Shown: positions 1 through 61,953 of the stretch, piece after piece
Position numbering within the stretch: position 1 is the first letter of the stretch
How the letters are laid out: each line of letters opens with the position of its first letter
Origin: a virus
Taxonomy: Duplodnaviria; Caudoviricetes
Reading direction: 5' to 3' (one strand)
Length of the DNA stretch: 61,953 bases
Virus record (IMG/VR): IMGVR_UViG_3300045135_003620
Span: 1 to 61,953 of that record
The notes under the pieces: generated by a model
Seen by the model: only the letters and a program-made list of their open reading frames with translations
Database searches by the model: none
Told to the model about the DNA's origin: nothing
Program-made: the position numbers and the translations under genes

Positions 1-228
1 CTAATCAATGCGTTTTGATAGCAGCATTGGGTAGCTGAGGGGAATGGAGACAAATTGGTTGATTGGAAAATTATTTGTGGCTGGTGCGTAGGCGTGACGG
101 ATGATTAGCAGTAATTCTTGGTAATTTACCATGCTGTCCCGTCTCCTATAAAATTGCGGTCAGAACGAATTGACTCGAGATCCCAACAGCGGACGTGCTC
201 TATGAAGCAATTTCCGCAGTTTTACTGA

Positions 229-300
229 CTATAACGCCCGCATTTGTGGCTGATTTGGAGCACAACGGAAAAGTAGTTCAACAACATACATTTGCTATAA
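229..300 (-). other. Degenerate integron attC-like site (72 bp)
   Basis: Minus strand TTATAGC-AAA-TGTATGTTGT...ACAAATGCG-GGC-GTTATAG: imperfect palindrome with R''/L''/L'/R' boxes and an extra G in L''. It lies just downstream of the stop of 317..1645; R'' is mutated (TAGC instead of TAAC). Confidence 0.6.
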
Positions 301-316
301 TTATTCTCGTTAGCAT

Positions 317-1645
317 TTAATTCATTTCTGGAAGATTATTATCACATCTTTGTGCATTAGAGTGAGCCAGAACTTTCCCTGCGGAAGTAATGGTTAGCAT
401 AGTTGGGATGTTATCCCACCACTCTTTTAGAGCTTTTAAATTAGGTCTTTTTTCCCATTCCTCCATAAATAAATTGATATTTCTTTGTTTTAAACCATTA
501 TCTTGAGAGTAAAGGGAATAAATAGAATTAAGCGCACCTATTTGTTTTTCTGACAATCTAATGGGGGCAACAACTACAGAACCACCTTGTATAAACTGCT
601 GCTGCAGAGAAATGGAATCGATTTGAGCTTTATTGGGGATCGGTATCCTAAAATATTCAGAGTTTAAACTATGCTCAACCAATAGCTGCCTTGGCAAGTC
701 ATTATCATCAAGTATTTTTATCGCAGCCGTAAAATTCTCGGAGTCTTTTTGTATACCCACATCAATGTAGCCAGGCAATGCCTCGGAGTAATATTGCTGG
801 ACTTTCTTTAAGCTTCCAAAAGAGGTCAAGCGAATGGCATTAAGTATATCCAAGTGATCAAGCCATTCATGACCTACTGGTAGTTGGCTATAAATAACCT
901 TTTCAAACAGATCATTTAAAACATCTAAACCCTGATGAATGCCTCCACTAACAGGCAAAAAGCTGTTCACAGCATGAGCCACCGTTAAACCTAGTAAAGC
1001 ATCGTCAGAAATTTTATCCACAATATCTACCGCTAGGCTAATTCCGGCACGAGCTATACGGTTATTCCCTTTTTTAAACCTGTGCACAAGTAACTCTGAT
1101 AAAAGGTCATAATCTGCCGGCCTCTCTGTAGATGCTGCTGCTTTTTGAGCATTGACTAACAACAATTGAAAGCCTGGATCGGAAAACGCCTCTAAAGCAC
1201 CATCGACTTTCTCCATTTTAGGCATGAGACTATTCTCGAAATCAGTAATCCTGCTGTTAGCGATCGCTAATGCATCCTGAGTGTACTCTTGCCTAACCTG
1301 TAGATTCATTTCCTGAAACACCTCCCTCGCGCGTTTTTCGTCAATTCCGACATGCACTACCATGCTCTCAGCCTGCATCTGTTGAGAGCCCTCTCCTGCT
1401 TGTTGTATCCTTTTACTATCTGTGATGTTCTGATCACCACCAGCTTGGTAGTTATGGGAGTAATTTTCAGATTTCTGACTAAGATTCATCTTGGATTTTA
1501 TTTCGTCGCTACTAAATATTTGCGCGAGTAGTGCGCCAAACAAGCCAACCGATGTAACAGCAGGCTCCCAGTCAGGAGTTGTAACCCACCATATCACTGA
1601 TCCTATTAAAGCAACGAAACTTATTATCGCCAGTACTATTCTCAT
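317..1645 (-). CDS. LPO_1073/Vpar_1526-like family protein with two N-terminal TM helices
   Basis: 442-aa ORF with a hydrophobic N-terminus, short Q/G-rich repeats (NYQAGGDQ, QQAGEGSQQ) and AFSDPGFQLLLVNAQK...DLLSELLVHR, which I recognise from this family. AGGAG-like RBS not evident; AT-rich. Confidence 0.6.
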   Translation of the reverse strand: MRIVLAIISFVALIGSVIWWVTTPDWEPAVTSVGLFGALLAQIFSSDEIKSKMNLSQKSENYSHNYQAGGDQNITDSKRIQQAGEGSQQMQAESMVVHVGIDEKRAREVFQEMNLQVRQEYTQDALAIANSRITDFENSLMPKMEKVDGALEAFSDPGFQLLLVNAQKAAASTERPADYDLLSELLVHRFKKGNNRIARAGISLAVDIVDKISDDALLGLTVAHAVNSFLPVSGGIHQGLDVLNDLFEKVIYSQLPVGHEWLDHLDILNAIRLTSFGSLKKVQQYYSEALPGYIDVGIQKDSENFTAAIKILDDNDLPRQLLVEHSLNSEYFRIPIPNKAQIDSISLQQQFIQGGSVVVAPIRLSEKQIGALNSIYSLYSQDNGLKQRNINLFMEEWEKRPNLKALKEWWDNIPTMLTITSAGKVLAHSNAQRCDNNLPEMN

Positions 1646-1782
1646 ATTTATCTGCTATTTAAGGAGCGCCGCGTTTATTTGTATAACAGTTTGTTAACGA
1701 CTATCGGACGACCAGTTAATGCATCAAAGACCCCTCCGCAATGTTGACTACGGATCGAAACTAATTTGCAGCTACACCGTAA

Positions 1783-2214
1783 TTACGTTGATCGATTTAA
1801 AAACGGCTGATCTTCCCACAACATAGCCGAATCCACTGCCAACTCAAACAGAGTAACATCATTGAGCAGATTGTCATCCAGAATCGCCTCGATGACCCAA
1901 GGCGCCAGCGTCGTCAGATTGATCATACGGCTCACGTAGCTGGGATCAATGCCCTCAATTTCACCGATTTCCTTGATGCTTCCCACTTCGCGCGACTCAA
2001 ACATTCGCATCCAGCGATACCCGCGCGCCAGTGCTGTTTGTAGCACAGTCGGCTCCTTATCCCATGGCGTACCGATGGTTTCACCCGAGGGAGATCGTAT
2101 TAACTTACGACCATTTCGCCTGCCAATTTGCATGGGTATGCGGAAGCTCAGTTTGCCATCACTGCTTTGATGAACCTCACGCTCACCGGTGATTTTCAGT
2201 TCGATGCGCTTCAT
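1783..2214 (-). CDS. Recombinase-associated HTH-containing protein
   Basis: Overlaps the recombinase stop by 4 bp; GSIKEIGEIEGIDPSYVSRMINLTTLAP is an HTH-like motif typical of the gene following DUF2924/serine recombinases. Confidence 0.7.
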   Translation of the reverse strand: MKRIELKITGEREVHQSSDGKLSFRIPMQIGRRNGRKLIRSPSGETIGTPWDKEPTVLQTALARGYRWMRMFESREVGSIKEIGEIEGIDPSYVSRMINLTTLAPWVIEAILDDNLLNDVTLFELAVDSAMLWEDQPFLNRST

Positions 2215-3566
2215 GCTGCATCCTCCTTGTGGCGATCCGTGACAGAGATCAATTCACGGGTGACCGTTTCAAGTCCGTTTAGACGCATCCTCACTTCGAT
2301 TTCGTCATGAGACACAATCACCTTTTCAACGAGGAGCCTGACGATACGATCTTGCTCTGCTGGGAACAGCTCATCCCAAATGGATTCAAGCTGTGTCATG
2401 GCTACCGTCACCTTGGCTTCATCAAGCTGATCATCAAGCTTTATGGCTGACGGGATCATTTGTTCCAACAGCGGCGGGGATCGCATGATTTCACGCAACT
2501 GGGTCAACACAGCTGCCTCAAGTTGCACCGCAGGGAATCTTGCTATTCCGGAGGCCCCGGCAAACTCTTTGGCATCTTGCTGAGGGATGTAATAGCGGTA
2601 GCGCTTGCCGTTCTTTTTCTTGGCTGTACTCCATGGCGACAATGCGCGGCCATCATTACTGAACACAATACCCTTCAACAAAAACGGCACAGTCGATCGC
2701 GTCCGATTCCCTCTAACCCGGCCATTCGTGGCTAAAATGGCGTGTACTGCATCCCACTGATCTTGCTCAATCAATGGTAGATGCTCTCCGTCGTACCATT
2801 TTTCTTTGTGATGAATTTTGCCAAGGTAGACTTGGTTATGGAGGTACTTGTAAATCATACCTTTGTCGATGGGCTTGCCGGGGCGATGACGACCGTCCTG
2901 TGTTGTCCAGGACTTGCTGGTGACATTTTCGAGGCGGAGTTCTTTGACTAATAGCGTTGCCGATCCTAATTCAACAAAGCGGGTAAATATCTGTTGCACC
3001 AACTTGGCTTCAGCTTTGTTGGGAACGAGCCGCCGGTTTTGAACGTCATAGCCCAGAGGTGGAATCCCGCCCATCCATAGGCCTTTGCGTTTACTGGCGG
3101 CAATCTTGTCACGAATACGTTCACCGGTGACCTCTCGCTCGAACTGGGCAAAGGACAATAGGATATTGAGGGTTAGCCTGCCCATTGATGACGTTGTATT
3201 AAACTGCTGTGTCACCGACACAAACGAGACTTTATGCTCATCAAAGATCGCGACCATTTGCGAGAAGTCGGCAAGGCTGCGTGTTAGTCGGTCAATTTTG
3301 TAAACCACAACAATATCAATTCTTCCATCTTGGATATCTCTAAGCAGGCGCTGTAAGCCTGGTCGATCCATTGACCCGCCAGAGTAGGCAGGATCATCGT
3401 AGTCATCTGCGACAGGCACCCATCCTTCATGTCGCTGACTGGAGATATAGGCTTTACCAGCGTCAATTTGAGCATGGATGGAATTGTACTCTTGGTCTAG
3501 GCCTTCCTCGGTGGATTTGCGCGTATAGACTGCACAGCGTTTCTTCTGGACCACTTGCTCGTTCAT
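2211..3566 (-). CDS. Large serine recombinase (integrase)
   Basis: CAVYTRKS catalytic Ser motif, RPGLQRLL, VVVYKIDRLTRS, FAQFEREVTGERIRD, followed by recombinase and zinc-ribbon-like domains. Confidence 0.95.
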   Translation of the reverse strand: MNEQVVQKKRCAVYTRKSTEEGLDQEYNSIHAQIDAGKAYISSQRHEGWVPVADDYDDPAYSGGSMDRPGLQRLLRDIQDGRIDIVVVYKIDRLTRSLADFSQMVAIFDEHKVSFVSVTQQFNTTSSMGRLTLNILLSFAQFEREVTGERIRDKIAASKRKGLWMGGIPPLGYDVQNRRLVPNKAEAKLVQQIFTRFVELGSATLLVKELRLENVTSKSWTTQDGRHRPGKPIDKGMIYKYLHNQVYLGKIHHKEKWYDGEHLPLIEQDQWDAVHAILATNGRVRGNRTRSTVPFLLKGIVFSNDGRALSPWSTAKKKNGKRYRYYIPQQDAKEFAGASGIARFPAVQLEAAVLTQLREIMRSPPLLEQMIPSAIKLDDQLDEAKVTVAMTQLESIWDELFPAEQDRIVRLLVEKVIVSHDEIEVRMRLNGLETVTRELISVTDRHKEDAA

Positions 3567-4066
3567 TGTTGACCTCCTGTCTTTTTAGTTTTCTTGGGCT
3601 TCGCCGTTTGTTTGAGACCGAAAAACAATGGCCCCGACCAGCGGGTGCCAGTAATAAGCCGTGCGATTTCCGACAAGCTTTTATAGCGGCAATCTCGGTA
3701 TTCAAAGTCGCCATCCAACATGACTTTGACCTGATGGGTTTCCTCTCGGTATTCCCTAATCAGCAATGTGCCTGGCTCCAATGGTTGGGAATCAGATTTA
3801 TCTGCCTTAGGCGCGGTTACCACTAGTAGCTTTTCGATGCGATGCTCATTGCTTTTCAGCAGTTTCGGATTAGTTTTGCGAAATTCATTTTCCTGCAATT
3901 GGTAGCCAAGCCGGCGGACTAAGTAGGGCCGCTTGTTAGTCGGCGGCTCTGATGCAAATAATTCGCGCCATAGATCTTTCAGTTCACCTATTGGCATTAT
4001 CTTTAACTCATAGACTCTGGCGCTGACCGTGTCAGGCAACTTTTCTTGAGGTTTTTTGAGGTTCAT
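3563..4066 (-). CDS. DUF2924 domain protein
   Basis: PGTLLIREY...YKSLSEIARLITGTRWSGPLFFGL signature; directly upstream of the serine recombinase. Confidence 0.88.
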   Translation of the reverse strand: MNLKKPQEKLPDTVSARVYELKIMPIGELKDLWRELFASEPPTNKRPYLVRRLGYQLQENEFRKTNPKLLKSNEHRIEKLLVVTAPKADKSDSQPLEPGTLLIREYREETHQVKVMLDGDFEYRDCRYKSLSEIARLITGTRWSGPLFFGLKQTAKPKKTKKTGGQQ

Positions 4067-4075
4067 ATCGACTCC

Positions 4076-4279
4076 TTACGGTTGTATAACGTCGTTGGTA
4101 TGAACGCTCTTCTCTAGGCAGAAGCCAAGTTGAACTTCCCTATATCTCGGGTCATTTTTGGGTATTTCTGTATGCTTGGCACGCAGGCGAACAAGGCCGT
4201 TGACCAATACGCCTGCCACTTCGGCGATGCGCTCGGCAGGCTTCATGTTCTCGGGAGGAATGTGTTTGATTTTATGCAT
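4076..4279 (-). CDS. Small hypothetical protein
   Basis: 67 aa, ERIAEVAGVLVNGLVRLR helix, in the position commonly seen upstream of DUF2924; AGGAG about 10 nt upstream. Confidence 0.55.
   Translation of the reverse strand: MHKIKHIPPENMKPAERIAEVAGVLVNGLVRLRAKHTEIPKNDPRYREVQLGFCLEKSVHTNDVIQP
4100..4130 (-). promoter_or_regulatory. Bipartite motif copy 1 (ACTTGG-N16-AGCGTTCAT) upstream of the DUF2924-recombinase operon
   Basis: Same boxes and identical 16-nt spacing recur at 21660..21690. Confidence 0.5.
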
Positions 4280-4424
4280 TGGTAGGGGCTCCTAAAAAAC
4301 TAACAATCGTTGATTGCTAATTTTCCAGAGCCCAAGGGACTTTGACCATGGCGGCACTTTCGCCAAATAAGTAACGCTGGCGGTTACTGCGTAAGAGCCG
4401 CTAATTATTTATCGGGACACGGCT

Positions 4425-5324
4425 CTAATAAGGATTCTGACCATTCCTGATAAAGTGGTCGTAGCTATCCTCTACTAACTCATCTTCAATACTGGCGTCA
4501 TAGCCTGAGTCGACATTAGGCAGTAGTAACAAGGTCAGTATGTAATCGTACTGCTCTGCTGCCACCATCATTTCGGTAAGAATGACATCTGGACGTTCTT
4601 TGGCAAACCAATGGCAAGCCGGAACGGTTTGGCTATCGCCATACGCCGGTATTTCTTCCCGCACAGCAAGCGCCGAAGATGGCAATTCAAAGGTGGATTT
4701 TCTGGTGGCAAAAACGGCACCGGATTTATAAGCCGCATCATTGGATGACGCCCATAACATCATGCCTTCTCGGCTAGCAACTAAAACAGCGCGCTTGGGT
4801 GCAATTTCAATCCAGCGAAGCGCCGCAGCGGTAAGCGATACCCCGTAACGCTCTGCTAGGTGACTGAACAATTCAAAGCTGGGGGGTTCAGCAATGACTT
4901 GGTCTCTGAAATCATCCAAAGGCATCAACAATGTCGCGGCAAACACATCGGCCTCTTTCTCAATGGCAGGATCAACACCACCTGACCCGTTCGCTCCGCC
5001 GCACTCAAACAAGGCTTGTTGTTCACGGTGAAGAATGTAATGACCGAACTCGTGGGCAAGAGTGAAACGTCGCCTTCCTTCGTTAACAGAAGTACTATAG
5101 ACGATCATCCAGCGCGTATTGTCTTTGGATGCTTTGAGCATCCCTTCAAAATCATCAAAGTCTTCACCGACAACCACAGCGATGGGATCAGCACACGTTT
5201 GCTTGGAATACTCTAATGCAACACTTTCCACATCCACAGGAAACCGGTCAGGCCCCAACACCTGATTGAGCATTTTTGAAATCTGATTGGCTGCCTGAGC
5301 CGGACGCTTTGACTTCGCCATCAA
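4425..5324 (-). CDS. ImmA/IrrE family Zn metallo-endopeptidase (DUF955)
   Basis: RRRFTLAHEFGHYILH (HExxH) and EKEADVFAATLLMP motifs; translationally coupled to the XRE gene. Confidence 0.92.
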   Translation of the reverse strand: MMAKSKRPAQAANQISKMLNQVLGPDRFPVDVESVALEYSKQTCADPIAVVVGEDFDDFEGMLKASKDNTRWMIVYSTSVNEGRRRFTLAHEFGHYILHREQQALFECGGANGSGGVDPAIEKEADVFAATLLMPLDDFRDQVIAEPPSFELFSHLAERYGVSLTAAALRWIEIAPKRAVLVASREGMMLWASSNDAAYKSGAVFATRKSTFELPSSALAVREEIPAYGDSQTVPACHWFAKERPDVILTEMMVAAEQYDYILTLLLLPNVDSGYDASIEDELVEDSYDHFIRNGQNPY

Positions 5325-5635
5325 TCAAATGCGTCGATGATTTTCTGCAATTTGACCTTATCTCCGTCAGAAAGTGACTTATATTTACGGAAAAAGGCGA
5401 GATCTTTTACTTCCTGATCCGGTGTCGTTTCAACGGGATTCATCAAATATTCCGTGGTCACTTCCAGTGCTTTCGCCAATCGTGCGATCTTATCTGCAGA
5501 GGGGTTAGGATCTTCCTTGGTTTCCAACTCCCAGAGATAGGCCTTGCTCGATTCGGTCAAAACAGCCAACTTGTCCAAACTCAATTTTTTAGACTTTCTC
5601 AGCTCTTTAATTTTTTTACCCAAGGGCGACGACAC
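5321..5635 (-). CDS. XRE-family HTH repressor
   Basis: LGKKIKELRKSKKLSLDKLA...SKAYLWELE...NPSADKIARLAKALEVTTEYLM. Likely GTG start at 5635 with AGGAG RBS at 5643-5647. Confidence 0.92.
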   Translation of the reverse strand: MSSPLGKKIKELRKSKKLSLDKLAVLTESSKAYLWELETKEDPNPSADKIARLAKALEVTTEYLMNPVETTPDQEVKDLAFFRKYKSLSDGDKVKLQKIIDAFD

Positions 5636-5708
5636 TATTTTTCTCCTATTTCCTAGACTTACCAAGTTATCCACAATATATCACCACACAAAACACAAAT
5701 ATACCGTA

Positions 5709-5736
5709 TTGACAAACATTTCTGCCTCTCTAAAAT
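5709..5736 (+). promoter_or_regulatory. Sigma70 promoter for the 5840/7032 operon
   Basis: TTGACA-16 nt-TAAAAT, followed by an imperfect TTCG-N10-CGAA inverted repeat (about 5742-5759) that may be an operator. Confidence 0.65.
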
Positions 5737-5839
5737 CAACATTCGTTTGGTGCATCGAACACAATATTTGGGATCGCTTCATGGTGAATTGAAGTGATTG
5801 GCTTACTTGTACCCCACATATTTGGAGAGGGACTTCGTC

Positions 5840-7057
5840 ATGCTAGATGCAGAAAACCTATGTAAACTCATCAGAAAAATACCGCCCGACACGTGCCGGG
5901 CATTCTTAAACAACCACTGTGTAGTAGCGATACCCGAGCTCGATACCAAACAGAATCTAACGCAACAACGCGCCGCGATCAGTTCAGTGCTGACGGCCTT
6001 GAGCATTGCCGAGCGACAACAGATAGAACAAATCGCTGAGAGCATCATTTTGCTATCGGATGCGCTAGGGCGTGACGCACTCGCTAATGTTTGCACAAAA
6101 AATATTAGTGTCGCCAACAAGGCTGTCCTCGATGCTATAAGCAACCAATGCCTCCGTGCCCTGTGGTTCTTCCAGAATGAACACGCCTTGTTCCTTGAAG
6201 CACTCAATGTCCGTCAGGCGGATTCATTCCGGCAGAGTCGAGCATGCTACTCAGGCTTTGTGGCGCCACCGAATCTAGAAATCCACAAGGATGAAGAAGC
6301 ACTAGATGCATTTCACTCGTCGATCGCAGAAAGGCTAGATTGCGCCAAACAAGATGTCGCCATTCAGTTATTTTGCCGACTGCGCGCTGATGCCAAATCT
6401 CACGATGACACGTTGCTTTACCAAGTGAGTATTCATCACAACCTGTCACCCGAGACCATTGAATGCGTCCAAGACAGCGAAGTTGTTGCTAATGACATCA
6501 TCCGCGCGATATCCACGCACATCACCTATGAACCCAATACTGGCCATCTTGAGGTGCTATCAAAAAAACATGAGGACAGAGCACCGATTGCCAGTCTTTT
6601 TGCCGACACGATTTTAGCGGCCCCGTTCGAAGGTCAGTCCATTCCGATAAAACAGTATGATTACCAGAGTTTGGCATCACCCAAGATCTTTAACGTTGCA
6701 GGAGAACCCATTCAATCCGTCAAAGTCACCGAACTAGGTTACGACGGTCGCAAAGGTGGCGCCTCCCTGACAAAAATGAAGCTAAATACCCCAGGAACCA
6801 TCTACCAGCGTGCTCGAGAACTGTATGACGACGATTTCGCGTTTTCAGATCACACGCTCACCTACGCCAAGATCTCAATCAAATTGAAAAAACAAGGTTC
6901 AGAGCGCGCTAGGACCGTGTCGATCATTTTCAGTGGCGAGAACCAATGCAACATCAAAAGTAAGCGAGAGAAAGACCGTGCATTGTGTGATCGCCTATTG
7001 ACCAAATGGGAATTCATCAAGGAGGTCGGTCATGCTGACCAATTTGTTACTGCGTGA
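5840..7057 (+). CDS. Hypothetical protein (no recognisable domain)
   Basis: Long ORF; ATG at 5840 with GGAGAGG RBS; divergent from the XRE/ImmA pair. Confidence 0.8.
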   Translation: MLDAENLCKLIRKIPPDTCRAFLNNHCVVAIPELDTKQNLTQQRAAISSVLTALSIAERQQIEQIAESIILLSDALGRDALANVCTKNISVANKAVLDAISNQCLRALWFFQNEHALFLEALNVRQADSFRQSRACYSGFVAPPNLEIHKDEEALDAFHSSIAERLDCAKQDVAIQLFCRLRADAKSHDDTLLYQVSIHHNLSPETIECVQDSEVVANDIIRAISTHITYEPNTGHLEVLSKKHEDRAPIASLFADTILAAPFEGQSIPIKQYDYQSLASPKIFNVAGEPIQSVKVTELGYDGRKGGASLTKMKLNTPGTIYQRARELYDDDFAFSDHTLTYAKISIKLKKQGSERARTVSIIFSGENQCNIKSKREKDRALCDRLLTKWEFIKEVGHADQFVTA

Positions 7058-8018
7058 TCTTATTCGTCTGTTCGATTACTCGAACGCCGAAATCTCTTCG
7101 GGGGATGGCGAACACACGCAAGGCATACCTGCGTGGACGCTCAAGCGATTTGGACTAACACCCGAGCAACGTGAATATTGGTTCACTCGAGTGGGTTACG
7201 CTGATCACTGTTTTACCTGGTTTTACGATGAGGAAGTCGACGTTGAGGTAGAAGTCGATGATGACACCGGCGGCTATTTTTATCGGAGCCCCGAGAACTA
7301 TAAAATTCATACCATTAGCGAAGATGACATTGCCATTTACGCACCCAACACTGATCTAATCCTGCACACCATCGCCGATTTATTGGACATACCCATGGCG
7401 TTCCGCAGCGGCATCAACAAACCTGCCGTTGAGGACGTGCTTTGGAATTTGGGCAAAATGCGTATTGGTCGTGTTGATATTGATGTGTGGATTGCCAAGG
7501 AGTTTTCGTCCAGCAAACGAGAGGTTTATCACTATTTGGAAAGACCGGAATTACCCGAGCTTGGCATTTTACTGACCTGCGGCGGCCCCGTTTCTGAATT
7601 CACAAGGCGACCAAAGCGTTTTCAGATAGTCAGTCTGCTCGAAATTTTGCCGCCATCATCTGGTGCTGTGACATTTGACAAGCAATCGATCGAAAACATG
7701 GTCTCGCATACTGAATCGTCTGCGCTTACCCATTTATTTCCGGTCAATTTTAATGAATACACAAATGCTTTAACAATTGCCTCAAAAACAGAACCTTGGA
7801 TAATTGGCGGGCCTCGCCAAGCTGCTGCTATCAAATATATGGTTGAACAAGCCCATAAAGGTCGCTGGGAATTGCCAGCATCTGAGATATTGGGAGCAGC
7901 CTATGGAGATCAAAGTATGGGGCGAATTAGGCGAATGCAAGATTTGTTCAAGAGCAATACTTGCTGGAGAAGTTATATAAACAATCCTCGAAAAGGGATC
8001 TGGGGCTTCCTAACCTAA
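7032..8018 (+). CDS. Hypothetical protein with possible C-terminal winged-helix DNA-binding domain
   Basis: Overlaps the upstream gene and has an AGGAGG RBS. C-terminus QAAAIKYMVEQ...LPASEILGAA...RMQDLFK...KGIWGF looks wHTH-like (inference). Confidence 0.7.
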   Translation: MLTNLLLRDLIRLFDYSNAEISSGDGEHTQGIPAWTLKRFGLTPEQREYWFTRVGYADHCFTWFYDEEVDVEVEVDDDTGGYFYRSPENYKIHTISEDDIAIYAPNTDLILHTIADLLDIPMAFRSGINKPAVEDVLWNLGKMRIGRVDIDVWIAKEFSSSKREVYHYLERPELPELGILLTCGGPVSEFTRRPKRFQIVSLLEILPPSSGAVTFDKQSIENMVSHTESSALTHLFPVNFNEYTNALTIASKTEPWIIGGPRQAAAIKYMVEQAHKGRWELPASEILGAAYGDQSMGRIRRMQDLFKSNTCWRSYINNPRKGIWGFLT

Positions 8019-8041
8019 TTTATTGGTACGTTTATAGTGAC

Positions 8042-8731
8042 TCACCAGTAGTCCGGCTTTACAGCAGGTTTTTTCTTCGTTGGCAAACGATCGGGGAACT
8101 GGTTGGCTCGCAGTTCTTCAATCGTTATTCTCTTCCTCAGCCAATCTGAATGATTATCTAATGATCCTGGCACCCCTCGTTCAATGCCTTCACGGTGGGG
8201 TAGGATTACACCCAATCGAATGTCGGCGAAATCTTCCCTTAATGCAGCTAACGCTGGCCCCATATCGGTATCGCCCGACACAAGTATAATTTGCTGAATT
8301 CGATCACTCGCGGGCAACATTGATTGTTTGTAGACGGCTCGATACATGCTTAGGGCGATATTTACGTCTGTCTCCTTTTCCTCCAGCTTCCATATATCAA
8401 CTTGATCTTGACGAGATGGAGGTGTGGAGATATCGACAAAACGCGGCGCCTTGGCAGGGTCCAGACGATGCCGGCCCAATATTATTTCTACTCCACTGGC
8501 TTTAAGCGCTCGAATATATGCATCTTGGGCTTCCTTTGATTTGATGCCTTTGGACGCCAACTTAGGAGATACGGGAGCGGTGAAATATTGAAAAGAAACC
8601 GGCTCACAGGCGGGATTTTCAACTCTCGCAATGTGTGTGAGCAATGATGGAATATTCAGCCATTTATATTCTGTATTTGCTAGCAAACCATAGTAAAGAT
8701 TGTAGCCGTCAATAAAAAATGCTGTCCGCAT
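8042..8731 (-). CDS. NYN-domain (LabA/DUF88, PIN-fold) ribonuclease
   Basis: FFIDGYNLYYG, EEKETDVNIA and LVSGDTDMGP carry the complete acidic PIN/NYN active-site set. Confidence 0.9.
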   Translation of the reverse strand: MRTAFFIDGYNLYYGLLANTEYKWLNIPSLLTHIARVENPACEPVSFQYFTAPVSPKLASKGIKSKEAQDAYIRALKASGVEIILGRHRLDPAKAPRFVDISTPPSRQDQVDIWKLEEKETDVNIALSMYRAVYKQSMLPASDRIQQIILVSGDTDMGPALAALREDFADIRLGVILPHREGIERGVPGSLDNHSDWLRKRITIEELRANQFPDRLPTKKKPAVKPDYW

Positions 8732-8754
8732 TGATTCTTATTCCCCCTGATACG

Positions 8755-8779
8755 AAAAAACCGGCACTAGGCCGGTTTT
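8755..8779 (-). terminator. Rho-independent terminator in the NYN leader
   Basis: Minus strand AAAACCGGC-CTAGT-GCCGGTTTTTT, 24 nt upstream of the NYN start codon. Confidence 0.8.
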
Positions 8780-8830
8780 CTCACCCTAACAGCCAGCGAA
8801 CTGAATTACTGCGTACAGGGTTAAGTTGTG
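8755..8830 (-). ncRNA. Candidate ~75-nt structured small RNA or leader upstream of the NYN RNase
   Basis: Between a consensus promoter and a terminator. ACCCUG/UAGGGU, GCAGU/GCUGU and CAG-UUCG-CUG form a nested stem-loop (8783-8821). Confidence 0.5.
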
Positions 8831-8835
8831 TATGA

Positions 8836-8864
8836 ATAATAGGTAAATTTTAGTCCTTCGTCAA
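8836..8864 (-). promoter_or_regulatory. Sigma70 promoter for leader RNA and NYN
   Basis: Minus strand TTGACG-17 nt-TATTAT. Confidence 0.75.
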
Positions 8865-8885
8865 TACCGGCCCTAATTTCTCATT

Positions 8886-8929
8886 CCCCCCATCAGCCCC
8901 CCCCATCATGTGGGCTGACGCCCCCCCAT
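8886..8929 (+). repeat. Three C(5-9)AT direct repeats upstream of the early operon
   Basis: CCCCCAT at 8886, C9AT at 8896 and C7AT at 8921, with an embedded TCAGCCC/GGGCTGA inverted repeat. Confidence 0.55.
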
Positions 8930-8981
8930 ACACCAAACCAAACTGACGTCACGTTTTCGCAATAACCGATAGGAGAACCCC

Positions 8982-9194
8982 GTGAACGTCAAACACATCA
9001 ATCAAACAGAACTCTCCGAGCGCTGGCAGATCAGCGCCCGGACTTTAGAACGCTGGCGCAAAGAAGGTATTGGGCCGGTTTATCTCAAGATGCATGGTCG
9101 CGTGACTTACCGAGAGGAAGACATTCTCGCCTACGAGGGTGGCTGCCTTCGCAAAAGCACTTCCGAATACGCCGACGAAGGAGACCTCGCATGA
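8982..9194 (+). CDS. AlpA/excisionase-like HTH protein
   Basis: INQTELSERWQISARTLERWRKEGIGPVYLK...RVTYREEDI; AGGAG RBS. Confidence 0.88.
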   Translation: MNVKHINQTELSERWQISARTLERWRKEGIGPVYLKMHGRVTYREEDILAYEGGCLRKSTSEYADEGDLA

Positions 9195-9670
9195 ACCTTA
9201 AACACATCAACGACATCATTCGTACCCCAGTGAGCACGCTGGCCGAGATGTCAGGCGACTCACTGTTTCGCCTCAAAACCGAAGTGAGCGATCAATTGGC
9301 CATTACCAAGGCACTGAACGAGCACATCGATCGCGTGTTGGATTACCGCTACGGCGAGCGCGCCCAACAACACCGTCTAGATGCCGGCAAAGACACCGGG
9401 GTCGTTCACTTCGACGATGGTGAGGTGCGAATTTCTGCTGACCTACCCAAGCGTATTACCTGGGACCAGAAGCAGCTCACAGAGATCGCACGACGCATTG
9501 CTGACAGTGGGGAAGACCCAACCCAGTACATAGACATCAGCTACAAGGTATCCGAGAGCAAGTACACCAATTGGCCGGATTCTTTGCAGTCGTCCTTTGC
9601 TGGCGCGCGCACTCTCAAAACAGGCAAGCCGACCTTCCGTTTAGCTTTGCTTGGAGGGGCACAATCATGA
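9191..9670 (+). CDS. Conserved phage early protein
   Basis: Coupled ORF; GKDTGVVHFDDG...PKRITWDQKQL...ARTLKTGKP, a pattern seen upstream of AAA_24 ATPases. Confidence 0.75.
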   Translation: MNLKHINDIIRTPVSTLAEMSGDSLFRLKTEVSDQLAITKALNEHIDRVLDYRYGERAQQHRLDAGKDTGVVHFDDGEVRISADLPKRITWDQKQLTEIARRIADSGEDPTQYIDISYKVSESKYTNWPDSLQSSFAGARTLKTGKPTFRLALLGGAQS

Positions 9671-10539
9671 GCCTTCCCATTATCTCAGCAGACCAACGCC
9701 TAGCCGAGAAGCGAGGCATCAAGGGCTGCATCTTCGGCAAGAGCGGCATCGGTAAAACTTCACTGCTTTGGACACTGGATGCTCAAAGCACCTTATTCTT
9801 TGACCTCGAGGCTGGTGATCTCGCTATCGAGGGCTGGAGCGGCGACAGCATTCGCCCTAAAACTTGGCCTGAGTGTCGCGACTTTGCCGTGTTCATTGGC
9901 GGTCCGAATCCCGCACTGCGTGACGATCAGGTCTACAGCCAAAGTCACTACGACGCGGTTTGCGAGCGTTTCGGCAATCCTACGGAACTCGATCGCTACG
10001 AAACCATCTTCATCGACTCCATCACGGTTGCAGGACGTTTGTGTTTTCAGTGGTGCAAAGGTCAACCACAGGCATTTAGTGAGCGCAGCGGCAAACCCGA
10101 CATGCGTGGAGCGTATGGCCTACACGGTCAGGAAATGATCGCGTGGCTGACCCATTTACAGCACACCCGCAACAAGAACATTTGGTTCGTTGGCATCCTC
10201 GATGAGCGCATCGACGACTACAACCGCAAGGTGTTCTCGCCGCAAATCGATGGTTCCAAAACCGGCTTAGAGTTGCCTGGCATTGTCGATCAGGTCATTG
10301 CCATGGCCGAGCTTAAAGACGAAGACGGCAATCCGTTTCGCGCCTTTATCAACCATACGCTGAACCAGTGGGGCTATCCCGCCAAGGATCGCAGTGGTCG
10401 ACTCGACGCCATTGAGGAACCCCACCTCGGTCGTTTGATGGCCAAGATCAAAAGCCCTGCAGTTCCTGCGCCACAACGCTTGCAGTTTACCAACCCAACA
10501 CCCGCACAAGACAACACTGATACAGGAGAAGCCCTATGA
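9667..10539 (+). CDS. AAA_24 / Sak4-like ATPase (single-strand annealing)
   Basis: Walker A GKSGIGKT, Walker B IFIDSIT, AKDRSG; ATG at 9667 overlaps the previous stop. Confidence 0.85.
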   Translation: MSLPIISADQRLAEKRGIKGCIFGKSGIGKTSLLWTLDAQSTLFFDLEAGDLAIEGWSGDSIRPKTWPECRDFAVFIGGPNPALRDDQVYSQSHYDAVCERFGNPTELDRYETIFIDSITVAGRLCFQWCKGQPQAFSERSGKPDMRGAYGLHGQEMIAWLTHLQHTRNKNIWFVGILDERIDDYNRKVFSPQIDGSKTGLELPGIVDQVIAMAELKDEDGNPFRAFINHTLNQWGYPAKDRSGRLDAIEEPHLGRLMAKIKSPAVPAPQRLQFTNPTPAQDNTDTGEAL

Positions 10540-11168
10540 GCCTCTGGAATGATTTTAACAACGCTGAAGATCAGCAATCCTTTGATGTAATCCCCAAGGG
10601 CACCATCGCCCGGGTCCGCATGACTATTAAGCCCGGCGGCATTGACGATGCAAGCCAAGGTTGGACGGGGGGTTACGCGACCCAAAGCACCATGACCGGT
10701 TCGGTGTATTTGAATTGTGAGTTCGTGGTCACCGATGGACCCTACGCCAAACGCAAGGTCTGGAGTCTGATTGGACTCGAGAGCCCCAAAGGACCCGAGT
10801 GGGCCAACATGGGACGGAGCTTCGTCAAAGGCATGCTGAACTCGGCACGCGGTTTACACCCCAATGACAACTCCCCTAAGGCGCAGCAACTGCGTCGTAT
10901 CTCCGGCTTTGCTGATCTGGAAGGTATCGAGTTCGTCGCCAAGATCGACGTCGACAAAGACCAAAACGGTGAGATGAAAAACGTCATCAAGTCGGCTGTC
11001 ACACCCGATCAAAAGGGCTATGCCGAGGCGATGGAGACTGTACCCACAGCAGCTGCGGCAGTTCAGGCAACCTTTGCGCCGGTGTCACCTTCGGCACCTG
11101 TGAGTTCAGTACCAGCGTCCTCATCAGCACCGGCGGTACCTAGTGGTCGTCCCGCTTGGGCGCAGTAA
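10536..11168 (+). CDS. Phage ssDNA-binding-like protein (DUF669-like)
   Basis: FDVIPKGT...YLNCEFVVTDGPYAKRKVW OB-like core, low-complexity A/P/S tail ending RPAWAQ; follows the Sak4-like gene. Confidence 0.7.
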   Translation: MSLWNDFNNAEDQQSFDVIPKGTIARVRMTIKPGGIDDASQGWTGGYATQSTMTGSVYLNCEFVVTDGPYAKRKVWSLIGLESPKGPEWANMGRSFVKGMLNSARGLHPNDNSPKAQQLRRISGFADLEGIEFVAKIDVDKDQNGEMKNVIKSAVTPDQKGYAEAMETVPTAAAAVQATFAPVSPSAPVSSVPASSSAPAVPSGRPAWAQ

Positions 11169-11180
11169 GGGGTTAGCACG

Positions 11181-12854
11181 ATGATTCTTCGTCCCCGTCA
11201 AAAAGTCTTTGTTGAGCGCTGTGTTTCAGCGCTTGAAAGGCATAACAACACCTTGGGGGTGGCTCCGACAGGTTGTGGCAAAACGGTAATGCTGTCGGCT
11301 ACTGCGGGGCGAATGATCGGTGACACCGACACCAAAGTCTGTGTACTGGCGCATCGTGACGAACTGACATCTCAGAACGAGTCCAAGTTCCGCCGGGTTA
11401 ATCCCGGCGTGAGCACCTCAGTTTATGATGCCAAACAGAAGTCATGGTCGGGGCAAACCACCTTTGCCATGGTGCAAACTCTGTCGCAGCCTCGCAACAT
11501 GGATCAGATGCCAACACTGGATCTGTTAGTCATTGATGAGGCTCATCATGCGGCTGCCCCCAGCTATCGACATGTGATCGACACCGCACTGCAACTCAAC
11601 CCAAAGTTAAAAGTCCTTGGCGTTACCGCCACGCCCAATCGAGGTGATGGTAAAGGTTTGCGCCCGGTGTTCAGCAATGTAGCCGATCAGATCAGTTTGG
11701 CAGAGCTTATTCATTCCGGTCATCTGGTACCGCCTCGCACCTTTGTAGTGGATGTCGGCACGCAGGAAGCACTTTCACAAGTCAAACGCAGTGCCGATGA
11801 TTTTGACATGCACGAAGTCGATGCCATCATGAACCGGACTGTCGTTAACGACGCTGTAGTCAAGCACTGGCAAACCCATGCTGGCAAACGCAAAACGGTG
11901 GTGTTCTGCTCAACCATGGACCACGCTGACAATGTGGCGAGGACTTTTCGTCAAGCAGGTGTGTCGAGTGCAGTCATTCATGGCGCGCTCACCAAGGCAC
12001 AACGCAAGGATGCACTGGAACACTTTGCCTCAGGTAAAGCTCAGGTCATCGTTAACGTGTCTGTCCTCACAGAGGGATGGGATCACCCACCCGTCGATTG
12101 CGTGGTTTTACTGCGCCCCAGTTCATACAAATCCACTCTGATTCAAATGGTCGGCCGCGGCCTGCGCATCGTTGATCCTGAGGAGTACCCCAGTGTCCGT
12201 AAGTCAGACTGCATCGTGTTGGACTTCGGTACTAGCACACTGATTCACGGATCGCTGGAACAGGAGGCTAACCTAGACGGTCACGAGGGCACCGGTCAGG
12301 CGCCAACCAAACAATGCCCCGAGTGTGAGGCAGAAGTGCCGCTCTCGGCGATGGAATGCGCATTGTGTGGTTACGTGTGGGAGCGCGATGACAGCATGGC
12401 TAAGACCGAACTCACCGAGTTCGTCATGTCTGAGGTCGATCTGCTCAAGCGCTCATCTTTCCGCTGGTGTGATCTCTTCAGTGACGACACCGCCATGATG
12501 GCCACCGGCTTTGAGGCATGGGCCGGTGTGTTCTATCTGAACGGCTACTGGTACGCCATTGGAGGCGGTAAAAAGCTTGGCGTTCATTTGTTGTCCATCG
12601 GCGAGCGAACGCTGGGACTTGCCGCCGCAGACGACTGGCTCAACGAACACGAGAGTGAGGAAACCGCGCGTAAAACACGCTCCTGGTTAAACCAGTCACC
12701 CACGCAGCCCCAGTTCAAATTTTTACCCAAACACTGCCAGCACGACTTTGGCTTAACACGCTATCAAGCGTCGTGTCTGATCACCTTCCGCTTCAACAAG
12801 GCAGCGATCCAATCCCGGATCTTTGCCGCCGATCGCACTCGGAAGGTGGCCTGA
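11181..12854 (+). CDS. SF2 DEAH-box helicase with zinc ribbon
   Basis: APTGCGKT, IDEAHH, TATP and QMVGRGLR motifs; CPEC...CALC. Confidence 0.93.
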   Translation: MILRPRQKVFVERCVSALERHNNTLGVAPTGCGKTVMLSATAGRMIGDTDTKVCVLAHRDELTSQNESKFRRVNPGVSTSVYDAKQKSWSGQTTFAMVQTLSQPRNMDQMPTLDLLVIDEAHHAAAPSYRHVIDTALQLNPKLKVLGVTATPNRGDGKGLRPVFSNVADQISLAELIHSGHLVPPRTFVVDVGTQEALSQVKRSADDFDMHEVDAIMNRTVVNDAVVKHWQTHAGKRKTVVFCSTMDHADNVARTFRQAGVSSAVIHGALTKAQRKDALEHFASGKAQVIVNVSVLTEGWDHPPVDCVVLLRPSSYKSTLIQMVGRGLRIVDPEEYPSVRKSDCIVLDFGTSTLIHGSLEQEANLDGHEGTGQAPTKQCPECEAEVPLSAMECALCGYVWERDDSMAKTELTEFVMSEVDLLKRSSFRWCDLFSDDTAMMATGFEAWAGVFYLNGYWYAIGGGKKLGVHLLSIGERTLGLAAADDWLNEHESEETARKTRSWLNQSPTQPQFKFLPKHCQHDFGLTRYQASCLITFRFNKAAIQSRIFAADRTRKVA

Positions 12855-13198
12855 TGCTGTGCGCGATATGCGGCCGAGAGGGCCGAGGCTTCTGTTGGGT
12901 CACTCCCCATCGCAAAGGCATCCAGCGAGCGTTCAAGCGCTTCTGCTCGATGGCCTGCCAAAGTGTTCACCTACAACGATACAAAGCTACAGGAGGTCAT
13001 GTGATTGATCCTACCCATAACGAAAAAGCCGCGGTGTTAGCGGTACTGCCCATCCTCGGTGACTACGTCGCCGGCATTGGCATGGAAAAACCGCTCGCGG
13101 ACTACAGCCGTGAGCAAATCCTTCAACTCATCGAAGTGGTCCTCGACGGCTATTTCGAACATCTACGTCTTTTGACGTCAGATGACATCCCATTTTGA
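12854..13198 (+). CDS. Small Cys-rich phage protein (DUF6511-like)
   Basis: ATG overlapping the helicase stop; CAIC...FCSMAC; ends DDIPF. Confidence 0.65.
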   Translation: MLCAICGREGRGFCWVTPHRKGIQRAFKRFCSMACQSVHLQRYKATGGHVIDPTHNEKAAVLAVLPILGDYVAGIGMEKPLADYSREQILQLIEVVLDGYFEHLRLLTSDDIPF

Positions 13199-13208
13199 GG
13201 AGATGATT

Positions 13209-13967
13209 ATGCTGGACTTTAATTCATCCAACACACTCAGCGATCGCATCACGGCCTTCATCGACGAGGGACTGGCCAAGGTACGGGATAATGAAACACC
13301 TCGTGACTATCTGGGCGCGTCTCGCTTAGGCGTTAGCTGCGATCGCGCACTGCAATACGAATACCTCAACGCGCCAGTCGATCCCGGTAAGGAGTTTTCA
13401 GGCAAAACGCTTCGAATCTTTGAGGCCGGTCACGTGTTTGAGGACCTCGCCATCAAGTGGCTGCGTGATGCTGGCTTTACGCTGTACACCGAGACTGCAG
13501 ACGGCGGGCAATTTGGTTTCTCTGCCGCCAACGGGCGACTCAAAGGTCATATCGATGGCGTGATTGCTGACGCGCCTCACGAACTCAGCATGAGCTTTCC
13601 CATACTATGGGAGTGCAAGAGTCTCAACGACAAGTCGTGGAAAGATACCGTCAAAAAAGGCGTGACGATATCCAAACCGATCTATGCCACCCAGATGGCG
13701 ATCTATCAGGCGTACATGGAAGCGGACATTCCGGGCATTTCGGACAATCCTGCGCTGTTCACCGCCATCAACAAAGACACCGCCGAGATTTACTTTGAGT
13801 TAGTGCCGTTTAATGGCGAGTTAGCACAAAAGGCCTCTGACCGGGGTGTGCGTATATTAGATGCCTGTGAGGCCCACGAGTTGTTGCCCCGCGCCGCGAC
13901 TGATCCATGTCACTTCACCTGCAAGTTCTGCGCATGGCAGGACCGTTGTTGGGGAGGTGAACGATGA
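13209..13967 (+). CDS. PD-(D/E)XK (Cas4-like) exonuclease
   Basis: YLGASRLGVSC, GHIDG...WECKS, Q-x-x-x-Y and C-terminal CKFC...C; GAGGAG RBS. Confidence 0.85.
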   Translation: MLDFNSSNTLSDRITAFIDEGLAKVRDNETPRDYLGASRLGVSCDRALQYEYLNAPVDPGKEFSGKTLRIFEAGHVFEDLAIKWLRDAGFTLYTETADGGQFGFSAANGRLKGHIDGVIADAPHELSMSFPILWECKSLNDKSWKDTVKKGVTISKPIYATQMAIYQAYMEADIPGISDNPALFTAINKDTAEIYFELVPFNGELAQKASDRGVRILDACEAHELLPRAATDPCHFTCKFCAWQDRCWGGER

Positions 13968-16111
13968 GCAATATCGTCTGGCTCGACTTTAACGATGCGG
14001 CGGATCAGATCAGTGATGACCTGCCGCCCAAGCTGACCACTCACGAGCTGAAGCAGAGGCTACTGGAACGTCTACCTAGCGTCCTCCACAGTTTGTTGCC
14101 ACAAGGAAGCACCCGCGGCACGCAATACTTTGTGGGTGACCTAGACGGTAATCGCGGCAAGAGTCTGGTGATTGAACTCGCCGGACCTAAGGCCGGTATG
14201 TGGATCGACTTTGCGACCAATGACCGTGGCGATATTCTTGATTTGTGGGGACAGACTCGCGGCTTTAATCGGCACAGTCAATTCCCGGAGTTGATTGAGG
14301 ATGTGAGTACATGGCTCGGTGAACCCACAACACAATACTCACCACCTAAGCCACAGCCCAAAGTACCCACGGATGATCTCGGCCAGTACAGCCACAAGTG
14401 GGACTACACCGATGCCAACGGCAAACTGATCGCGTGCGTGTACCGCTACGACACGCCTGAGGGCAAAGAGTACCGCCCTTGGGATGTGCTGGCGCGCAAG
14501 ATGGCCGCACCCAATCCACGCCCACTTTACAATCAGCCCGCACTCGGCAAAGCCAAAACCGTGGTTTTGGTCGAAGGCGAAAAGGCCGCTGACGCACTCA
14601 TCTCTGCGGGCATTGTGGCCACCACGGCTATGAACGGTGCGAGTGCACCCGCCGACAAAACTGACTGGTCACCCTTAGCTGGCAAGCATGTCGTGATCTG
14701 GCCCGACAACGACCAGGCCGGTAAAGACTATGCCAAGTCCGCCGCTCAGGCCTGTGTGGCGGCCAAAGCCGAAAGTGTTGAGATTTTGACCATACCAGCA
14801 CATCTTCCCGAGAAATGGGATGCGGCTGATGCGGTAGCCGAGGGGATGGACTGTCATGAAGCACTAGCCAATGCCGATCGTGAAATCATCAAAGGCCAAG
14901 CCGAAAAAACCACCTCATCTAAACTGGATATCCGCGCATGGAACGCCGCGCAACGATTTGTGGGAACACCACCCACGCGTCAATGGTTAGTTGAGGGGAT
15001 TTTCCCACGGGCTCAGGCAGCATTGATTGCCGCGGCCGGCGGTGTCGGCAAATCGTTTCTGCTGCTCTCATTGGCGAGAGAAGTGGCCGCCTATGACGGT
15101 AGTGCGCTCAACGCCCCGGTGTTGTTCGGTGGCAAGTTATCCGGTTCAGGAACGACCGTATATATCACCGCCGAAGACGACGCCATTGAGACCCACACCC
15201 GACTACGAGCGTTAGGTTCGATTCCCGACAGACTCTATGTCGTTCCACTACCCGATGCTGGTGGTGCCATGCCACTCTTTGCACCCGACACCGTCAGAAA
15301 AGGCGCGCCAACGACGACCGATGTTTGGGGGGATCTGGAACATCAATTTCAGGCAATGCCTGATCTGTGCGTGATCATACTCGATCCACTACAACCTTTG
15401 TGCGCACTCGACTTGAACGTACCGGAGAACGCACAGTTCGTCTGTTCTCGCCTAGCCGCTTTAGCAGCTACTACGGGCGCCTCAGTCATTGTCTCACACC
15501 ACTTTGCCAAGCGTGAGGCATCTAGCCCAGAGCAGGCCAGAGAGGCTATCAGAGGATCTGGCGGACTGGTCGATGGTGTCCGTGCGGTGTATGCCTTGTG
15601 GCACCCCAAGGAGGACTACGCCAGAAAGATCTGTGAGCAACTCAAAGAGTCCTTTGAACGCAACCGCGTGGTGATGGGTGGTGTTGTTAAGGCCAATGGG
15701 CGCGCAAATTTGCGGGTGACAACGTTTCTGCGCGACACCTCAGGCTTGTTAGTCGACAACACGCACCGACTACTCCATGGCGACGATGACGCTGAGCATC
15801 TACTTCAAGAGCTTGTTTACGCCATAGCGAGGGCTGCACGCGAAGGAAAGCCCTATACCAAGACCGCTAGCAACGGTGTTCATGAGCGTCGAAATGAGCT
15901 CCCAGAGGCCTTCCATGACATGGGAAAACATCGTCTCACCGGGATGATCGACTCCCTACTCAACCAAAAAAGATTAGTCCGAGCTGTGGCCCAAGGATCC
16001 AAATCAGTGAAGTGGTTAGACGTTCCTGACGGACCTATTGCACTGGGTCAAGCCGAGTTCACATTGGGTCATTTGACCCACTCAACCGAGGACAAATCCC
16101 ATGACAATTAA
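13964..16111 (+). CDS. Primase-helicase (TOPRIM plus AAA_25/RepA-like helicase)
   Basis: VLVEGEKAAD and IWPDNDQAG (TOPRIM), KWDAAD, Walker A AAGGVGKS, IILDPLQ, SHHFAK, IRGSGGLVD. Confidence 0.9.
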   Translation: MSNIVWLDFNDAADQISDDLPPKLTTHELKQRLLERLPSVLHSLLPQGSTRGTQYFVGDLDGNRGKSLVIELAGPKAGMWIDFATNDRGDILDLWGQTRGFNRHSQFPELIEDVSTWLGEPTTQYSPPKPQPKVPTDDLGQYSHKWDYTDANGKLIACVYRYDTPEGKEYRPWDVLARKMAAPNPRPLYNQPALGKAKTVVLVEGEKAADALISAGIVATTAMNGASAPADKTDWSPLAGKHVVIWPDNDQAGKDYAKSAAQACVAAKAESVEILTIPAHLPEKWDAADAVAEGMDCHEALANADREIIKGQAEKTTSSKLDIRAWNAAQRFVGTPPTRQWLVEGIFPRAQAALIAAAGGVGKSFLLLSLAREVAAYDGSALNAPVLFGGKLSGSGTTVYITAEDDAIETHTRLRALGSIPDRLYVVPLPDAGGAMPLFAPDTVRKGAPTTTDVWGDLEHQFQAMPDLCVIILDPLQPLCALDLNVPENAQFVCSRLAALAATTGASVIVSHHFAKREASSPEQAREAIRGSGGLVDGVRAVYALWHPKEDYARKICEQLKESFERNRVVMGGVVKANGRANLRVTTFLRDTSGLLVDNTHRLLHGDDDAEHLLQELVYAIARAAREGKPYTKTASNGVHERRNELPEAFHDMGKHRLTGMIDSLLNQKRLVRAVAQGSKSVKWLDVPDGPIALGQAEFTLGHLTHSTEDKSHDN

Positions 16112-16127
16112 GCACCAAATTCACCTA

Positions 16128-16330
16128 AGTGTTTCCCGGTTTCCCGGTTTCCCGCTGGGAAACACTTGCCCGGGAAACGCTTTTATCTATTTAAAATCAA
16201 CAGGTTATAGACTTCCCAGCAAAACCGTTTCCCACCCCTTCTGGGAAGCCAAAAAACCCAATAAAATCAATTCATTACCGGTTTCCCGGCTTTTCCTCTC
16301 TACGAGAGAGAGAGTGAGCATTGGGAATGC
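16128..16330. repeat. Iteron-like TTTCCC/GGGAAA repeat cluster (probable replication origin)
   Basis: GTTTCCCG x3 tandem (16131-16154), inverted GGGAAAC copies (16157, 16172), further TTCCC/GGGAA copies, two TAAAATCAA AT-rich boxes and a CTCTCT/AGAGAG hairpin; immediately after the primase-helicase. Confidence 0.65.
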
Positions 16331-16431
16331 TCATCTCTCGTTGGTGTTTGGTGGGTTTGGGAAGTGGGATAAATCGCACCTAAAAATTAACCCTGCCCAA
16401 GATAAAAAATTTGCGCAACGGGAGGTCGTCG

Positions 16432-16905
16432 ATGAGTAACTCAACCATCCTCGCACTCGACCTTGGCACACAAACCGGTTGGGCAGTGTCGACTTTCGAC
16501 AAAACCATCATCAGCGGCAGCGAATCGTTCAAGCCTAGTCGATTCGAAGGCGGTGGTATGCGCTACCTGCGATTCAAACGTTGGCTTACCGAGCTGAAGA
16601 GTCACACCGATGGAATCGATGCGGTGTACTTCGAGGAAGTCCGTCGGCACGCCGGAGTGGATGCCGCCCATGCCTACGGCGGGTTCATGGCTCACCTAAC
16701 CGCGTGGTGTGAACACCATGAGATTCCCTACCAAGGTGTGCCCGTTGGCACCATCAAAAAACACGCCACCGGCAAAGGCAACGCCGGCAAAGACCAAATG
16801 ATTCAAGCCGCCCAGCAACGTGGGCATCAACCCGCCGATGACAACGAGGCCGACGCCATCGCCTTGCTGTACTGGGCCATCGATACACTGGAGGTATCAC
16901 CATGA
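16432..16905 (+). CDS. RuvC-like Holliday junction resolvase
   Basis: ILALDLGTQTGW, YFEEVRRH, IKKHATGKGNA and DDNEADAIAL; GGAGG RBS before ATG 16432. Confidence 0.88.
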   Translation: MSNSTILALDLGTQTGWAVSTFDKTIISGSESFKPSRFEGGGMRYLRFKRWLTELKSHTDGIDAVYFEEVRRHAGVDAAHAYGGFMAHLTAWCEHHEIPYQGVPVGTIKKHATGKGNAGKDQMIQAAQQRGHQPADDNEADAIALLYWAIDTLEVSP

Positions 16906-17114
16906 AAACACCTGAAAACCGCTACCGCTGCCCACTAGGACGGCTACAACCCAAGGATAAACCCGACCCTGAGATCGTTAAGAAACAGGGCTGGAAGGAA
17001 CAACACATCCTGGTTATCTCGCCTGAGGATGACCGGCTCGACTGGTACGAACAACAACTGCTGCGCAACATCGGCAATCGCCTCTACGGAGACCAGGGGG
17101 TGCGCCATGGCTGA
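16902..17114 (+). CDS. Small conserved phage protein
   Basis: Coupled ORF with GGAGG RBS; YRCPLGRLQP...VKKQGW. Confidence 0.7.
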   Translation: MKTPENRYRCPLGRLQPKDKPDPEIVKKQGWKEQHILVISPEDDRLDWYEQQLLRNIGNRLYGDQGVRHG

Positions 17115-17478
17115 GTGGACCAACGAGAAAGTCGCAGCGCGTTTCATGGAGGCGGCCAAGACGGCACACCGACTGCCACCGGTCACCGTCCAGGGCTACT
17201 TCAACGCTTGGCCTGAGTTCAAACGTATGCCCTGGGAGAACCTCGGGGCCGAGCCTGAGCCCATACGATTGCCACCCACACCTGAGGCCGTTGATCGCAT
17301 GCTAGAGACCATGCAGTGGGTATTGTGGCTTGAGGAGGAACAACGCCACCTGATCTGGATGCGAGCCGAGAGGAAGCGTTGGCGAGACATCTGCGCACGC
17401 TTTGGCTGCAATCGGACCACAGCTTGGCGGCGATGGAAGGCGGCGCTAGAGGCGGTTGCTGGCGAACTCAAGCATTAA
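17107..17478 (+). CDS. DUF6362 / sigma70 region-4-like HTH protein (probable late-gene regulator)
   Basis: WLEEEQRHLIWMRAERKRWRDICARFGCNRTTAWRRW HTH; last gene of the early operon, in the Q-like position. Confidence 0.75.
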   Translation: MAEWTNEKVAARFMEAAKTAHRLPPVTVQGYFNAWPEFKRMPWENLGAEPEPIRLPPTPEAVDRMLETMQWVLWLEEEQRHLIWMRAERKRWRDICARFGCNRTTAWRRWKAALEAVAGELKH

Positions 17479-17627
17479 AAAAACAAATAGTTTTAAGGTA
17501 TTTTCCAACAATTAAACGCTGCTGCGTACGCGTGACGGTTATTGCGAAAACACTATTAAAATCAACATGAAACACTTTCGCCGTTTTAGTGTATTATTAG
17601 TTCTAATCTCACCAGAACTCACTTCAG

Positions 17628-17654
17628 AGGCCGCGCTAACCCCGTGGCCTTTTT
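17628..17654 (+). terminator. Rho-independent terminator
   Basis: AGGCCGCG-CTAACCC-CGTGGCCT-TTTT. Confidence 0.7.
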
Positions 17655-17736
17655 CATTTACGGCTATTGCGGAGGATTGACGGCTAATGAATACCAATGA
17701 GGAGGCGACTCCTGCGGGTCAATGCGAAAAGTTGAC

Positions 17737-17847
17737 GGGTCCTTCCGGCCAATAAGTACTGCGGGGGGCGCGAGCGCAGCATTCCGATAGCGTCTGCCCC
17801 GAAAAACAGGTTACCACCCATACAAGTTACCACCTGCGGTTACCACC
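17737..17847 (+). other. Lambda-type cos packaging site (cosQ/cosN/cosB-like)
   Basis: GGGTCCT (identical to lambda cosQ) at 17737; CTGCG-N11-CGCAG GC-rich dyad at 17759-17779; three GTTACCACC direct repeats at 17810, 17826 and 17839. Confidence 0.7.
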
Positions 17848-17908
17848 ATACCGCACTCCTTTGCCTGCCATCCCCTGCAGGCCTTTTTATTCATAACCGG
17901 ACGACTAC

Positions 17909-18358
17909 ATGATTTTAAGCCAACACTTCGAGCTGGCCGAGTTTCTCGTGTCAGAAACTGCCGCGCGCCTCGGTATCAGCAACGAACCCAGTGACGAGGT
18001 GATCGTCAATCTGCGCAAGCTGTGCAACGAGGTACTCGAACCCCTGCGCGTCAATCTTGCCCGTCCGGTGATTATTACCTCCGGCTATCGATCAGCCGAG
18101 TTGAACCATGCTATTGGTGGCAGCTTTACCAGCCACCACATGATCGGCCGCGCCGCCGACATCATCGTCCCCGGCTTGCCACCCATCGAGGTGTGCCGAC
18201 ACATCGAATCTATGGAGTTGCCTTGCAGCCAAATCATCCATGAGTTTGGTCGCTGGACCCACGTCAGCGTTGCCGATGGTCACAGTGAGCAGCAAGTGTT
18301 TACCGCACGCCACGAGAACGGTGCGACGATTTACGAGCGAGGACTGCATCATGTCTGA
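17909..18358 (+). CDS. Peptidase M15A (Zn peptidase), probable endolysin
   Basis: HFELAEF, ITSGYRS..LN..IGG...SHHMIGRAADI and WTHVS motifs. Confidence 0.88.
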   Translation: MILSQHFELAEFLVSETAARLGISNEPSDEVIVNLRKLCNEVLEPLRVNLARPVIITSGYRSAELNHAIGGSFTSHHMIGRAADIIVPGLPPIEVCRHIESMELPCSQIIHEFGRWTHVSVADGHSEQQVFTARHENGATIYERGLHHV

Positions 18359-19637
18359 GCCTTGGTTGTCGCAAAGCATCGAGGCGTGGCCGACCAGCAA
18401 GTTAACTCCCTATGCGCGCAACGCGAGAACACACTCGGCTGATCAAGTCTCGCAGATCGCTGCGTCGATCGTTGAGTTTGGATTTACCAATCCCATTCTG
18501 GCAGGCTCCGATGGCATCATCGTAGCGGGCCATGGACGATTGGCCGCTGCCCAAAAGCTCGGACTGGATACGGTTCCGGTAGTGGTCCTTGATCACTTGA
18601 GCCCAGCGCAACGCAAAGCGCTGATCATCGCCGATAACAAAATCGCTGCCAACGCGGGCTGGGATGAAGAACTGCTTCGCATCGAATTGCAGGATTTATT
18701 GGAGGACGGTTACAACCTCGACCTCGTTGGCTTTGATCCCGATGAACTGGCCGACATTCTCGCTGGAGAAGAGCCTGATATCTCAGGCCTAGGTGATGAA
18801 GATACCGCTCCAGAAGTGGCTGACACCATCATTTCAACACCCGGTGATGTTTGGATCATGGGCAAACACAGACTTCTCTGCGGTGACTCCACCGATGCGG
18901 CTAACTACGAGATCCTGATGGCGGGGGCACCTGCGAACCTTATCTTTTGTGATCCGCCTTACAACGTGGACTATGCCAATACCGCCAAAGACAAACAGCG
19001 TGGCACCCATCGACCCATTATGAACGATAACCTAGGTGATGGATTCTATGACTTCTTGCTCGCGGCATTTAAACCGATGCTGGCTCATTGCGAGGGAGGC
19101 GTGTACATCGCCATGTCATCGAGTGAGCTTGATACTCTGCAGGCAGCCTTTCGCGAAGCCGGCGGCAAATGGTCTACGTTTATCATTTGGGCCAAGAACA
19201 CATTCACCCTTGGCCGTGCTGACTACCAACGGCAGTATGAGCCCATCTTGTACGGCTGGCCAGAAGGCAAAAACCGTCACTGGTGTGGCGCCCGAGATCA
19301 AGGCGACGTATGGAACATCAAGAAGCCTGCTAAGAACGATCTGCACCCCACGATGAAACCCGTGGAGTTAGTCGAGCGCGCCATCCGCAACTCAAGCCGC
19401 CCCGGCGATGTGGTACTCGATTCGTTTGGTGGTTCTGGCACTACTTTAATCGCTGCAGAGAAAACGGGACGCCAGGCTCGCCTCATTGAGCTTGACCCCA
19501 AATACGCCGATGTCATCGTTCGGCGCTGGCAAACCTACAGTGGCGGTCAAGCAACGCGAGAAAGCGACGGTGCAGTGTTTGATGAATTGCAAGGTGAGAC
19601 CATCATCGACTCGACGGCCTCCGCCGAATATCTTTAA
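18351..19637 (+). CDS. ParB-N domain plus N6A/N4C DNA methyltransferase
   Basis: PYARNARTH...IVAGHGRL (ParB), HRLLCGDS, DPPY, HPTMKP and DSFGGSGTT. Confidence 0.92.
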   Translation: MSEPWLSQSIEAWPTSKLTPYARNARTHSADQVSQIAASIVEFGFTNPILAGSDGIIVAGHGRLAAAQKLGLDTVPVVVLDHLSPAQRKALIIADNKIAANAGWDEELLRIELQDLLEDGYNLDLVGFDPDELADILAGEEPDISGLGDEDTAPEVADTIISTPGDVWIMGKHRLLCGDSTDAANYEILMAGAPANLIFCDPPYNVDYANTAKDKQRGTHRPIMNDNLGDGFYDFLLAAFKPMLAHCEGGVYIAMSSSELDTLQAAFREAGGKWSTFIIWAKNTFTLGRADYQRQYEPILYGWPEGKNRHWCGARDQGDVWNIKKPAKNDLHPTMKPVELVERAIRNSSRPGDVVLDSFGGSGTTLIAAEKTGRQARLIELDPKYADVIVRRWQTYSGGQATRESDGAVFDELQGETIIDSTASAEYL

Positions 19638-20140
19638 AAAAACAAACTAGAATCTTTAGCGATTTGGTTCAATCGGTCTAAGCCACCTTGCGCCTCATCA
19701 AGCAACTGGGCCCAATCATCAGGCGGATGGCCGGACTGCAACATTTTTTCAAAAACTCTGTAGGCATCCGATTTGCTGCCGTAGGCGCGCTTATTCTTCT
19801 CATCATTGACCCATGCGTACACAATAATTTTCGAGGCTGAATCAAAGCGAAAAAAGAGTCGGTACTGTTGGAAAAACTTCGCTCGGAACCAATGTTTATG
19901 CTCAGCTCCAAGCGTATTACCCTGACGATACTCCGGCAAAGAGGGGTCTTGAGGTATCACCTCAAATGCCAGTTTTGAAATAGCAGCGAGGCGTTTACTA
20001 CTATTTTTTTTGACGAAATTCTCAGGGTCCTTCTTTCGAAGCTCTTCAGTTTTTGAAATCAGAATATCTAGCTCATCGAGAAACAGCGGATGAACATAAA
20101 TTGTCCAGCCGTGTACAACCAAATTGGATTTTTCAGACAA
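19634..20140 (-). CDS. yhaV: YhaV-family toxin (RelE superfamily RNase)
   Basis: YRQGNTLGAEHKHWFRAKFFQQYRLFFRF...AWVNDE..KRAYGSKSDAY..F..ML..GHPPDDW. Confidence 0.92.
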   Translation of the reverse strand: MSEKSNLVVHGWTIYVHPLFLDELDILISKTEELRKKDPENFVKKNSSKRLAAISKLAFEVIPQDPSLPEYRQGNTLGAEHKHWFRAKFFQQYRLFFRFDSASKIIVYAWVNDEKNKRAYGSKSDAYRVFEKMLQSGHPPDDWAQLLDEAQGGLDRLNQIAKDSSLFF

Positions 20141-20142
20141 AA

Positions 20143-20472
20143 CTATTCGTCCTCATCATCCAACGGGGCATCAAGGTCAACTTCAATACCACCGACCAGC
20201 CCTTGGATTCGAGAAGCCAGTTCCGGCGTTGCTGCTCTGAGGCGCTCTGGATGTCGTTGAATATCATTCGCCAAGAACGATAGGAAGCTGCCTAAAACGG
20301 GATCCTGATCGTTCATATCAGCACGGGACAATAAAACGCTACCATCAGGCTGAATGGTATAACGGATTTTTTCACGCTTACCCAGGTGCAATGCTTTACG
20401 CACGGCATCAGGAACTGTTGTTTGATAACGGTCAGTCAACGTAGATTCGGTAATCAATAAGGAATTCGCCAT
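20143..20472 (-). CDS. prlF: PrlF (SohA) family antitoxin
   Basis: ESTLTDRYQTTVPDAVRKALHL (AbrB fold), DPVLGSFLSFLANDI, VDLDAPL; directly upstream of yhaV. Confidence 0.92.
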   Translation of the reverse strand: MANSLLITESTLTDRYQTTVPDAVRKALHLGKREKIRYTIQPDGSVLLSRADMNDQDPVLGSFLSFLANDIQRHPERLRAATPELASRIQGLVGGIEVDLDAPLDDEDE

Positions 20473-20505
20473 GTTGCATTACTCCGCAATGTATCTTTTT
20501 AATAA

Positions 20506-20534
20506 AAGGTAATGCATTTGCATTGCCGTGTCAA
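20506..20534 (-). promoter_or_regulatory. prlF-yhaV promoter with overlapping palindromic operator
   Basis: Minus strand TTGACA-17 nt-TACCTT; palindrome GGTAATGCA-TT-TGCATTGCC (20508-20527) covers the spacer. Confidence 0.7.
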
Positions 20535-20538
20535 TGTC

Positions 20539-20799
20539 TTAGAGTTCTCGAATCCCGGCCAGTACCAACCGCAGCACCGCATTATGCCAACCGGCTCGGT
20601 AAACACACTCACCGAGCTTTCGGTCATTGCGAAGCGACACAACCAGATCCGGTAACTCAGCCTGCATGGCCTTATAGACCCGTTGTTTAGTCGACGTATC
20701 GACCATAGCAAATCTCGGCATCAGCTCAGTCAGTGACGCTATGCCGGCACTGAGTAAGGGGTCAGTAATTTCTGCTTTAAGAACGGCATTCATGGTCAC
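20539..20799 (-). CDS. Hypothetical protein
   Basis: 86 aa, AGGAG RBS, coupled to the DUF3489 gene. Confidence 0.55.
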   Translation of the reverse strand: MTMNAVLKAEITDPLLSAGIASLTELMPRFAMVDTSTKQRVYKAMQAELPDLVVSLRNDRKLGECVYRAGWHNAVLRLVLAGIREL

Positions 20800-21104
20800 T
20801 CTCCTGGTGATTTAAGGATGCGGTAGGTGCGATCAGCGCCTTCGGATTTAACCGACTCAATCTGTAAGCCGAGTCGCTTCTTGAGGGTGCCTGACATCGC
20901 ACCTCTCACCGTGTGTTGTTGCCAGCCAGTGGCTTCCATGAGCTCGGCAATACTCGCCCCCTCGGGTCGCTTGAGTAGGGCAATCATCTGTTGCTGTTTA
21001 CTCCTCGACTTGGATGCTTTGATTGGCTTTAGTGATTTCGGTTGAACGAACACCGGAATATCATCAACATCAAGTTTGCTTAAATCAGACATCAGGCACC
21101 TCAC
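20796..21104 (-). CDS. DUF3489 domain protein (wHTH)
   Basis: SKQQQMIALLKRPEGASIAELMEATGWQQHTVRGAMSGTLKKRLGL. Confidence 0.88.
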   Translation of the reverse strand: MRCLMSDLSKLDVDDIPVFVQPKSLKPIKASKSRSKQQQMIALLKRPEGASIAELMEATGWQQHTVRGAMSGTLKKRLGLQIESVKSEGADRTYRILKSPGE

Positions 21105-21379
21105 ATAAACATCGTTGAAGCCGGCGCAACCTGCGCGACAGGCGTCAGCGGTCCGGATTTATTGGTGCGTGGTTTGGTCATCCGCCGATCGGCGCGACGC
21201 CCCGCATCAAAGGCGGCGAGCAGGGCCTGCTTGAGGCTCCAGACACTGACCTCGTGGAAGTCGAGGCTATCGCTATTGCGTGTTTCAAGGGACTCGATTG
21301 CCAAGTGGTCTTGAGCAATAAACTCCAGTAGCAGGTCGATCTCGGGCTGGGACAGTGTGGGTATTTTCTTGAGTGACAT
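21101..21379 (-). CDS. DUF6900-like protein
   Basis: IAQDHLAIESLETRNSDSLDFHEVSVWSLKQALLAAFDAG. Confidence 0.75.
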   Translation of the reverse strand: MSLKKIPTLSQPEIDLLLEFIAQDHLAIESLETRNSDSLDFHEVSVWSLKQALLAAFDAGRRADRRMTKPRTNKSGPLTPVAQVAPASTMFM

Positions 21380-21412
21380 AATTGATACTCCGTTGGTGGA
21401 TTGTGCGTTGAT

Positions 21413-21625
21413 TTACTCAGCGTGCTCGCCTTCACCGAAGGTAAAGTCGACAATGATTTGCAGTTGTTCCTCGATGTAGCCAAGCGAGCCGGCATCACCC
21501 CAGGTGACCTTGTCAGGATCCGTATCAAAATGGTTATCGCTGGCTTCTTGCAGACGTTTAAGCATCGCATCGATGTGATGTTTGCGGGCTAGGAAGGCGC
21601 TCAGGGCTTGGTCTTTATTGGTCAT
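21413..21625 (-). CDS. Small conserved phage protein
   Basis: ALSAFLARK..IDAMLKRLQ..SDNHF...PDKVTWGDAGSL; first gene of the leftward mini-operon. Confidence 0.7.
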   Translation of the reverse strand: MTNKDQALSAFLARKHHIDAMLKRLQEASDNHFDTDPDKVTWGDAGSLGYIEEQLQIIVDFTFGEGEHAE

Positions 21626-21659
21626 GTTAGCTGGTCCGTGATGTGCTTAACGTGATGAC

Positions 21660-21690
21660 ATGTACGCTTCCTTCGGGATGCTTATCAACT
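21660..21690 (-). promoter_or_regulatory. Bipartite motif copy 2 (AGTTGA-N16-AGCGTACAT) upstream of the DUF3489 operon
   Basis: Matches 4100..4130 in boxes and spacing; 35 nt upstream of the 21625 start. Confidence 0.5.
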
Positions 21691-21733
21691 CAATTCTGCT
21701 TAATTTCAATCAACAACACAGTTGGACAGGTCT

Positions 21734-22285
21734 ATGGGAATTTCCATACGGGCCTATGCGCGCCATCGCGGCGTGTCGCATGTAGCGGTCAAAAAGGCCA
21801 TCGACACTGGCCGAATTACACCGCTGTCCGATGGCACCATCGACCCCGAAACAGCCGACCGAGAGTGGGCTCAAAACACAACAACACCGCGTAGCAAGGC
21901 GGCGACCGAGACTGCTAAAAAACTGCAGCAACCCGCGCCGACCATCATGCGCACACAGGAACCCACAGAGTCATTCGTGGGTACGCCATCGACCAGCACA
22001 TCGTTGGTACAGGCCCGCACGGCTAACGAAGTCGTTAAAGCGCAAACCAACAAGATCCGTCTGGCGCAGCTTAAGGGTGAACTGGTCGATCGTTCGCAAG
22101 CGGTCGCCCATGTATTCAAACTGGCGCGAGCCGAGCGCGATGCTTGGTTGAATTGGCCGGCGCGTGTTTCTTCGCAAATGGCCGCTGAGCTTGGTGTGGA
22201 TTCGCATCTCATGCACGTCACCCTTGAGAAAGCGGTGCGAGAACAATTGATCGATTTGGGCGATCTCAAACCCAAGGTGGACTAG
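21734..22285 (+). CDS. Probable terminase small subunit (Nu1-like)
   Basis: N-terminal HTH SIRAYARHRGVSHVAVKKAI and coiled coil ARTANEVVKAQ...LKGELVDR; immediately upstream of GpA. Confidence 0.8.
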   Translation: MGISIRAYARHRGVSHVAVKKAIDTGRITPLSDGTIDPETADREWAQNTTTPRSKAATETAKKLQQPAPTIMRTQEPTESFVGTPSTSTSLVQARTANEVVKAQTNKIRLAQLKGELVDRSQAVAHVFKLARAERDAWLNWPARVSSQMAAELGVDSHLMHVTLEKAVREQLIDLGDLKPKVD

Positions 22286-22287
22286 CC

Positions 22288-24252
22288 ATGACCGATTTTT
22301 ATGATGGCTGGGAAGCCATAGAGCAAGCCTGGTCGGAAGGATTAACGCCCGATCCATTGCTGACCGTGTCCGAGTGGGCAGACACCCACAGAATATTATC
22401 TAGCAAAGCAGCTTCCGAGCCGGGTCGCTGGCGAACCAGTCGCACACCGTATCTGCAAGAGATTATGGATTGCCTGTCACCCATGTCACCTGTTGAACGT
22501 GTGGTGTTTATGAAAGGTGCGCAGGTAGGCGGTACTGAGATGGGCCTTAACTGGATAGGCTACGTCATCAACCACGCCCCTGGTCCGATGATGGCTGTGT
22601 GGCCCACGGTAGAGATGGCCAAGCGGGCCTCCAAACAACGCATCGATGCGCTGATTGAAGAAAGTCCTGCGATCAAAGAACGGATTGCACCAGCGCGCAG
22701 TCGCGATGCGGGGAACACGATCCTGAGTAAAGAATTCAATGGTGGCGTAGTGGTGATGACCGGTGCTAACAGCGCGGTCGGTCTTCGCTCCATGCCGGTA
22801 CGCTACTTGTTTCTCGATGAAGTTGATGGTTATCCCCTCGACGTTGAAGGCGAAGGCGATGCCATTTCGCTAGCTGAAGCACGGACACGCACCTTTGCAC
22901 GTCGCAAGATGCTGATTGTCTCAACACCAACGCTGGCTGGCGTCAGCGCAATTGAACGCGAATACGAGTCGAGCGACCAACGGCGTTACTTTCTACCTTG
23001 CCCGCATTGCGAACACCGTCAATGGTTGCGCTTTGAACAACTGCGTTGGGAGCGGGGTCAACCGGAAACCGCACAATACATCTGCGAATCTTGTAGCAAA
23101 GGCATTGCTGAACACCACAAAACAACGATGCTTTCCCAAGGTGAGTGGCGCGCCTGTGCACCCGAGCAATCGGGTCGCACGGCAGGATTTCATCTCAGTA
23201 GTTTATACAGCCCCGTTGGCTGGCGCAGCTGGGCCGAAATCGCTGCAGCATGGGAGCTGGCGGCTATATCCGAGAGTCGATCCACCTCGGCCATCAAAAC
23301 CTTTAAAAACACCGAACTTGGGGAAACCTGGGTTGAAGAAGGTGAATCCCCCGACTGGCAGCGCTTGCTGGAGCGTCGGGAGGACTATCGAATCGGCACC
23401 ATACCAGAGGGCGGCATATTGTTGACCGCCGGTGCCGACATCCAAAAAGATCGCATCGAAGTGTCCGTTTGGGCATTCGGGCGCAACAAGGCGAGTTGGT
23501 TAGTCGAGCACCGTATTCTGATGGGCGATACCGCCCGCAACGAAGTGTGGTCGGAACTGGGACAACTACTCGGCGAACGCTGGACCCACAGCAGCGGCAA
23601 TCTCATCGACCTGAAACGATTGGCCATTGATACCGGCTTTGCCACTCAAGAGGCCTACAGTTTTGTACGCAAGCTGCGCAACCCTAAAGTCATCCCAGTT
23701 AAAGGGGTGCCTAGAGGGGCTGCACTGATCGGCACGCCATCTGCGGTGGATGCCAACCAGAGTGGCAAGAAGCTGCGCCGCGGAGTGAAAGTATTTCCCG
23801 TCGCCGGCGGCATTGCCAAGTTAGAGCTCTACAACAACCTGCGCAAAACACCGGATATCGATGAAGTTACGGGTGAACTCACTTACCCCGACGGTTATGT
23901 GCATCTACCCAAGGTTGATGCCGAGTATCTGCAACAGCTGTGTGCCGAGCAATTGGTGACCAAGCGTGACCGTAACGGCTTCGCCAAACGCGAATGGCAA
24001 AAGATGCGCGAGCGCAACGAAGCGCTGGACTGTTATGTCTACGCCAGAGCTGCGGCTACCTCGGCAGGTTTGGATCGATTTGAAGAGCGGCACTGGATTG
24101 AGCTGGAATTGCAATTGGGCATCCGGCACAAGCCGCAAGAAATCGAAGTCCAGACACTGGAAGTGGAGCCGAGCGTCGACGATACGCAGATCACCAGCAA
24201 CAAAATCCCAAGGCAACCACGCAAGATAGTTCGAAGTCGCTGGCTGACCTAA
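22288..24252 (+). CDS. Terminase large subunit, lambda GpA family
   Basis: MKGAQVGGTE Walker A, LFLDEVDGY, VSTPT, CPHC/CESC, LTAGADIQKDRIE and RNEALDCYVYA. Confidence 0.96.
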   Translation: MTDFYDGWEAIEQAWSEGLTPDPLLTVSEWADTHRILSSKAASEPGRWRTSRTPYLQEIMDCLSPMSPVERVVFMKGAQVGGTEMGLNWIGYVINHAPGPMMAVWPTVEMAKRASKQRIDALIEESPAIKERIAPARSRDAGNTILSKEFNGGVVVMTGANSAVGLRSMPVRYLFLDEVDGYPLDVEGEGDAISLAEARTRTFARRKMLIVSTPTLAGVSAIEREYESSDQRRYFLPCPHCEHRQWLRFEQLRWERGQPETAQYICESCSKGIAEHHKTTMLSQGEWRACAPEQSGRTAGFHLSSLYSPVGWRSWAEIAAAWELAAISESRSTSAIKTFKNTELGETWVEEGESPDWQRLLERREDYRIGTIPEGGILLTAGADIQKDRIEVSVWAFGRNKASWLVEHRILMGDTARNEVWSELGQLLGERWTHSSGNLIDLKRLAIDTGFATQEAYSFVRKLRNPKVIPVKGVPRGAALIGTPSAVDANQSGKKLRRGVKVFPVAGGIAKLELYNNLRKTPDIDEVTGELTYPDGYVHLPKVDAEYLQQLCAEQLVTKRDRNGFAKREWQKMRERNEALDCYVYARAAATSAGLDRFEERHWIELELQLGIRHKPQEIEVQTLEVEPSVDDTQITSNKIPRQPRKIVRSRWLT

Positions 24253-24279
24253 TTCATTTCAACGTTAGAGGAAAACCCC

Positions 24280-24771
24280 ATGAGTTTACAAACCCGCATT
24301 GAGAGTTTGGTGGTTCGACTCGCCCAAGAGTTTAACGCCATCAACAGCAAAACTGGCAGTCTCGCAAGTCTGACGACTACCGATAAAACCAGCCTAGTTT
24401 CAGCCATCAACGAGCTGCAAACTGCGCTAGGTACACTGACCAGCATCGACGATGCCAATGTAGATCTGAGTACCACCTACTCCTCATCCAAAATTGTCAC
24501 GCTGCTGGACGCCCTCAAGGCTGAAATCTTAGGTGGCGCTGATGCAGCCTACGACACACTTCTCGAAATTCAGCAATTGCTGCAGGACGGTACTACTGGT
24601 CTTGATGCTTTGTTGGCATCTATCAACAAACGGGTACGCTTTGATGCGGCACAAACGCTGACTGCAGAAGAGCAGGCCCTAGCTCGCACCAATATCGGTG
24701 CAGTAGCGGCCAGTGACGTCGGCAATACCGATACTGACTTCGTCGTGATCTTTGAGGCATCGTTGACCTAA
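24280..24771 (+). CDS. Hypothetical virion protein (fibre-like)
   Basis: LTTTDKTSLVSAINEL, AYDTLLEI and EQALARTNIGA motifs, which are common in phage fibre proteins. Confidence 0.6.
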   Translation: MSLQTRIESLVVRLAQEFNAINSKTGSLASLTTTDKTSLVSAINELQTALGTLTSIDDANVDLSTTYSSSKIVTLLDALKAEILGGADAAYDTLLEIQQLLQDGTTGLDALLASINKRVRFDAAQTLTAEEQALARTNIGAVAASDVGNTDTDFVVIFEASLT

Positions 24772-25163
24772 TGAATCTGGTCGCGCGCATCGCTTCACTG
24801 ACCTCACGTATTGGCACTGAGGTGAAAAGCAAGATCACCGCTTCACACCCTGGTGTCGCAAAAGCTTGGGTGTGCTTTGGCGCGGTCGATACCCAAATGC
24901 TTATCCGTCGGGCGTTCAATGTCGCAAGCGTCACGCGTTTGGACAAGGGCCGCTACCGCATCAATTTCACCCAACCGATGCCCGATGCGAACTACTGTTT
25001 CACTGCCACCGCGCGAAGCGCCCGTGATAACGGTCAACAGCAAATCGCCATTGTGCGTGCAACGGCCGACCAAAAAACCACCCAATTCGTCGATCTTATA
25101 GTAGCCAGTAGTACTGCGGCCTTTGACGACTCCACCGAAATCAACCTCGTGGTATTTCACTGA
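24771..25163 (+). CDS. Hypothetical virion protein with fibre-tip-like domain
   Basis: AKAWVCFG...FNVASVTRLDKGRYRINFTQPMPDANY beta-rich motif. Confidence 0.6.
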   Translation: MNLVARIASLTSRIGTEVKSKITASHPGVAKAWVCFGAVDTQMLIRRAFNVASVTRLDKGRYRINFTQPMPDANYCFTATARSARDNGQQQIAIVRATADQKTTQFVDLIVASSTAAFDDSTEINLVVFH

Positions 25164-25384
25164 TGGCCTACTCACAAGAACAACTCGAAGCATTGGAACG
25201 TGCCCTCGCTACCGGCGAGCGTCGCGTGACGTTTCAGGATAAAACCATCGAATACCGTACCGTCGATGAACTGCAATCAGCCATCCAAACCGTTCGCAAA
25301 GGTTTGTTGAAACAAGCCGAAGAAACGGGCTTGTGGCCCGGATCACCTCGACAAATCCGCCTCACCAGCAGTAAAGGATTTTAA
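25163..25384 (+). CDS. Head-tail joining protein gpW-like
   Basis: LEALERALATGERRVTFQDKTIEYR; positioned before the portal. Confidence 0.85.
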   Translation: MAYSQEQLEALERALATGERRVTFQDKTIEYRTVDELQSAIQTVRKGLLKQAEETGLWPGSPRQIRLTSSKGF

Positions 25385-25386
25385 TC

Positions 25387-26868
25387 GTGGCGTGGTTTAA
25401 AACTATCCGCAAAGGTCTGTTTGGCGGCAAAACTACACCCACCTACGATGGCGTGGGTGGTGGCAGGCGTTCACTCTCATGGTTGGTTGGAAATCCCGGT
25501 GCTGTTGCGGCACTGACCTTTAGCCAGAATGAACTGCGCGCCAAAAGTCGTGATCTGGTTCGACGCAATCCCTGGGCGGCCGCAGGCGTCGAAGCCTTCG
25601 TGGCCAACGCCATCGGTACCGGCATCAAGCCCCAATCGATGCACAAAGATAACGCCGTGCGTGAAAGCATCCATGCCCTTTGGTGGAGTTGGTGCGAGGA
25701 AGCCGACAGTGCAGGTCTCACCGACTTCTATGGTCTGCAGAGCCTTGCATGCCGTGCCATGTTAGAAGGTGGCGAATGCCTGATTCGGCTTCGTTACCGA
25801 CAGGAGAAAGATGGCTTGCCGGTAGGACTTCAATTGCAGTTACTTGAGCCCGAACACTTACCCATCAATCTCAATAAAGATCTGCCCTCAGGCAATGTGA
25901 TTCGCGCCGGGATCGAGTTCGACAAAATCGGTCGACGCGTGGCCTATCACCTTTACAAACTGCATCCTGGCGATGGTACGTTGGCACCGATGTCCGGTGC
26001 AGGAAATCGTAATACCAGTATTGATACCGTGCGTGTTAAAGCCGACGAAGTCATCCATCTTTACCGACCACTGCGTCCCGGACAAATCCGCGGTGAACCC
26101 TGGCTAGCGCGAGCCTTGGTCAAACTCAATGAACTGGACCAATACGATGATGCCGAGTTGGTGCGCAAGAAAACCGCCGCCATGTTTGCAGGCTTCATCA
26201 CTCGTATGAATCCCGAGGACAATCTCCTAGGCGAAGGATTACCCGATGCTCATGGCGCAGCTTTGGCAGGTTTAGAGCCCGGCACCATGCAAATACTCGA
26301 GCCGGGCGAAGACATCAAATTCAGCCAACCCGCTGATGTGGGTGCCTCCTACTCGGACTTTTTACGCAATCAGTTTCGGGCAGTAGCAGCCGCCATGGGC
26401 ATCACCTATGAAATGCTCACCGGTGATCTCACACAGGTGAACTACTCATCAATTCGCGCAGGACTTCTTGAGTTTCGTAGGCGTTGCGAGTCAATCCAAC
26501 ACAGCGTGATCGTGCATCAACTCTGTCGCCCTATATGGAAAGCGTGGATGAACCAAGCGGTGCTCGAGGGCAAGCTACAACTTCCCCAGTACGCTGATCA
26601 ACCGCACACCTATCAAATGGTGAAGTGGATTCCACAAGGTTGGCAGTGGGTGGATCCCAAGAAAGAATTTGATGCCATGCTGACGGCCATTCGGGCGGGC
26701 CTTATGAGTCGCTCCGAAGCGATCTCTGCCTTCGGATATGACGCCGAGGACATTGATCAAGAGATCGCCGCCGACAACCAACGGGCCGATGACTTGGAAC
26801 TGATGTTTGACTCTGATCCACGTCAGGATGCGAACCGACGTGCAAGTAGCAACACGACGAGTCGTTAA
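25387..26868 (+). CDS. Portal protein, lambda family
   Basis: LRAKSRDLVRRN, RPGQIRGEPW, LTGDLTQVNYSSIRAGLLEF and WQWVDPKKE. Confidence 0.95.
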   Translation: MAWFKTIRKGLFGGKTTPTYDGVGGGRRSLSWLVGNPGAVAALTFSQNELRAKSRDLVRRNPWAAAGVEAFVANAIGTGIKPQSMHKDNAVRESIHALWWSWCEEADSAGLTDFYGLQSLACRAMLEGGECLIRLRYRQEKDGLPVGLQLQLLEPEHLPINLNKDLPSGNVIRAGIEFDKIGRRVAYHLYKLHPGDGTLAPMSGAGNRNTSIDTVRVKADEVIHLYRPLRPGQIRGEPWLARALVKLNELDQYDDAELVRKKTAAMFAGFITRMNPEDNLLGEGLPDAHGAALAGLEPGTMQILEPGEDIKFSQPADVGASYSDFLRNQFRAVAAAMGITYEMLTGDLTQVNYSSIRAGLLEFRRRCESIQHSVIVHQLCRPIWKAWMNQAVLEGKLQLPQYADQPHTYQMVKWIPQGWQWVDPKKEFDAMLTAIRAGLMSRSEAISAFGYDAEDIDQEIAADNQRADDLELMFDSDPRQDANRRASSNTTSR

Positions 26869-27143
26869 CGCTTCAAGTCGCGATAAAAGTTTTCGTGGGG
26901 ACCGATCGCTTCTAAATAAATTAACCGCGGCTGTTCATCCAAGGTGTAACCCAAAAGATACTGTTGACTTCCACTGTAGAATTTGTGAACTCGAAGCTGC
27001 GCCAAGTCACCTTTTTTCTGCTCGCCAAGCTCAGGATCTTTTGCAATCTCTTGTACTTCAATATCAACGTCAGCTTGGACATTTTTCTTCAGCTTTTTAT
27101 AGACGCGAGAAAACCTTCGCGTCTGAAGTACTTCCCACGTCAT
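26865..27143 (-). CDS. RelE/ParE family toxin
   Basis: QTRRFSRVYKKL...PELGEQKKGDL..LRVHKF...YLLGY...GPHENFYRDLK. Confidence 0.88.
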   Translation of the reverse strand: MTWEVLQTRRFSRVYKKLKKNVQADVDIEVQEIAKDPELGEQKKGDLAQLRVHKFYSGSQQYLLGYTLDEQPRLIYLEAIGPHENFYRDLKR

Positions 27144-27364
27144 GACTTGGATGACGGGATAAAGGGCGTCGCCTCGCTGCGTGGTTCAGACATTGCCATC
27201 AATGATTCAGCAATGAAATCAGCAGGCAAATCGGGGTTATCCAAAGCCGCTCTGCCGACTTTAGCCCAAAACTCTAATTGACCCTGTACGGTACGAAACT
27301 CTGCTTTCGCCGCAGAACGCGCTTGATTGACCAATTCGTCATCAAGCCTAACTGAAATGCTCAT
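27140..27364 (-). CDS. ParD-like (RHH) antitoxin
   Basis: SVRLDDELV..AR..AKAEFRTV.GQLEFWAKVGR...DNPDLP; AGGAGG RBS; coupled to the toxin. Confidence 0.85.
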   Translation of the reverse strand: MSISVRLDDELVNQARSAAKAEFRTVQGQLEFWAKVGRAALDNPDLPADFIAESLMAMSEPRSEATPFIPSSKS

Positions 27365-27380
27365 AAACACCTCCTATGTA

Positions 27381-27400
27381 TTTACCACAATTGTAGCAAA
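27381..27400 (-). promoter_or_regulatory. TA promoter/operator
   Basis: Imperfect palindrome TTTACCACAATTGTAGCAAA containing an extended -10 (TG-C-TACAAT) on the minus strand. Confidence 0.55.
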
Positions 27401-27418
27401 CCAAAAAGGAATCTGCCA

Positions 27419-28684
27419 TTGATGTATTTAACGCACCTCGCGTCCCGACTATTCGGTACGCCGCTTCTGATCGCCCGTCCAAAACTGGACGTTATTTTGT
27501 CGGTACTGGGGCCGCGGTTAGGATTGCCCGACACCCAAACCAAACTGGCACTGCCACCTACGCGAGCAACTAAACCCACTCAACCAGGCATTGCTGTGAT
27601 TCCGGTCTACGGCACCTTGGTCAAACGCACGCTAGGGCTCGAAGCGGCCTCAGGGCTGACATCTTATGCTCAGATTTCCGAAGACATTGATGCCGCACTC
27701 AAAGACTCTGCAGTTGACGGCATTCTGCTCGATATTGACTCACCGGGCGGTGAAGCTTCGGGGGTCTTTGAGTTGGCCGAGCACATTCGCAAAGCCTCGG
27801 AAACCAAACCCGTCTGGGCGCACGCCAATGATTCTGCCTTATCAGCGGCCTATGCCATCGCTGCTGCTGCCAATCGCATCACTTTATCCAAAACCGCTGG
27901 TGTCGGCTCGATTGGGGTCATTGCCCTGCATGTCGATCAATCGCAACACGATGCCAAAGAAGGCCTGACTTACACCGCGATTTACGCCGGAAGCCACAAG
28001 AACGATTTGTCGCCTCATCAGCCACTGACCGAATCGGCCCATGATGCGCTGCAAAGCGAAGTCGATCGGCTGTACGGGATGTTTGTCTCGCAGGTAGCCG
28101 AGATGCGAAGCCTTGATCCTAAGAAAGTGATCGGTACCGAAGCCGGTCTGTTTTTTGGTGATAACGCCATTGAGTCAGGACTCGCCGATGACGTCGGTAC
28201 GTTTGAACAAACCTTAGCTGCCTTTGCTGAAACGCTCAAGGCGACAAAAGTCCTTCACAGCAAAGCACGTGCCTCACCCGCATCGCAGAACAATCCCATT
28301 TCACTTTCTCAGACTCATATACAGGAGTGCCTTATGCACGATACCGATGACACCGTGGTAGCCGACGAGGTTACTGAAACACCAGAAACACCCGCACTTA
28401 AACCTGAGGCTGTTGCACAAACCATTTCGACACCGAAGCCCATGGATACTCGTGCTGAAGCCCACGCGATTGCCGAGCTTTGCTTACTCGCTGGCCAACC
28501 ACAACGCACCGCAGAGTTCCTCGCCAGTGGCATGACCCAAGCTCAGGTGCGAACCACCTTGATCGAAGCGCGCGCTCAACAACCCGAGATTCAATCCCAC
28601 ATTACCGCCGAGGCCAGTACCCAAAGTCAGGAGACCAACAACCTGCTAATGGCCGCCACCCAAAAATTGACCCACAAGGAGTAA
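27419..28684 (+). CDS. S49 head maturation protease (gpC-like)
   Basis: LLDIDSPGGE, SAAYAIA and VGSIGV; C-terminal scaffold region. Confidence 0.92.
   Translation: MMYLTHLASRLFGTPLLIARPKLDVILSVLGPRLGLPDTQTKLALPPTRATKPTQPGIAVIPVYGTLVKRTLGLEAASGLTSYAQISEDIDAALKDSAVDGILLDIDSPGGEASGVFELAEHIRKASETKPVWAHANDSALSAAYAIAAAANRITLSKTAGVGSIGVIALHVDQSQHDAKEGLTYTAIYAGSHKNDLSPHQPLTESAHDALQSEVDRLYGMFVSQVAEMRSLDPKKVIGTEAGLFFGDNAIESGLADDVGTFEQTLAAFAETLKATKVLHSKARASPASQNNPISLSQTHIQECLMHDTDDTVVADEVTETPETPALKPEAVAQTISTPKPMDTRAEAHAIAELCLLAGQPQRTAEFLASGMTQAQVRTTLIEARAQQPEIQSHITAEASTQSQETNNLLMAATQKLTHKE
28334..28684 (+). CDS. Nested in-frame scaffolding protein (Nu3-like)
   Basis: In-frame ATG at 28334 with AGGAG at 28323-28327 inside gpC, as for lambda C/Nu3. 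Confidence 0.6.
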   Translation: MHDTDDTVVADEVTETPETPALKPEAVAQTISTPKPMDTRAEAHAIAELCLLAGQPQRTAEFLASGMTQAQVRTTLIEARAQQPEIQSHITAEASTQSQETNNLLMAATQKLTHKE

Positions 28685-28687
28685 CCC

Positions 28688-29062
28688 ATGGCCGCACTAC
28701 GCGAACCTATGAATTTGGGCGATCTGCTCAAATACGAAGCCCCCAACCTGTACTCCCGTGATGTTGCCACGGTGGCCGCAGGACAAAACCTGACCCTCGG
28801 TACGGTCGTTGCCCGCGATGCCACGGACAAGCTGGTAGCGCTTGATCCCACCGCCGTGGACTCAGCCGCGGTTGCAGTCGGTGTGTTGGCTTTTGATATC
28901 GACGCCACACTGATCGATCGAGCCGATGCGATCTTGATTGCCCGTCATTCCATTGTCGCCAGCCATGCATTGACCTGGCCTGCGGCGATTACCGCTGAAG
29001 AACAAACCATCGCCATTAACCAACTCACTGCAGCGGGCGTGCTTGTCCGTCAAGCGGCCTAA
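28688..29062 (+). CDS. Head decoration protein (gpD-like)
   Basis: Between protease and capsid; YSRDVATVAAGQNLTLGTVV. Confidence 0.85.
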   Translation: MAALREPMNLGDLLKYEAPNLYSRDVATVAAGQNLTLGTVVARDATDKLVALDPTAVDSAAVAVGVLAFDIDATLIDRADAILIARHSIVASHALTWPAAITAEEQTIAINQLTAAGVLVRQAA

Positions 29063-29076
29063 CGAGGACTCAATCC

Positions 29077-30078
29077 ATGCAGAACCTTTTTGATAATCCT
29101 GCCTTCTCGATGGCGGCCATGACCGCTGCCATCAACATCGTGCCGAACCGCTATGGTCGGGTCGGTGAACTGAACCTGTTTCCGTCCAAACCTGTTCGCA
29201 CACGCCAGATCATCGTGGAAGAACGCAACGGCGTCTTAAACTTGCTACCCACCATGCCACCGGGTGCGCCCGGCACGGTCGGTACCCGTGGTAAACGGGC
29301 ACTGCGCTCCTTTGTGGTACCGCATATTCCCCACGATGATGTGGTATTGCCCGAGGAAGTGATGGGCCTTCGCGCCTTCGGCTCGGAATCCGAGATGGAA
29401 GCCTTGGCCTCTGTCATGGCTCGTCACTTGGAAACCATGCGCAATAAGCACGCGATTACCTTGGAGCACCTGCGTATGGGGGCTCTCAAAGGCATCATCC
29501 TGGACGCTGACGGTTCGACTTTGTATGACCTCTACGATGAGTTTGATATCACACCCAAAACCATTGGGTTTGAATTAGGCTCAGCAACCACCAAGGTCAA
29601 AGAGAAATGTATCGACGTACTGCGCCACATGGAGGATAACCTCAAAGGCGAGTACATGAGCGGTGTCCATGTGTTGTGCTCTCCCGAGTTCTTCACGGCC
29701 CTGACCAGCCACGCCAAGATCGAAAAAGTCTACGAGAACTGGCAGCAAGGTATCGTGTTGATGAATGACGTGCGTGCCGGTTTCACCTTTGGTGGTATTA
29801 CCTTTGAGGAGTACCGCGGTCAGGCGACTGATGCCGATGGCAATGTGCGTCGCTTTATCGCCGCTGGTGAAGCCCATGCGTTCCCCACCGGAACCATTGA
29901 TACCTTTGGTACTTACTTCTCGCCCGCGGACTTCAACGAGACCGTCAACACCCTGGGACAGGAGCTCTACGCCAAACAGCAACCTCGCAAGTTTGAACGT
30001 GGCACCGACCTGCACACCCAGTCGAACCCCTTGCCGATGTGTCACCGCCCCGGTGTCCTCGTCAAATTGACGGTGTAA
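29077..30078 (+). CDS. Major capsid protein (lambda gpE family)
   Basis: PHIPHDDVVLPEEVMG, TLEHLRMGALKG and TQSNPLPMCHRP. Confidence 0.93.
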   Translation: MQNLFDNPAFSMAAMTAAINIVPNRYGRVGELNLFPSKPVRTRQIIVEERNGVLNLLPTMPPGAPGTVGTRGKRALRSFVVPHIPHDDVVLPEEVMGLRAFGSESEMEALASVMARHLETMRNKHAITLEHLRMGALKGIILDADGSTLYDLYDEFDITPKTIGFELGSATTKVKEKCIDVLRHMEDNLKGEYMSGVHVLCSPEFFTALTSHAKIEKVYENWQQGIVLMNDVRAGFTFGGITFEEYRGQATDADGNVRRFIAAGEAHAFPTGTIDTFGTYFSPADFNETVNTLGQELYAKQQPRKFERGTDLHTQSNPLPMCHRPGVLVKLTV

Positions 30079-30081
30079 TCA

Positions 30082-30414
30082 ATGAGTGCGCCGACGGCCA
30101 TTCAGCAACACATAGCCGCTCTGTATCGGGCGGCCGAAGGTGCTGGCCTGTTGTCGACTTGTGTGTGGCAGCGCCCTGAATACCAGGGTGCCTTGCCACC
30201 ACCTGAGAGTCATGCGGTGGGTTTTCGGGCACCCGATGAATCTATCCTCGATGGTTTGAGTCTCTCAACCGAGTACACCATGACCTACCCTGACACCGCC
30301 TTTTTGGACTTGGCACCCCAAGCCATCGTAGCGGTCGATGGGCGTAGTTTTCAGGTACGACAAGTGCGATCAGGCGGTGATGGTGAGCGCATTGCTACGC
30401 TGATAAGGGTTTAA
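30082..30414 (+). CDS. Head closure / head-tail joining protein
   Basis: Position after the capsid gene; beta-rich VDGRSFQVRQVR. Confidence 0.6.
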   Translation: MSAPTAIQQHIAALYRAAEGAGLLSTCVWQRPEYQGALPPPESHAVGFRAPDESILDGLSLSTEYTMTYPDTAFLDLAPQAIVAVDGRSFQVRQVRSGGDGERIATLIRV

Positions 30415-30416
30415 CC

Positions 30417-30860
30417 ATGGATATCTCGATCCGTGAACAAATCCTGCAGCGGATGCTGACGATTCTTGAACCAGTGGCCACGAGTAATAGCGCGACTATC
30501 CATCGCTCACCGACTGTCGCCCTGACTCGAGAGCAATGTCCTGCCTTAGTCCTGTTTCCGGAGGCTGAAGCCGTTGTACAAAAAGCCAACGATCGACTGG
30601 TTCGCGAGCTCACAGTAAAAATTGTGGCTTTGGCTCGCGCTGTTCCGCCACAAGCCCCCGAAACCCTCGCCGATCAACTGATGACACAAGCCCATCGGGC
30701 GCTGTTTAACGATCGTAACCTCGGTGGACTCATTTTGAGTTTGCAGGAGGAGTCCTGCGATTGGGATGTGGAAGATGCCGATGCCATAGCGGCCGCCATT
30801 CCCGTCACGTATCGGCTGACCTACCGCACTCACCAACACGATATTGCCCTGCAAGGATAA
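30417..30860 (+). CDS. Tail terminator-like protein
   Basis: SIREQIL...PALVLFP...YRLTYRT; position and size. Confidence 0.6.
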   Translation: MDISIREQILQRMLTILEPVATSNSATIHRSPTVALTREQCPALVLFPEAEAVVQKANDRLVRELTVKIVALARAVPPQAPETLADQLMTQAHRALFNDRNLGGLILSLQEESCDWDVEDADAIAAAIPVTYRLTYRTHQHDIALQG

Positions 30861-30864
30861 CTCC

Positions 30865-31068
30865 ATGCCTCAAATTATTTTAAACCAAGCCCATACCCAC
30901 GCGGGTGTGGCCTACGCTGCTGGCAAGCGACTCGAGGTCGACACCACCACCGCTGAGTGGTTGGTTGAACAAGGCGTTGCCCGACTGAAAACAGCATCAT
31001 CAACAACCGCCAGCACCAACACTGACACTGATACCAAAACTGCTACCCGCAAGGATTCCCAATCATGA
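30865..31068 (+). CDS. Small hypothetical virion-associated protein
   Basis: HTHAGVAYAAG..LEVD..TAEWLVEQGVA; AAGGA RBS. Confidence 0.55.
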   Translation: MPQIILNQAHTHAGVAYAAGKRLEVDTTTAEWLVEQGVARLKTASSTTASTNTDTDTKTATRKDSQS

Positions 31069-31817
31069 GTACCTATGCTTCCTTTCAAGGCCGAGTGTAT
31101 CTCGGCAAACGCGATACTGACGGGAATCCCCTCGATGTTCGCTCACCCGGCAATGTTGCCGAACTAAAACTGGCGCTTAAAACCGATGTGCTAGAACACT
31201 ATGAAAGCCAAAGTGGTCAACGCACGTTGGACCACCGAATGGTGAAACAAAAGTCGGCGACCGTGATGCTAACCATCGAGGAATTCACCAAGGAAAACCT
31301 CGCTCTTGCCTTGTACGGCACCCATGTCGTGGGTGAACCGGGTACTGTCACCGATGAACCCATTGGTGGTGCTACACCCGTTGTGGGCGATCGTTACTTC
31401 TTGGCTCACCCCAAAGTATCGAGCCTGGTTGTCACCGACTCTGCTGGTACACCTGCGACATTGACGCTTGGCACGCATTACACCGCAGATACTGACTTTG
31501 GTGCGATTCAGTTCTTGGATACCACAGGCTTTACCGCACCCTTCAAAGCCAGTTATGCCTACGGTGTGGCGACCGAAATTGGCATCTTCACCCAAGCACT
31601 GCCGGAGCGTTATCTGCGCCTCGAGGGGATCAACACTGCCCAAGACAACGCCAAGGTCCTAGTTGAGCTCTATCGGGTAGCCTTTGATCCACTCAAAGAG
31701 ATCTCGTTTATCTCGGACGACTACAATAAATTTGAATTGGAAGGCTCACTGTTAGCGGATAGCACCAAACCGTTTGATGCCGTACTCGGTCAGTTTGGCC
31801 GCATTGTGCAGTTGTAA
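31065..31817 (+). CDS. Major tail tube protein
   Basis: YASFQGRVYLG...GNVAELKL...EHYESQSG..., 250 aa, upstream of the chaperone and tape measure; no sheath gene present. Confidence 0.8.
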   Translation: MSTYASFQGRVYLGKRDTDGNPLDVRSPGNVAELKLALKTDVLEHYESQSGQRTLDHRMVKQKSATVMLTIEEFTKENLALALYGTHVVGEPGTVTDEPIGGATPVVGDRYFLAHPKVSSLVVTDSAGTPATLTLGTHYTADTDFGAIQFLDTTGFTAPFKASYAYGVATEIGIFTQALPERYLRLEGINTAQDNAKVLVELYRVAFDPLKEISFISDDYNKFELEGSLLADSTKPFDAVLGQFGRIVQL

Positions 31818-31828
31818 GGAGCTAAACC

Positions 31829-32221
31829 ATGAGTGATCTCGATAAATTAGTCCCTGCGACCTCTGAGCTGACATTGAATGGTGAAACCATTTCGGTAAGT
31901 CCGCTGCGTGTCGGTCAAATGCCAGCCTTTCTGCGCGTACTCGCCCCGGTGATGAAGCAAATCACCGACGAGGGTGTGGATTGGTTATCACTGTTCGGTG
32001 AGCGCGGAGAGGATCTTCTGCGAGCCGTCGCGATTGCGATAAACAAACCGCAAAAATGGGTAGATGATTTAGCCGCAGACGAGGCCATTTTACTTGCCGC
32101 CAAAGTCATCGAGGTGAATGCCGATTTTTTTACCCGGACAGTGCTACCTCGACTGGATGGCCTGTTCACCCAGGTCGGGAAGGTCACCAGCAAGGATGGT
32201 TCGACGCCATCCAAGTCCTGA
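31829..32221 (+). CDS. Tail assembly chaperone (gpG-like)
   Basis: Between tail tube and tape measure; contains a T TTT TTT slippery heptamer at 32125-32131. Confidence 0.8.
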   Translation: MSDLDKLVPATSELTLNGETISVSPLRVGQMPAFLRVLAPVMKQITDEGVDWLSLFGERGEDLLRAVAIAINKPQKWVDDLAADEAILLAAKVIEVNADFFTRTVLPRLDGLFTQVGKVTSKDGSTPSKS

Positions 32222-32409
32222 TTGATCATGGCCACCATTTTACTGACATCCTCCATTACACCCTAGCGCAGATGAATGCCTTTTTGGCCGCCATTGAGCG
32301 CCAGCAACGTCAACAGGATGCGAAGTGGCTGAGTCTGATTACACTGGCCAGTCGAGGTGATCCTAAGCAAGTGGATAAAATCCTCGATCGGCTCTCAGGC
32401 CTATTATGA
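32125..32409 (+). CDS. -1 frameshift extension of the chaperone (gpGT-like; fused product about 193 aa from 31829)
   Basis: The -1 frame is open from the slippery site to TGA 32407-32409 (…WFDAIQVLIDHGHHFTDILHYTLAQMNAFL…), and that stop overlaps the next ATG. Not in the supplied ORF track. Confidence 0.75.
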   Translation, partial: FFYPDSATSTGWPVHPGREGHQQGWFDAIQVLIDHGHHFTDILHYTLAQMNAFLAAIERQQRQQDAKWLSLITLASRGDPKQVDKILDRLSGLL

Positions 32410-33050
32410 AAATCCATATCACACTCGACAGCGTTAAGGCCAAAGCTCACCTGCGCCAATGGGGCGGTGAGTTTCGCACCAAGATGCAAAAGACCGTAGT
32501 GCGTGCCATTGCCACTGAAGCACGCGAGATTCGTGAAGATGTGCGAGAGCATGTCGGGGCTAACCTCAGTGTAGCTCGCAAATCGTTTCTGAGGGGCTTT
32601 ACCGCACGCGCCTTGGATGGTGACAAGAACCGTTTGCCCGCGCTGTATGTCGGATCACGCATCCCGTGGTCGGGCATGCATGAGCAAGGTGGCAGCATTA
32701 ACAAGCGCATGCTGATTCCTGTGAATGGCCGTGTCGGTCGCAAACGCTTCAAGCAACAAGTCACCGAACTAATGCGTGGCGGCAACGCTTTCTTTGTTAA
32801 AAACAGCAAAGGCAACTTGGTGCTGATGGCTGAAAACCAAAAGGAATTCGATCGTCCCTTGCGGAAGTTTAAAAGTCACCATCGCAAGACCACTGGCACC
32901 AAACGATTAAAACGTGGCGAAGCTATTCCGATTGCGGTACTCGTCCCCCGCGTCATGCTCAAAAAGCGCCTCAACGTAGAACGCCTCGTCAATAACCGTA
33001 TCCCCAAACTATCACAACGCATTGAAGATTTTATCGCCACCCTTGAATAG
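32406..33050 (+). CDS. Basic tail completion-like protein (DUF6441-like)
   Basis: Very K/R-rich; PIAVLVPRVMLKKRLN; located in the tail operon. Confidence 0.6.
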   Translation: MKIHITLDSVKAKAHLRQWGGEFRTKMQKTVVRAIATEAREIREDVREHVGANLSVARKSFLRGFTARALDGDKNRLPALYVGSRIPWSGMHEQGGSINKRMLIPVNGRVGRKRFKQQVTELMRGGNAFFVKNSKGNLVLMAENQKEFDRPLRKFKSHHRKTTGTKRLKRGEAIPIAVLVPRVMLKKRLNVERLVNNRIPKLSQRIEDFIATLE

Positions 33051-33066
33051 GAAATTTTGTTAACCC

Positions 33067-36000
33067 ATGGCTAAACGCATCTCCATACTGATTGCACTCG
33101 ATGCCGCCGATGAGGGCTTAAAGAAAGCCATCAATGACGCCGGCAAGTCGATGGACGATTTGTCCTCTAGTGCGCGCGCCGCTGGCGACAAGACGGCGCA
33201 AGGTATGGCTGATGTCAAAGCGGGTGTGGCGGCCTTTGGTGATCAGGTCTCCAAGGCCAAAACCCAACTGCTCGCCTTTTTAACCATCAACTGGGCAGCG
33301 GGCAAAGTCCAAGAAATAGTGCAAATTGCCGATGCGTGGAACTCCATGGCGGCACGTCTGAAACTCGCTACCGCCGGCCAACAGGAATTCATCACCGCCC
33401 AAGAACGGCTGTTTGATATCGCCCAGCGCATCGGTGTACCGATACAAGAAATGGCGACGCTATACGGCAAACTGCAACTCGCAGTACGCCAACTGGGTGG
33501 TGAACAGGAACAAGCCTTTCAACTGACAGAGAGTATCTCTCAGGCCTTACGCATCTCAGGCTCATCCGCGACCGAAGCTCAATCCGCATTACTTCAATTT
33601 GGGCAAGCCCTGTCGGCAGGCGTTTTACGTGGTGAAGAATTTAACTCGGTGGTTGAAAACTCACCCCGTCTGGCCCGAGCGCTCGCTGATGGTTTGAACG
33701 TCCCAATCGGACGGCTTCGCAAAATGGCCGAAGAAGGCAAGCTCACCGCCGATGTCGTGGTTGGTGCCTTGATGAGCCAAAAGGACACACTGGAGCAAGA
33801 GTATTCCCAACTTCCGGCGACCGTATCGCAGGCTTATACACGGCTTGAGAATGCCTTTGGTCAGTGGGTCAGTCGCGTCGATGAGGCCACCGGATTCAGT
33901 CAAAAGCTGGCCGAGGCCATGACCTGGTTAGCTGAAAACATCGATACTGTGATGGCCGCTCTAAAGATATTAATGGAAGCGGGTTTGATGGTACTCACAT
34001 ATCGGTTAATACCCGCACTCATTACCGCCTGGCAAACGGTCGGTGCAGCAGCGGTTACCGCAGCGACGACTGCAAAGGCTGCATGGGCCACAGCCAATTT
34101 GAGTGTATCGGCCGCTACTGCTAGCGTCGGCTTGCTCAACACGGCCTTTGCAGCACTCAGCGCATTTTTAGTGGGTTGGGAAATCGGCACATGGCTATCG
34201 GACAAGTTTGAGATCGTCCGTAAAGCCGGCGTGTTCATGGTCGAAGTGCTGATGAAGGGTATTGAGGAGATGCAGTACCGTTGGGAAGCCTTCGCAGCGG
34301 TGTTTACCTCCGACACCATTGATGAAGCGACGGCTCGTCACGAGCAACGCTTGAACGACATGAACGGCATCTTTGCACAAATGTACGCCGAAGCCGAAGG
34401 TGCCACCGGTGCGGCGACAGACGCAATGAATGCCGCCGGTGATGCTGCTGAGGCCATCGCCAAACGGCTCGATGCGGTTCGCCAAGGTACTCAAGAAGCG
34501 GTTGGCCGGGGCGTTGAAGCCTTGCGTGACACGCTGGGCAAACTCAACACCCGCATCGGCGAAGTCGAGAAAACCATTTCGCAAGCCAATGGGGTGATTA
34601 GCTCAGCCACGGCCAGTATGGCTCAGGCCTATAAAACACTGACGGACGATGTTGCCACTGCCATGACAGAACAAGTCGATGCGGTGAAAGCACGCTTTGA
34701 AGTAGAAAAAGCCGAATTAGAACTTTCCAGTCAATCGCAGAAAACCAAGATACGCGAAGCCACTGAACTTCTCACCGACAGTCTCGATGAGCAAACGCAA
34801 CTGCGCCAGCAAGCCAGTGACAAAACACTGCGGTTGATCGACGAGGAGTCACAAGCACGCATTGAAGCAGCCAGTCGCCAAGGCGATACCGAGCAGGAGC
34901 GAAGCGCCAATGTACAGCGAGTGGAAAACGATATACTCGCCACCAAACGCCAAACCCTGCAGATTGCCATCGACGAATACCGTCAACACATCGACGCCTT
35001 AAACGATGAAGCGAACCGGCATTTAACCGAAATCCAACGCATCGAAGAACAAAAACGCCTGCTGTCTATGTCGACAGAAGAACGCATTCGCGAAATTCAA
35101 CGCCAAGGCATGAGCGACTTCGAGGCCAACGAAGATCGCAAGAAACAAATTCAGGAATACCAGGCCGAAGCACGCAGACTTCTAGCGGCTGGTGAGTTCG
35201 ACGAAGCCAAGAAATTCGCTCAAAAGGCCATGGATCTGGCGGCACAAGTCGCCACCACCCAAACCAGCGAAGCCAAACGTGCCGCCGATACCCGCACACG
35301 ATCAGAGCAAGATTTTAGCCGAGTGGTACAACTGGAATCCCAAGCGCGGGATGCTTCGCGCCGCGGGGAGTTCGACCGCGCCCGTGACTTGATGCAGCAG
35401 GCGGATAATCTGCGCGCCGATATCCACGACAAGACCCGCTCGGCGGATCAAGAAATCGTCAGCAGTAAGCGTGACGTCAATAACGCTATTGATGCCATAC
35501 GCGCCTCCGAGGATTTATTGAGCCGCGCTCTTGATGGCGAAGGACAGGCTCATCGATCTGCGGCGCAAGAGGCGATTTCGGCACGTCAGGATATCCAAAC
35601 CACACTGACCCAAACCGAAAATCAAGTCGATGACTTGAGTCAGCAACTAGCCAAAGGTATGGCCATTACCTTAACGGCGGACAGTTCCAAATTCACCCAA
35701 GCACTATCCGACCTTGATAGCGCGCTTGCAGAAAAGTCCTATCTATTGGATGTGCAGGCCGATCTCAGTCAAGCTGAAAAAACGCTTGAAGAGTACGAGC
35801 AAAAACTCAAAGCCGGTGAAACACTTCCTGTTGAAGCCAAGATTGAGGTGGAGAACGCCAAGGCTACCCTTGAGCAATTTAAAACCTACGCCAAGGAAAG
35901 TGGTCGTGTGGATCTACAAGTCAGTGTCGATAAAGCACAAGCCGCTATTGGCAACGTTGAACGGCAAATCACCGCACTTAACCGTATCGAAACCAAATCG

Positions 36001-37065
36001 CGCCATGCGATTCTAACCAATGCCCGAACAGCAAGAAGTGAAATCAATTCACTCAACAACGCCAATACCTCGAGTACCCACACCATCTATGTGCGGCGGG
36101 TTGAAACCAATGCCAGTGGCGGTGTTGTGGGTGAAGGAATCAATCATACCAATGTGCGCGCCTATAATACTGGTGGTGAGGTATCACCATTATTTCCCCG
36201 CATGAATAGCGGTAAAGTCCCAGGTTCCGGTGATCAAGACACCGTACCAAGAACGCTCAACAGCGGAGCCTTTGTGTTACGCAAAGCTGCGGTGAAGAAA
36301 TACGGCATGGAACAACTCAGACACTTTGCTACCGGCGGGTTTGTTTCACGCCTAACTGGCAATAGCGCCCCGATCAAAAAGAACCGCCAAGTGTTCGAGG
36401 CCCAGAAGATGATCGAACTGGGCATGAAAGGCATTGACCAATACGTTACGTGGCTACAACGACGCTACGGTGCACACGCGAGTCCACGGCTGCGTTGGAA
36501 TACCATGCAAAGCTACAACGAACGTGCGGTGAATGATCGCCGTACCTTACAGAAGCTCGTGGGTCGCAAAGAACTCACTACGAACGAACAACAGCAACTG
36601 CAATCCATTACCGAAACATGGCGTAAAGCGATGGCCAAGCCTTTGTCATGGGGTAAGGACTTCGAACGCGATCTGCTCGATTACATGGAACAACACCAAG
36701 GCGAGTTCTTTCGTCGTGGAGGCATAGCACCTTCCGATACCGTGCCGGCCATGCTGACACCGGGCGAATATGTGGTGAGCAAAGGTGCGGTCAACCAATA
36801 CGGCGCAGACTTCTTTGCCACCATTAACAATCTATCGATGCCGGCTCAGGCCATCGCTCAACGTGTTCAGGGCTTTGCCACCGGCGGATTGGTGAATGCC
36901 ATGGCATCGCCCTTAGGTCGCCCCGAATGGGCAAACAACACGCCAGCACGAACGGTTCGGGTCGAATTGGTCTCAGGCGATCGCAAGGTCAGTGCATCCA
37001 TCGATGCCCGCGATGAAAACCAGTTTCTGCAATTACTCAGTGCCGCCAAAGCGCGCTCCATTTAA
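33067..37065 (+). CDS. Tail tape measure protein
   Basis: 1332 aa, helical and Ala-rich; QFGQALSAGVLRGEEFNSVVEN tape-measure domain; C-terminal FATGG and DTVPAMLTPGEYV motifs. Confidence 0.95.
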   Translation: MAKRISILIALDAADEGLKKAINDAGKSMDDLSSSARAAGDKTAQGMADVKAGVAAFGDQVSKAKTQLLAFLTINWAAGKVQEIVQIADAWNSMAARLKLATAGQQEFITAQERLFDIAQRIGVPIQEMATLYGKLQLAVRQLGGEQEQAFQLTESISQALRISGSSATEAQSALLQFGQALSAGVLRGEEFNSVVENSPRLARALADGLNVPIGRLRKMAEEGKLTADVVVGALMSQKDTLEQEYSQLPATVSQAYTRLENAFGQWVSRVDEATGFSQKLAEAMTWLAENIDTVMAALKILMEAGLMVLTYRLIPALITAWQTVGAAAVTAATTAKAAWATANLSVSAATASVGLLNTAFAALSAFLVGWEIGTWLSDKFEIVRKAGVFMVEVLMKGIEEMQYRWEAFAAVFTSDTIDEATARHEQRLNDMNGIFAQMYAEAEGATGAATDAMNAAGDAAEAIAKRLDAVRQGTQEAVGRGVEALRDTLGKLNTRIGEVEKTISQANGVISSATASMAQAYKTLTDDVATAMTEQVDAVKARFEVEKAELELSSQSQKTKIREATELLTDSLDEQTQLRQQASDKTLRLIDEESQARIEAASRQGDTEQERSANVQRVENDILATKRQTLQIAIDEYRQHIDALNDEANRHLTEIQRIEEQKRLLSMSTEERIREIQRQGMSDFEANEDRKKQIQEYQAEARRLLAAGEFDEAKKFAQKAMDLAAQVATTQTSEAKRAADTRTRSEQDFSRVVQLESQARDASRRGEFDRARDLMQQADNLRADIHDKTRSADQEIVSSKRDVNNAIDAIRASEDLLSRALDGEGQAHRSAAQEAISARQDIQTTLTQTENQVDDLSQQLAKGMAITLTADSSKFTQALSDLDSALAEKSYLLDVQADLSQAEKTLEEYEQKLKAGETLPVEAKIEVENAKATLEQFKTYAKESGRVDLQVSVDKAQAAIGNVERQITALNRIETKSRHAILTNARTARSEINSLNNANTSSTHTIYVRRVETNASGGVVGEGINHTNVRAYNTGGEVSPLFPRMNSGKVPGSGDQDTVPRTLNSGAFVLRKAAVKKYGMEQLRHFATGGFVSRLTGNSAPIKKNRQVFEAQKMIELGMKGIDQYVTWLQRRYGAHASPRLRWNTMQSYNERAVNDRRTLQKLVGRKELTTNEQQQLQSITETWRKAMAKPLSWGKDFERDLLDYMEQHQGEFFRRGGIAPSDTVPAMLTPGEYVVSKGAVNQYGADFFATINNLSMPAQAIAQRVQGFATGGLVNAMASPLGRPEWANNTPARTVRVELVSGDRKVSASIDARDENQFLQLLSAAKARSI

Positions 37066-37079
37066 AAAGAATACAGACG

Positions 37080-37487
37080 ATGCAATTAACCAACCTTTCT
37101 ACCAATGAGCAGTTAACCCTGCCCGACGATCTGATCTGGCAGGACGAGTACAACTGGGCGCCCACGTTATCAAATGTGTCCTACACCATTACCGGGGCAA
37201 TGATTGTTCAGTCAGCTGCAAAACAAACGGGTCGTCACATCAGCTTAGTGGGACCTGCCGACATGGCATGGGTCACGCGCGCCACCATTGAAACACTGCA
37301 TGACTGGGCAAGTATCACCCTCAGCGATACCGACGGACGCTATCAATTAACCCTGAGCGATGGCCGCCAATTCAACGTGGCTTTTCGGCACGACGATACA
37401 CCGGTGGAGGCCGAGCCCGTACTTGGTATTGCCGCCAAATCCGACCAGGACTATTACCGCCTAACCCTACGTTTACTGGAGCTCTAA
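37080..37487 (+). CDS. Distal-tail-like protein
   Basis: LPDDLIWQDEYNW; directly after the tape measure. Confidence 0.6.
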   Translation: MQLTNLSTNEQLTLPDDLIWQDEYNWAPTLSNVSYTITGAMIVQSAAKQTGRHISLVGPADMAWVTRATIETLHDWASITLSDTDGRYQLTLSDGRQFNVAFRHDDTPVEAEPVLGIAAKSDQDYYRLTLRLLEL

Positions 37488-37488
37488 C

Positions 37489-40400
37489 ATGCCGATTCAA
37501 TCCGGCGACGTCAAACTACTTAAATCAGCCGTCATGGCGGATGTGCCAGAAGGCGGTAATGCGCCAACCGGCAATGTCATTGAAGATGGAGTTTCTAACG
37601 CCATTTTTCCTGACATATCCGAACTGGACCGGGCCGGTGGTCGCGTCAACTTACGCAAAACCTTCTTATCGGTACAGACGGATGATACCGACACGTATTT
37701 CGGTGCCAACGTGATTGTGGCAGAACCTCCTGCGGATCCTCGGGTCAGTGTTAGCTTGTTCTCGACCGAAAAGACCTTCGATACCCGCTCGCAGGCCCAA
37801 ACCCGTATCGAGGCCTATCTCAACAAGGGCCCTGAATGGGCTGGCTACTTGTTTGAGAACCATATCGCCGGTCAGCGGGTGGTTCAGTTATTTCAACGCG
37901 TCACGGCAGCCATCCCCAACGTGGGCCAAACGCTCGTATTGATTCAGGACGAAGGGTTAAGTACCGAACAGGAACAATACATCCGCGCCACTTCCGTATC
38001 GGTCGTTGAACGCACCTTTACCTACAACGAAGATCAGGACTATCAGGCCAATATAGTCACTCTGGAAATCAGTGATGCCCTTCGTTATGACTTTACCGGC
38101 TCACCGCCATCGCGCCTGTTTACGAGAGCCAATGGCAGCACTAAAACCCGCGATACCGTAGTGGCCGATGCAGGCACCTATGTCGGTGTGGTGCCCTTAA
38201 CCCAAGCGGCTAATTTAGGTGACTTCACTATCAAGGGCGAGTCGATTTATACCCAACTGGTGCCGAGTGCCCAGACGGAAACGCCGATTTCTTTTGTGCC
38301 ACCGTACTCCGCAGCGGGGCTTCCCGTGCCCGGTGCAGAAGCACTCACTTACACGGCAAGTCATAACTGGACGACAAGTCTGAACTTTAATCTACCCGGT
38401 GGTTGTCTGCCCGGATCATTCAGCATGACGACCAATGGCATTACCGTCTTTGATGATGCCGGGATTCTAAAAACTACCAGCGGAGTGATTGGGACCATCG
38501 ATTATGCTAACGGCATTCTCGTGTTGAACTCCGGGACCATGTCGGGAAGCAAGCAGATTACCTACACACCGGCCGCACAAATACTGCGCGCGCCGCAAAG
38601 CTCTGAGATTCCAGTAACCCCAGAATCACGCAGTCAGTCCTATGTCGGCACCATCATTCCCACCGCACAACCGAGCACCTTTTCCATCAGTTACATGGCT
38701 CAGGGTCGTTGGTATGTTTTAGCCGATGCGGGTAACGGATCTCTCAAAGGTCTGGATGCCAGTTACGGCGCCGGGACCTACAACAAAGACACCGGTGCAT
38801 TTGTGGTGACGTTGGGCGCACTTCCAGATGTGGGTAGTTCGTTGATCCTCAACTGGAACGTGCCAACACAAGAAACTGCACAACCCAGAACCACATTATC
38901 GGCATCGCAAACCATCACTCTGACACCACCTGAAGGACAATCCGTTCAACCGGGCTCATTGTCGATAAGTTGGGAATACAACGGCACCCAAACCGCCAGC
39001 GCACAAACCGATGGGGTATTGATCGGCTCTGCCTCAGGTGAGTTGAGCGTGGGTCAAAGCACACTGACCTTTGCACCCAACGTGCTACCTAATGTTGGCA
39101 CATTACTGACTATTGACTACACGGCAGGGCCTAAACAAGAGGATAGCTTTGCGCATCCCTCTCGAGACGGAAATGGACAATTACCTGTCACCGCAACGCT
39201 TGGTTCCATCGAGCCCGGGTCGTTAGAGGTGGAGTGGAATACCCTGACCGACGAGACCGTGCTGGGCTTGTATACCATCACCCAATTACGCGAAATGGGT
39301 ATCGGGTTGTCATCGGGTGTCTGGGTTGATCCCACCCAAATTGCTCGCGATGATGGAAACGGTAACGTGATCTTGAATGACACTATCGTGGGCAGTGTTA
39401 ACTACGGTACCGGTGAGGTCATCTTTCAACCCGATACTGAAATAAAAATACCTCGCCCTCAATACAGTGCTCAACGAATTGGATTTAGCAGCAGAGGATG
39501 GCAACACCGTTTGAACTACAGTGGCATCACCTATGTTAGCGCGCCATCCTTATACCCCAACGACGAAAGCGGCTACGTCAAACTCCGCTACAACAGCCCA
39601 GGTTCAACCTCCGCACACAGTGAAACTATCGAGTTTCAGCCAAGCTTTCGCTTAGTCGAAGGGGTTAACGCGCAAATTATTCCAGGCTCGATCATCTTGG
39701 CAGCCAACAATGCAGAACCCTGGGGCGATAACAGCCAAGGCACCTTACGCGAGAACTCCAGTAACGGTTGGATTACCCGTGGCAACGTCAACTACCTGTC
39801 GGGTGAGGTAGCTCTTACCTCATGGTTGGCTGGCATGACCAACAGTCTGCAACGTGCCAGCTGTGTTACCACCGTGGGCGAGAACATCTCCAGTGAATAT
39901 GTGTTTAGAACGGGCGCTGCACCGTTACGCCCAGGCTCGCTCTCCATTCAATACGCTCGTGCCGATGGCGGTACCCAAAGTGTTACAGCCAATATCGATG
40001 GCACCATTGAAGCGACGGGTGTCACCGGCTCGGTTGACTATGAAAGCGGCCTCGTGCGTATTGCCTTTGGCACCGTCGTGGTCGCAGCTGGTAATGAGGA
40101 CGAACCTTGGTTTGATGCCAGCAACGTGGATGAGAATGGCGACATCTTCAAACCCGAACCGGTCGCGGCATCCACTGTGCGCTACAGTGCCGTCGCCTAC
40201 AGTTACCTACCACTGGACGCTGATCTTCTGGGGATAGATCCCGTGCGATTGCCCAGCGATGGCAGAGTCCCGATCTTTCGGCCCGGCGGTTTTGCGGTCG
40301 TTGGCCATACGGGCAAAATCACAGCCTCTGTGAGTAATGGTATGACAGTGGATTGCAGTCGGGTCCGTCTGTCACGGGTTCGAGTTGTCGATACTAATGG

Positions 40401-41091
40401 TGCCGTCATCAATACGGGTTATACAACGGATCTTGAGGCGGGCACGGTCACTTTTACTGATGTGACGGGTTACATTCAGCCAGTCACGATTGAACACCGC
40501 GTCGAAGACATGGCCGTGGTTCGTGACGTACAGATCAATGGCGAGATCAGCTTCACCCGAGCCATCACCCACGACTATCCGTTAGCCGATATCGGCGATC
40601 CCAAGTCGGGCAGTTTTGTGGCAAGCGCTCTCATCGCAGGCGATCTGTTTGCACGAGTAAACTTAGTGTTCGACCAAGCCTCATGGAATGGCAATTGGTC
40701 GGATGATTTGTCAGGCACTGCTGCAACAGCCACGTTTAACAACACCCAATACCCTATTCAGGTCACCAACCGCGGTGCATTAACCGAGCGTTGGATCGTG
40801 CGCTTTACCAATAGCACATCGTTTGAGGTGATTGGTGAAAACGTCGGCGTCATTGCCACGGGTAATACCAGCACTGATTGCTCACCCATTAACCCGGCAA
40901 CTGGCGTGCCTTACTTTTACCTACCCGCTCTCGGCTGGGGTACGGGTTGGGCCACGGGCAATGTGCTGCGGTTTAACACCATTGGCGCCCAATTTCCTGT
41001 ATGGGTCGCCCGCACAGTACAACAAGGCCCCGAGACCGTTCCTGATGATGCTTTCACCTTGCTGCTACGCGGCGATGTCGATACACCCTGA
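37489..41091 (+). CDS. Large tail-tip / baseplate structural protein
   Basis: 1200 aa; SNAIFPDISELDRAGGRVNLRK; repeated G(T/S)(I/V)(D/N)Y..G beta motifs. Confidence 0.75.
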   Translation: MPIQSGDVKLLKSAVMADVPEGGNAPTGNVIEDGVSNAIFPDISELDRAGGRVNLRKTFLSVQTDDTDTYFGANVIVAEPPADPRVSVSLFSTEKTFDTRSQAQTRIEAYLNKGPEWAGYLFENHIAGQRVVQLFQRVTAAIPNVGQTLVLIQDEGLSTEQEQYIRATSVSVVERTFTYNEDQDYQANIVTLEISDALRYDFTGSPPSRLFTRANGSTKTRDTVVADAGTYVGVVPLTQAANLGDFTIKGESIYTQLVPSAQTETPISFVPPYSAAGLPVPGAEALTYTASHNWTTSLNFNLPGGCLPGSFSMTTNGITVFDDAGILKTTSGVIGTIDYANGILVLNSGTMSGSKQITYTPAAQILRAPQSSEIPVTPESRSQSYVGTIIPTAQPSTFSISYMAQGRWYVLADAGNGSLKGLDASYGAGTYNKDTGAFVVTLGALPDVGSSLILNWNVPTQETAQPRTTLSASQTITLTPPEGQSVQPGSLSISWEYNGTQTASAQTDGVLIGSASGELSVGQSTLTFAPNVLPNVGTLLTIDYTAGPKQEDSFAHPSRDGNGQLPVTATLGSIEPGSLEVEWNTLTDETVLGLYTITQLREMGIGLSSGVWVDPTQIARDDGNGNVILNDTIVGSVNYGTGEVIFQPDTEIKIPRPQYSAQRIGFSSRGWQHRLNYSGITYVSAPSLYPNDESGYVKLRYNSPGSTSAHSETIEFQPSFRLVEGVNAQIIPGSIILAANNAEPWGDNSQGTLRENSSNGWITRGNVNYLSGEVALTSWLAGMTNSLQRASCVTTVGENISSEYVFRTGAAPLRPGSLSIQYARADGGTQSVTANIDGTIEATGVTGSVDYESGLVRIAFGTVVVAAGNEDEPWFDASNVDENGDIFKPEPVAASTVRYSAVAYSYLPLDADLLGIDPVRLPSDGRVPIFRPGGFAVVGHTGKITASVSNGMTVDCSRVRLSRVRVVDTNGAVINTGYTTDLEAGTVTFTDVTGYIQPVTIEHRVEDMAVVRDVQINGEISFTRAITHDYPLADIGDPKSGSFVASALIAGDLFARVNLVFDQASWNGNWSDDLSGTAATATFNNTQYPIQVTNRGALTERWIVRFTNSTSFEVIGENVGVIATGNTSTDCSPINPATGVPYFYLPALGWGTGWATGNVLRFNTIGAQFPVWVARTVQQGPETVPDDAFTLLLRGDVDTP

Positions 41092-41102
41092 GATAACAAC
41101 CC

Positions 41103-42368
41103 ATGACTGACCTAAGCGTTAAATACTTCAACTCCGGTATGGCCGGTGCCCCTCAGGTATCGAATAACTGGGGCGATCTCGTCACTATGTTAGATGCCTG
41201 CCTGATCAATGGTTTTAACCTCAAGGCGATTGATAGCCTGACTTATGCCGACGGGATTGCTACCGCCACGATCACCACAGGGCATGCGTACCAAGTCGGG
41301 CAGATTCTTAACATCGATGGTGCTACCCAAGCGGAATATAACGGTGAACATCGTGTGATTGGCACCACGGCTACAACCTTCACCTATGCGATTTCCGGGT
41401 CGCCAGCATCACCGGCAACCACAACAACCAGTCTCAGTGCGATGGTGTCGCCACTGGGTTGGGAAACGCCATTTACTGGAACAAATAAACGTGCCTATCG
41501 AAGCAAAAATCCACAGTCCCCCGGTAATATGCTGCTTATCGATGATGGCATCAAAGCGAATGAGTATGCTGATACTTGGGCGAAATGGGCCAACGTCGGC
41601 ATTGTTGAAGGCATGGCGGATATCGACACCATTGTCGGTAGCCAAGCGCCCTTTGATGCCAGTAAACCCACCCAAAACTGGCAACAGTGGGAAGCCAACC
41701 AATGGGGCTGGTTCAAGTGGTATCACGCCCAGCAATCCGGTTACGACATTTACGGCGATGGCGGTGGCGGCGATCGCAACTGGGTGCTCATCGGTGATGA
41801 TCGCCTGTTCTATTTGTTTATCACCAACCAAAAAGACTACAACTGGTATGGTCGTAATTTTTATTGTTTCGGCGACATCGAAAGCTTTAAGCCGGGTGAT
41901 CGTTACCATACCGTGCTGTGTGCCGATGACCACTACTGGTCCAATAACAACTATTCCAGCTACCCCGGTCAATACAACGGCTATGGCTTGACCCACACCT
42001 TGAACTGGAACGGCAAAGCAATGCTTCGCAACCATACCCAAGTTGGTAATTACATCCGCTGGGGTGTGACCTCACTGAACACAGGAAACAACCAACAGAT
42101 TTGTGGGCGAGGTAATTTACCCTTCCCCAATGGCGCTGATTACAGCCTGTGGCTCATGCCAACTTTCGTACGCCAAGAAGATGGTCACATGCGTGGCACC
42201 ATGCCGGGTATGCACTGGATGCATCAAGACCGACCTTATAGCGACCAGACCATTATCGACAATGTGGTCGGCCAACCCGACAAGCAATTTGTATTAGTGC
42301 GAACCCAATACAGTTCCGATAGCGAAGGTGCCCAAGTGGCGTTCGATATCACCGGGCCTTGGCGGTAA
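41103..42368 (+). CDS. Tail-associated protein
   Basis: GAPQVSNNWGDLVTMLDACLINGF N-terminus; GH...G..LNIDGA...YNGEHRV module; W/Y-rich C-terminus. Confidence 0.7.
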   Translation: MTDLSVKYFNSGMAGAPQVSNNWGDLVTMLDACLINGFNLKAIDSLTYADGIATATITTGHAYQVGQILNIDGATQAEYNGEHRVIGTTATTFTYAISGSPASPATTTTSLSAMVSPLGWETPFTGTNKRAYRSKNPQSPGNMLLIDDGIKANEYADTWAKWANVGIVEGMADIDTIVGSQAPFDASKPTQNWQQWEANQWGWFKWYHAQQSGYDIYGDGGGGDRNWVLIGDDRLFYLFITNQKDYNWYGRNFYCFGDIESFKPGDRYHTVLCADDHYWSNNNYSSYPGQYNGYGLTHTLNWNGKAMLRNHTQVGNYIRWGVTSLNTGNNQQICGRGNLPFPNGADYSLWLMPTFVRQEDGHMRGTMPGMHWMHQDRPYSDQTIIDNVVGQPDKQFVLVRTQYSSDSEGAQVAFDITGPWR

Positions 42369-42370
42369 CG

Positions 42371-43462
42371 ATGACGACCTTACTTTTACCTAAACTAGGT
42401 ACCAACAATACCCAGCCCTTTGATAACAATTTCACCGTATCCAAAGATGGCAATCCATGGGGTGATGGCGGCGCTGATACCTTCGATGGTACCCAAGGCG
42501 CACAAGTGTCATCGCCTAATGGCTGGGTAAGATTGGGGGAAAACACTTACACCACACCCGATGGCTCCATCGATGTTAGCAAAGCACTCGGCAGTGATGC
42601 TGTAGATCTCGGTGTGTACTCAGGCTGGGCTATCAAAGGTATCTGGGTGTGTGAGATAGAACTCGGTCACGAACCCATTGAGCCACTGGATCTGCGGTTT
42701 TACTGCAACACCGGCTACGACGGTGCCAACGCCACAGGCATGGTGACAAAATCATTCGAGATTGATGGCATCACGTATGAGCTCAAAACCGTATGGAGTA
42801 CCAATAGCACACAAGATGGTTGGCCCACCACGGGCGAAACCCAATTGACGGTCACAGTCGTGCCGTACTTAGCTGAACACAACCTTCCGGGCGCTAACGA
42901 TTTCGACTTCAGCCGCACCAACGACTCAGTGACTCACTATCTCAACAATTTGTCCCGTGGCGCCACACTCTACATCCAATGGGGCAAGGTGAATGTGGCC
43001 GATGTTCAAGACTGGATCATTGCGGATCTGGTTGCCTCTGACGAGTTTGACCAAGCACCCCATGAACGTACCTTGTTGGTGAATACCGCACCCGACGCTC
43101 AATGTAAATCGCTTGGTTTAGAACGGAGCCCCAACTCAGCGTTATGGAATAACGGCGAAGGCTATGCCTACAGATACCGAACAGGAAAACTTGCAGCGAG
43201 AAACATCTACTTCGGTGGCAATGGCATGATTGAGGGTACTATCAAAGCTAAAGGGACACCCAATGAGCCCTTGACTAGAAAGGTCCAGCTCTACAATGCC
43301 AATACCAATCTGTTAGTGGCTGAAACATGGAGTGATGCCCAAGGGTTGTATCGCTTTGACCACCTGGATAGTGATCAGCACTACAACGTCATGAGCCACG
43401 ACTACACCGGCCATTATCGCAGTGTCATTGCCAATGATCTCAAGCCCGTGGTGGTTACATGA
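42371..43462 (+). CDS. Putative receptor-binding / tail accessory protein 1
   Basis: Variable N-terminal domain plus a C-terminal GGNGMIEG...WSDAQGLYRFDHL...IANDLKP module. Confidence 0.6.
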   Translation: MTTLLLPKLGTNNTQPFDNNFTVSKDGNPWGDGGADTFDGTQGAQVSSPNGWVRLGENTYTTPDGSIDVSKALGSDAVDLGVYSGWAIKGIWVCEIELGHEPIEPLDLRFYCNTGYDGANATGMVTKSFEIDGITYELKTVWSTNSTQDGWPTTGETQLTVTVVPYLAEHNLPGANDFDFSRTNDSVTHYLNNLSRGATLYIQWGKVNVADVQDWIIADLVASDEFDQAPHERTLLVNTAPDAQCKSLGLERSPNSALWNNGEGYAYRYRTGKLAARNIYFGGNGMIEGTIKAKGTPNEPLTRKVQLYNANTNLLVAETWSDAQGLYRFDHLDSDQHYNVMSHDYTGHYRSVIANDLKPVVVT

Positions 43463-43854
43463 CCATTGCACTGAGTGACGCACATCAGGTCATCCGACTG
43501 GAAGCGACCCGCAGTTTTTTAGATCGTGGCATGTTAAATGCCAGACTGCGACTTTACGGTGGCACACGCCCCAATACCCCAGAAGAAACGCCGAACAGTG
43601 TCATGCTAGCAGAGGTGCAACTGACCAAACCCTGCGGTAATGTCACAGGACTCACCCTCACCCTGACCCCCCTATCCAATGCCTTAATCACCCAAAGCGG
43701 CATAGTGACCTGGGCACGACTGGTGAACGGTGAAGAAACCACGGTACTGGATCTCGATTGTAGCGAAACCGACGCCGGCGGCGATATTCAACTACCCCAA
43801 ACCCAACTCTATGCCGGTGGCTACGCCTACCTATCAGCCGCCAAACTTAGCTAA
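43459..43854 (+). CDS. Minor tail protein
   Basis: LRLYGGTRP...G..TWARL.NG; coupled to the upstream gene. Confidence 0.65.
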   Translation: MTIALSDAHQVIRLEATRSFLDRGMLNARLRLYGGTRPNTPEETPNSVMLAEVQLTKPCGNVTGLTLTLTPLSNALITQSGIVTWARLVNGEETTVLDLDCSETDAGGDIQLPQTQLYAGGYAYLSAAKLS

Positions 43855-43877
43855 ACCAACAATTCCATCTACCAAAC

Positions 43878-44001
43878 TAAGCCCGTTTTGATTCCCGGCA
43901 GTTCAAGGCGTCGGCGCACGGAAAATGTGAGCGTATGAATAATACGTGACCATTTGAGTACGACGACAACGCCGAAATGTCGACGAAGATAAGCGGGCGA
44001 A
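43878..44001. mobile_element. ERIC-like palindromic miniature element (about 124 bp)
   Basis: TAAGCCCG...CGGGC ends and internal AAGGCG...GAGCGTA-N-TACGTGAC...CAACGCC, the same motif order as ERIC (AAGGCG...GAGCTTA...TAAGTGAC...CAACGC). Confidence 0.55.
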
Positions 44002-44015
44002 AACGGAGTATTACT

Positions 44016-44441
44016 ATGGCAAACAACTTATACGACAAAGGCCGCCAGCGCTTTCTGGAAGCCCAACTCAACTGGCTCACCGCTGACCTCAAAGTGGTCA
44101 TGCTCGATACGGATGTGTACACCTTCGATGGTACTCACGAGTTCTATGACAGTATTCCTGCCGAGGCCCGCATTAGTTCACCGAGCACCCTAGTAAACAA
44201 AACCAGTTTCAACGGTGCCGCTGATGCCGATGATGTGACCTTCGCGGCCGTCAGTGGCCCGTCGATTGAGGCACTACTGATCTATCAGGAAATCCTCGAT
44301 GTCGATGGGGTCACCCCCAACGATAGCGCCTCACCCTTGATTGCTTACATCGATACCGCAACTGGTCTACCCATCACCCCCAACGGCGGTGACATCATCG
44401 TCACTTGGGACAACGGTGTTAACAAGATTTTCCGACTCTAG
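44016..44441 (+). CDS. Minor tail protein
   Basis: ATG 44016 with GGAG RBS; ANNLYDKGR...LKVVM...DADDVTF...PLIAYIDTATGLPITPNGGDIIVTW. Confidence 0.72.
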   Translation: MANNLYDKGRQRFLEAQLNWLTADLKVVMLDTDVYTFDGTHEFYDSIPAEARISSPSTLVNKTSFNGAADADDVTFAAVSGPSIEALLIYQEILDVDGVTPNDSASPLIAYIDTATGLPITPNGGDIIVTWDNGVNKIFRL

Positions 44442-44446
44442 GACTC

Positions 44447-46861
44447 ATGCTCATGACGGCTCCAGCACGCTATTGGCGCATTCAATTTCGAAGCGTCAAC
44501 ACCTACAACTACGCACAGCTCGGCATCAATCATTTGCGCCTGTTCGCCAAAGACGGCTCTGAACTCACCGCGGCACCCAATACGCCATTGCTTTCCACGG
44601 TATTGAATAACAACCTGCTCAATACCACCAGCTTCCCGCTGGAAAATCTGATTGACGGTGACGATCAAACTTCATGTGCCTTCAACTGGCCAGGGTATCG
44701 CACCACAACCACATGGCGTGCTGTAGATTTTGATTTTGGTGCAGGCAATGCCGTGTTAGTTGACTACCTTTTGGTGAATGTCACTGACACCGACTACAAC
44801 GGCAACAGCATTATTGCAGCCGAATCCATCGACTGGTTGATCCAATCTTCCGATGACAATGTGACGTGGGTATCTCAGTCGATGCAGTATCGTCCGGTAC
44901 GACAGGTCAACACCGATTATCGTATCGCAGCGTCAGTGACATCCGACTTATATCCCATCCCTAGTCGAGATTTGCTCGGCGGTGACGGCGGTATTTACGG
45001 CATCGTGTCGGAAGATGGTGTGGCGATGCCCAATCGACCTGTGCTTTTGTTTGAGCGCGAAACTTTTTACAAAATCGGCTACACCACCACGGACGAAAAC
45101 GGCGGCTACGCATTCAATGGGCTCAACCGCAATAACGAATACTTGGTCATGTCGGTAGATCCCTCAGGACCTCCCTACAAGAACGCGCTTGTGTGGGACC
45201 GCATCAAACCCATCAACACCAAAGGCAACCTTGGCCCACAATCGGCCTTTTGGGCGCGTCGTATTCGTGATCCTAATCTTGGCGGGGTGGTATCGTTTGC
45301 GGATTTCCTCGACAGTGTCGCTTACGATTTTTTCAGAGGTAACGTACTGGGCAGAGAACGACTGTACAGTACCTACCACTCGGTCTTTGTCGGATACGAT
45401 TTTGCACAAACCACTGCTGCCGATGGCTCATTGAAGTTCATCAAATCCAACCGTACCGAAGCCGACATCGGCAATGGGCTGACCCTATTCCCGGGGCTTG
45501 GTACCTTTACTGGGAGTAATAATGCCAGTGTTCCGGATAACTACGCCAATCTGACATTTGAGTTTATCTTTCAGGCGCCACAATCCAATGAAAGCTCACT
45601 CATCTTTGTTTGGGCAGGCCGGCGTGATTCCGACGATGCCACCATGTACGGCTATGACAGTTATTACGGCTATCACATGCGCGCCACCGGACCAACGTTA
45701 GAGGTCACCACCACGGAAATGAACGTGCGCTTTCCACTGAGTGCGCGCAAGAGGACAGATCCAAGAATCACGTCGCCCGTGGTCGCTGGAGAGCTCTATC
45801 ATGTGATGATCGCCTACACTGAAAACCAAAGTATCGAACTGTATGTGAATGGGGTTCAAACTGGCATTGCCGATATTACGGGGGCAGGACGTTTGTGGGG
45901 GCATACCCAATCCACCAAGCTCTTTGAAGACTGGGACAACACCAACCGTGTGTCAGGTGGTGCTTACAAAGAAGCCGCGATTCGACGCTTGGATATGCTC
46001 TACATCGGCGGTACCGGCCACGGCTATGCATCCTCTAACGATGAGAGGTACAACCTTCCGCCGGGATTTGGTGGTGCGGTGGCCTTTGCTGGCATCTATG
46101 GCCGAACCTTTACCGAAACAGAGGTTCAGCAATTTTACGATGCTTACGCCAACACCGATAACCATGTAGTGTTGCCACAACAATCAGGCTATATGGCAGA
46201 AGTCGAAGCAGACAATCCTTCGTTCTATGTTAGATTGAATGACCTGACGCCACCTCAGCGAATCGATACCTTACTGGGGCACCGTGATTATCGTGCGACC
46301 TACGAGACGGGTACAGAGTTTAACAGCGCGCCTTTTGTTTCTGGCTCGCCCAGTATTACCACCAGTAATGGCGGTGTATTTTGTGAACGCGTGGATATTC
46401 CCAGCACCTTTACCGTGGAATGCTTTGTGCGCTTTGACTCACTGGTTGGCACCCAGCGATTATTTCTAACCCGCAAGTACAACAGCAGCGCGTTTATTTA
46501 TCTCTCGATGATTGATGGCGCATTATCCCTGTCAGTGAACGATCGATCAGGTACAACGACCACACAGCCATTTCCAGTAACGCTCGCCACTGACACCGAC
46601 TACCACGTGGTTGTCCAATACGATCCATGGGAATTAAAAGCTACTCGTCTTTATCTCAATGGGGTATTGGCCAGTGAACTCCCGGCTTCGGCCATCCCGA
46701 ACAACATTGATGTGGATTGGCTGGGCATTGGCGTGAACGTATCAAGTACAGGACCCAGTTATTCAGAGCGAGTACAGGGGCAAATGGCTGAATTTGCGAT
46801 CTACAACTACATCGTTCCAGCAGAGCGTATAGCTGCGCACTACGCCTCTCGTAACGCCTAA
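44447..46861 (+). CDS. Putative receptor-binding protein 2 with LamG/ConA-like lectin domains
   Basis: N-terminal ARYWRI discoidin-like domain, the shared GGDGGIYG...GGYAFNGL module, and two LamG-like repeats (YHVMIAY...LYVNG; FTVECFV...YHVVVQY...LYLNG...MAEFAIYN). Confidence 0.75.
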   Translation: MLMTAPARYWRIQFRSVNTYNYAQLGINHLRLFAKDGSELTAAPNTPLLSTVLNNNLLNTTSFPLENLIDGDDQTSCAFNWPGYRTTTTWRAVDFDFGAGNAVLVDYLLVNVTDTDYNGNSIIAAESIDWLIQSSDDNVTWVSQSMQYRPVRQVNTDYRIAASVTSDLYPIPSRDLLGGDGGIYGIVSEDGVAMPNRPVLLFERETFYKIGYTTTDENGGYAFNGLNRNNEYLVMSVDPSGPPYKNALVWDRIKPINTKGNLGPQSAFWARRIRDPNLGGVVSFADFLDSVAYDFFRGNVLGRERLYSTYHSVFVGYDFAQTTAADGSLKFIKSNRTEADIGNGLTLFPGLGTFTGSNNASVPDNYANLTFEFIFQAPQSNESSLIFVWAGRRDSDDATMYGYDSYYGYHMRATGPTLEVTTTEMNVRFPLSARKRTDPRITSPVVAGELYHVMIAYTENQSIELYVNGVQTGIADITGAGRLWGHTQSTKLFEDWDNTNRVSGGAYKEAAIRRLDMLYIGGTGHGYASSNDERYNLPPGFGGAVAFAGIYGRTFTETEVQQFYDAYANTDNHVVLPQQSGYMAEVEADNPSFYVRLNDLTPPQRIDTLLGHRDYRATYETGTEFNSAPFVSGSPSITTSNGGVFCERVDIPSTFTVECFVRFDSLVGTQRLFLTRKYNSSAFIYLSMIDGALSLSVNDRSGTTTTQPFPVTLATDTDYHVVVQYDPWELKATRLYLNGVLASELPASAIPNNIDVDWLGIGVNVSSTGPSYSERVQGQMAEFAIYNYIVPAERIAAHYASRNA

Positions 46862-46887
46862 ATACCCCATAACGATCTGGAGACTGT

Positions 46888-49725
46888 ATGGCTAGCGCAC
46901 GCCCCGTCGCAGGCGCAGGCCTTGGCGATCAATATAAATTCGGACTAGCAAACACCACCAACGCTGCAGCGACCATCGCACCACTCGGGTGGGATACCCG
47001 TCGAGTTCCGATCACAGGCTCGGTGTATTACACAGACCAAAATGGCGCAGCGGTATGGTTTGCCTTTGAAGGCGACTACGACTCACCCAACAACCTCAAT
47101 GCAGCGTTTACCTTTGGTGGTTCGTCAGGTGTTACCGACGCTGGCATTAAGCGCCTAACAGGCTTTGGCATTGCAGATATTGCCAATCAGGCAACATCTA
47201 TCTCAACACAAGGCAGGGACTTTCATGCCATGGGGCGCACTCGGGCCTGGCACACAACCACCGATTCGAAGGAGACAGAGGCAGGTAAGACCGACCTCCG
47301 CTTTGATAGCCTATATCTGGTACCACCTATCGGTAATACCGCCTTTTACTTTGGTGGCACCATGGTGGTTGCCGCGGCCGGTTGTGGACACGTTGAACAA
47401 TTTGGTGACATTGCGGATATTCGCAAACCGCTCCAAATTAATCCCGAGGGATGGAGGTCACAAGGTACGTTTGGCAACCCTCGAATGGGGGACCAACCGG
47501 CAGTCACGTTCAGTTTTGACGGGGTAACCGCCGGAACCTCACCCAAGAACGTTGCCTTTGATTTTGGACTCGACAAATCGGCCACCCTGACAGCGGGAAA
47601 CCAAGCTCAATTTGGCGTTACTGCCCTACGCAACAGTGCGCAAAGCCTCGCTGTACTGGGTAGCGAATTTACTCGATATGGACAAGCCCTGTGCTTCGAT
47701 ATCAACAGCAATGGTGCCACTGCCCATTTTGGCTTTGCTCAAAGTTATTCATTACCGCCATCAGCGCTTAACACTCCGTTTTACTTTGCGTGGGAAAGTC
47801 GCGCGATAACCGAAGGTTGGCAAAGCGAACAATGGGGTGAGCCGTACACATGGCTATTCCATAGCTTTGCTGATCCGGCTGGATGGCGTGCCACCAAGTT
47901 TGGCAACACCCATATTGAAAACTGGGCAGAGTTTGCGGCAACGCCGGTGGGAATTCCACCGGCCGGCATGGGCGCACCTAAACTTGAAATTGCGCCGCGC
48001 TACATTCTGACCTTACGAGCCGATTTACCCAGTTTAAACAGCCTAACAGCGGACATTACCTATCAATCTAAAGCTGAACGCCCGACAGTAGGCGAGCAAA
48101 CAACCAGTTGGCAGAGCACATCAACCAACGACAGCATTCAGCCACAACGTCAGCAAGATGCACATCGTTTACCGGCTGGATGGAATGGCCAATGGTACAA
48201 AACCAAGGGCAGCAGTAGTGGGATAACACATCCTCTGCCGCAGGTACTAACTACCGATAATATCCACTTAAATCAGCCCTACGAGAGTGCTAACTGGAAT
48301 CATCAAAGTAGAACGTTTACTCAACAAGATGCAACTAGCCTGTGGCTACAAAAAGACCATCACCAGAGAAATGCTCAGAGGAACGTCTCAGCAATCGACT
48401 TTGAACAACAAGACGGTATTCGAACCAATCGGCGTTATCAGGCTATCTGGAACATTGGCAGACCTCAGGCATTCGTTCAGCACTACCGCTACCAAATGGC
48501 TATGCCTCTGCCGAAAGGATGGCGAACTTTATTTCAAGCTTGTTGTGTTCCACCAATCGGAACCACACGAATTGCTGTAACCGAGCTCGAGCAACCGGAT
48601 AGCTGTTACTTACTTAGCACGGATTTGGTGTTTTCCAAACTGAGCTCAGTTAGCACCCAATTATTGTTTTTGTGCGACACCGCGGAAGTCGAATCGCCGA
48701 CCGTCGGCACACTCATCATCCCGATTCAGAAGGTCTACATCGTGTTAAACAACGTCAATTTAATGAGAGCCAGCGATCAAACCCTGGTGCCAACCTACAC
48801 CATGTCATTAAGCCTAGATGCCGGATCATGGGCATGGGGATTTGAGGCTTCACTACCGGGTGTTGCACAAGGCTTAGTCGAGCCGACCGCTGATGATCCT
48901 GTGGAACTCATTGCTAACGTCAATGGAACTGCGTTTCGTGTACTTGCCGAATCTCTCAATCGAGAACGGGTATTTGGTGAAACACGGATCCGTGTATCTG
49001 GGCGTAGTAAACATGCACTATTAGATACGCCTTACGCCCCCATCCTTAGTTTTAACAACACGACTGATCGCAGTCATCAACAATTGTTTGATGATGTACT
49101 CCAGGTCAATGGTGTGCCACTGGGTTGGCAAATCGACTACGGGCTGGAAAGCTGGAATGTGCCGCTGAGTGCTTTCGCTCATCAAGGTACCTACATCAGT
49201 GCGCTAGCTGCGTTAGCCAAAGCCGGTGGCGCCTATCTGCTACCCGATACTCAGCAGAACTTGTTTAAGGTTCTGCCACGTTACCCGGCTACACCATGGA
49301 ATTGGGGCGACATAACCCCTGATGTTGTACTGCCGATCGATGCTGTTAGCCGTGAGTCGATTAGCTGGAAGGACAAGCCAGCCTACAACCGCGTTTATGT
49401 GAGCGGTGAAGGTCAAGGCATCTTAGGTCAAGTGACTCGAAGTGGAACCGCTGGCGATATCCTTGCTCCGATGGTCACGGATAGCCTGATCACAACTGCG
49501 GCGGCAGCTCGCCAACGAGGGCTAGCCATACTTTCAGATACAGGCCGGCAGCTCGAAATGGGACTCAAATTACCCGTTCTACCAACCACTGGAATTATCC
49601 AGCCAGGGGCTTTTGTTCAGTATGACGATGATGGCACTAGCTCAATCGGCCTCGTGCGATCAACCCACATCGATGTCGGCCTACCCGACGTTTTTCAAAC
49701 GCTAGGAGTGGAATGCCATGCGTAA
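46888..49725 (+). CDS. Tail-tip hub-like protein with N-terminal repeats
   Basis: 945 aa; four F-x-F...N-x-x-F-x-F-G-like repeats in the N-terminal third; C-terminal YNRVYVSGE..G.LG.V.R.GTAGD hub-like region. Confidence 0.7.
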   Translation: MASARPVAGAGLGDQYKFGLANTTNAAATIAPLGWDTRRVPITGSVYYTDQNGAAVWFAFEGDYDSPNNLNAAFTFGGSSGVTDAGIKRLTGFGIADIANQATSISTQGRDFHAMGRTRAWHTTTDSKETEAGKTDLRFDSLYLVPPIGNTAFYFGGTMVVAAAGCGHVEQFGDIADIRKPLQINPEGWRSQGTFGNPRMGDQPAVTFSFDGVTAGTSPKNVAFDFGLDKSATLTAGNQAQFGVTALRNSAQSLAVLGSEFTRYGQALCFDINSNGATAHFGFAQSYSLPPSALNTPFYFAWESRAITEGWQSEQWGEPYTWLFHSFADPAGWRATKFGNTHIENWAEFAATPVGIPPAGMGAPKLEIAPRYILTLRADLPSLNSLTADITYQSKAERPTVGEQTTSWQSTSTNDSIQPQRQQDAHRLPAGWNGQWYKTKGSSSGITHPLPQVLTTDNIHLNQPYESANWNHQSRTFTQQDATSLWLQKDHHQRNAQRNVSAIDFEQQDGIRTNRRYQAIWNIGRPQAFVQHYRYQMAMPLPKGWRTLFQACCVPPIGTTRIAVTELEQPDSCYLLSTDLVFSKLSSVSTQLLFLCDTAEVESPTVGTLIIPIQKVYIVLNNVNLMRASDQTLVPTYTMSLSLDAGSWAWGFEASLPGVAQGLVEPTADDPVELIANVNGTAFRVLAESLNRERVFGETRIRVSGRSKHALLDTPYAPILSFNNTTDRSHQQLFDDVLQVNGVPLGWQIDYGLESWNVPLSAFAHQGTYISALAALAKAGGAYLLPDTQQNLFKVLPRYPATPWNWGDITPDVVLPIDAVSRESISWKDKPAYNRVYVSGEGQGILGQVTRSGTAGDILAPMVTDSLITTAAAARQRGLAILSDTGRQLEMGLKLPVLPTTGIIQPGAFVQYDDDGTSSIGLVRSTHIDVGLPDVFQTLGVECHA

Positions 49726-49945
49726 CTTGTATCAAGAGTTTCAAAACCTCATACCACAGCCAGTTTTACAAGTCGGGACCGTCCAATCAGTGAGCGGAAA
49801 CATCGCGACAGTCAGGCTGCCAGGCGGTGACACCTTGATCGCTAGAGGCGCCGATTCAAACTTAATCAATCAAAAGGTCTTCGTTAAAAGCAACGTCATT
49901 GAAGGCCTAGCACCTAATCTACCCACCGAAATTATCGAAATTTAA
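49718..49945 (+). CDS. Small tail protein (OB-fold-like)
   Basis: NLYQEF..LIP...LQVGTV...ARG...KVFV...IEGLAP. Confidence 0.65.
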   Translation: MRNLYQEFQNLIPQPVLQVGTVQSVSGNIATVRLPGGDTLIARGADSNLINQKVFVKSNVIEGLAPNLPTEIIEI

Positions 49946-49955
49946 AGAGGTCACT

Positions 49956-50246
49956 ATGGTAAACCATCAAGACAAAGACACCACCATCCAACTGCGCCTC
50001 GAGGATTTCGATGCGATTTTGGAACAAGCCGCAGAAAGAGGCGCAGAACGCTGCCTTGCACACATAGGCCTTGAGAACGGCCATGCCGCTCGCGACATTC
50101 GGGAACTACGCGACCTTCTCGATGTATGGCGCGAAGCCAGGAAAACAGCATGGCAAACCACCATCAAAGTCATTACCACCGGTATTCTAGCAACAGCGCT
50201 CGTGGGCATCGCTATCAAACTGAAACTCATGGGAGGTTCACAATGA
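49956..50246 (+). CDS. DUF6127-like membrane protein (lysis-cassette position)
   Basis: AAERGA...IGLENGHAARDIRELRDLL..WR..RKTAWQT plus one TM helix. Confidence 0.7.
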   Translation: MVNHQDKDTTIQLRLEDFDAILEQAAERGAERCLAHIGLENGHAARDIRELRDLLDVWREARKTAWQTTIKVITTGILATALVGIAIKLKLMGGSQ

Positions 50247-50719
50247 TTGAGACACTGCTTGGAGGGCTAATGGGCGGTGCATTCCGATTGACGCCTGAGA
50301 TCCTCAAATGGATCGACCGCAAAGGCGAAAGATCTCATGAATTAGCCATTCAGGACAAAAACCTCGAACTGGAAAAACTACGTTCATCTACAGCCATGAG
50401 TGAGGCTGCAACCAAGGCTCGTGCCGCACAGCACACCGAAGCCATCAATACACTCAACTCTGCGGTTACCTCACAAGGCACCGTCACCGGCATTAAATGG
50501 GCAGATGCGCTATCCTGTAGTGTGCGCCCAATCATCACCTATTGGTTTATGGCTTTGTACTGCGCAGCCAAAACGGCAATGTTTTTAGCTTCCACTAAAA
50601 CTGGCGTCGACTGGACCACCGCGATTGAACACAGCTGGACTGAATCAGACCAAGCACTCTGGGCAGGGGTACTAAATTTTTGGTTTTTGGGCCGTGTGTT
50701 TGACAAACAGAGCTGCTAA
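50243..50719 (+). CDS. Holin-like membrane protein (3TM type)
   Basis: Start 50243 with GGAGG RBS; SVRPIITY motif, TM segments, ends FWFLGRVFDK. Confidence 0.65.
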   Translation: MIETLLGGLMGGAFRLTPEILKWIDRKGERSHELAIQDKNLELEKLRSSTAMSEAATKARAAQHTEAINTLNSAVTSQGTVTGIKWADALSCSVRPIITYWFMALYCAAKTAMFLASTKTGVDWTTAIEHSWTESDQALWAGVLNFWFLGRVFDKQSC

Positions 50720-50849
50720 GACTGGATTTTAATCTCGAATCTGGTCGCAGTAGGGTTTTTCAAAGATTATTATATGGTAAAATTTCATTTTCGTTAATCG
50801 TATTTCGTGATATGGCGAATTTCATAACTTAAGATTAAAAGGATGTTTT

Positions 50850-51833
50850 ATGCATTTAGTTATTGGTGGCAGTGGTTTTATCGGCACACGTTTGTGCAAA
50901 CGATTAACAAATGCAAACACAAAATTCACCATCATCGATAAATCGGTTAGTAAGACATTTCCTGAACAAACCAATGTCTGTGACATCAGAAATAAAAATG
51001 ATTTACTTCAAATAGAAACTGATGCAACAGTAATTATCAATCTGGCTGCAGAGCACCGAGATGATGTTCGCCCAAAATCGCTTTACGATGAAGTAAACGT
51101 TATGGGCTCGCAACATGTTTGCGAGCTAGCCGAAGCAAAAGGGATAAACAAAATTATATTCACTAGTTCCGTTGCGGTTTATGGATTCGCCGAACGAGGA
51201 ACTGATGAAAACGGAAGAATTAATCCCTTTAATGATTACGGAAGGACTAAATACGAAGCCGAATTAATTTATAAAAAATGGCAAGAAAAAGATCCTGAAA
51301 ACCGAACATTAGTGATTGTGCGGCCAACCGTAGTATTCGGTGAGCAGAATCGGGGCAATGTGTACAACCTATTAAGACAAATTGCATCCGGCAAATTTGT
51401 TATGATCGGTGACGGAAAAAATAGAAAGTCTATGGCATATGTTGAAAATATAGCTTGTTTTATTGAATATTCAGAAAACATGGATCCAGGTGTTCACATA
51501 TACAACTACATAGATAAACCCGATTTCGATATGAACTCACTAATTATTCGAGTTAGGAAATCACTTGGACAAGAGGGAAAGGTTGGGCCAAAAATTCCGT
51601 ACTGGCTTGGTATGATGGCGGGCTATGGCTTCGACCTAATCGCCAAACTGTCTGGAAAGAGCCTTCCAATAAGCTCTATCCGTATCCAGAAATTCTGCAA
51701 AGATTCAGTATACAATACAGCCGTCGAAACAACTGGCTTTATAGCACCTGTTAATTTACAGACAGCAATCGACAACACCATAGACTATGAGTTTGTATCA
51801 AAGAATAAAGGTGAAGTTTTTTACACAGAGTAG
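50850..51833 (+). CDS. gnu: NAD-dependent epimerase, Gnu-like (GlcNAc-PP-undecaprenol 4-epimerase)
   Basis: GGSGFIG, LAAEHRDDV.P.SLY..VNV.G, YGRTK, RPTVVFGE.NRGNVYNLL.QIASGKF and NYIDKPD closely match E. coli Gnu as I recall it. Confidence 0.75.
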   Translation: MHLVIGGSGFIGTRLCKRLTNANTKFTIIDKSVSKTFPEQTNVCDIRNKNDLLQIETDATVIINLAAEHRDDVRPKSLYDEVNVMGSQHVCELAEAKGINKIIFTSSVAVYGFAERGTDENGRINPFNDYGRTKYEAELIYKKWQEKDPENRTLVIVRPTVVFGEQNRGNVYNLLRQIASGKFVMIGDGKNRKSMAYVENIACFIEYSENMDPGVHIYNYIDKPDFDMNSLIIRVRKSLGQEGKVGPKIPYWLGMMAGYGFDLIAKLSGKSLPISSIRIQKFCKDSVYNTAVETTGFIAPVNLQTAIDNTIDYEFVSKNKGEVFYTE

Positions 51834-51858
51834 TCTTAAAAAATAAGGTAATTCAAAT

Positions 51859-52875
51859 ATGTATATTCTTATTACAGGTGGAACAGGGTATATTGGATCT
51901 CATACAGCCGTTCAACTACTAAACGCCGGATACAATGTAATCATTTTAGATAGCTTAATTAATTCAAGTGAAATTGTTATTCAGCGTATTGAGGAAATTA
52001 CAGGAAAACAACCTGTATTTATTAGAGGTGACGTTAGAGATTCCTCACTACTGGAAAGTCTTTTTACTAAATACACAATCAGTGCCGTAATTCACTTTGC
52101 TGGATTAAAAGCGGTTGGAGAAAGTAATCTCAAACCTCTTATGTATTACGATGCCAACGTAAATGGCTCGATTCAACTAATACATGCCATGGCAAAATCA
52201 GGTGTTAAGAAACTAGTCTTCAGTTCCTCCGCCACAGTTTACGGTGAAGAAGCACCAATACCATATATTGAAACGACAAGGCGTGGAACCCCTTCCAGTC
52301 CATACGGCGCATCAAAAGCTATAGTAGAACAAATCTTAACAGACTTAGCAGAATCAGATTCTGATTGGTCGATAGTTCTACTACGTTATTTTAATCCTAT
52401 CGGAGCGCACCCCTCAGGAAAAATCGGTGAAGACCCGAAGGGTATACCAAATAATTTAATGCCGTTTATATCACAGGTAGCAATAGGTAAACGGGAAAAA
52501 CTGACAATATTCGGAAACGACTATACCACGAAAGATGGTACATGTGAGCGTGACTATCTACATATTCTAGATCTTGCGAATGGACATCTTTACTCATTAG
52601 AGAAACTCAACAAACATGGCTTAAGTATATTTAACCTGGGAACAGGGAAACCAGCATCTGTTCTCGAGATGGTCAAAGCCTTTGAAATCGTAAATAGAAT
52701 CGAAATTCCATATGAAATTAGCGCACGAAGAGAAGGTGATCTACCAGCGTTTTGGGCTGACTGTAATAAAGCAAGGATCGAATTAAACTGGTCAGCAACA
52801 CACACAATAGACGATATGATGAGAGACACATGGAATTGGCAAATAAAAAACCCGAATGGATATGAGCCTGATTAA
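51859..52875 (+). CDS. galE: UDP-glucose 4-epimerase
   Basis: TGGTGYIGSHT, HFAGLKAVGES, FSSSATVYG, YGASK and LRYFNPIGAHPSG.IGEDP.GIPNNL. Confidence 0.95.
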   Translation: MYILITGGTGYIGSHTAVQLLNAGYNVIILDSLINSSEIVIQRIEEITGKQPVFIRGDVRDSSLLESLFTKYTISAVIHFAGLKAVGESNLKPLMYYDANVNGSIQLIHAMAKSGVKKLVFSSSATVYGEEAPIPYIETTRRGTPSSPYGASKAIVEQILTDLAESDSDWSIVLLRYFNPIGAHPSGKIGEDPKGIPNNLMPFISQVAIGKREKLTIFGNDYTTKDGTCERDYLHILDLANGHLYSLEKLNKHGLSIFNLGTGKPASVLEMVKAFEIVNRIEIPYEISARREGDLPAFWADCNKARIELNWSATHTIDDMMRDTWNWQIKNPNGYEPD

Positions 52876-53046
52876 TCTGAACCAAATCAGATTGATATTA
52901 GCTAATAGTAACTTTGCCAAAATTCTTTGATTGAATTTTTAAAAAATCGCATAACCAGAAATGATGAAAAAATTAAGATATAATTTAAGCATCGATGAAA
53001 CCACACATAAGATAAGCCATATCACATATAACAATAATAAAGCCTT

Positions 53047-53832
53047 TCAATTATTCTTAAGTTTACTTATTGCAATAAGCCGGTCATTAAAAGTGGAATA
53101 CAATCCATTATCAGATATGAAATTATGGATATGACTGTAAAGTATAAATGACGATTTAGAAAAAATTAAATATTTGAATGACATATTTCTAAAATAATTT
53201 TTTAACTGCGAATAAACAAGTGAATCTTTACTTGACCTAAAACCAAGAAAACAAAGTGGTCGTGAATCAATAACATAATTTCCGTTAAATTCACAAATAA
53301 AACTTCCAGATCTAACTACATTAAAATCGAACACATCCGGCAATTTTCCAGGCACACGATTAGCTGGAAATACAATATATCGAGTTGAAATTAAGGGTAT
53401 TTTCTTCATGCATTCTAAATCGAACTGTGACAGCTCTGACGTCAAACTAGGATCACAAAGACTATAATCAATATGAAAATATGTATGGGAAACTAAAACA
53501 TAATTATTCTTAGAAAGGAAATGCAATACATCCGAAGAAAGTTGAAAATCACGTCTTTCTAATAATCGATATTGGCATTTAAGTTGATCGCATATTAATT
53601 TATTATTTTTACATATTTCCAAAGCCTTAATAATATTATGCTTGGCGCGCTCAGTTTCATCGAACAAAAGCCCAACACAGGCAAAAGAAGCCTTTATAGA
53701 ATTAGTGGAAAGTATTTCTACAACATTTATTAAACTCTCATGCAACGCGTCCTTGGTAACATGATTATAAGGAAGTCCGTATGGAGCAAGTCCGAATGCT
53801 CCTTCAAAATCAAATTGTACATGAACTGACAT
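53047..53832 (-). CDS. Polysaccharide deacetylase-like protein
   Basis: VQFDFE...IKASFACVG...SHTYFH..., NodB-like motifs. Confidence 0.55.
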   Translation of the reverse strand: MSVHVQFDFEGAFGLAPYGLPYNHVTKDALHESLINVVEILSTNSIKASFACVGLLFDETERAKHNIIKALEICKNNKLICDQLKCQYRLLERRDFQLSSDVLHFLSKNNYVLVSHTYFHIDYSLCDPSLTSELSQFDLECMKKIPLISTRYIVFPANRVPGKLPDVFDFNVVRSGSFICEFNGNYVIDSRPLCFLGFRSSKDSLVYSQLKNYFRNMSFKYLIFSKSSFILYSHIHNFISDNGLYSTFNDRLIAISKLKNN

Positions 53833-54772
53833 ATATTTCTCTTTTACATTCAATAGGCACATGGATATCGACTTTCATGCGATTAACAATGCCCTCTGTT
53901 AGGGCATGAGAAGACCTATATTTTTGAATGGCATTGTGAAAACCAGCAGAACTACTATCAAAAACAAAAGGACACCAATCCATACCGGGGACTTTATCAT
54001 GAATAGCAAGTTTTCCATAAGATAGTGCCTCAGCAGCAACATCACAAAAGCCTTCGAAATCTGATAAGCACACCACGCAATCTATAGCTCTATAAATATC
54101 TTCTTTATCATTAACAAATCCATGGTCTATAATTTTATTTCTTAGGTTATCAGGAATATCCATACCAAGTCCAAAAACATGATATTCATATAAATTGGGA
54201 AATTTACTTTCAAGCTCCGAACATAGAACAAGATATTTTAAAAAGCCTTTCCTACTCTCTCGCCTCCCAACGAACGCAATTTTTATGGGTAATTCTGAAG
54301 TCAAATTAAGATCAATCCAAGGAAAATTGTAGTTATATACGCCAAAATATTTATTGTTTATCATTTTATATTTGGAAAAAAAACGAAAGACAAATGAATA
54401 ATTTACAATAATGGGCGAAACGAGAACAAATTTATTACAAAAAAGGCAATTCACAAACTCAATGATATTACCAATAAAACGATAGATAGGAATGCGACTG
54501 CAACTTAAGCTACCGTGACATACATAAATAGATTTTTTCCTGTATAAACGACATAGAATTAATGAAAAGAATGCCCCGCCCGTAGTATGACATTGAATAG
54601 TTGCTGAATCAGGAAGTGATCTTATAAAATTAGCAAGTTTTTTTAGGGAAGAAATGCTGAAAGAAAATAACGAGATGTCCTCAGCTTCATCAAAAGAAAA
54701 CTTATGATCAATATTGTAATCATGTAAGTAACGTTGCCTGTAAAGGCCATGAGGGAAAACTACGTAAATCAA
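53810..54772 (-). CDS. Glycosyltransferase family 4
   Basis: FVGRRESRKG and SDFEGFCDVAAEALSYG (E-x7-E). Confidence 0.85.
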   Translation of the reverse strand: MIYVVFPHGLYRQRYLHDYNIDHKFSFDEAEDISLFSFSISSLKKLANFIRSLPDSATIQCHTTGGAFFSLILCRLYRKKSIYVCHGSLSCSRIPIYRFIGNIIEFVNCLFCNKFVLVSPIIVNYSFVFRFFSKYKMINNKYFGVYNYNFPWIDLNLTSELPIKIAFVGRRESRKGFLKYLVLCSELESKFPNLYEYHVFGLGMDIPDNLRNKIIDHGFVNDKEDIYRAIDCVVCLSDFEGFCDVAAEALSYGKLAIHDKVPGMDWCPFVFDSSSAGFHNAIQKYRSSHALTEGIVNRMKVDIHVPIECKREIYVSSCTI

Positions 54773-55347
54773 AACACGCTCCTTAAAAAGGCATAAAATC
54801 TAAAGATAAAAGGCGGCAAATTTAAAGTACTATTTAAGGAACTAGATCTATTAGCATGTTGCTTATCTGGTAGAAAATGAACGCTAGGGAATAAAGCCTT
54901 CAAATCGTCTGTAGACGAATTCACATAACAAAATTCAAAAGTCTCATAGTGTGCTTTTAAAACTGACCAATTATTTTCAACAAGATTTTCCTGTTCAACA
55001 ACAAATTTATTTGTAACAGGACGTACTCTCTCTTCCAACTTTATTAAGGATTCTTTCCAACTTTTATTATCGCGTGAGAGCCGTACAAAAACAGTGTTAT
55101 CGAAAAGAACACTATTTTGTAAAATAAATTTTATTGAACAGGAGTCGTGTAAAATATCAGGGCATATAACTAGATTGTACTTTTTGAGAACACGATTGAA
55201 AGGAATGGCTGATAAAAATGTGCGCGGTGAAACAACATTCTTATCCTTGTTACTCATGCCAACTTGAAGGCCAAATGATGTAGTACCTGTTCGGCGCGGG
55301 CCTACAACAACATATTGCTTTACAGCATCGTGTCTAATATCACTCAT
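54769..55347 (-). CDS. Sulfotransferase-like protein
   Basis: VVVGPRRTGTTS 5'-PAPS-loop-like motif; R...W..S downstream. Confidence 0.55.
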   Translation of the reverse strand: MSDIRHDAVKQYVVVGPRRTGTTSFGLQVGMSNKDKNVVSPRTFLSAIPFNRVLKKYNLVICPDILHDSCSIKFILQNSVLFDNTVFVRLSRDNKSWKESLIKLEERVRPVTNKFVVEQENLVENNWSVLKAHYETFEFCYVNSSTDDLKALFPSVHFLPDKQHANRSSSLNSTLNLPPFIFRFYAFLRSVF

Positions 55348-56018
55348 TTATTAAAAATCTCTCTACAAAACATTAATTCTTGTTCACTGAATTTATAACG
55401 GACTTTCATTTGATTTGAGGAAAGTTTCTTATCATCACAATACGGTACGTCAACAAACTCGCAAAAAGCAGCTAATCCGTCCTCTAAGTAAAAATAATTT
55501 TCAGCATGCATGCCGATTTTGTCCAAAAGAACATCGGTTTCGATAAAATGTTTATCATTATATAGTCCATTTGTTCTATATAATTTAGATTCCTTAAGCT
55601 TAATTACAAAATCTTTGAAACCAAGACCTAGTGGTAAATTAAACTGAGAAAATGCGATAGCCTTTGATAAAGTATTGGGGTTTAAATATTTTTTGGTAAA
55701 CCCTGATTGGACTCTGGCACAGTAAGACCTATCAAGAACCGCGTCAATTTTTTCGATATTCTTTAAGTCATCAGGATAAATAACACTTACGTTTGATCTC
55801 GAGCATAACCAAATAAAACTCGAACTTGCACAAAGTGGGGATAGAAAAAGATATTTACCGTTAACCAATACAACATTTCTTCTTAAATCACATGTTGGAC
55901 GTGGTATAAATGAAAAAATTCTTCGTACAAATTGATATTTAATAATTTTTGGAGATACCCTGATGTCCAAAACAAATTTAACTAATATATTTCGTAGATA
56001 TTGTTTCATATTCCTCAT
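55344..56018 (-). CDS. Sulfotransferase family 2-like protein (divergent)
   Basis: PLCASSS (cf. PKxASxS), R...ARVQSGF..KY, DKHF, Y.LED pattern. Confidence 0.45.
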   Translation of the reverse strand: MRNMKQYLRNILVKFVLDIRVSPKIIKYQFVRRIFSFIPRPTCDLRRNVVLVNGKYLFLSPLCASSSFIWLCSRSNVSVIYPDDLKNIEKIDAVLDRSYCARVQSGFTKKYLNPNTLSKAIAFSQFNLPLGLGFKDFVIKLKESKLYRTNGLYNDKHFIETDVLLDKIGMHAENYFYLEDGLAAFCEFVDVPYCDDKKLSSNQMKVRYKFSEQELMFCREIFNK

Positions 56019-56793
56019 CCATTTTTGAAATCCAATCAGGTTTATTTATAATCTTTTGGCTTTTCAGATATGGGCTTCTCTGTAGCGATTTCATTTTATT
56101 CAAATATCCAAACGAATATTTAATACCAAAGAATTTTTTAACCGAAAACAAAATATCAATAAGCTTGGGTATGAACAAAAATCGCACTGAACCGCTTTTA
56201 TTAGCAGAAGGCAGACTAAAAGATTCAACATTAAGATCGATAAATTTAAGTATTTCTCGAACCACTTTATCTTGATCAGAACGAAGATCTTCGTATCTGT
56301 AAATAAAAACTGAATCTTGTTTTGTATGTCTTCTTAGGTGATCAAGTCTTATAAATTGATCAAGCAATGTCCGGTAATCACACCAGAATGGATATGGTCC
56401 ATCTCCTTGACCAGACTCTACAATTTCACTTAAGTTCTTTGTTTTTTCGTATCCTTCGACTTGATTCTGATTGAATAAGCTCTCAAAAAGTGAAGATGGT
56501 TTTCGTATACCAATTATAATCTTGTAATTATTAATATTTTGTATAGACTTTATAAACTCATTCGAGTAAATGTAGTGGGTAGAGCCATCAACGACGATCA
56601 TATCTTCTGATTTATTTAACCAGTTATTATTGTATTCTTGTTTTGGCACTCTTCGTCGAATTGGTATATCCGGAGATAACGAAGCTGGTTCCTTGATACT
56701 ATTACATACAAGTTCACTATCAGTGAAGGAACTTATCAAATCATATAAAGAAGTAGTTGCTGTTTTAGGAAATCCTGCGATAAAAATCATCAT
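55978..56793 (-). CDS. Sulfotransferase
   Basis: IFIAGFPKTATTSL, KEP, DGSTHY, KIIIGIRKP...ES and YEDL motifs. Confidence 0.85.
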   Translation of the reverse strand: MMIFIAGFPKTATTSLYDLISSFTDSELVCNSIKEPASLSPDIPIRRRVPKQEYNNNWLNKSEDMIVVDGSTHYIYSNEFIKSIQNINNYKIIIGIRKPSSLFESLFNQNQVEGYEKTKNLSEIVESGQGDGPYPFWCDYRTLLDQFIRLDHLRRHTKQDSVFIYRYEDLRSDQDKVVREILKFIDLNVESFSLPSANKSGSVRFLFIPKLIDILFSVKKFFGIKYSFGYLNKMKSLQRSPYLKSQKIINKPDWISKMDEEYETISTKYIS

Positions 56794-57967
56794 ATATTTG
56801 ATACGCCCTCAAAACTATTCGTAGTGAAATTACAATCGATAACCATGATAAAAAAATTGGGTTATCATTTTTTATTACATAATAAAGACAAACGAAAATT
56901 AACATAATAAGTACCCATTTATTCATTCTAATATCATGTACCAAAAAATGTATAAGTGGAAAACCTGTAAATAAGACCAACCATGTTAATATTTCTAACG
57001 AAAATTTACCGTCAACATGATATGAAATGACGGTGCTAAACAATAACCCTAACCCCCCGACAGCATACTGGATAAATTCGAATCGCCTAATGATATTTAA
57101 ATTTGCTTCTGGATTATTATGTATACTTATTTTTGAGATAAGAGAGCCACTAAGAAACTGATTGATTAAGAGTGGCAAATAATATATATACGAGTTTAAT
57201 ATCATCCCCTTGGAGAATTCTGTCGCTTGCAAGAAAGGCTGCATTTGTAAATAAAACATTAATATATTTACAAGATACCACGATGCGTCACTAGAACTAG
57301 TATTATTATTCGATACAGGTTTCAAATGCTTATGTAAATTACCAGTATTTTTAATTAAAAATACAAACAAAAAAAACATTAAACCTACTATAAATACTGA
57401 AAAAGCAAATAATTCATTTTGATTAGAATTTCGAAAGTTTTGATCAATTAAATATTGTACTGTTAAAATATTCAAAAGCCATAAAATTAAAAGACCCCAA
57501 GGCCTTATAATGAATTCAAAAATAGCCGCAATTTTTTGTGAATCCGAATACTTAAATAACTGCGACAGTTTCGTTAAGGTAATAAATGAGCTCGCGTACA
57601 GCACAATCAATAAAACATCAAATAACTGCCTAGTAGAAATAATATATGTTAGAAACAAGCTCAAGACGATGAATTTTATCTTCACCAAATTTATAGATGA
57701 TTTACCGTAGAATGAGATTATATTTGTTAAGGCGCCAGCCACGATTAAAACGATGACGTTGGAGAACCAATATACCGAGTTATAAAGCGCAGATTCTTGT
57801 CGTCCGAAAGTTATCTCGATTAAATATACAGTGATAGCTATACCTAATACAGATGCAGACTTGGAGAGCACTCGTACTATCAGTAATTTATTCAAATCGT
57901 TATGAAAAAGTTTCGAAAACAATTGATTTATACTCTTCAAAATTGGTAGACCGCGGTATATATCCAC
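56765..57967 (-). CDS. wzx: Polysaccharide flippase (Wzx-like)
   Basis: 400 aa with many TM helices, inside the polysaccharide cluster. Confidence 0.55.
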   Translation of the reverse strand: MDIYRGLPILKSINQLFSKLFHNDLNKLLIVRVLSKSASVLGIAITVYLIEITFGRQESALYNSVYWFSNVIVLIVAGALTNIISFYGKSSINLVKIKFIVLSLFLTYIISTRQLFDVLLIVLYASSFITLTKLSQLFKYSDSQKIAAIFEFIIRPWGLLILWLLNILTVQYLIDQNFRNSNQNELFAFSVFIVGLMFFLFVFLIKNTGNLHKHLKPVSNNNTSSSDASWYLVNILMFYLQMQPFLQATEFSKGMILNSYIYYLPLLINQFLSGSLISKISIHNNPEANLNIIRRFEFIQYAVGGLGLLFSTVISYHVDGKFSLEILTWLVLFTGFPLIHFLVHDIRMNKWVLIMLIFVCLYYVIKNDNPIFLSWLSIVISLRIVLRAYQIYDDFYRRIS

Positions 57968-58769
57968 GCATATCTATTAATCGTCTATCTAGGTCCTGCT
58001 CATCACCCAAGTTAACAAGCTCATCATCGTTGAAAAAAAACCTATTAATATCACTATTGTATGCTAAAACCTTTGTATTAGAAGCCGAAGCTTCTAGCAA
58101 AACCATTGGCATCATCTCGTAGTTGTTATGAGCTGTATAAATAAGAAGGTCAAAAGTAGAGTAAATCTCCTGTACATTTGTTAAAGTATCATGTATACAT
58201 ATATCCAAATTTTCTCTGGCTATCATCTCTCTTAAATCTTTTAGTCCAGGACCATTACAAACCATATGAAATGAAACTTCTAAATTTTTATTTCGTCGAA
58301 CTAGTTCTACGAAATGCTCCCAGTTTTTCCCTGGTTTGATTGAGCCAACCCAACCTATTCTGTGACACAATTCATTTGTCTTTATAGGTTTAAATGGTGG
58401 CACTGAGTTATATATTTCCTTACAATTACAAGGAAATTTAAAATCTCTACGCCCTACTGGACCGACAAAACATATAGTAACGTTGAATAATGTTGTAAAC
58501 CAAATCAATATCCTTTTTATTAGATTGTACCTAAAATGATAGAAAAAATATTTTTTATTCTTTGAAAAAAGCAGCTTGAAATTGATTAACATTCTTAGAG
58601 AATGCACTGCAATTTTGTCATCATTTCGAATATCTTCTTCATTTATACCCTGAGCTTTTGAGTAATATATTTTATTATCGATATTTCGAGATGTTAATAT
58701 ATCTGAAATAAGTTGAGCAACCCTCTCAGCTCCACCGTTATCTGGATTTTCAAGAATTTGAATAACCAT
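57900..58769 (-). CDS. Glycosyltransferase family 4
   Basis: GGAERV, GWVGSIKPGKN and YEMMPMVLLEA. Confidence 0.85.
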   Translation of the reverse strand: MVIQILENPDNGGAERVAQLISDILTSRNIDNKIYYSKAQGINEEDIRNDDKIAVHSLRMLINFKLLFSKNKKYFFYHFRYNLIKRILIWFTTLFNVTICFVGPVGRRDFKFPCNCKEIYNSVPPFKPIKTNELCHRIGWVGSIKPGKNWEHFVELVRRNKNLEVSFHMVCNGPGLKDLREMIARENLDICIHDTLTNVQEIYSTFDLLIYTAHNNYEMMPMVLLEASASNTKVLAYNSDINRFFFNDDELVNLGDEQDLDRRLIDMRGYIPRSTNFEEYKSIVFETFS

Positions 58770-59838
58770 AACCTTCCTTCTTGTTAAAATATATATATAT
58801 CAAAACTGGTACAAAGATCATTTTGAGACGAAATAAATTCCCGTAATTTGTTGCAAATGGTATATTTACAATTAGGTAGATAATTGCTGAATATAACGCG
58901 AACCTTGCACCATTTGAAATCACAGTGTTACGCACCATTAATTTAATAACAATATATGATATAATTAACGATTCAATTCCGTATACCATAGTGGCTAACT
59001 TTATATCTGTTAACCAGGGCCCAACAAGAACAGACCATGATTGTATAAAAATGCGCTCTATAATTGGTTTTGAAAAGAGAGCTCCACCCCCTATGTGACT
59101 TGCAGATACTTCAGCCGTTCTATCATATCTCGCCTCGATAAAGTTACTTAATCCTTCTACACTTCCAATTCCTAATAAACCAGGTATTAAGCTGAGAATA
59201 GGAATTGACATAGCTAGACCTAATGGAAGATATCGTGATAAATCAGATAGGTTCATCCGCACATTTTTAATAGAATAAGCTAACAACAGTATCGGAAAAA
59301 ACTCAGGCCTTGAAACAATTAATAAAATTGAGAATACAAAAATTAGACAAACACGCAAGTACCGATGAGTATATATATAAGACATATATATATACAATAG
59401 GCAAGTAGCCATGAACATATCACGCAGCACTGTTAATGAAAAATAAAACACAGAAGTGAAACAAAGTAATAACGAAATCGAACGCCAGCCGTTTAGCGCT
59501 AAAATACAAACTATATTTATATACAGTACAATATTTAGAACATTAAACTCATACCAACTCTCTGATACAAACGAAGCCGGTAATAATAGAGCACCATAAG
59601 CCCTAAATGTTCCAAATACATCTCTTCCCGAAGCTATTGACTCGATAAACAATTCGGCATATTTTATTTCAATTAATCCACTACTCCGCAGATAAAAACC
59701 GATAAAAAATAGAAGCGGTGAAATCGCGAAAAAAAACGAGAAAAGATAAAAGTAGTTATCGCGCCTGAAATTTCTGTAGCAGATTAAGTTGAACGAAATT
59801 ATCAATGTAAAATATATGATCGAGGAACTATATCCCAC
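58750..59838 (-). CDS. wzy: Polysaccharide polymerase (Wzy-like)
   Basis: Multi-TM protein with LRDMF and NYGNLFRLK motifs. Confidence 0.6.
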   Translation of the reverse strand: MGYSSSIIYFTLIISFNLICYRNFRRDNYFYLFSFFFAISPLLFFIGFYLRSSGLIEIKYAELFIESIASGRDVFGTFRAYGALLLPASFVSESWYEFNVLNIVLYINIVCILALNGWRSISLLLCFTSVFYFSLTVLRDMFMATCLLYIYMSYIYTHRYLRVCLIFVFSILLIVSRPEFFPILLLAYSIKNVRMNLSDLSRYLPLGLAMSIPILSLIPGLLGIGSVEGLSNFIEARYDRTAEVSASHIGGGALFSKPIIERIFIQSWSVLVGPWLTDIKLATMVYGIESLIISYIVIKLMVRNTVISNGARFALYSAIIYLIVNIPFATNYGNLFRLKMIFVPVLIYIYFNKKEGYGYSNS

Positions 59839-60916
59839 TTAAATATTTCCACTTTTCTAAGAGTTTATTCGCGTTAAAGTTTCTGTTATAGAAATCCCTA
59901 ACATCAGAACTACTAATTTTAGCTAATTTTTCAAAAGGTGATTCATTGAGCGAATCGAGTGGAGTCGTGTAAACAGGCGAATTTTCAAACATTTGAAAAT
60001 ATTTCCCTCCTCCAATTCCAGTAGTTACTACTGGAATTCCATATTGCAATGCTTCTAATATTATTAGATCAAAATAACTCACCCTATTCGGAACACATAA
60101 TATATCGATTTTATCAAAAAATCTTTTTATATCTGATTCCCATCCTAAATAATCAAGATTATCCGAATCTAAAGTTTCCAGTACTCCACCACCTACTGAC
60201 TTAAACGATAAATTATGTTTATTTTTTGCTAGCTCAACAAATATGTCATAACCCTTGTCCTTATTCATACGGCCAGCATATCCAATCACAATCTTTTCTG
60301 ATTTTTTACCGTCACTTTTTGTCTCATTATCAATATTTATGATCGACGCAATTTCGCAAATTTGCTTATTTTCAAACGAGTATTCATAAGCATGAAGACT
60401 ATCTTTACATGGCGCAACTATAAAATCTGACCTTTCATAGGACTTATATTCATATTTTTTCAGCATTGCCAATAAAATTGGCATTTTTGTGCCATAATAT
60501 GACTCATAATTTGCGACTATCTCTTTATACAATGGCAATGGAGAGTGACACATTAATCCAATTTTTTTATTATTCCTTATTAAAGATGCATATTTTATAA
60601 AATTAAACTGACCATGAATAACATATACATCAGCTTCTGGGATTTTGTGGCTTCCTGTACGTATGTACTTTTTCCACAAGTTTATAAATAAGATTACCTG
60701 AAATATAAATCCTGTTTTATGTAACAAATAACGTTTTGCATATGCGTGAAATTTTCTATTATGTAGCCCAGGTTTTGGCGTTGATTGACGTTCTTTTTCA
60801 GACCAAAATGCAATATTTTTTTCATTTAGATTTTTACACACATTTCGCAAATTATAGCAATAACCCCGAGGCCCCCCACCTGGACCCATTTCGTTAACAA
60901 TATGCAACACCTTCAT
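59828..60916 (-). CDS. Glycosyltransferase family 4
   Basis: GYAGRMNKDKGYD and FDLIILEALQYGIPVV. Confidence 0.87.
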   Translation of the reverse strand: MKVLHIVNEMGPGGGPRGYCYNLRNVCKNLNEKNIAFWSEKERQSTPKPGLHNRKFHAYAKRYLLHKTGFIFQVILFINLWKKYIRTGSHKIPEADVYVIHGQFNFIKYASLIRNNKKIGLMCHSPLPLYKEIVANYESYYGTKMPILLAMLKKYEYKSYERSDFIVAPCKDSLHAYEYSFENKQICEIASIINIDNETKSDGKKSEKIVIGYAGRMNKDKGYDIFVELAKNKHNLSFKSVGGGVLETLDSDNLDYLGWESDIKRFFDKIDILCVPNRVSYFDLIILEALQYGIPVVTTGIGGGKYFQMFENSPVYTTPLDSLNESPFEKLAKISSSDVRDFYNRNFNANKLLEKWKYLSGI

Positions 60917-61953
60917 TACAATTCCTCGGCAAATTTTTTGGAAACACTTAATGCATTTGAGACTGCTTGATGCATATCAATATATGCGTAGAGTCCGCAT
61001 CGACCTATAAATGTACATTTGTTATTTGGAATTTCTGCGTATTTTTTATATTTTTCTCGATTTATTCCTGAAATATCCTTTACAGGATAATACCTCTCAA
61101 AATTATTATCTTCGTACGGAACAGGCTTTTCAAAGGTTAATATCGTTTCGTATGTATTTTCTCCATGCCCAGGATACCTTTTCCACTCAGTAACTCGTGT
61201 ATACGGCCCATCATTTGTCAAATTGGTAGTAGGTACCTGCATCGCATAAGGTACAGGTAGGGTTATGTTTTCAAACTTTATCGAACGATACGGAAGCTTG
61301 CCATATATGAAATCGTAGTATTCATCTATCGGCATTGAGTTGAATACATGATCATAGAGACGTTCATCGTTTTCACGATTGAACGACTTCTCTAAGGTCA
61401 CTGTGATATTGCAATGATCGAGAATATTTTCAAACATTTTCGTGTATCCGTCTTTCGGCATAGCTTGAAACGCATCGTTAGGAAAGTAATATTCGTTATC
61501 ATCGTCACGTATTGGTACTCGATTTATTATACTTTTATCTAATTCCTCCAACTCAACCCCCCACATTTTCTTTGTGTATGGTCGGTAAAATATGTCGACT
61601 ATATTTTCTATGCCAACCATTTTCGCGGTTTCATTGTTAGGGGGTATTGTTGCTAATCGACCATCACATAACATACCTTTAACTCTATGTTTGTACGGCA
61701 CCCATTCTGTAAACCTAGAAAGCCAATCAACTACTTTCATGTTACTTGTGTGAAAGATGTGTGGTCCGTATTTGTGTACACGAATACCATTCTCCGATAT
61801 ATAATCAAAACAGTTCCCTGCTATATGGTTTCGCTTATCAATTACAGTAACTTTATAGTTGTACTCTGCAAGCACTCGTGCAACAACTGCACCGCTTATT
61901 CCAGCACCAACTACCAATATAGATAACGACCTGTTTTTCATTTCTATGCTCAT
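60916..61953 (-). CDS. glf: UDP-galactopyranose mutase
   Basis: VVGAGISG, HIAGNC.D, HKYGPHIFHT, LPYRS, ERYYPV and GRCGLYAYIDM; begins at the window edge. Confidence 0.95.
   Translation of the reverse strand: MSIEMKNRSLSILVVGAGISGAVVARVLAEYNYKVTVIDKRNHIAGNCFDYISENGIRVHKYGPHIFHTSNMKVVDWLSRFTEWVPYKHRVKGMLCDGRLATIPPNNETAKMVGIENIVDIFYRPYTKKMWGVELEELDKSIINRVPIRDDDNEYYFPNDAFQAMPKDGYTKMFENILDHCNITVTLEKSFNRENDERLYDHVFNSMPIDEYYDFIYGKLPYRSIKFENITLPVPYAMQVPTTNLTNDGPYTRVTEWKRYPGHGENTYETILTFEKPVPYEDNNFERYYPVKDISGINREKYKKYAEIPNNKCTFIGRCGLYAYIDMHQAVSNALSVSKKFAEEL

Follow-up and report, generated by a model that had tools for sequence, protein, structure and literature searches.

A conserved hairpin RNA and intrinsic terminator precede NYN ribonuclease genes of the HEC-09 family: a candidate RNA-gated RNase module in a provirus rated complete

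In the type III toxin-antitoxin systems ToxIN, CptIN and TenpIN, a promoter is followed by an RNA, an intrinsic terminator and an endoribonuclease gene, and the RNA is made in excess over the toxin. These systems are found on plasmids and prophages, where they have an anti-phage role. Their antitoxins are tandem direct repeats that the toxin processes into units forming cyclic complexes, and to our knowledge all described type III antitoxins have tandem repeats. A second relevant system is AbiF (Abi_2) with its RNA RCd22, from a Clostridioides difficile prophage. According to the available part of the report, this prophage-borne system has a promoter, a structured ncRNA and an RNA-targeting toxin gene, with no protein antitoxin; the RNA lowers expression in cis and neutralises the toxin in trans by direct binding (PMC12373285). 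The third is HEC-09, a single NYN gene with a MARF1-like fold and conserved aspartates, published as a protein-only candidate embedded in defence systems (bioRxiv 10.1101/2024.01.29.577857). In the portion of the preprint at hand, a HEC-09 representative cloned with its native promoter region gave no protection from the phages tried; the same portion mentions neither toxicity nor an RNA for that test, and no conserved upstream RNA and terminator (bioRxiv 10.1101/2024.01.29.577857).

Here we describe a NYN gene of the same protein family as HEC-09, carried by an IMG/VR provirus record of 61,953 bases that is rated complete. We refer to this whole stretch as the window. It contains one copy of the RNA described below and one NYN gene. 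The features of the locus, all on the minus strand, are the following.

8859..8864, minus strand: -35 hexamer TTGACG (promoter scan; a TTGAC-type -35 occupies the equal relative position in homologous loci)
8836..8841, minus strand: -10 hexamer TATTAT, after a 17-nt spacer (promoter scan)
8755..8832, minus strand: conserved structured RNA, predicted to serve both as a small RNA and as the 5' leader of NYN transcripts (89.1 bits and E 2.6e-19 with the covariance model)
8822..8832, minus strand: single-stranded 5' tail, consensus CACUACUCA in relatives (RNA alignment)
8783-8821, minus strand: nested hairpin (RNAalifold and pair counts)
8816-8821 with 8783-8788, minus strand: P1, the outer helix (3 pairs changed on both sides)
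8806-8811 with 8794-8799, minus strand: P2, the inner helix (3 pairs changed on both sides)
8800-8805, minus strand: apical loop UUCAGU, 6 nt (RNAalifold and pair counts)
8755..8782, minus strand: A-rich linker and intrinsic terminator (inverted-repeat search and RNAalifold)
8771-8776 with 8760-8765, minus strand: core stem of the terminator, with its loop at 8766-8770 and a U tract at 8755-8760
8742..8747, minus strand: Shine-Dalgarno-like GGGGGA, 10 nt before the ATG (read directly in the sequence)
8042..8731, minus strand: NYN ORF, 229 aa, ATG start (Pfam NYN, PADLOC HEC-09, phrog_7929)

An earlier note, made from the letters of this DNA, had described a promoter, a stem-loop and a strong terminator in front of the gene. 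The promoter, TTGACG-17-TATTAT, is present at 8864..8836 on the minus strand as the note had it; it is of sigma-70 type and agrees with 10 of 12 consensus positions. By itself this match lacks significance, since the 2.2 kb scanned hold 4 promoter-like sites where shuffles give 2.8 +/- 2.0, and what makes the promoter credible is that the TTGAC-type -35 and the -10 keep the same distance to the RNA in homologous loci. From the -10 spacing alone, transcription would start near 8829-8831. The stem-loop, proposed for 8783-8821 with a UUCG cap, is indeed a nested hairpin over that span, but its cap is the conserved UUCAGU loop. We reject the CAG-UUCG-CUG register with a UUCG tetraloop, as covariation backs a 6-bp P2 closed by UUCAGU. 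The internal loop between P1 and P2 includes the invariant sequences GUAC and GGCNGUU, and the window's own P2 contains a single A.C mismatch and a single G.U pair. The terminator, which the note had placed at 8755-8779, is recovered at 8755-8782 by the inverted-repeat search, with arms 8754-8765 and 8771-8782 that are 92% complementary, a 5-nt loop, and then a T run to 8755. It is absent from the hits of a consensus terminator scan, probably because the A-T pairs that lengthen the stem consume the T run. The gap from terminator to ATG is 23 nt. The 105-nt leader as a whole folds at -32.7 kcal/mol (z -2.84; 2 of 200 shuffles fold equally well), and in this fold the GGGGGA region is paired with the 5' strand of P1. 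Tandem Repeats Finder reports no tandem repeats in 8600-9050, and the direct repeats present are all short and scattered. Since the neighbouring phage genes run on the opposite strand, the note's description of the unit as a self-contained antisense moron is a fair label.

The RNA is conserved well beyond the window. In species-representative genomes, 281 stretches encode a relative of the NYN protein, and in the best 80 of these 281, which we kept as genome loci, the roughly 100 nt preceding the start codon are strikingly similar throughout. An alignment of the window with 66 distinct copies (67 in all) has a mean column identity of 84%, above that of the proteins, which are 59-81% identical. 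The RNAalifold consensus consists of P1, P2 with the UUCAGU loop, and the terminator. In this structure 99.1% of 1541 cells are paired, against 33-59% in a control in which the partner is slid by 1-3 columns. Cells with both residues changed number 51, compared to 13.7 +/- 2.8 in shuffles (0 of 500 shuffles as high), and compensatory changes occur at six base pairs, three in P1 and three in P2. The terminator stem is identical in 67/67 distinct copies and thus contributes no covariation evidence. The sequences of the apical loop, the junction and the terminator stem are invariant across genera. Conservation of the stem-loop among homologues had been named beforehand as a test on which the proposal could fail; the stem-loop is conserved, with compensatory changes, so the proposal is not refuted on this count. 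Rfam 15 has no family that reaches its gathering score on this RNA: the best is AgrB with 18.3 bits against 40 (E 4), a match driven by the terminator, and abiF gives no hit. RefSeq annotates only the protein, and no RNA, at the E. coli plasmid copies. On the strength of the alignment, the ~75-nt RNA is a real RNA family that is absent from Rfam 15.

For the protein, Pfam NYN (PF01936) matches residues 2-167 at E 2.8e-8, its 34.8 bits lying above the cut-off of 24.2. The PADLOC HEC-09 profile (PDLC04163) matches over positions 3-194 of 203 with E 1.9e-24 and 84.4 bits; phage relatives reach 130-210 bits, which makes the window protein a diverged branch of HEC-09. It also matches phrog_7929. 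Neither PADLOC nor Pfam finds a ToxN/AbiQ family in it, HEC-09 and NYN being the only matches. A protein database search finds 590 relatives at E <= 0.001; of the 120 matches listed, almost every one is 229 aa long. In 22 aligned sequences, which share 62-81% identity with the window protein, D8, E117, E118, D122, D154 and D156 are invariant, in agreement with the note's reading of a NYN RNase with an intact acidic site, and so is a C-terminal ...KKPxxKPxYW end. A PDB sequence search finds no relative (the best match, at E 0.29, is an unrelated designed protein). The AlphaFold model of the window protein (pLDDT 86, pTM 0.82) has as its best Foldseek matches amongst solved folds the MARF1 NYN domain (5YAA, 6FDL) and VPA0982 (2QIP), with E 1e-6 to 7e-5 and TM 0.64-0.71 (normalised by target length). 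Model and alignment together predict a PIN-like alpha/beta fold with a conserved acidic pocket. The fold is alike, but sequence identity to MARF1 and VPA0982 is only 12-17%, and both lack the approximately 60 C-terminal residues that the window protein has beyond the shared fold. We know of no RNA partner for either.

The NYN gene is closely tied to the RNA. The covariance model finds the RNA directly upstream of NYN in 80/80 genome loci (the best 80 of 281) and in the 4/4 viral loci with upstream sequence, at 77-102 bits; a script applied to the same 80 relatives places an intrinsic terminator between RNA and nuclease gene in all of them. The model has no match at two remote NYN relatives, L089 (41% identity) and L090 (29%). 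An unbiased model search of Pseudomonas finds 27 copies of the RNA in 26 of 151 species genomes, of which 21 precede a full NYN gene, one precedes an internally deleted NYN and five have no NYN. For metagenome contigs we used an exact-pattern scan (95 stretches, 80 loci fetched, and 80 distinct instances after removing second views of two contigs), with a pattern that biases the set towards intact RNA. In these 80 instances the NYN gene is full-length in 52, cut by the contig end in four, broken in nine, and absent within 1 kb in 15, so that 65/80 retain NYN or its remains. Of the 15 instances that lack NYN, two stand before a different nuclease gene and the other 13 are orphans. In a pattern scan of viral sequences, 4 of 9 matches are rejected as chance, having no helix or terminator.

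The lone copies are of several kinds. Some orphan RNAs keep the first NYN codons and are thus deletion remnants. Three sibling phage contigs with a window-like backbone (L096, L104 and L131) have, at the corresponding site, the promoter, the RNA and the terminator but no NYN gene, and the junction in L104 differs from that in the other two. Orphans with a shared deletion junction (L139, L142 and L225) differ from one another to roughly the same degree as the coding DNA beside them, and orphans in a syntenic Pseudomonas slot look like decaying relics. Purifying selection on orphan RNAs is therefore unsupported, and we conclude neither way. Clustering the neighbours of the 80 genome loci yields no conserved protein partner, the only clusters being those shared within that one syntenic slot; this bears out the note's claim that there is no protein antitoxin.

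The arrangement extends to HEC-09 relatives in which the RNA itself is different. In L227 and L228 (NYN 55% identical), a variant RNA has a helix in place of the GUAC/GGCNGUU junction and retains the tail, the apical GAUUCAGUUC and the terminator. At L089, the CACUACU tail and the GAUUCAAUUC loop are kept and the terminator is different. Distant phage-borne relatives (26-36% identity) also show a hairpin and then a terminator just before the start, and 10/10 of those tested are full-length HEC-09 proteins (E 1e-25 to 1e-63). Viral stretches encoding relatives number 145, of which we kept 80, giving 55 distinct loci with at least 130 nt upstream. A terminator-like hairpin ends at most 60 nt from the start in 47/55 of them, against 7/160 other ORFs of the same loci. 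In a Bacteroidota-like clade with 11 distinct leaders, compensated pairs are found at 4/6 positions of the first hairpin and 2/4 of the terminator, together with a conserved UUUCUU loop. By contrast, the script that finds the leader at 80/80 of our NYN loci finds it at 3/30 canonical high-scoring PF01936 genes of Pseudomonadota. Judging from these loci, the order of promoter, RNA, terminator and RNase is a family-wide trait, and the sequence of the RNA is not. The comparison lends support to a functional link that is specific to this RNA and NYN.

We favour a reading, with a probability of roughly 45%, in which RNA and NYN form a two-part RNA-gated RNase module that works like the type III or AbiF/RCd22 systems. 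A constitutive sigma-70 promoter would produce mainly the ~75-nt RNA, made of the 5' tail, the nested hairpin and the terminator hairpin. The NYN ORF would be present only on transcripts that pass the terminator, and in most relatives it would be translated from a weak start codon, leaving RNA far above protein. The RNA would limit NYN synthesis in cis, and in trans it would most likely bind NYN through the invariant apical loop and junction and hold it inactive, as ToxI does with ToxN and RCd22 with AbiF. Should the supply of RNA fail, by phage transcription shut-off or by plasmid or prophage loss, free NYN would cut cellular or phage RNA. Termination efficiency, RNA binding, inhibition, toxicity, the trigger and a role in defence or addiction are here what we infer for the NYN module.

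Several observations fit this module. The 20-25 nt before the start leave no room for a promoter, so every NYN mRNA has to come from terminator read-through. Among 110 distinct combinations of leader and start, the start codon is GTG in 59, TTG in 43 and ATG in 8 (102/110, or 93%, GTG or TTG); the window, unlike most relatives, has ATG. A strong terminator before the ORF together with mostly GTG or TTG starts makes expression look toxin-like, and the RNA probably exceeds the NYN protein greatly. Loop, junction and terminator stem are invariant while the proteins are 59-81% identical, which suggests that a trans factor recognises these elements; as no other partner is co-conserved, NYN is the candidate. 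An RNA-gated RNase also agrees with the layout seen across the family, with the weak starts and with a habitat on plasmids and prophages. We also count for it the mobile or defence-related contexts (a prophage moron, plasmids, defence-like neighbours) and the frequent loss of NYN while the RNA remains, as in 6/27 Pseudomonas copies without an intact NYN. On the other side, 35/80 genome loci sit in one syntenic, vertically inherited Pseudomonas slot between efflux operons that is not a defence island. The divergence of orphans matches that of their flanks, so retention of the RNA need not be selected, and the rule that NYN never occurs without the RNA is equally expected if the RNA merely carries the promoter.

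The module differs in some respect from each of the systems we started from. The earlier note had likened it to ToxIN, AbiQ and AbiF; the order of promoter, RNA, terminator and RNase stands and recurs across the HEC-09 family, but this is not a member of the ToxIN family, because the NYN RNA is a single unit without tandem repeats and the ToxN fold is absent (type III toxins are ToxN/AbiQ-like, not NYN). The missing repeats also count against the RNA-gated reading. AbiF/RCd22, as far as the available text describes it, is the closest working precedent for the mechanism that we propose. It differs in fold, Abi_2/HEPN-like against NYN/PIN-like here, and in its RNA, which has two abiF motifs where the NYN RNA has a single nested hairpin plus terminator (PMC12373285). 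HEC-09 as published, in the text seen, is embedded in defence systems, whereas the window copy is a prophage moron outside any Hma system (bioRxiv 10.1101/2024.01.29.577857).

A bolder extension takes the whole HEC-09 NYN family, across plasmids, prophages, chromosomes and several phyla, as a new class of RNA antitoxin and RNase toxin acting in abortive infection or addiction, in which a single non-repeated hairpin RNA, kept in excess by its built-in terminator, restrains a PIN-like nuclease. Phages with the RNA and no NYN would then use the RNA as an antidote against NYN-armed hosts, as pseudo-ToxI is used against ToxN. We regard this extension as speculative and on balance unlikely. The RNA-only copies in the sibling phages make the counter-defence hypothesis directly testable.

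The main rival to the module is that the RNA is purely a cis-acting leader at the 5' end of the NYN mRNA, either an attenuator or an autoregulatory RNase target, with the short RNAs as by-products and NYN as a regulated RNase and no toxin. The terminator would limit transcription, and NYN would perhaps cut or bind the leader to set its own level. We consider this possible and somewhat doubtful. It explains the linkage and the terminator as well as the module does, and most of the other data too: with the promoter inside the leader, an obligatory association of RNA and NYN is expected, and a terminator 8-40 nt before the start is present in nearly all family members. The E. coli genes rne, rnc and pnp are RNase genes with autoregulatory 5' leaders, and by analogy a conserved leader hairpin could be the recognition site by which the enzyme sets its level. 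None of these leaders is known to end in an intrinsic terminator right in front of the ORF, to form a mobile module or to exist as a stand-alone copy. For attenuation, a candidate antiterminator exists in which GCUGG, in the 3' strand of P2, could pair with its complement CCGGC in the 5' arm of the terminator. Both sequences are invariant, so covariation is silent on this pairing, and at L089, where the terminator differs, no complement is seen by eye upstream of it. For control of translation, the window, like one Pseudomonas subclade, has its Shine-Dalgarno region base-paired to the 5' strand of P1, at -15 to -19 kcal/mol. Across the family, mean leader-to-SD duplex energies are -8.70 kcal/mol for cognate pairs, -8.50 for non-cognate pairs and -7.44 for shuffled ones, showing no co-evolution. 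We thus reject sequestration of the Shine-Dalgarno sequence by the 5' tail or P1 strand as a family-wide feature, since it is strong in the subclade only.

The lone copies and the protein speak to this leader in different directions. Orphans in the syntenic slot decay, which favours the leader, but most orphans, phage ones included, retain the promoter at the canonical distance. A plain attenuator also leaves unexplained why loop, junction and terminator stem are invariant across genera. One family member carries the name HspA in one source. The HspA of P. putida S16 has reportedly been purified as a recombinant protein from E. coli, according to the accessible part of one report (PMC6122326), which argues against strong toxicity, and part of another has it detected in the P. 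putida S16 proteome (PMC3812094). If S16 HspA is a family member, strong toxicity of NYN becomes less likely. The lack of protection by the published HEC-09 representative likewise counts against toxicity (bioRxiv 10.1101/2024.01.29.577857).

An independent trans-acting small RNA, possibly Hfq-dependent, would base-pair through the 5' tail CACUACUCA with targets other than NYN, and NYN would merely be co-transcribed by read-through. The free conserved tail, the A-rich stretch before a U-tailed terminator and the RNA's own promoter are what such an RNA would have. Lone copies with promoter and terminator exist, and in three loci (L001, L155 and L160) a second, diverged copy precedes a gene for a GmrSD_C-domain nuclease. 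We nonetheless find this improbable given the near-exclusive tie to one protein family (80/80 genome loci, 65/80 metagenome instances), and no candidate target emerged. At the corresponding position remote NYN clades carry other RNAs, as would be expected from co-evolution with NYN more than from a common target in the cell.

It is more improbable still that the terminator is an infection-sensing trap, modelled on the PR'-tR' unit of lambda, that keeps NYN silent until a phage antitermination factor or a change in RNA polymerase permits read-through. A strong terminator stands directly before the ORF family-wide and the setting here is a prophage, but a trap leaves the conserved, covarying first hairpin unexplained, the module occurs on chromosomes and plasmids too, at a distance from any phage late operon, and there is no linked Q- or N-like factor. 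A metabolite riboswitch is unlikely for an RNA that is tied to one gene family and has no metabolic context.

Returning to the RNA-gated module, its design logic is known; the RNA family is new, and so would be the toxin fold. Our literature searches find nothing on NYN with type III toxin-antitoxin systems and nothing relevant on NYN with an RNA antitoxin, phage defence, abortive infection or an RNA motif, and none of the terms NYN, DUF88 and LabA occurs in the main text of a catalogue that lists 224 candidate RNAs. The note's statement that no RNA antitoxin with this fold has been described agrees with these searches, and its interpretation as a whole is partly supported. If the module reading is true, a NYN/PIN-like fold and a single-hairpin design without repeats are added to the RNA-controlled toxins. 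Should NYN indeed work in partnership with the RNA, HEC-09, negative as a protein-only system, needs to be tested again as an RNA-protein pair. The RNA would give Rfam a new family with clear covariation; even as a cis leader, it would be a novel regulatory RNA of an RNase gene, with unusually strong conservation.

The gene has a wide reach, covering 26/151 Pseudomonas species genomes, 437 plasmid records and 145 viral contigs. Outside the syntenic Pseudomonas slot there are 45 genome loci, and for 34 of them we scanned the nearest ORFs with PADLOC: 11/34 have a defence-like neighbour (a raw count without a background control), including restriction-modification, PDC-S01, PDC-S32, Dpd/Zor-like helicases and mad3. 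The plasmid records come from a collection of 72,556, and are led by Klebsiella (209), Xanthomonas (63) and Escherichia (49). In the 2/2 plasmid loci that we opened, the RNA is upstream of NYN, with 89 and 93 bits, and one of them lies beside a higBA pair. The Klebsiella-type module is present in 10 of 5,426 complete E. coli genomes, plasmid-borne every time, and relatives occur in only 2 records of a cultured-phage collection. Its presence on small plasmids of E. coli, Klebsiella and Pseudomonas as well as on prophages makes the module an easy test bed. Among four public sequencing runs, all in the form of contigs, one metatranscriptome has low-depth contigs that cover parts of the NYN ORF of a relative.

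In one Pseudomonas subclade (loci L055, L071, L056, L216, L045 and L028, and their relatives), the 5' tail and P1 strand of the RNA, CUCAACCCC, are a nearly perfect complement of the Shine-Dalgarno region GGGG(A)UUGAG, with a duplex energy of -15 to -19 kcal/mol. Across the RNA family as a whole, we find no co-variation between the leader and the Shine-Dalgarno region.

The RNA can occur more than once in a genome. The Stutzerimonas genome G003, the source of locus L016, carries two copies, on contigs C65 and C134, and each is followed by an NYN gene, the second of which is cut at the contig end. A different arrangement is found in L001, where a second, diverged copy precedes a gene of another type:

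L001:2986-3066, second, diverged RNA copy (64 bits with the covariance model)
L001 ORF 3120-3839, protein with a signal peptide and a GmrSD_C/HNH-like domain (E 3.3e-12 in Pfam)

Two more loci, L155 and L160, have the same order, in which the diverged RNA, with a weaker terminator, is followed by the GmrSD_C/HNH-like gene and then directly by the RNA and NYN. The neighbouring genes look like type I methyltransferase fragments.

Relatives of the NYN protein are also present in 437 records of the plasmid collection, including 209 from Klebsiella, 63 from Xanthomonas and 49 from Escherichia. We examined two plasmid loci (L349 and L350). On the P. aeruginosa plasmid, the module is adjoined by higBA; on the Klebsiella plasmid, it is flanked by IS26 copies, and genes for a RES-domain protein and an HNH endonuclease are close by.

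The window has further genes of interest near the module, and a repeat upstream of the RNA promoter:

4425-5674 (-), ImmA/IrrE-type peptidase and XRE HTH genes (PADLOC capP, E 5.9e-65, and capH, E 3.2e-31, respectively)
5798-7057 (+), ORF of 419 aa (phrog_37634)
7032-8018 (+), ORF of 328 aa, overlapping the 419-aa ORF
8886-8908, two direct copies of CCCCCCATCA, spaced 13 nt

The capP/capH-like pair is divergent from the two overlapping ORFs, neither of which has a match in Pfam or PADLOC. Together, the four genes may form a two-gene system under CapH/CapP control; alternatively, they may be the prophage's own switch. The 419-aa and 328-aa ORFs are also retained beside the RNA in the sibling phages L096, L104 and L131. 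The CCCCCCATCA pair sits in a stretch rich in G/C runs, between the RNA promoter and a divergent HTH gene (8982-9194), and sibling phages have similar G-rich runs in the same place. The CCCCCCATCA copies may be an operator of the early region.

One relative of the window's NYN protein, P0049 (229 aa, 63% identity), is named "6-hydroxy-3-succinoylpyridine 3-monooxygenase HspA" in one source. This enzyme name looks like a propagated mis-annotation, since reviews describe HspA of P. putida S16 as resembling no protein of known function, and HspB as the real hydroxylase.
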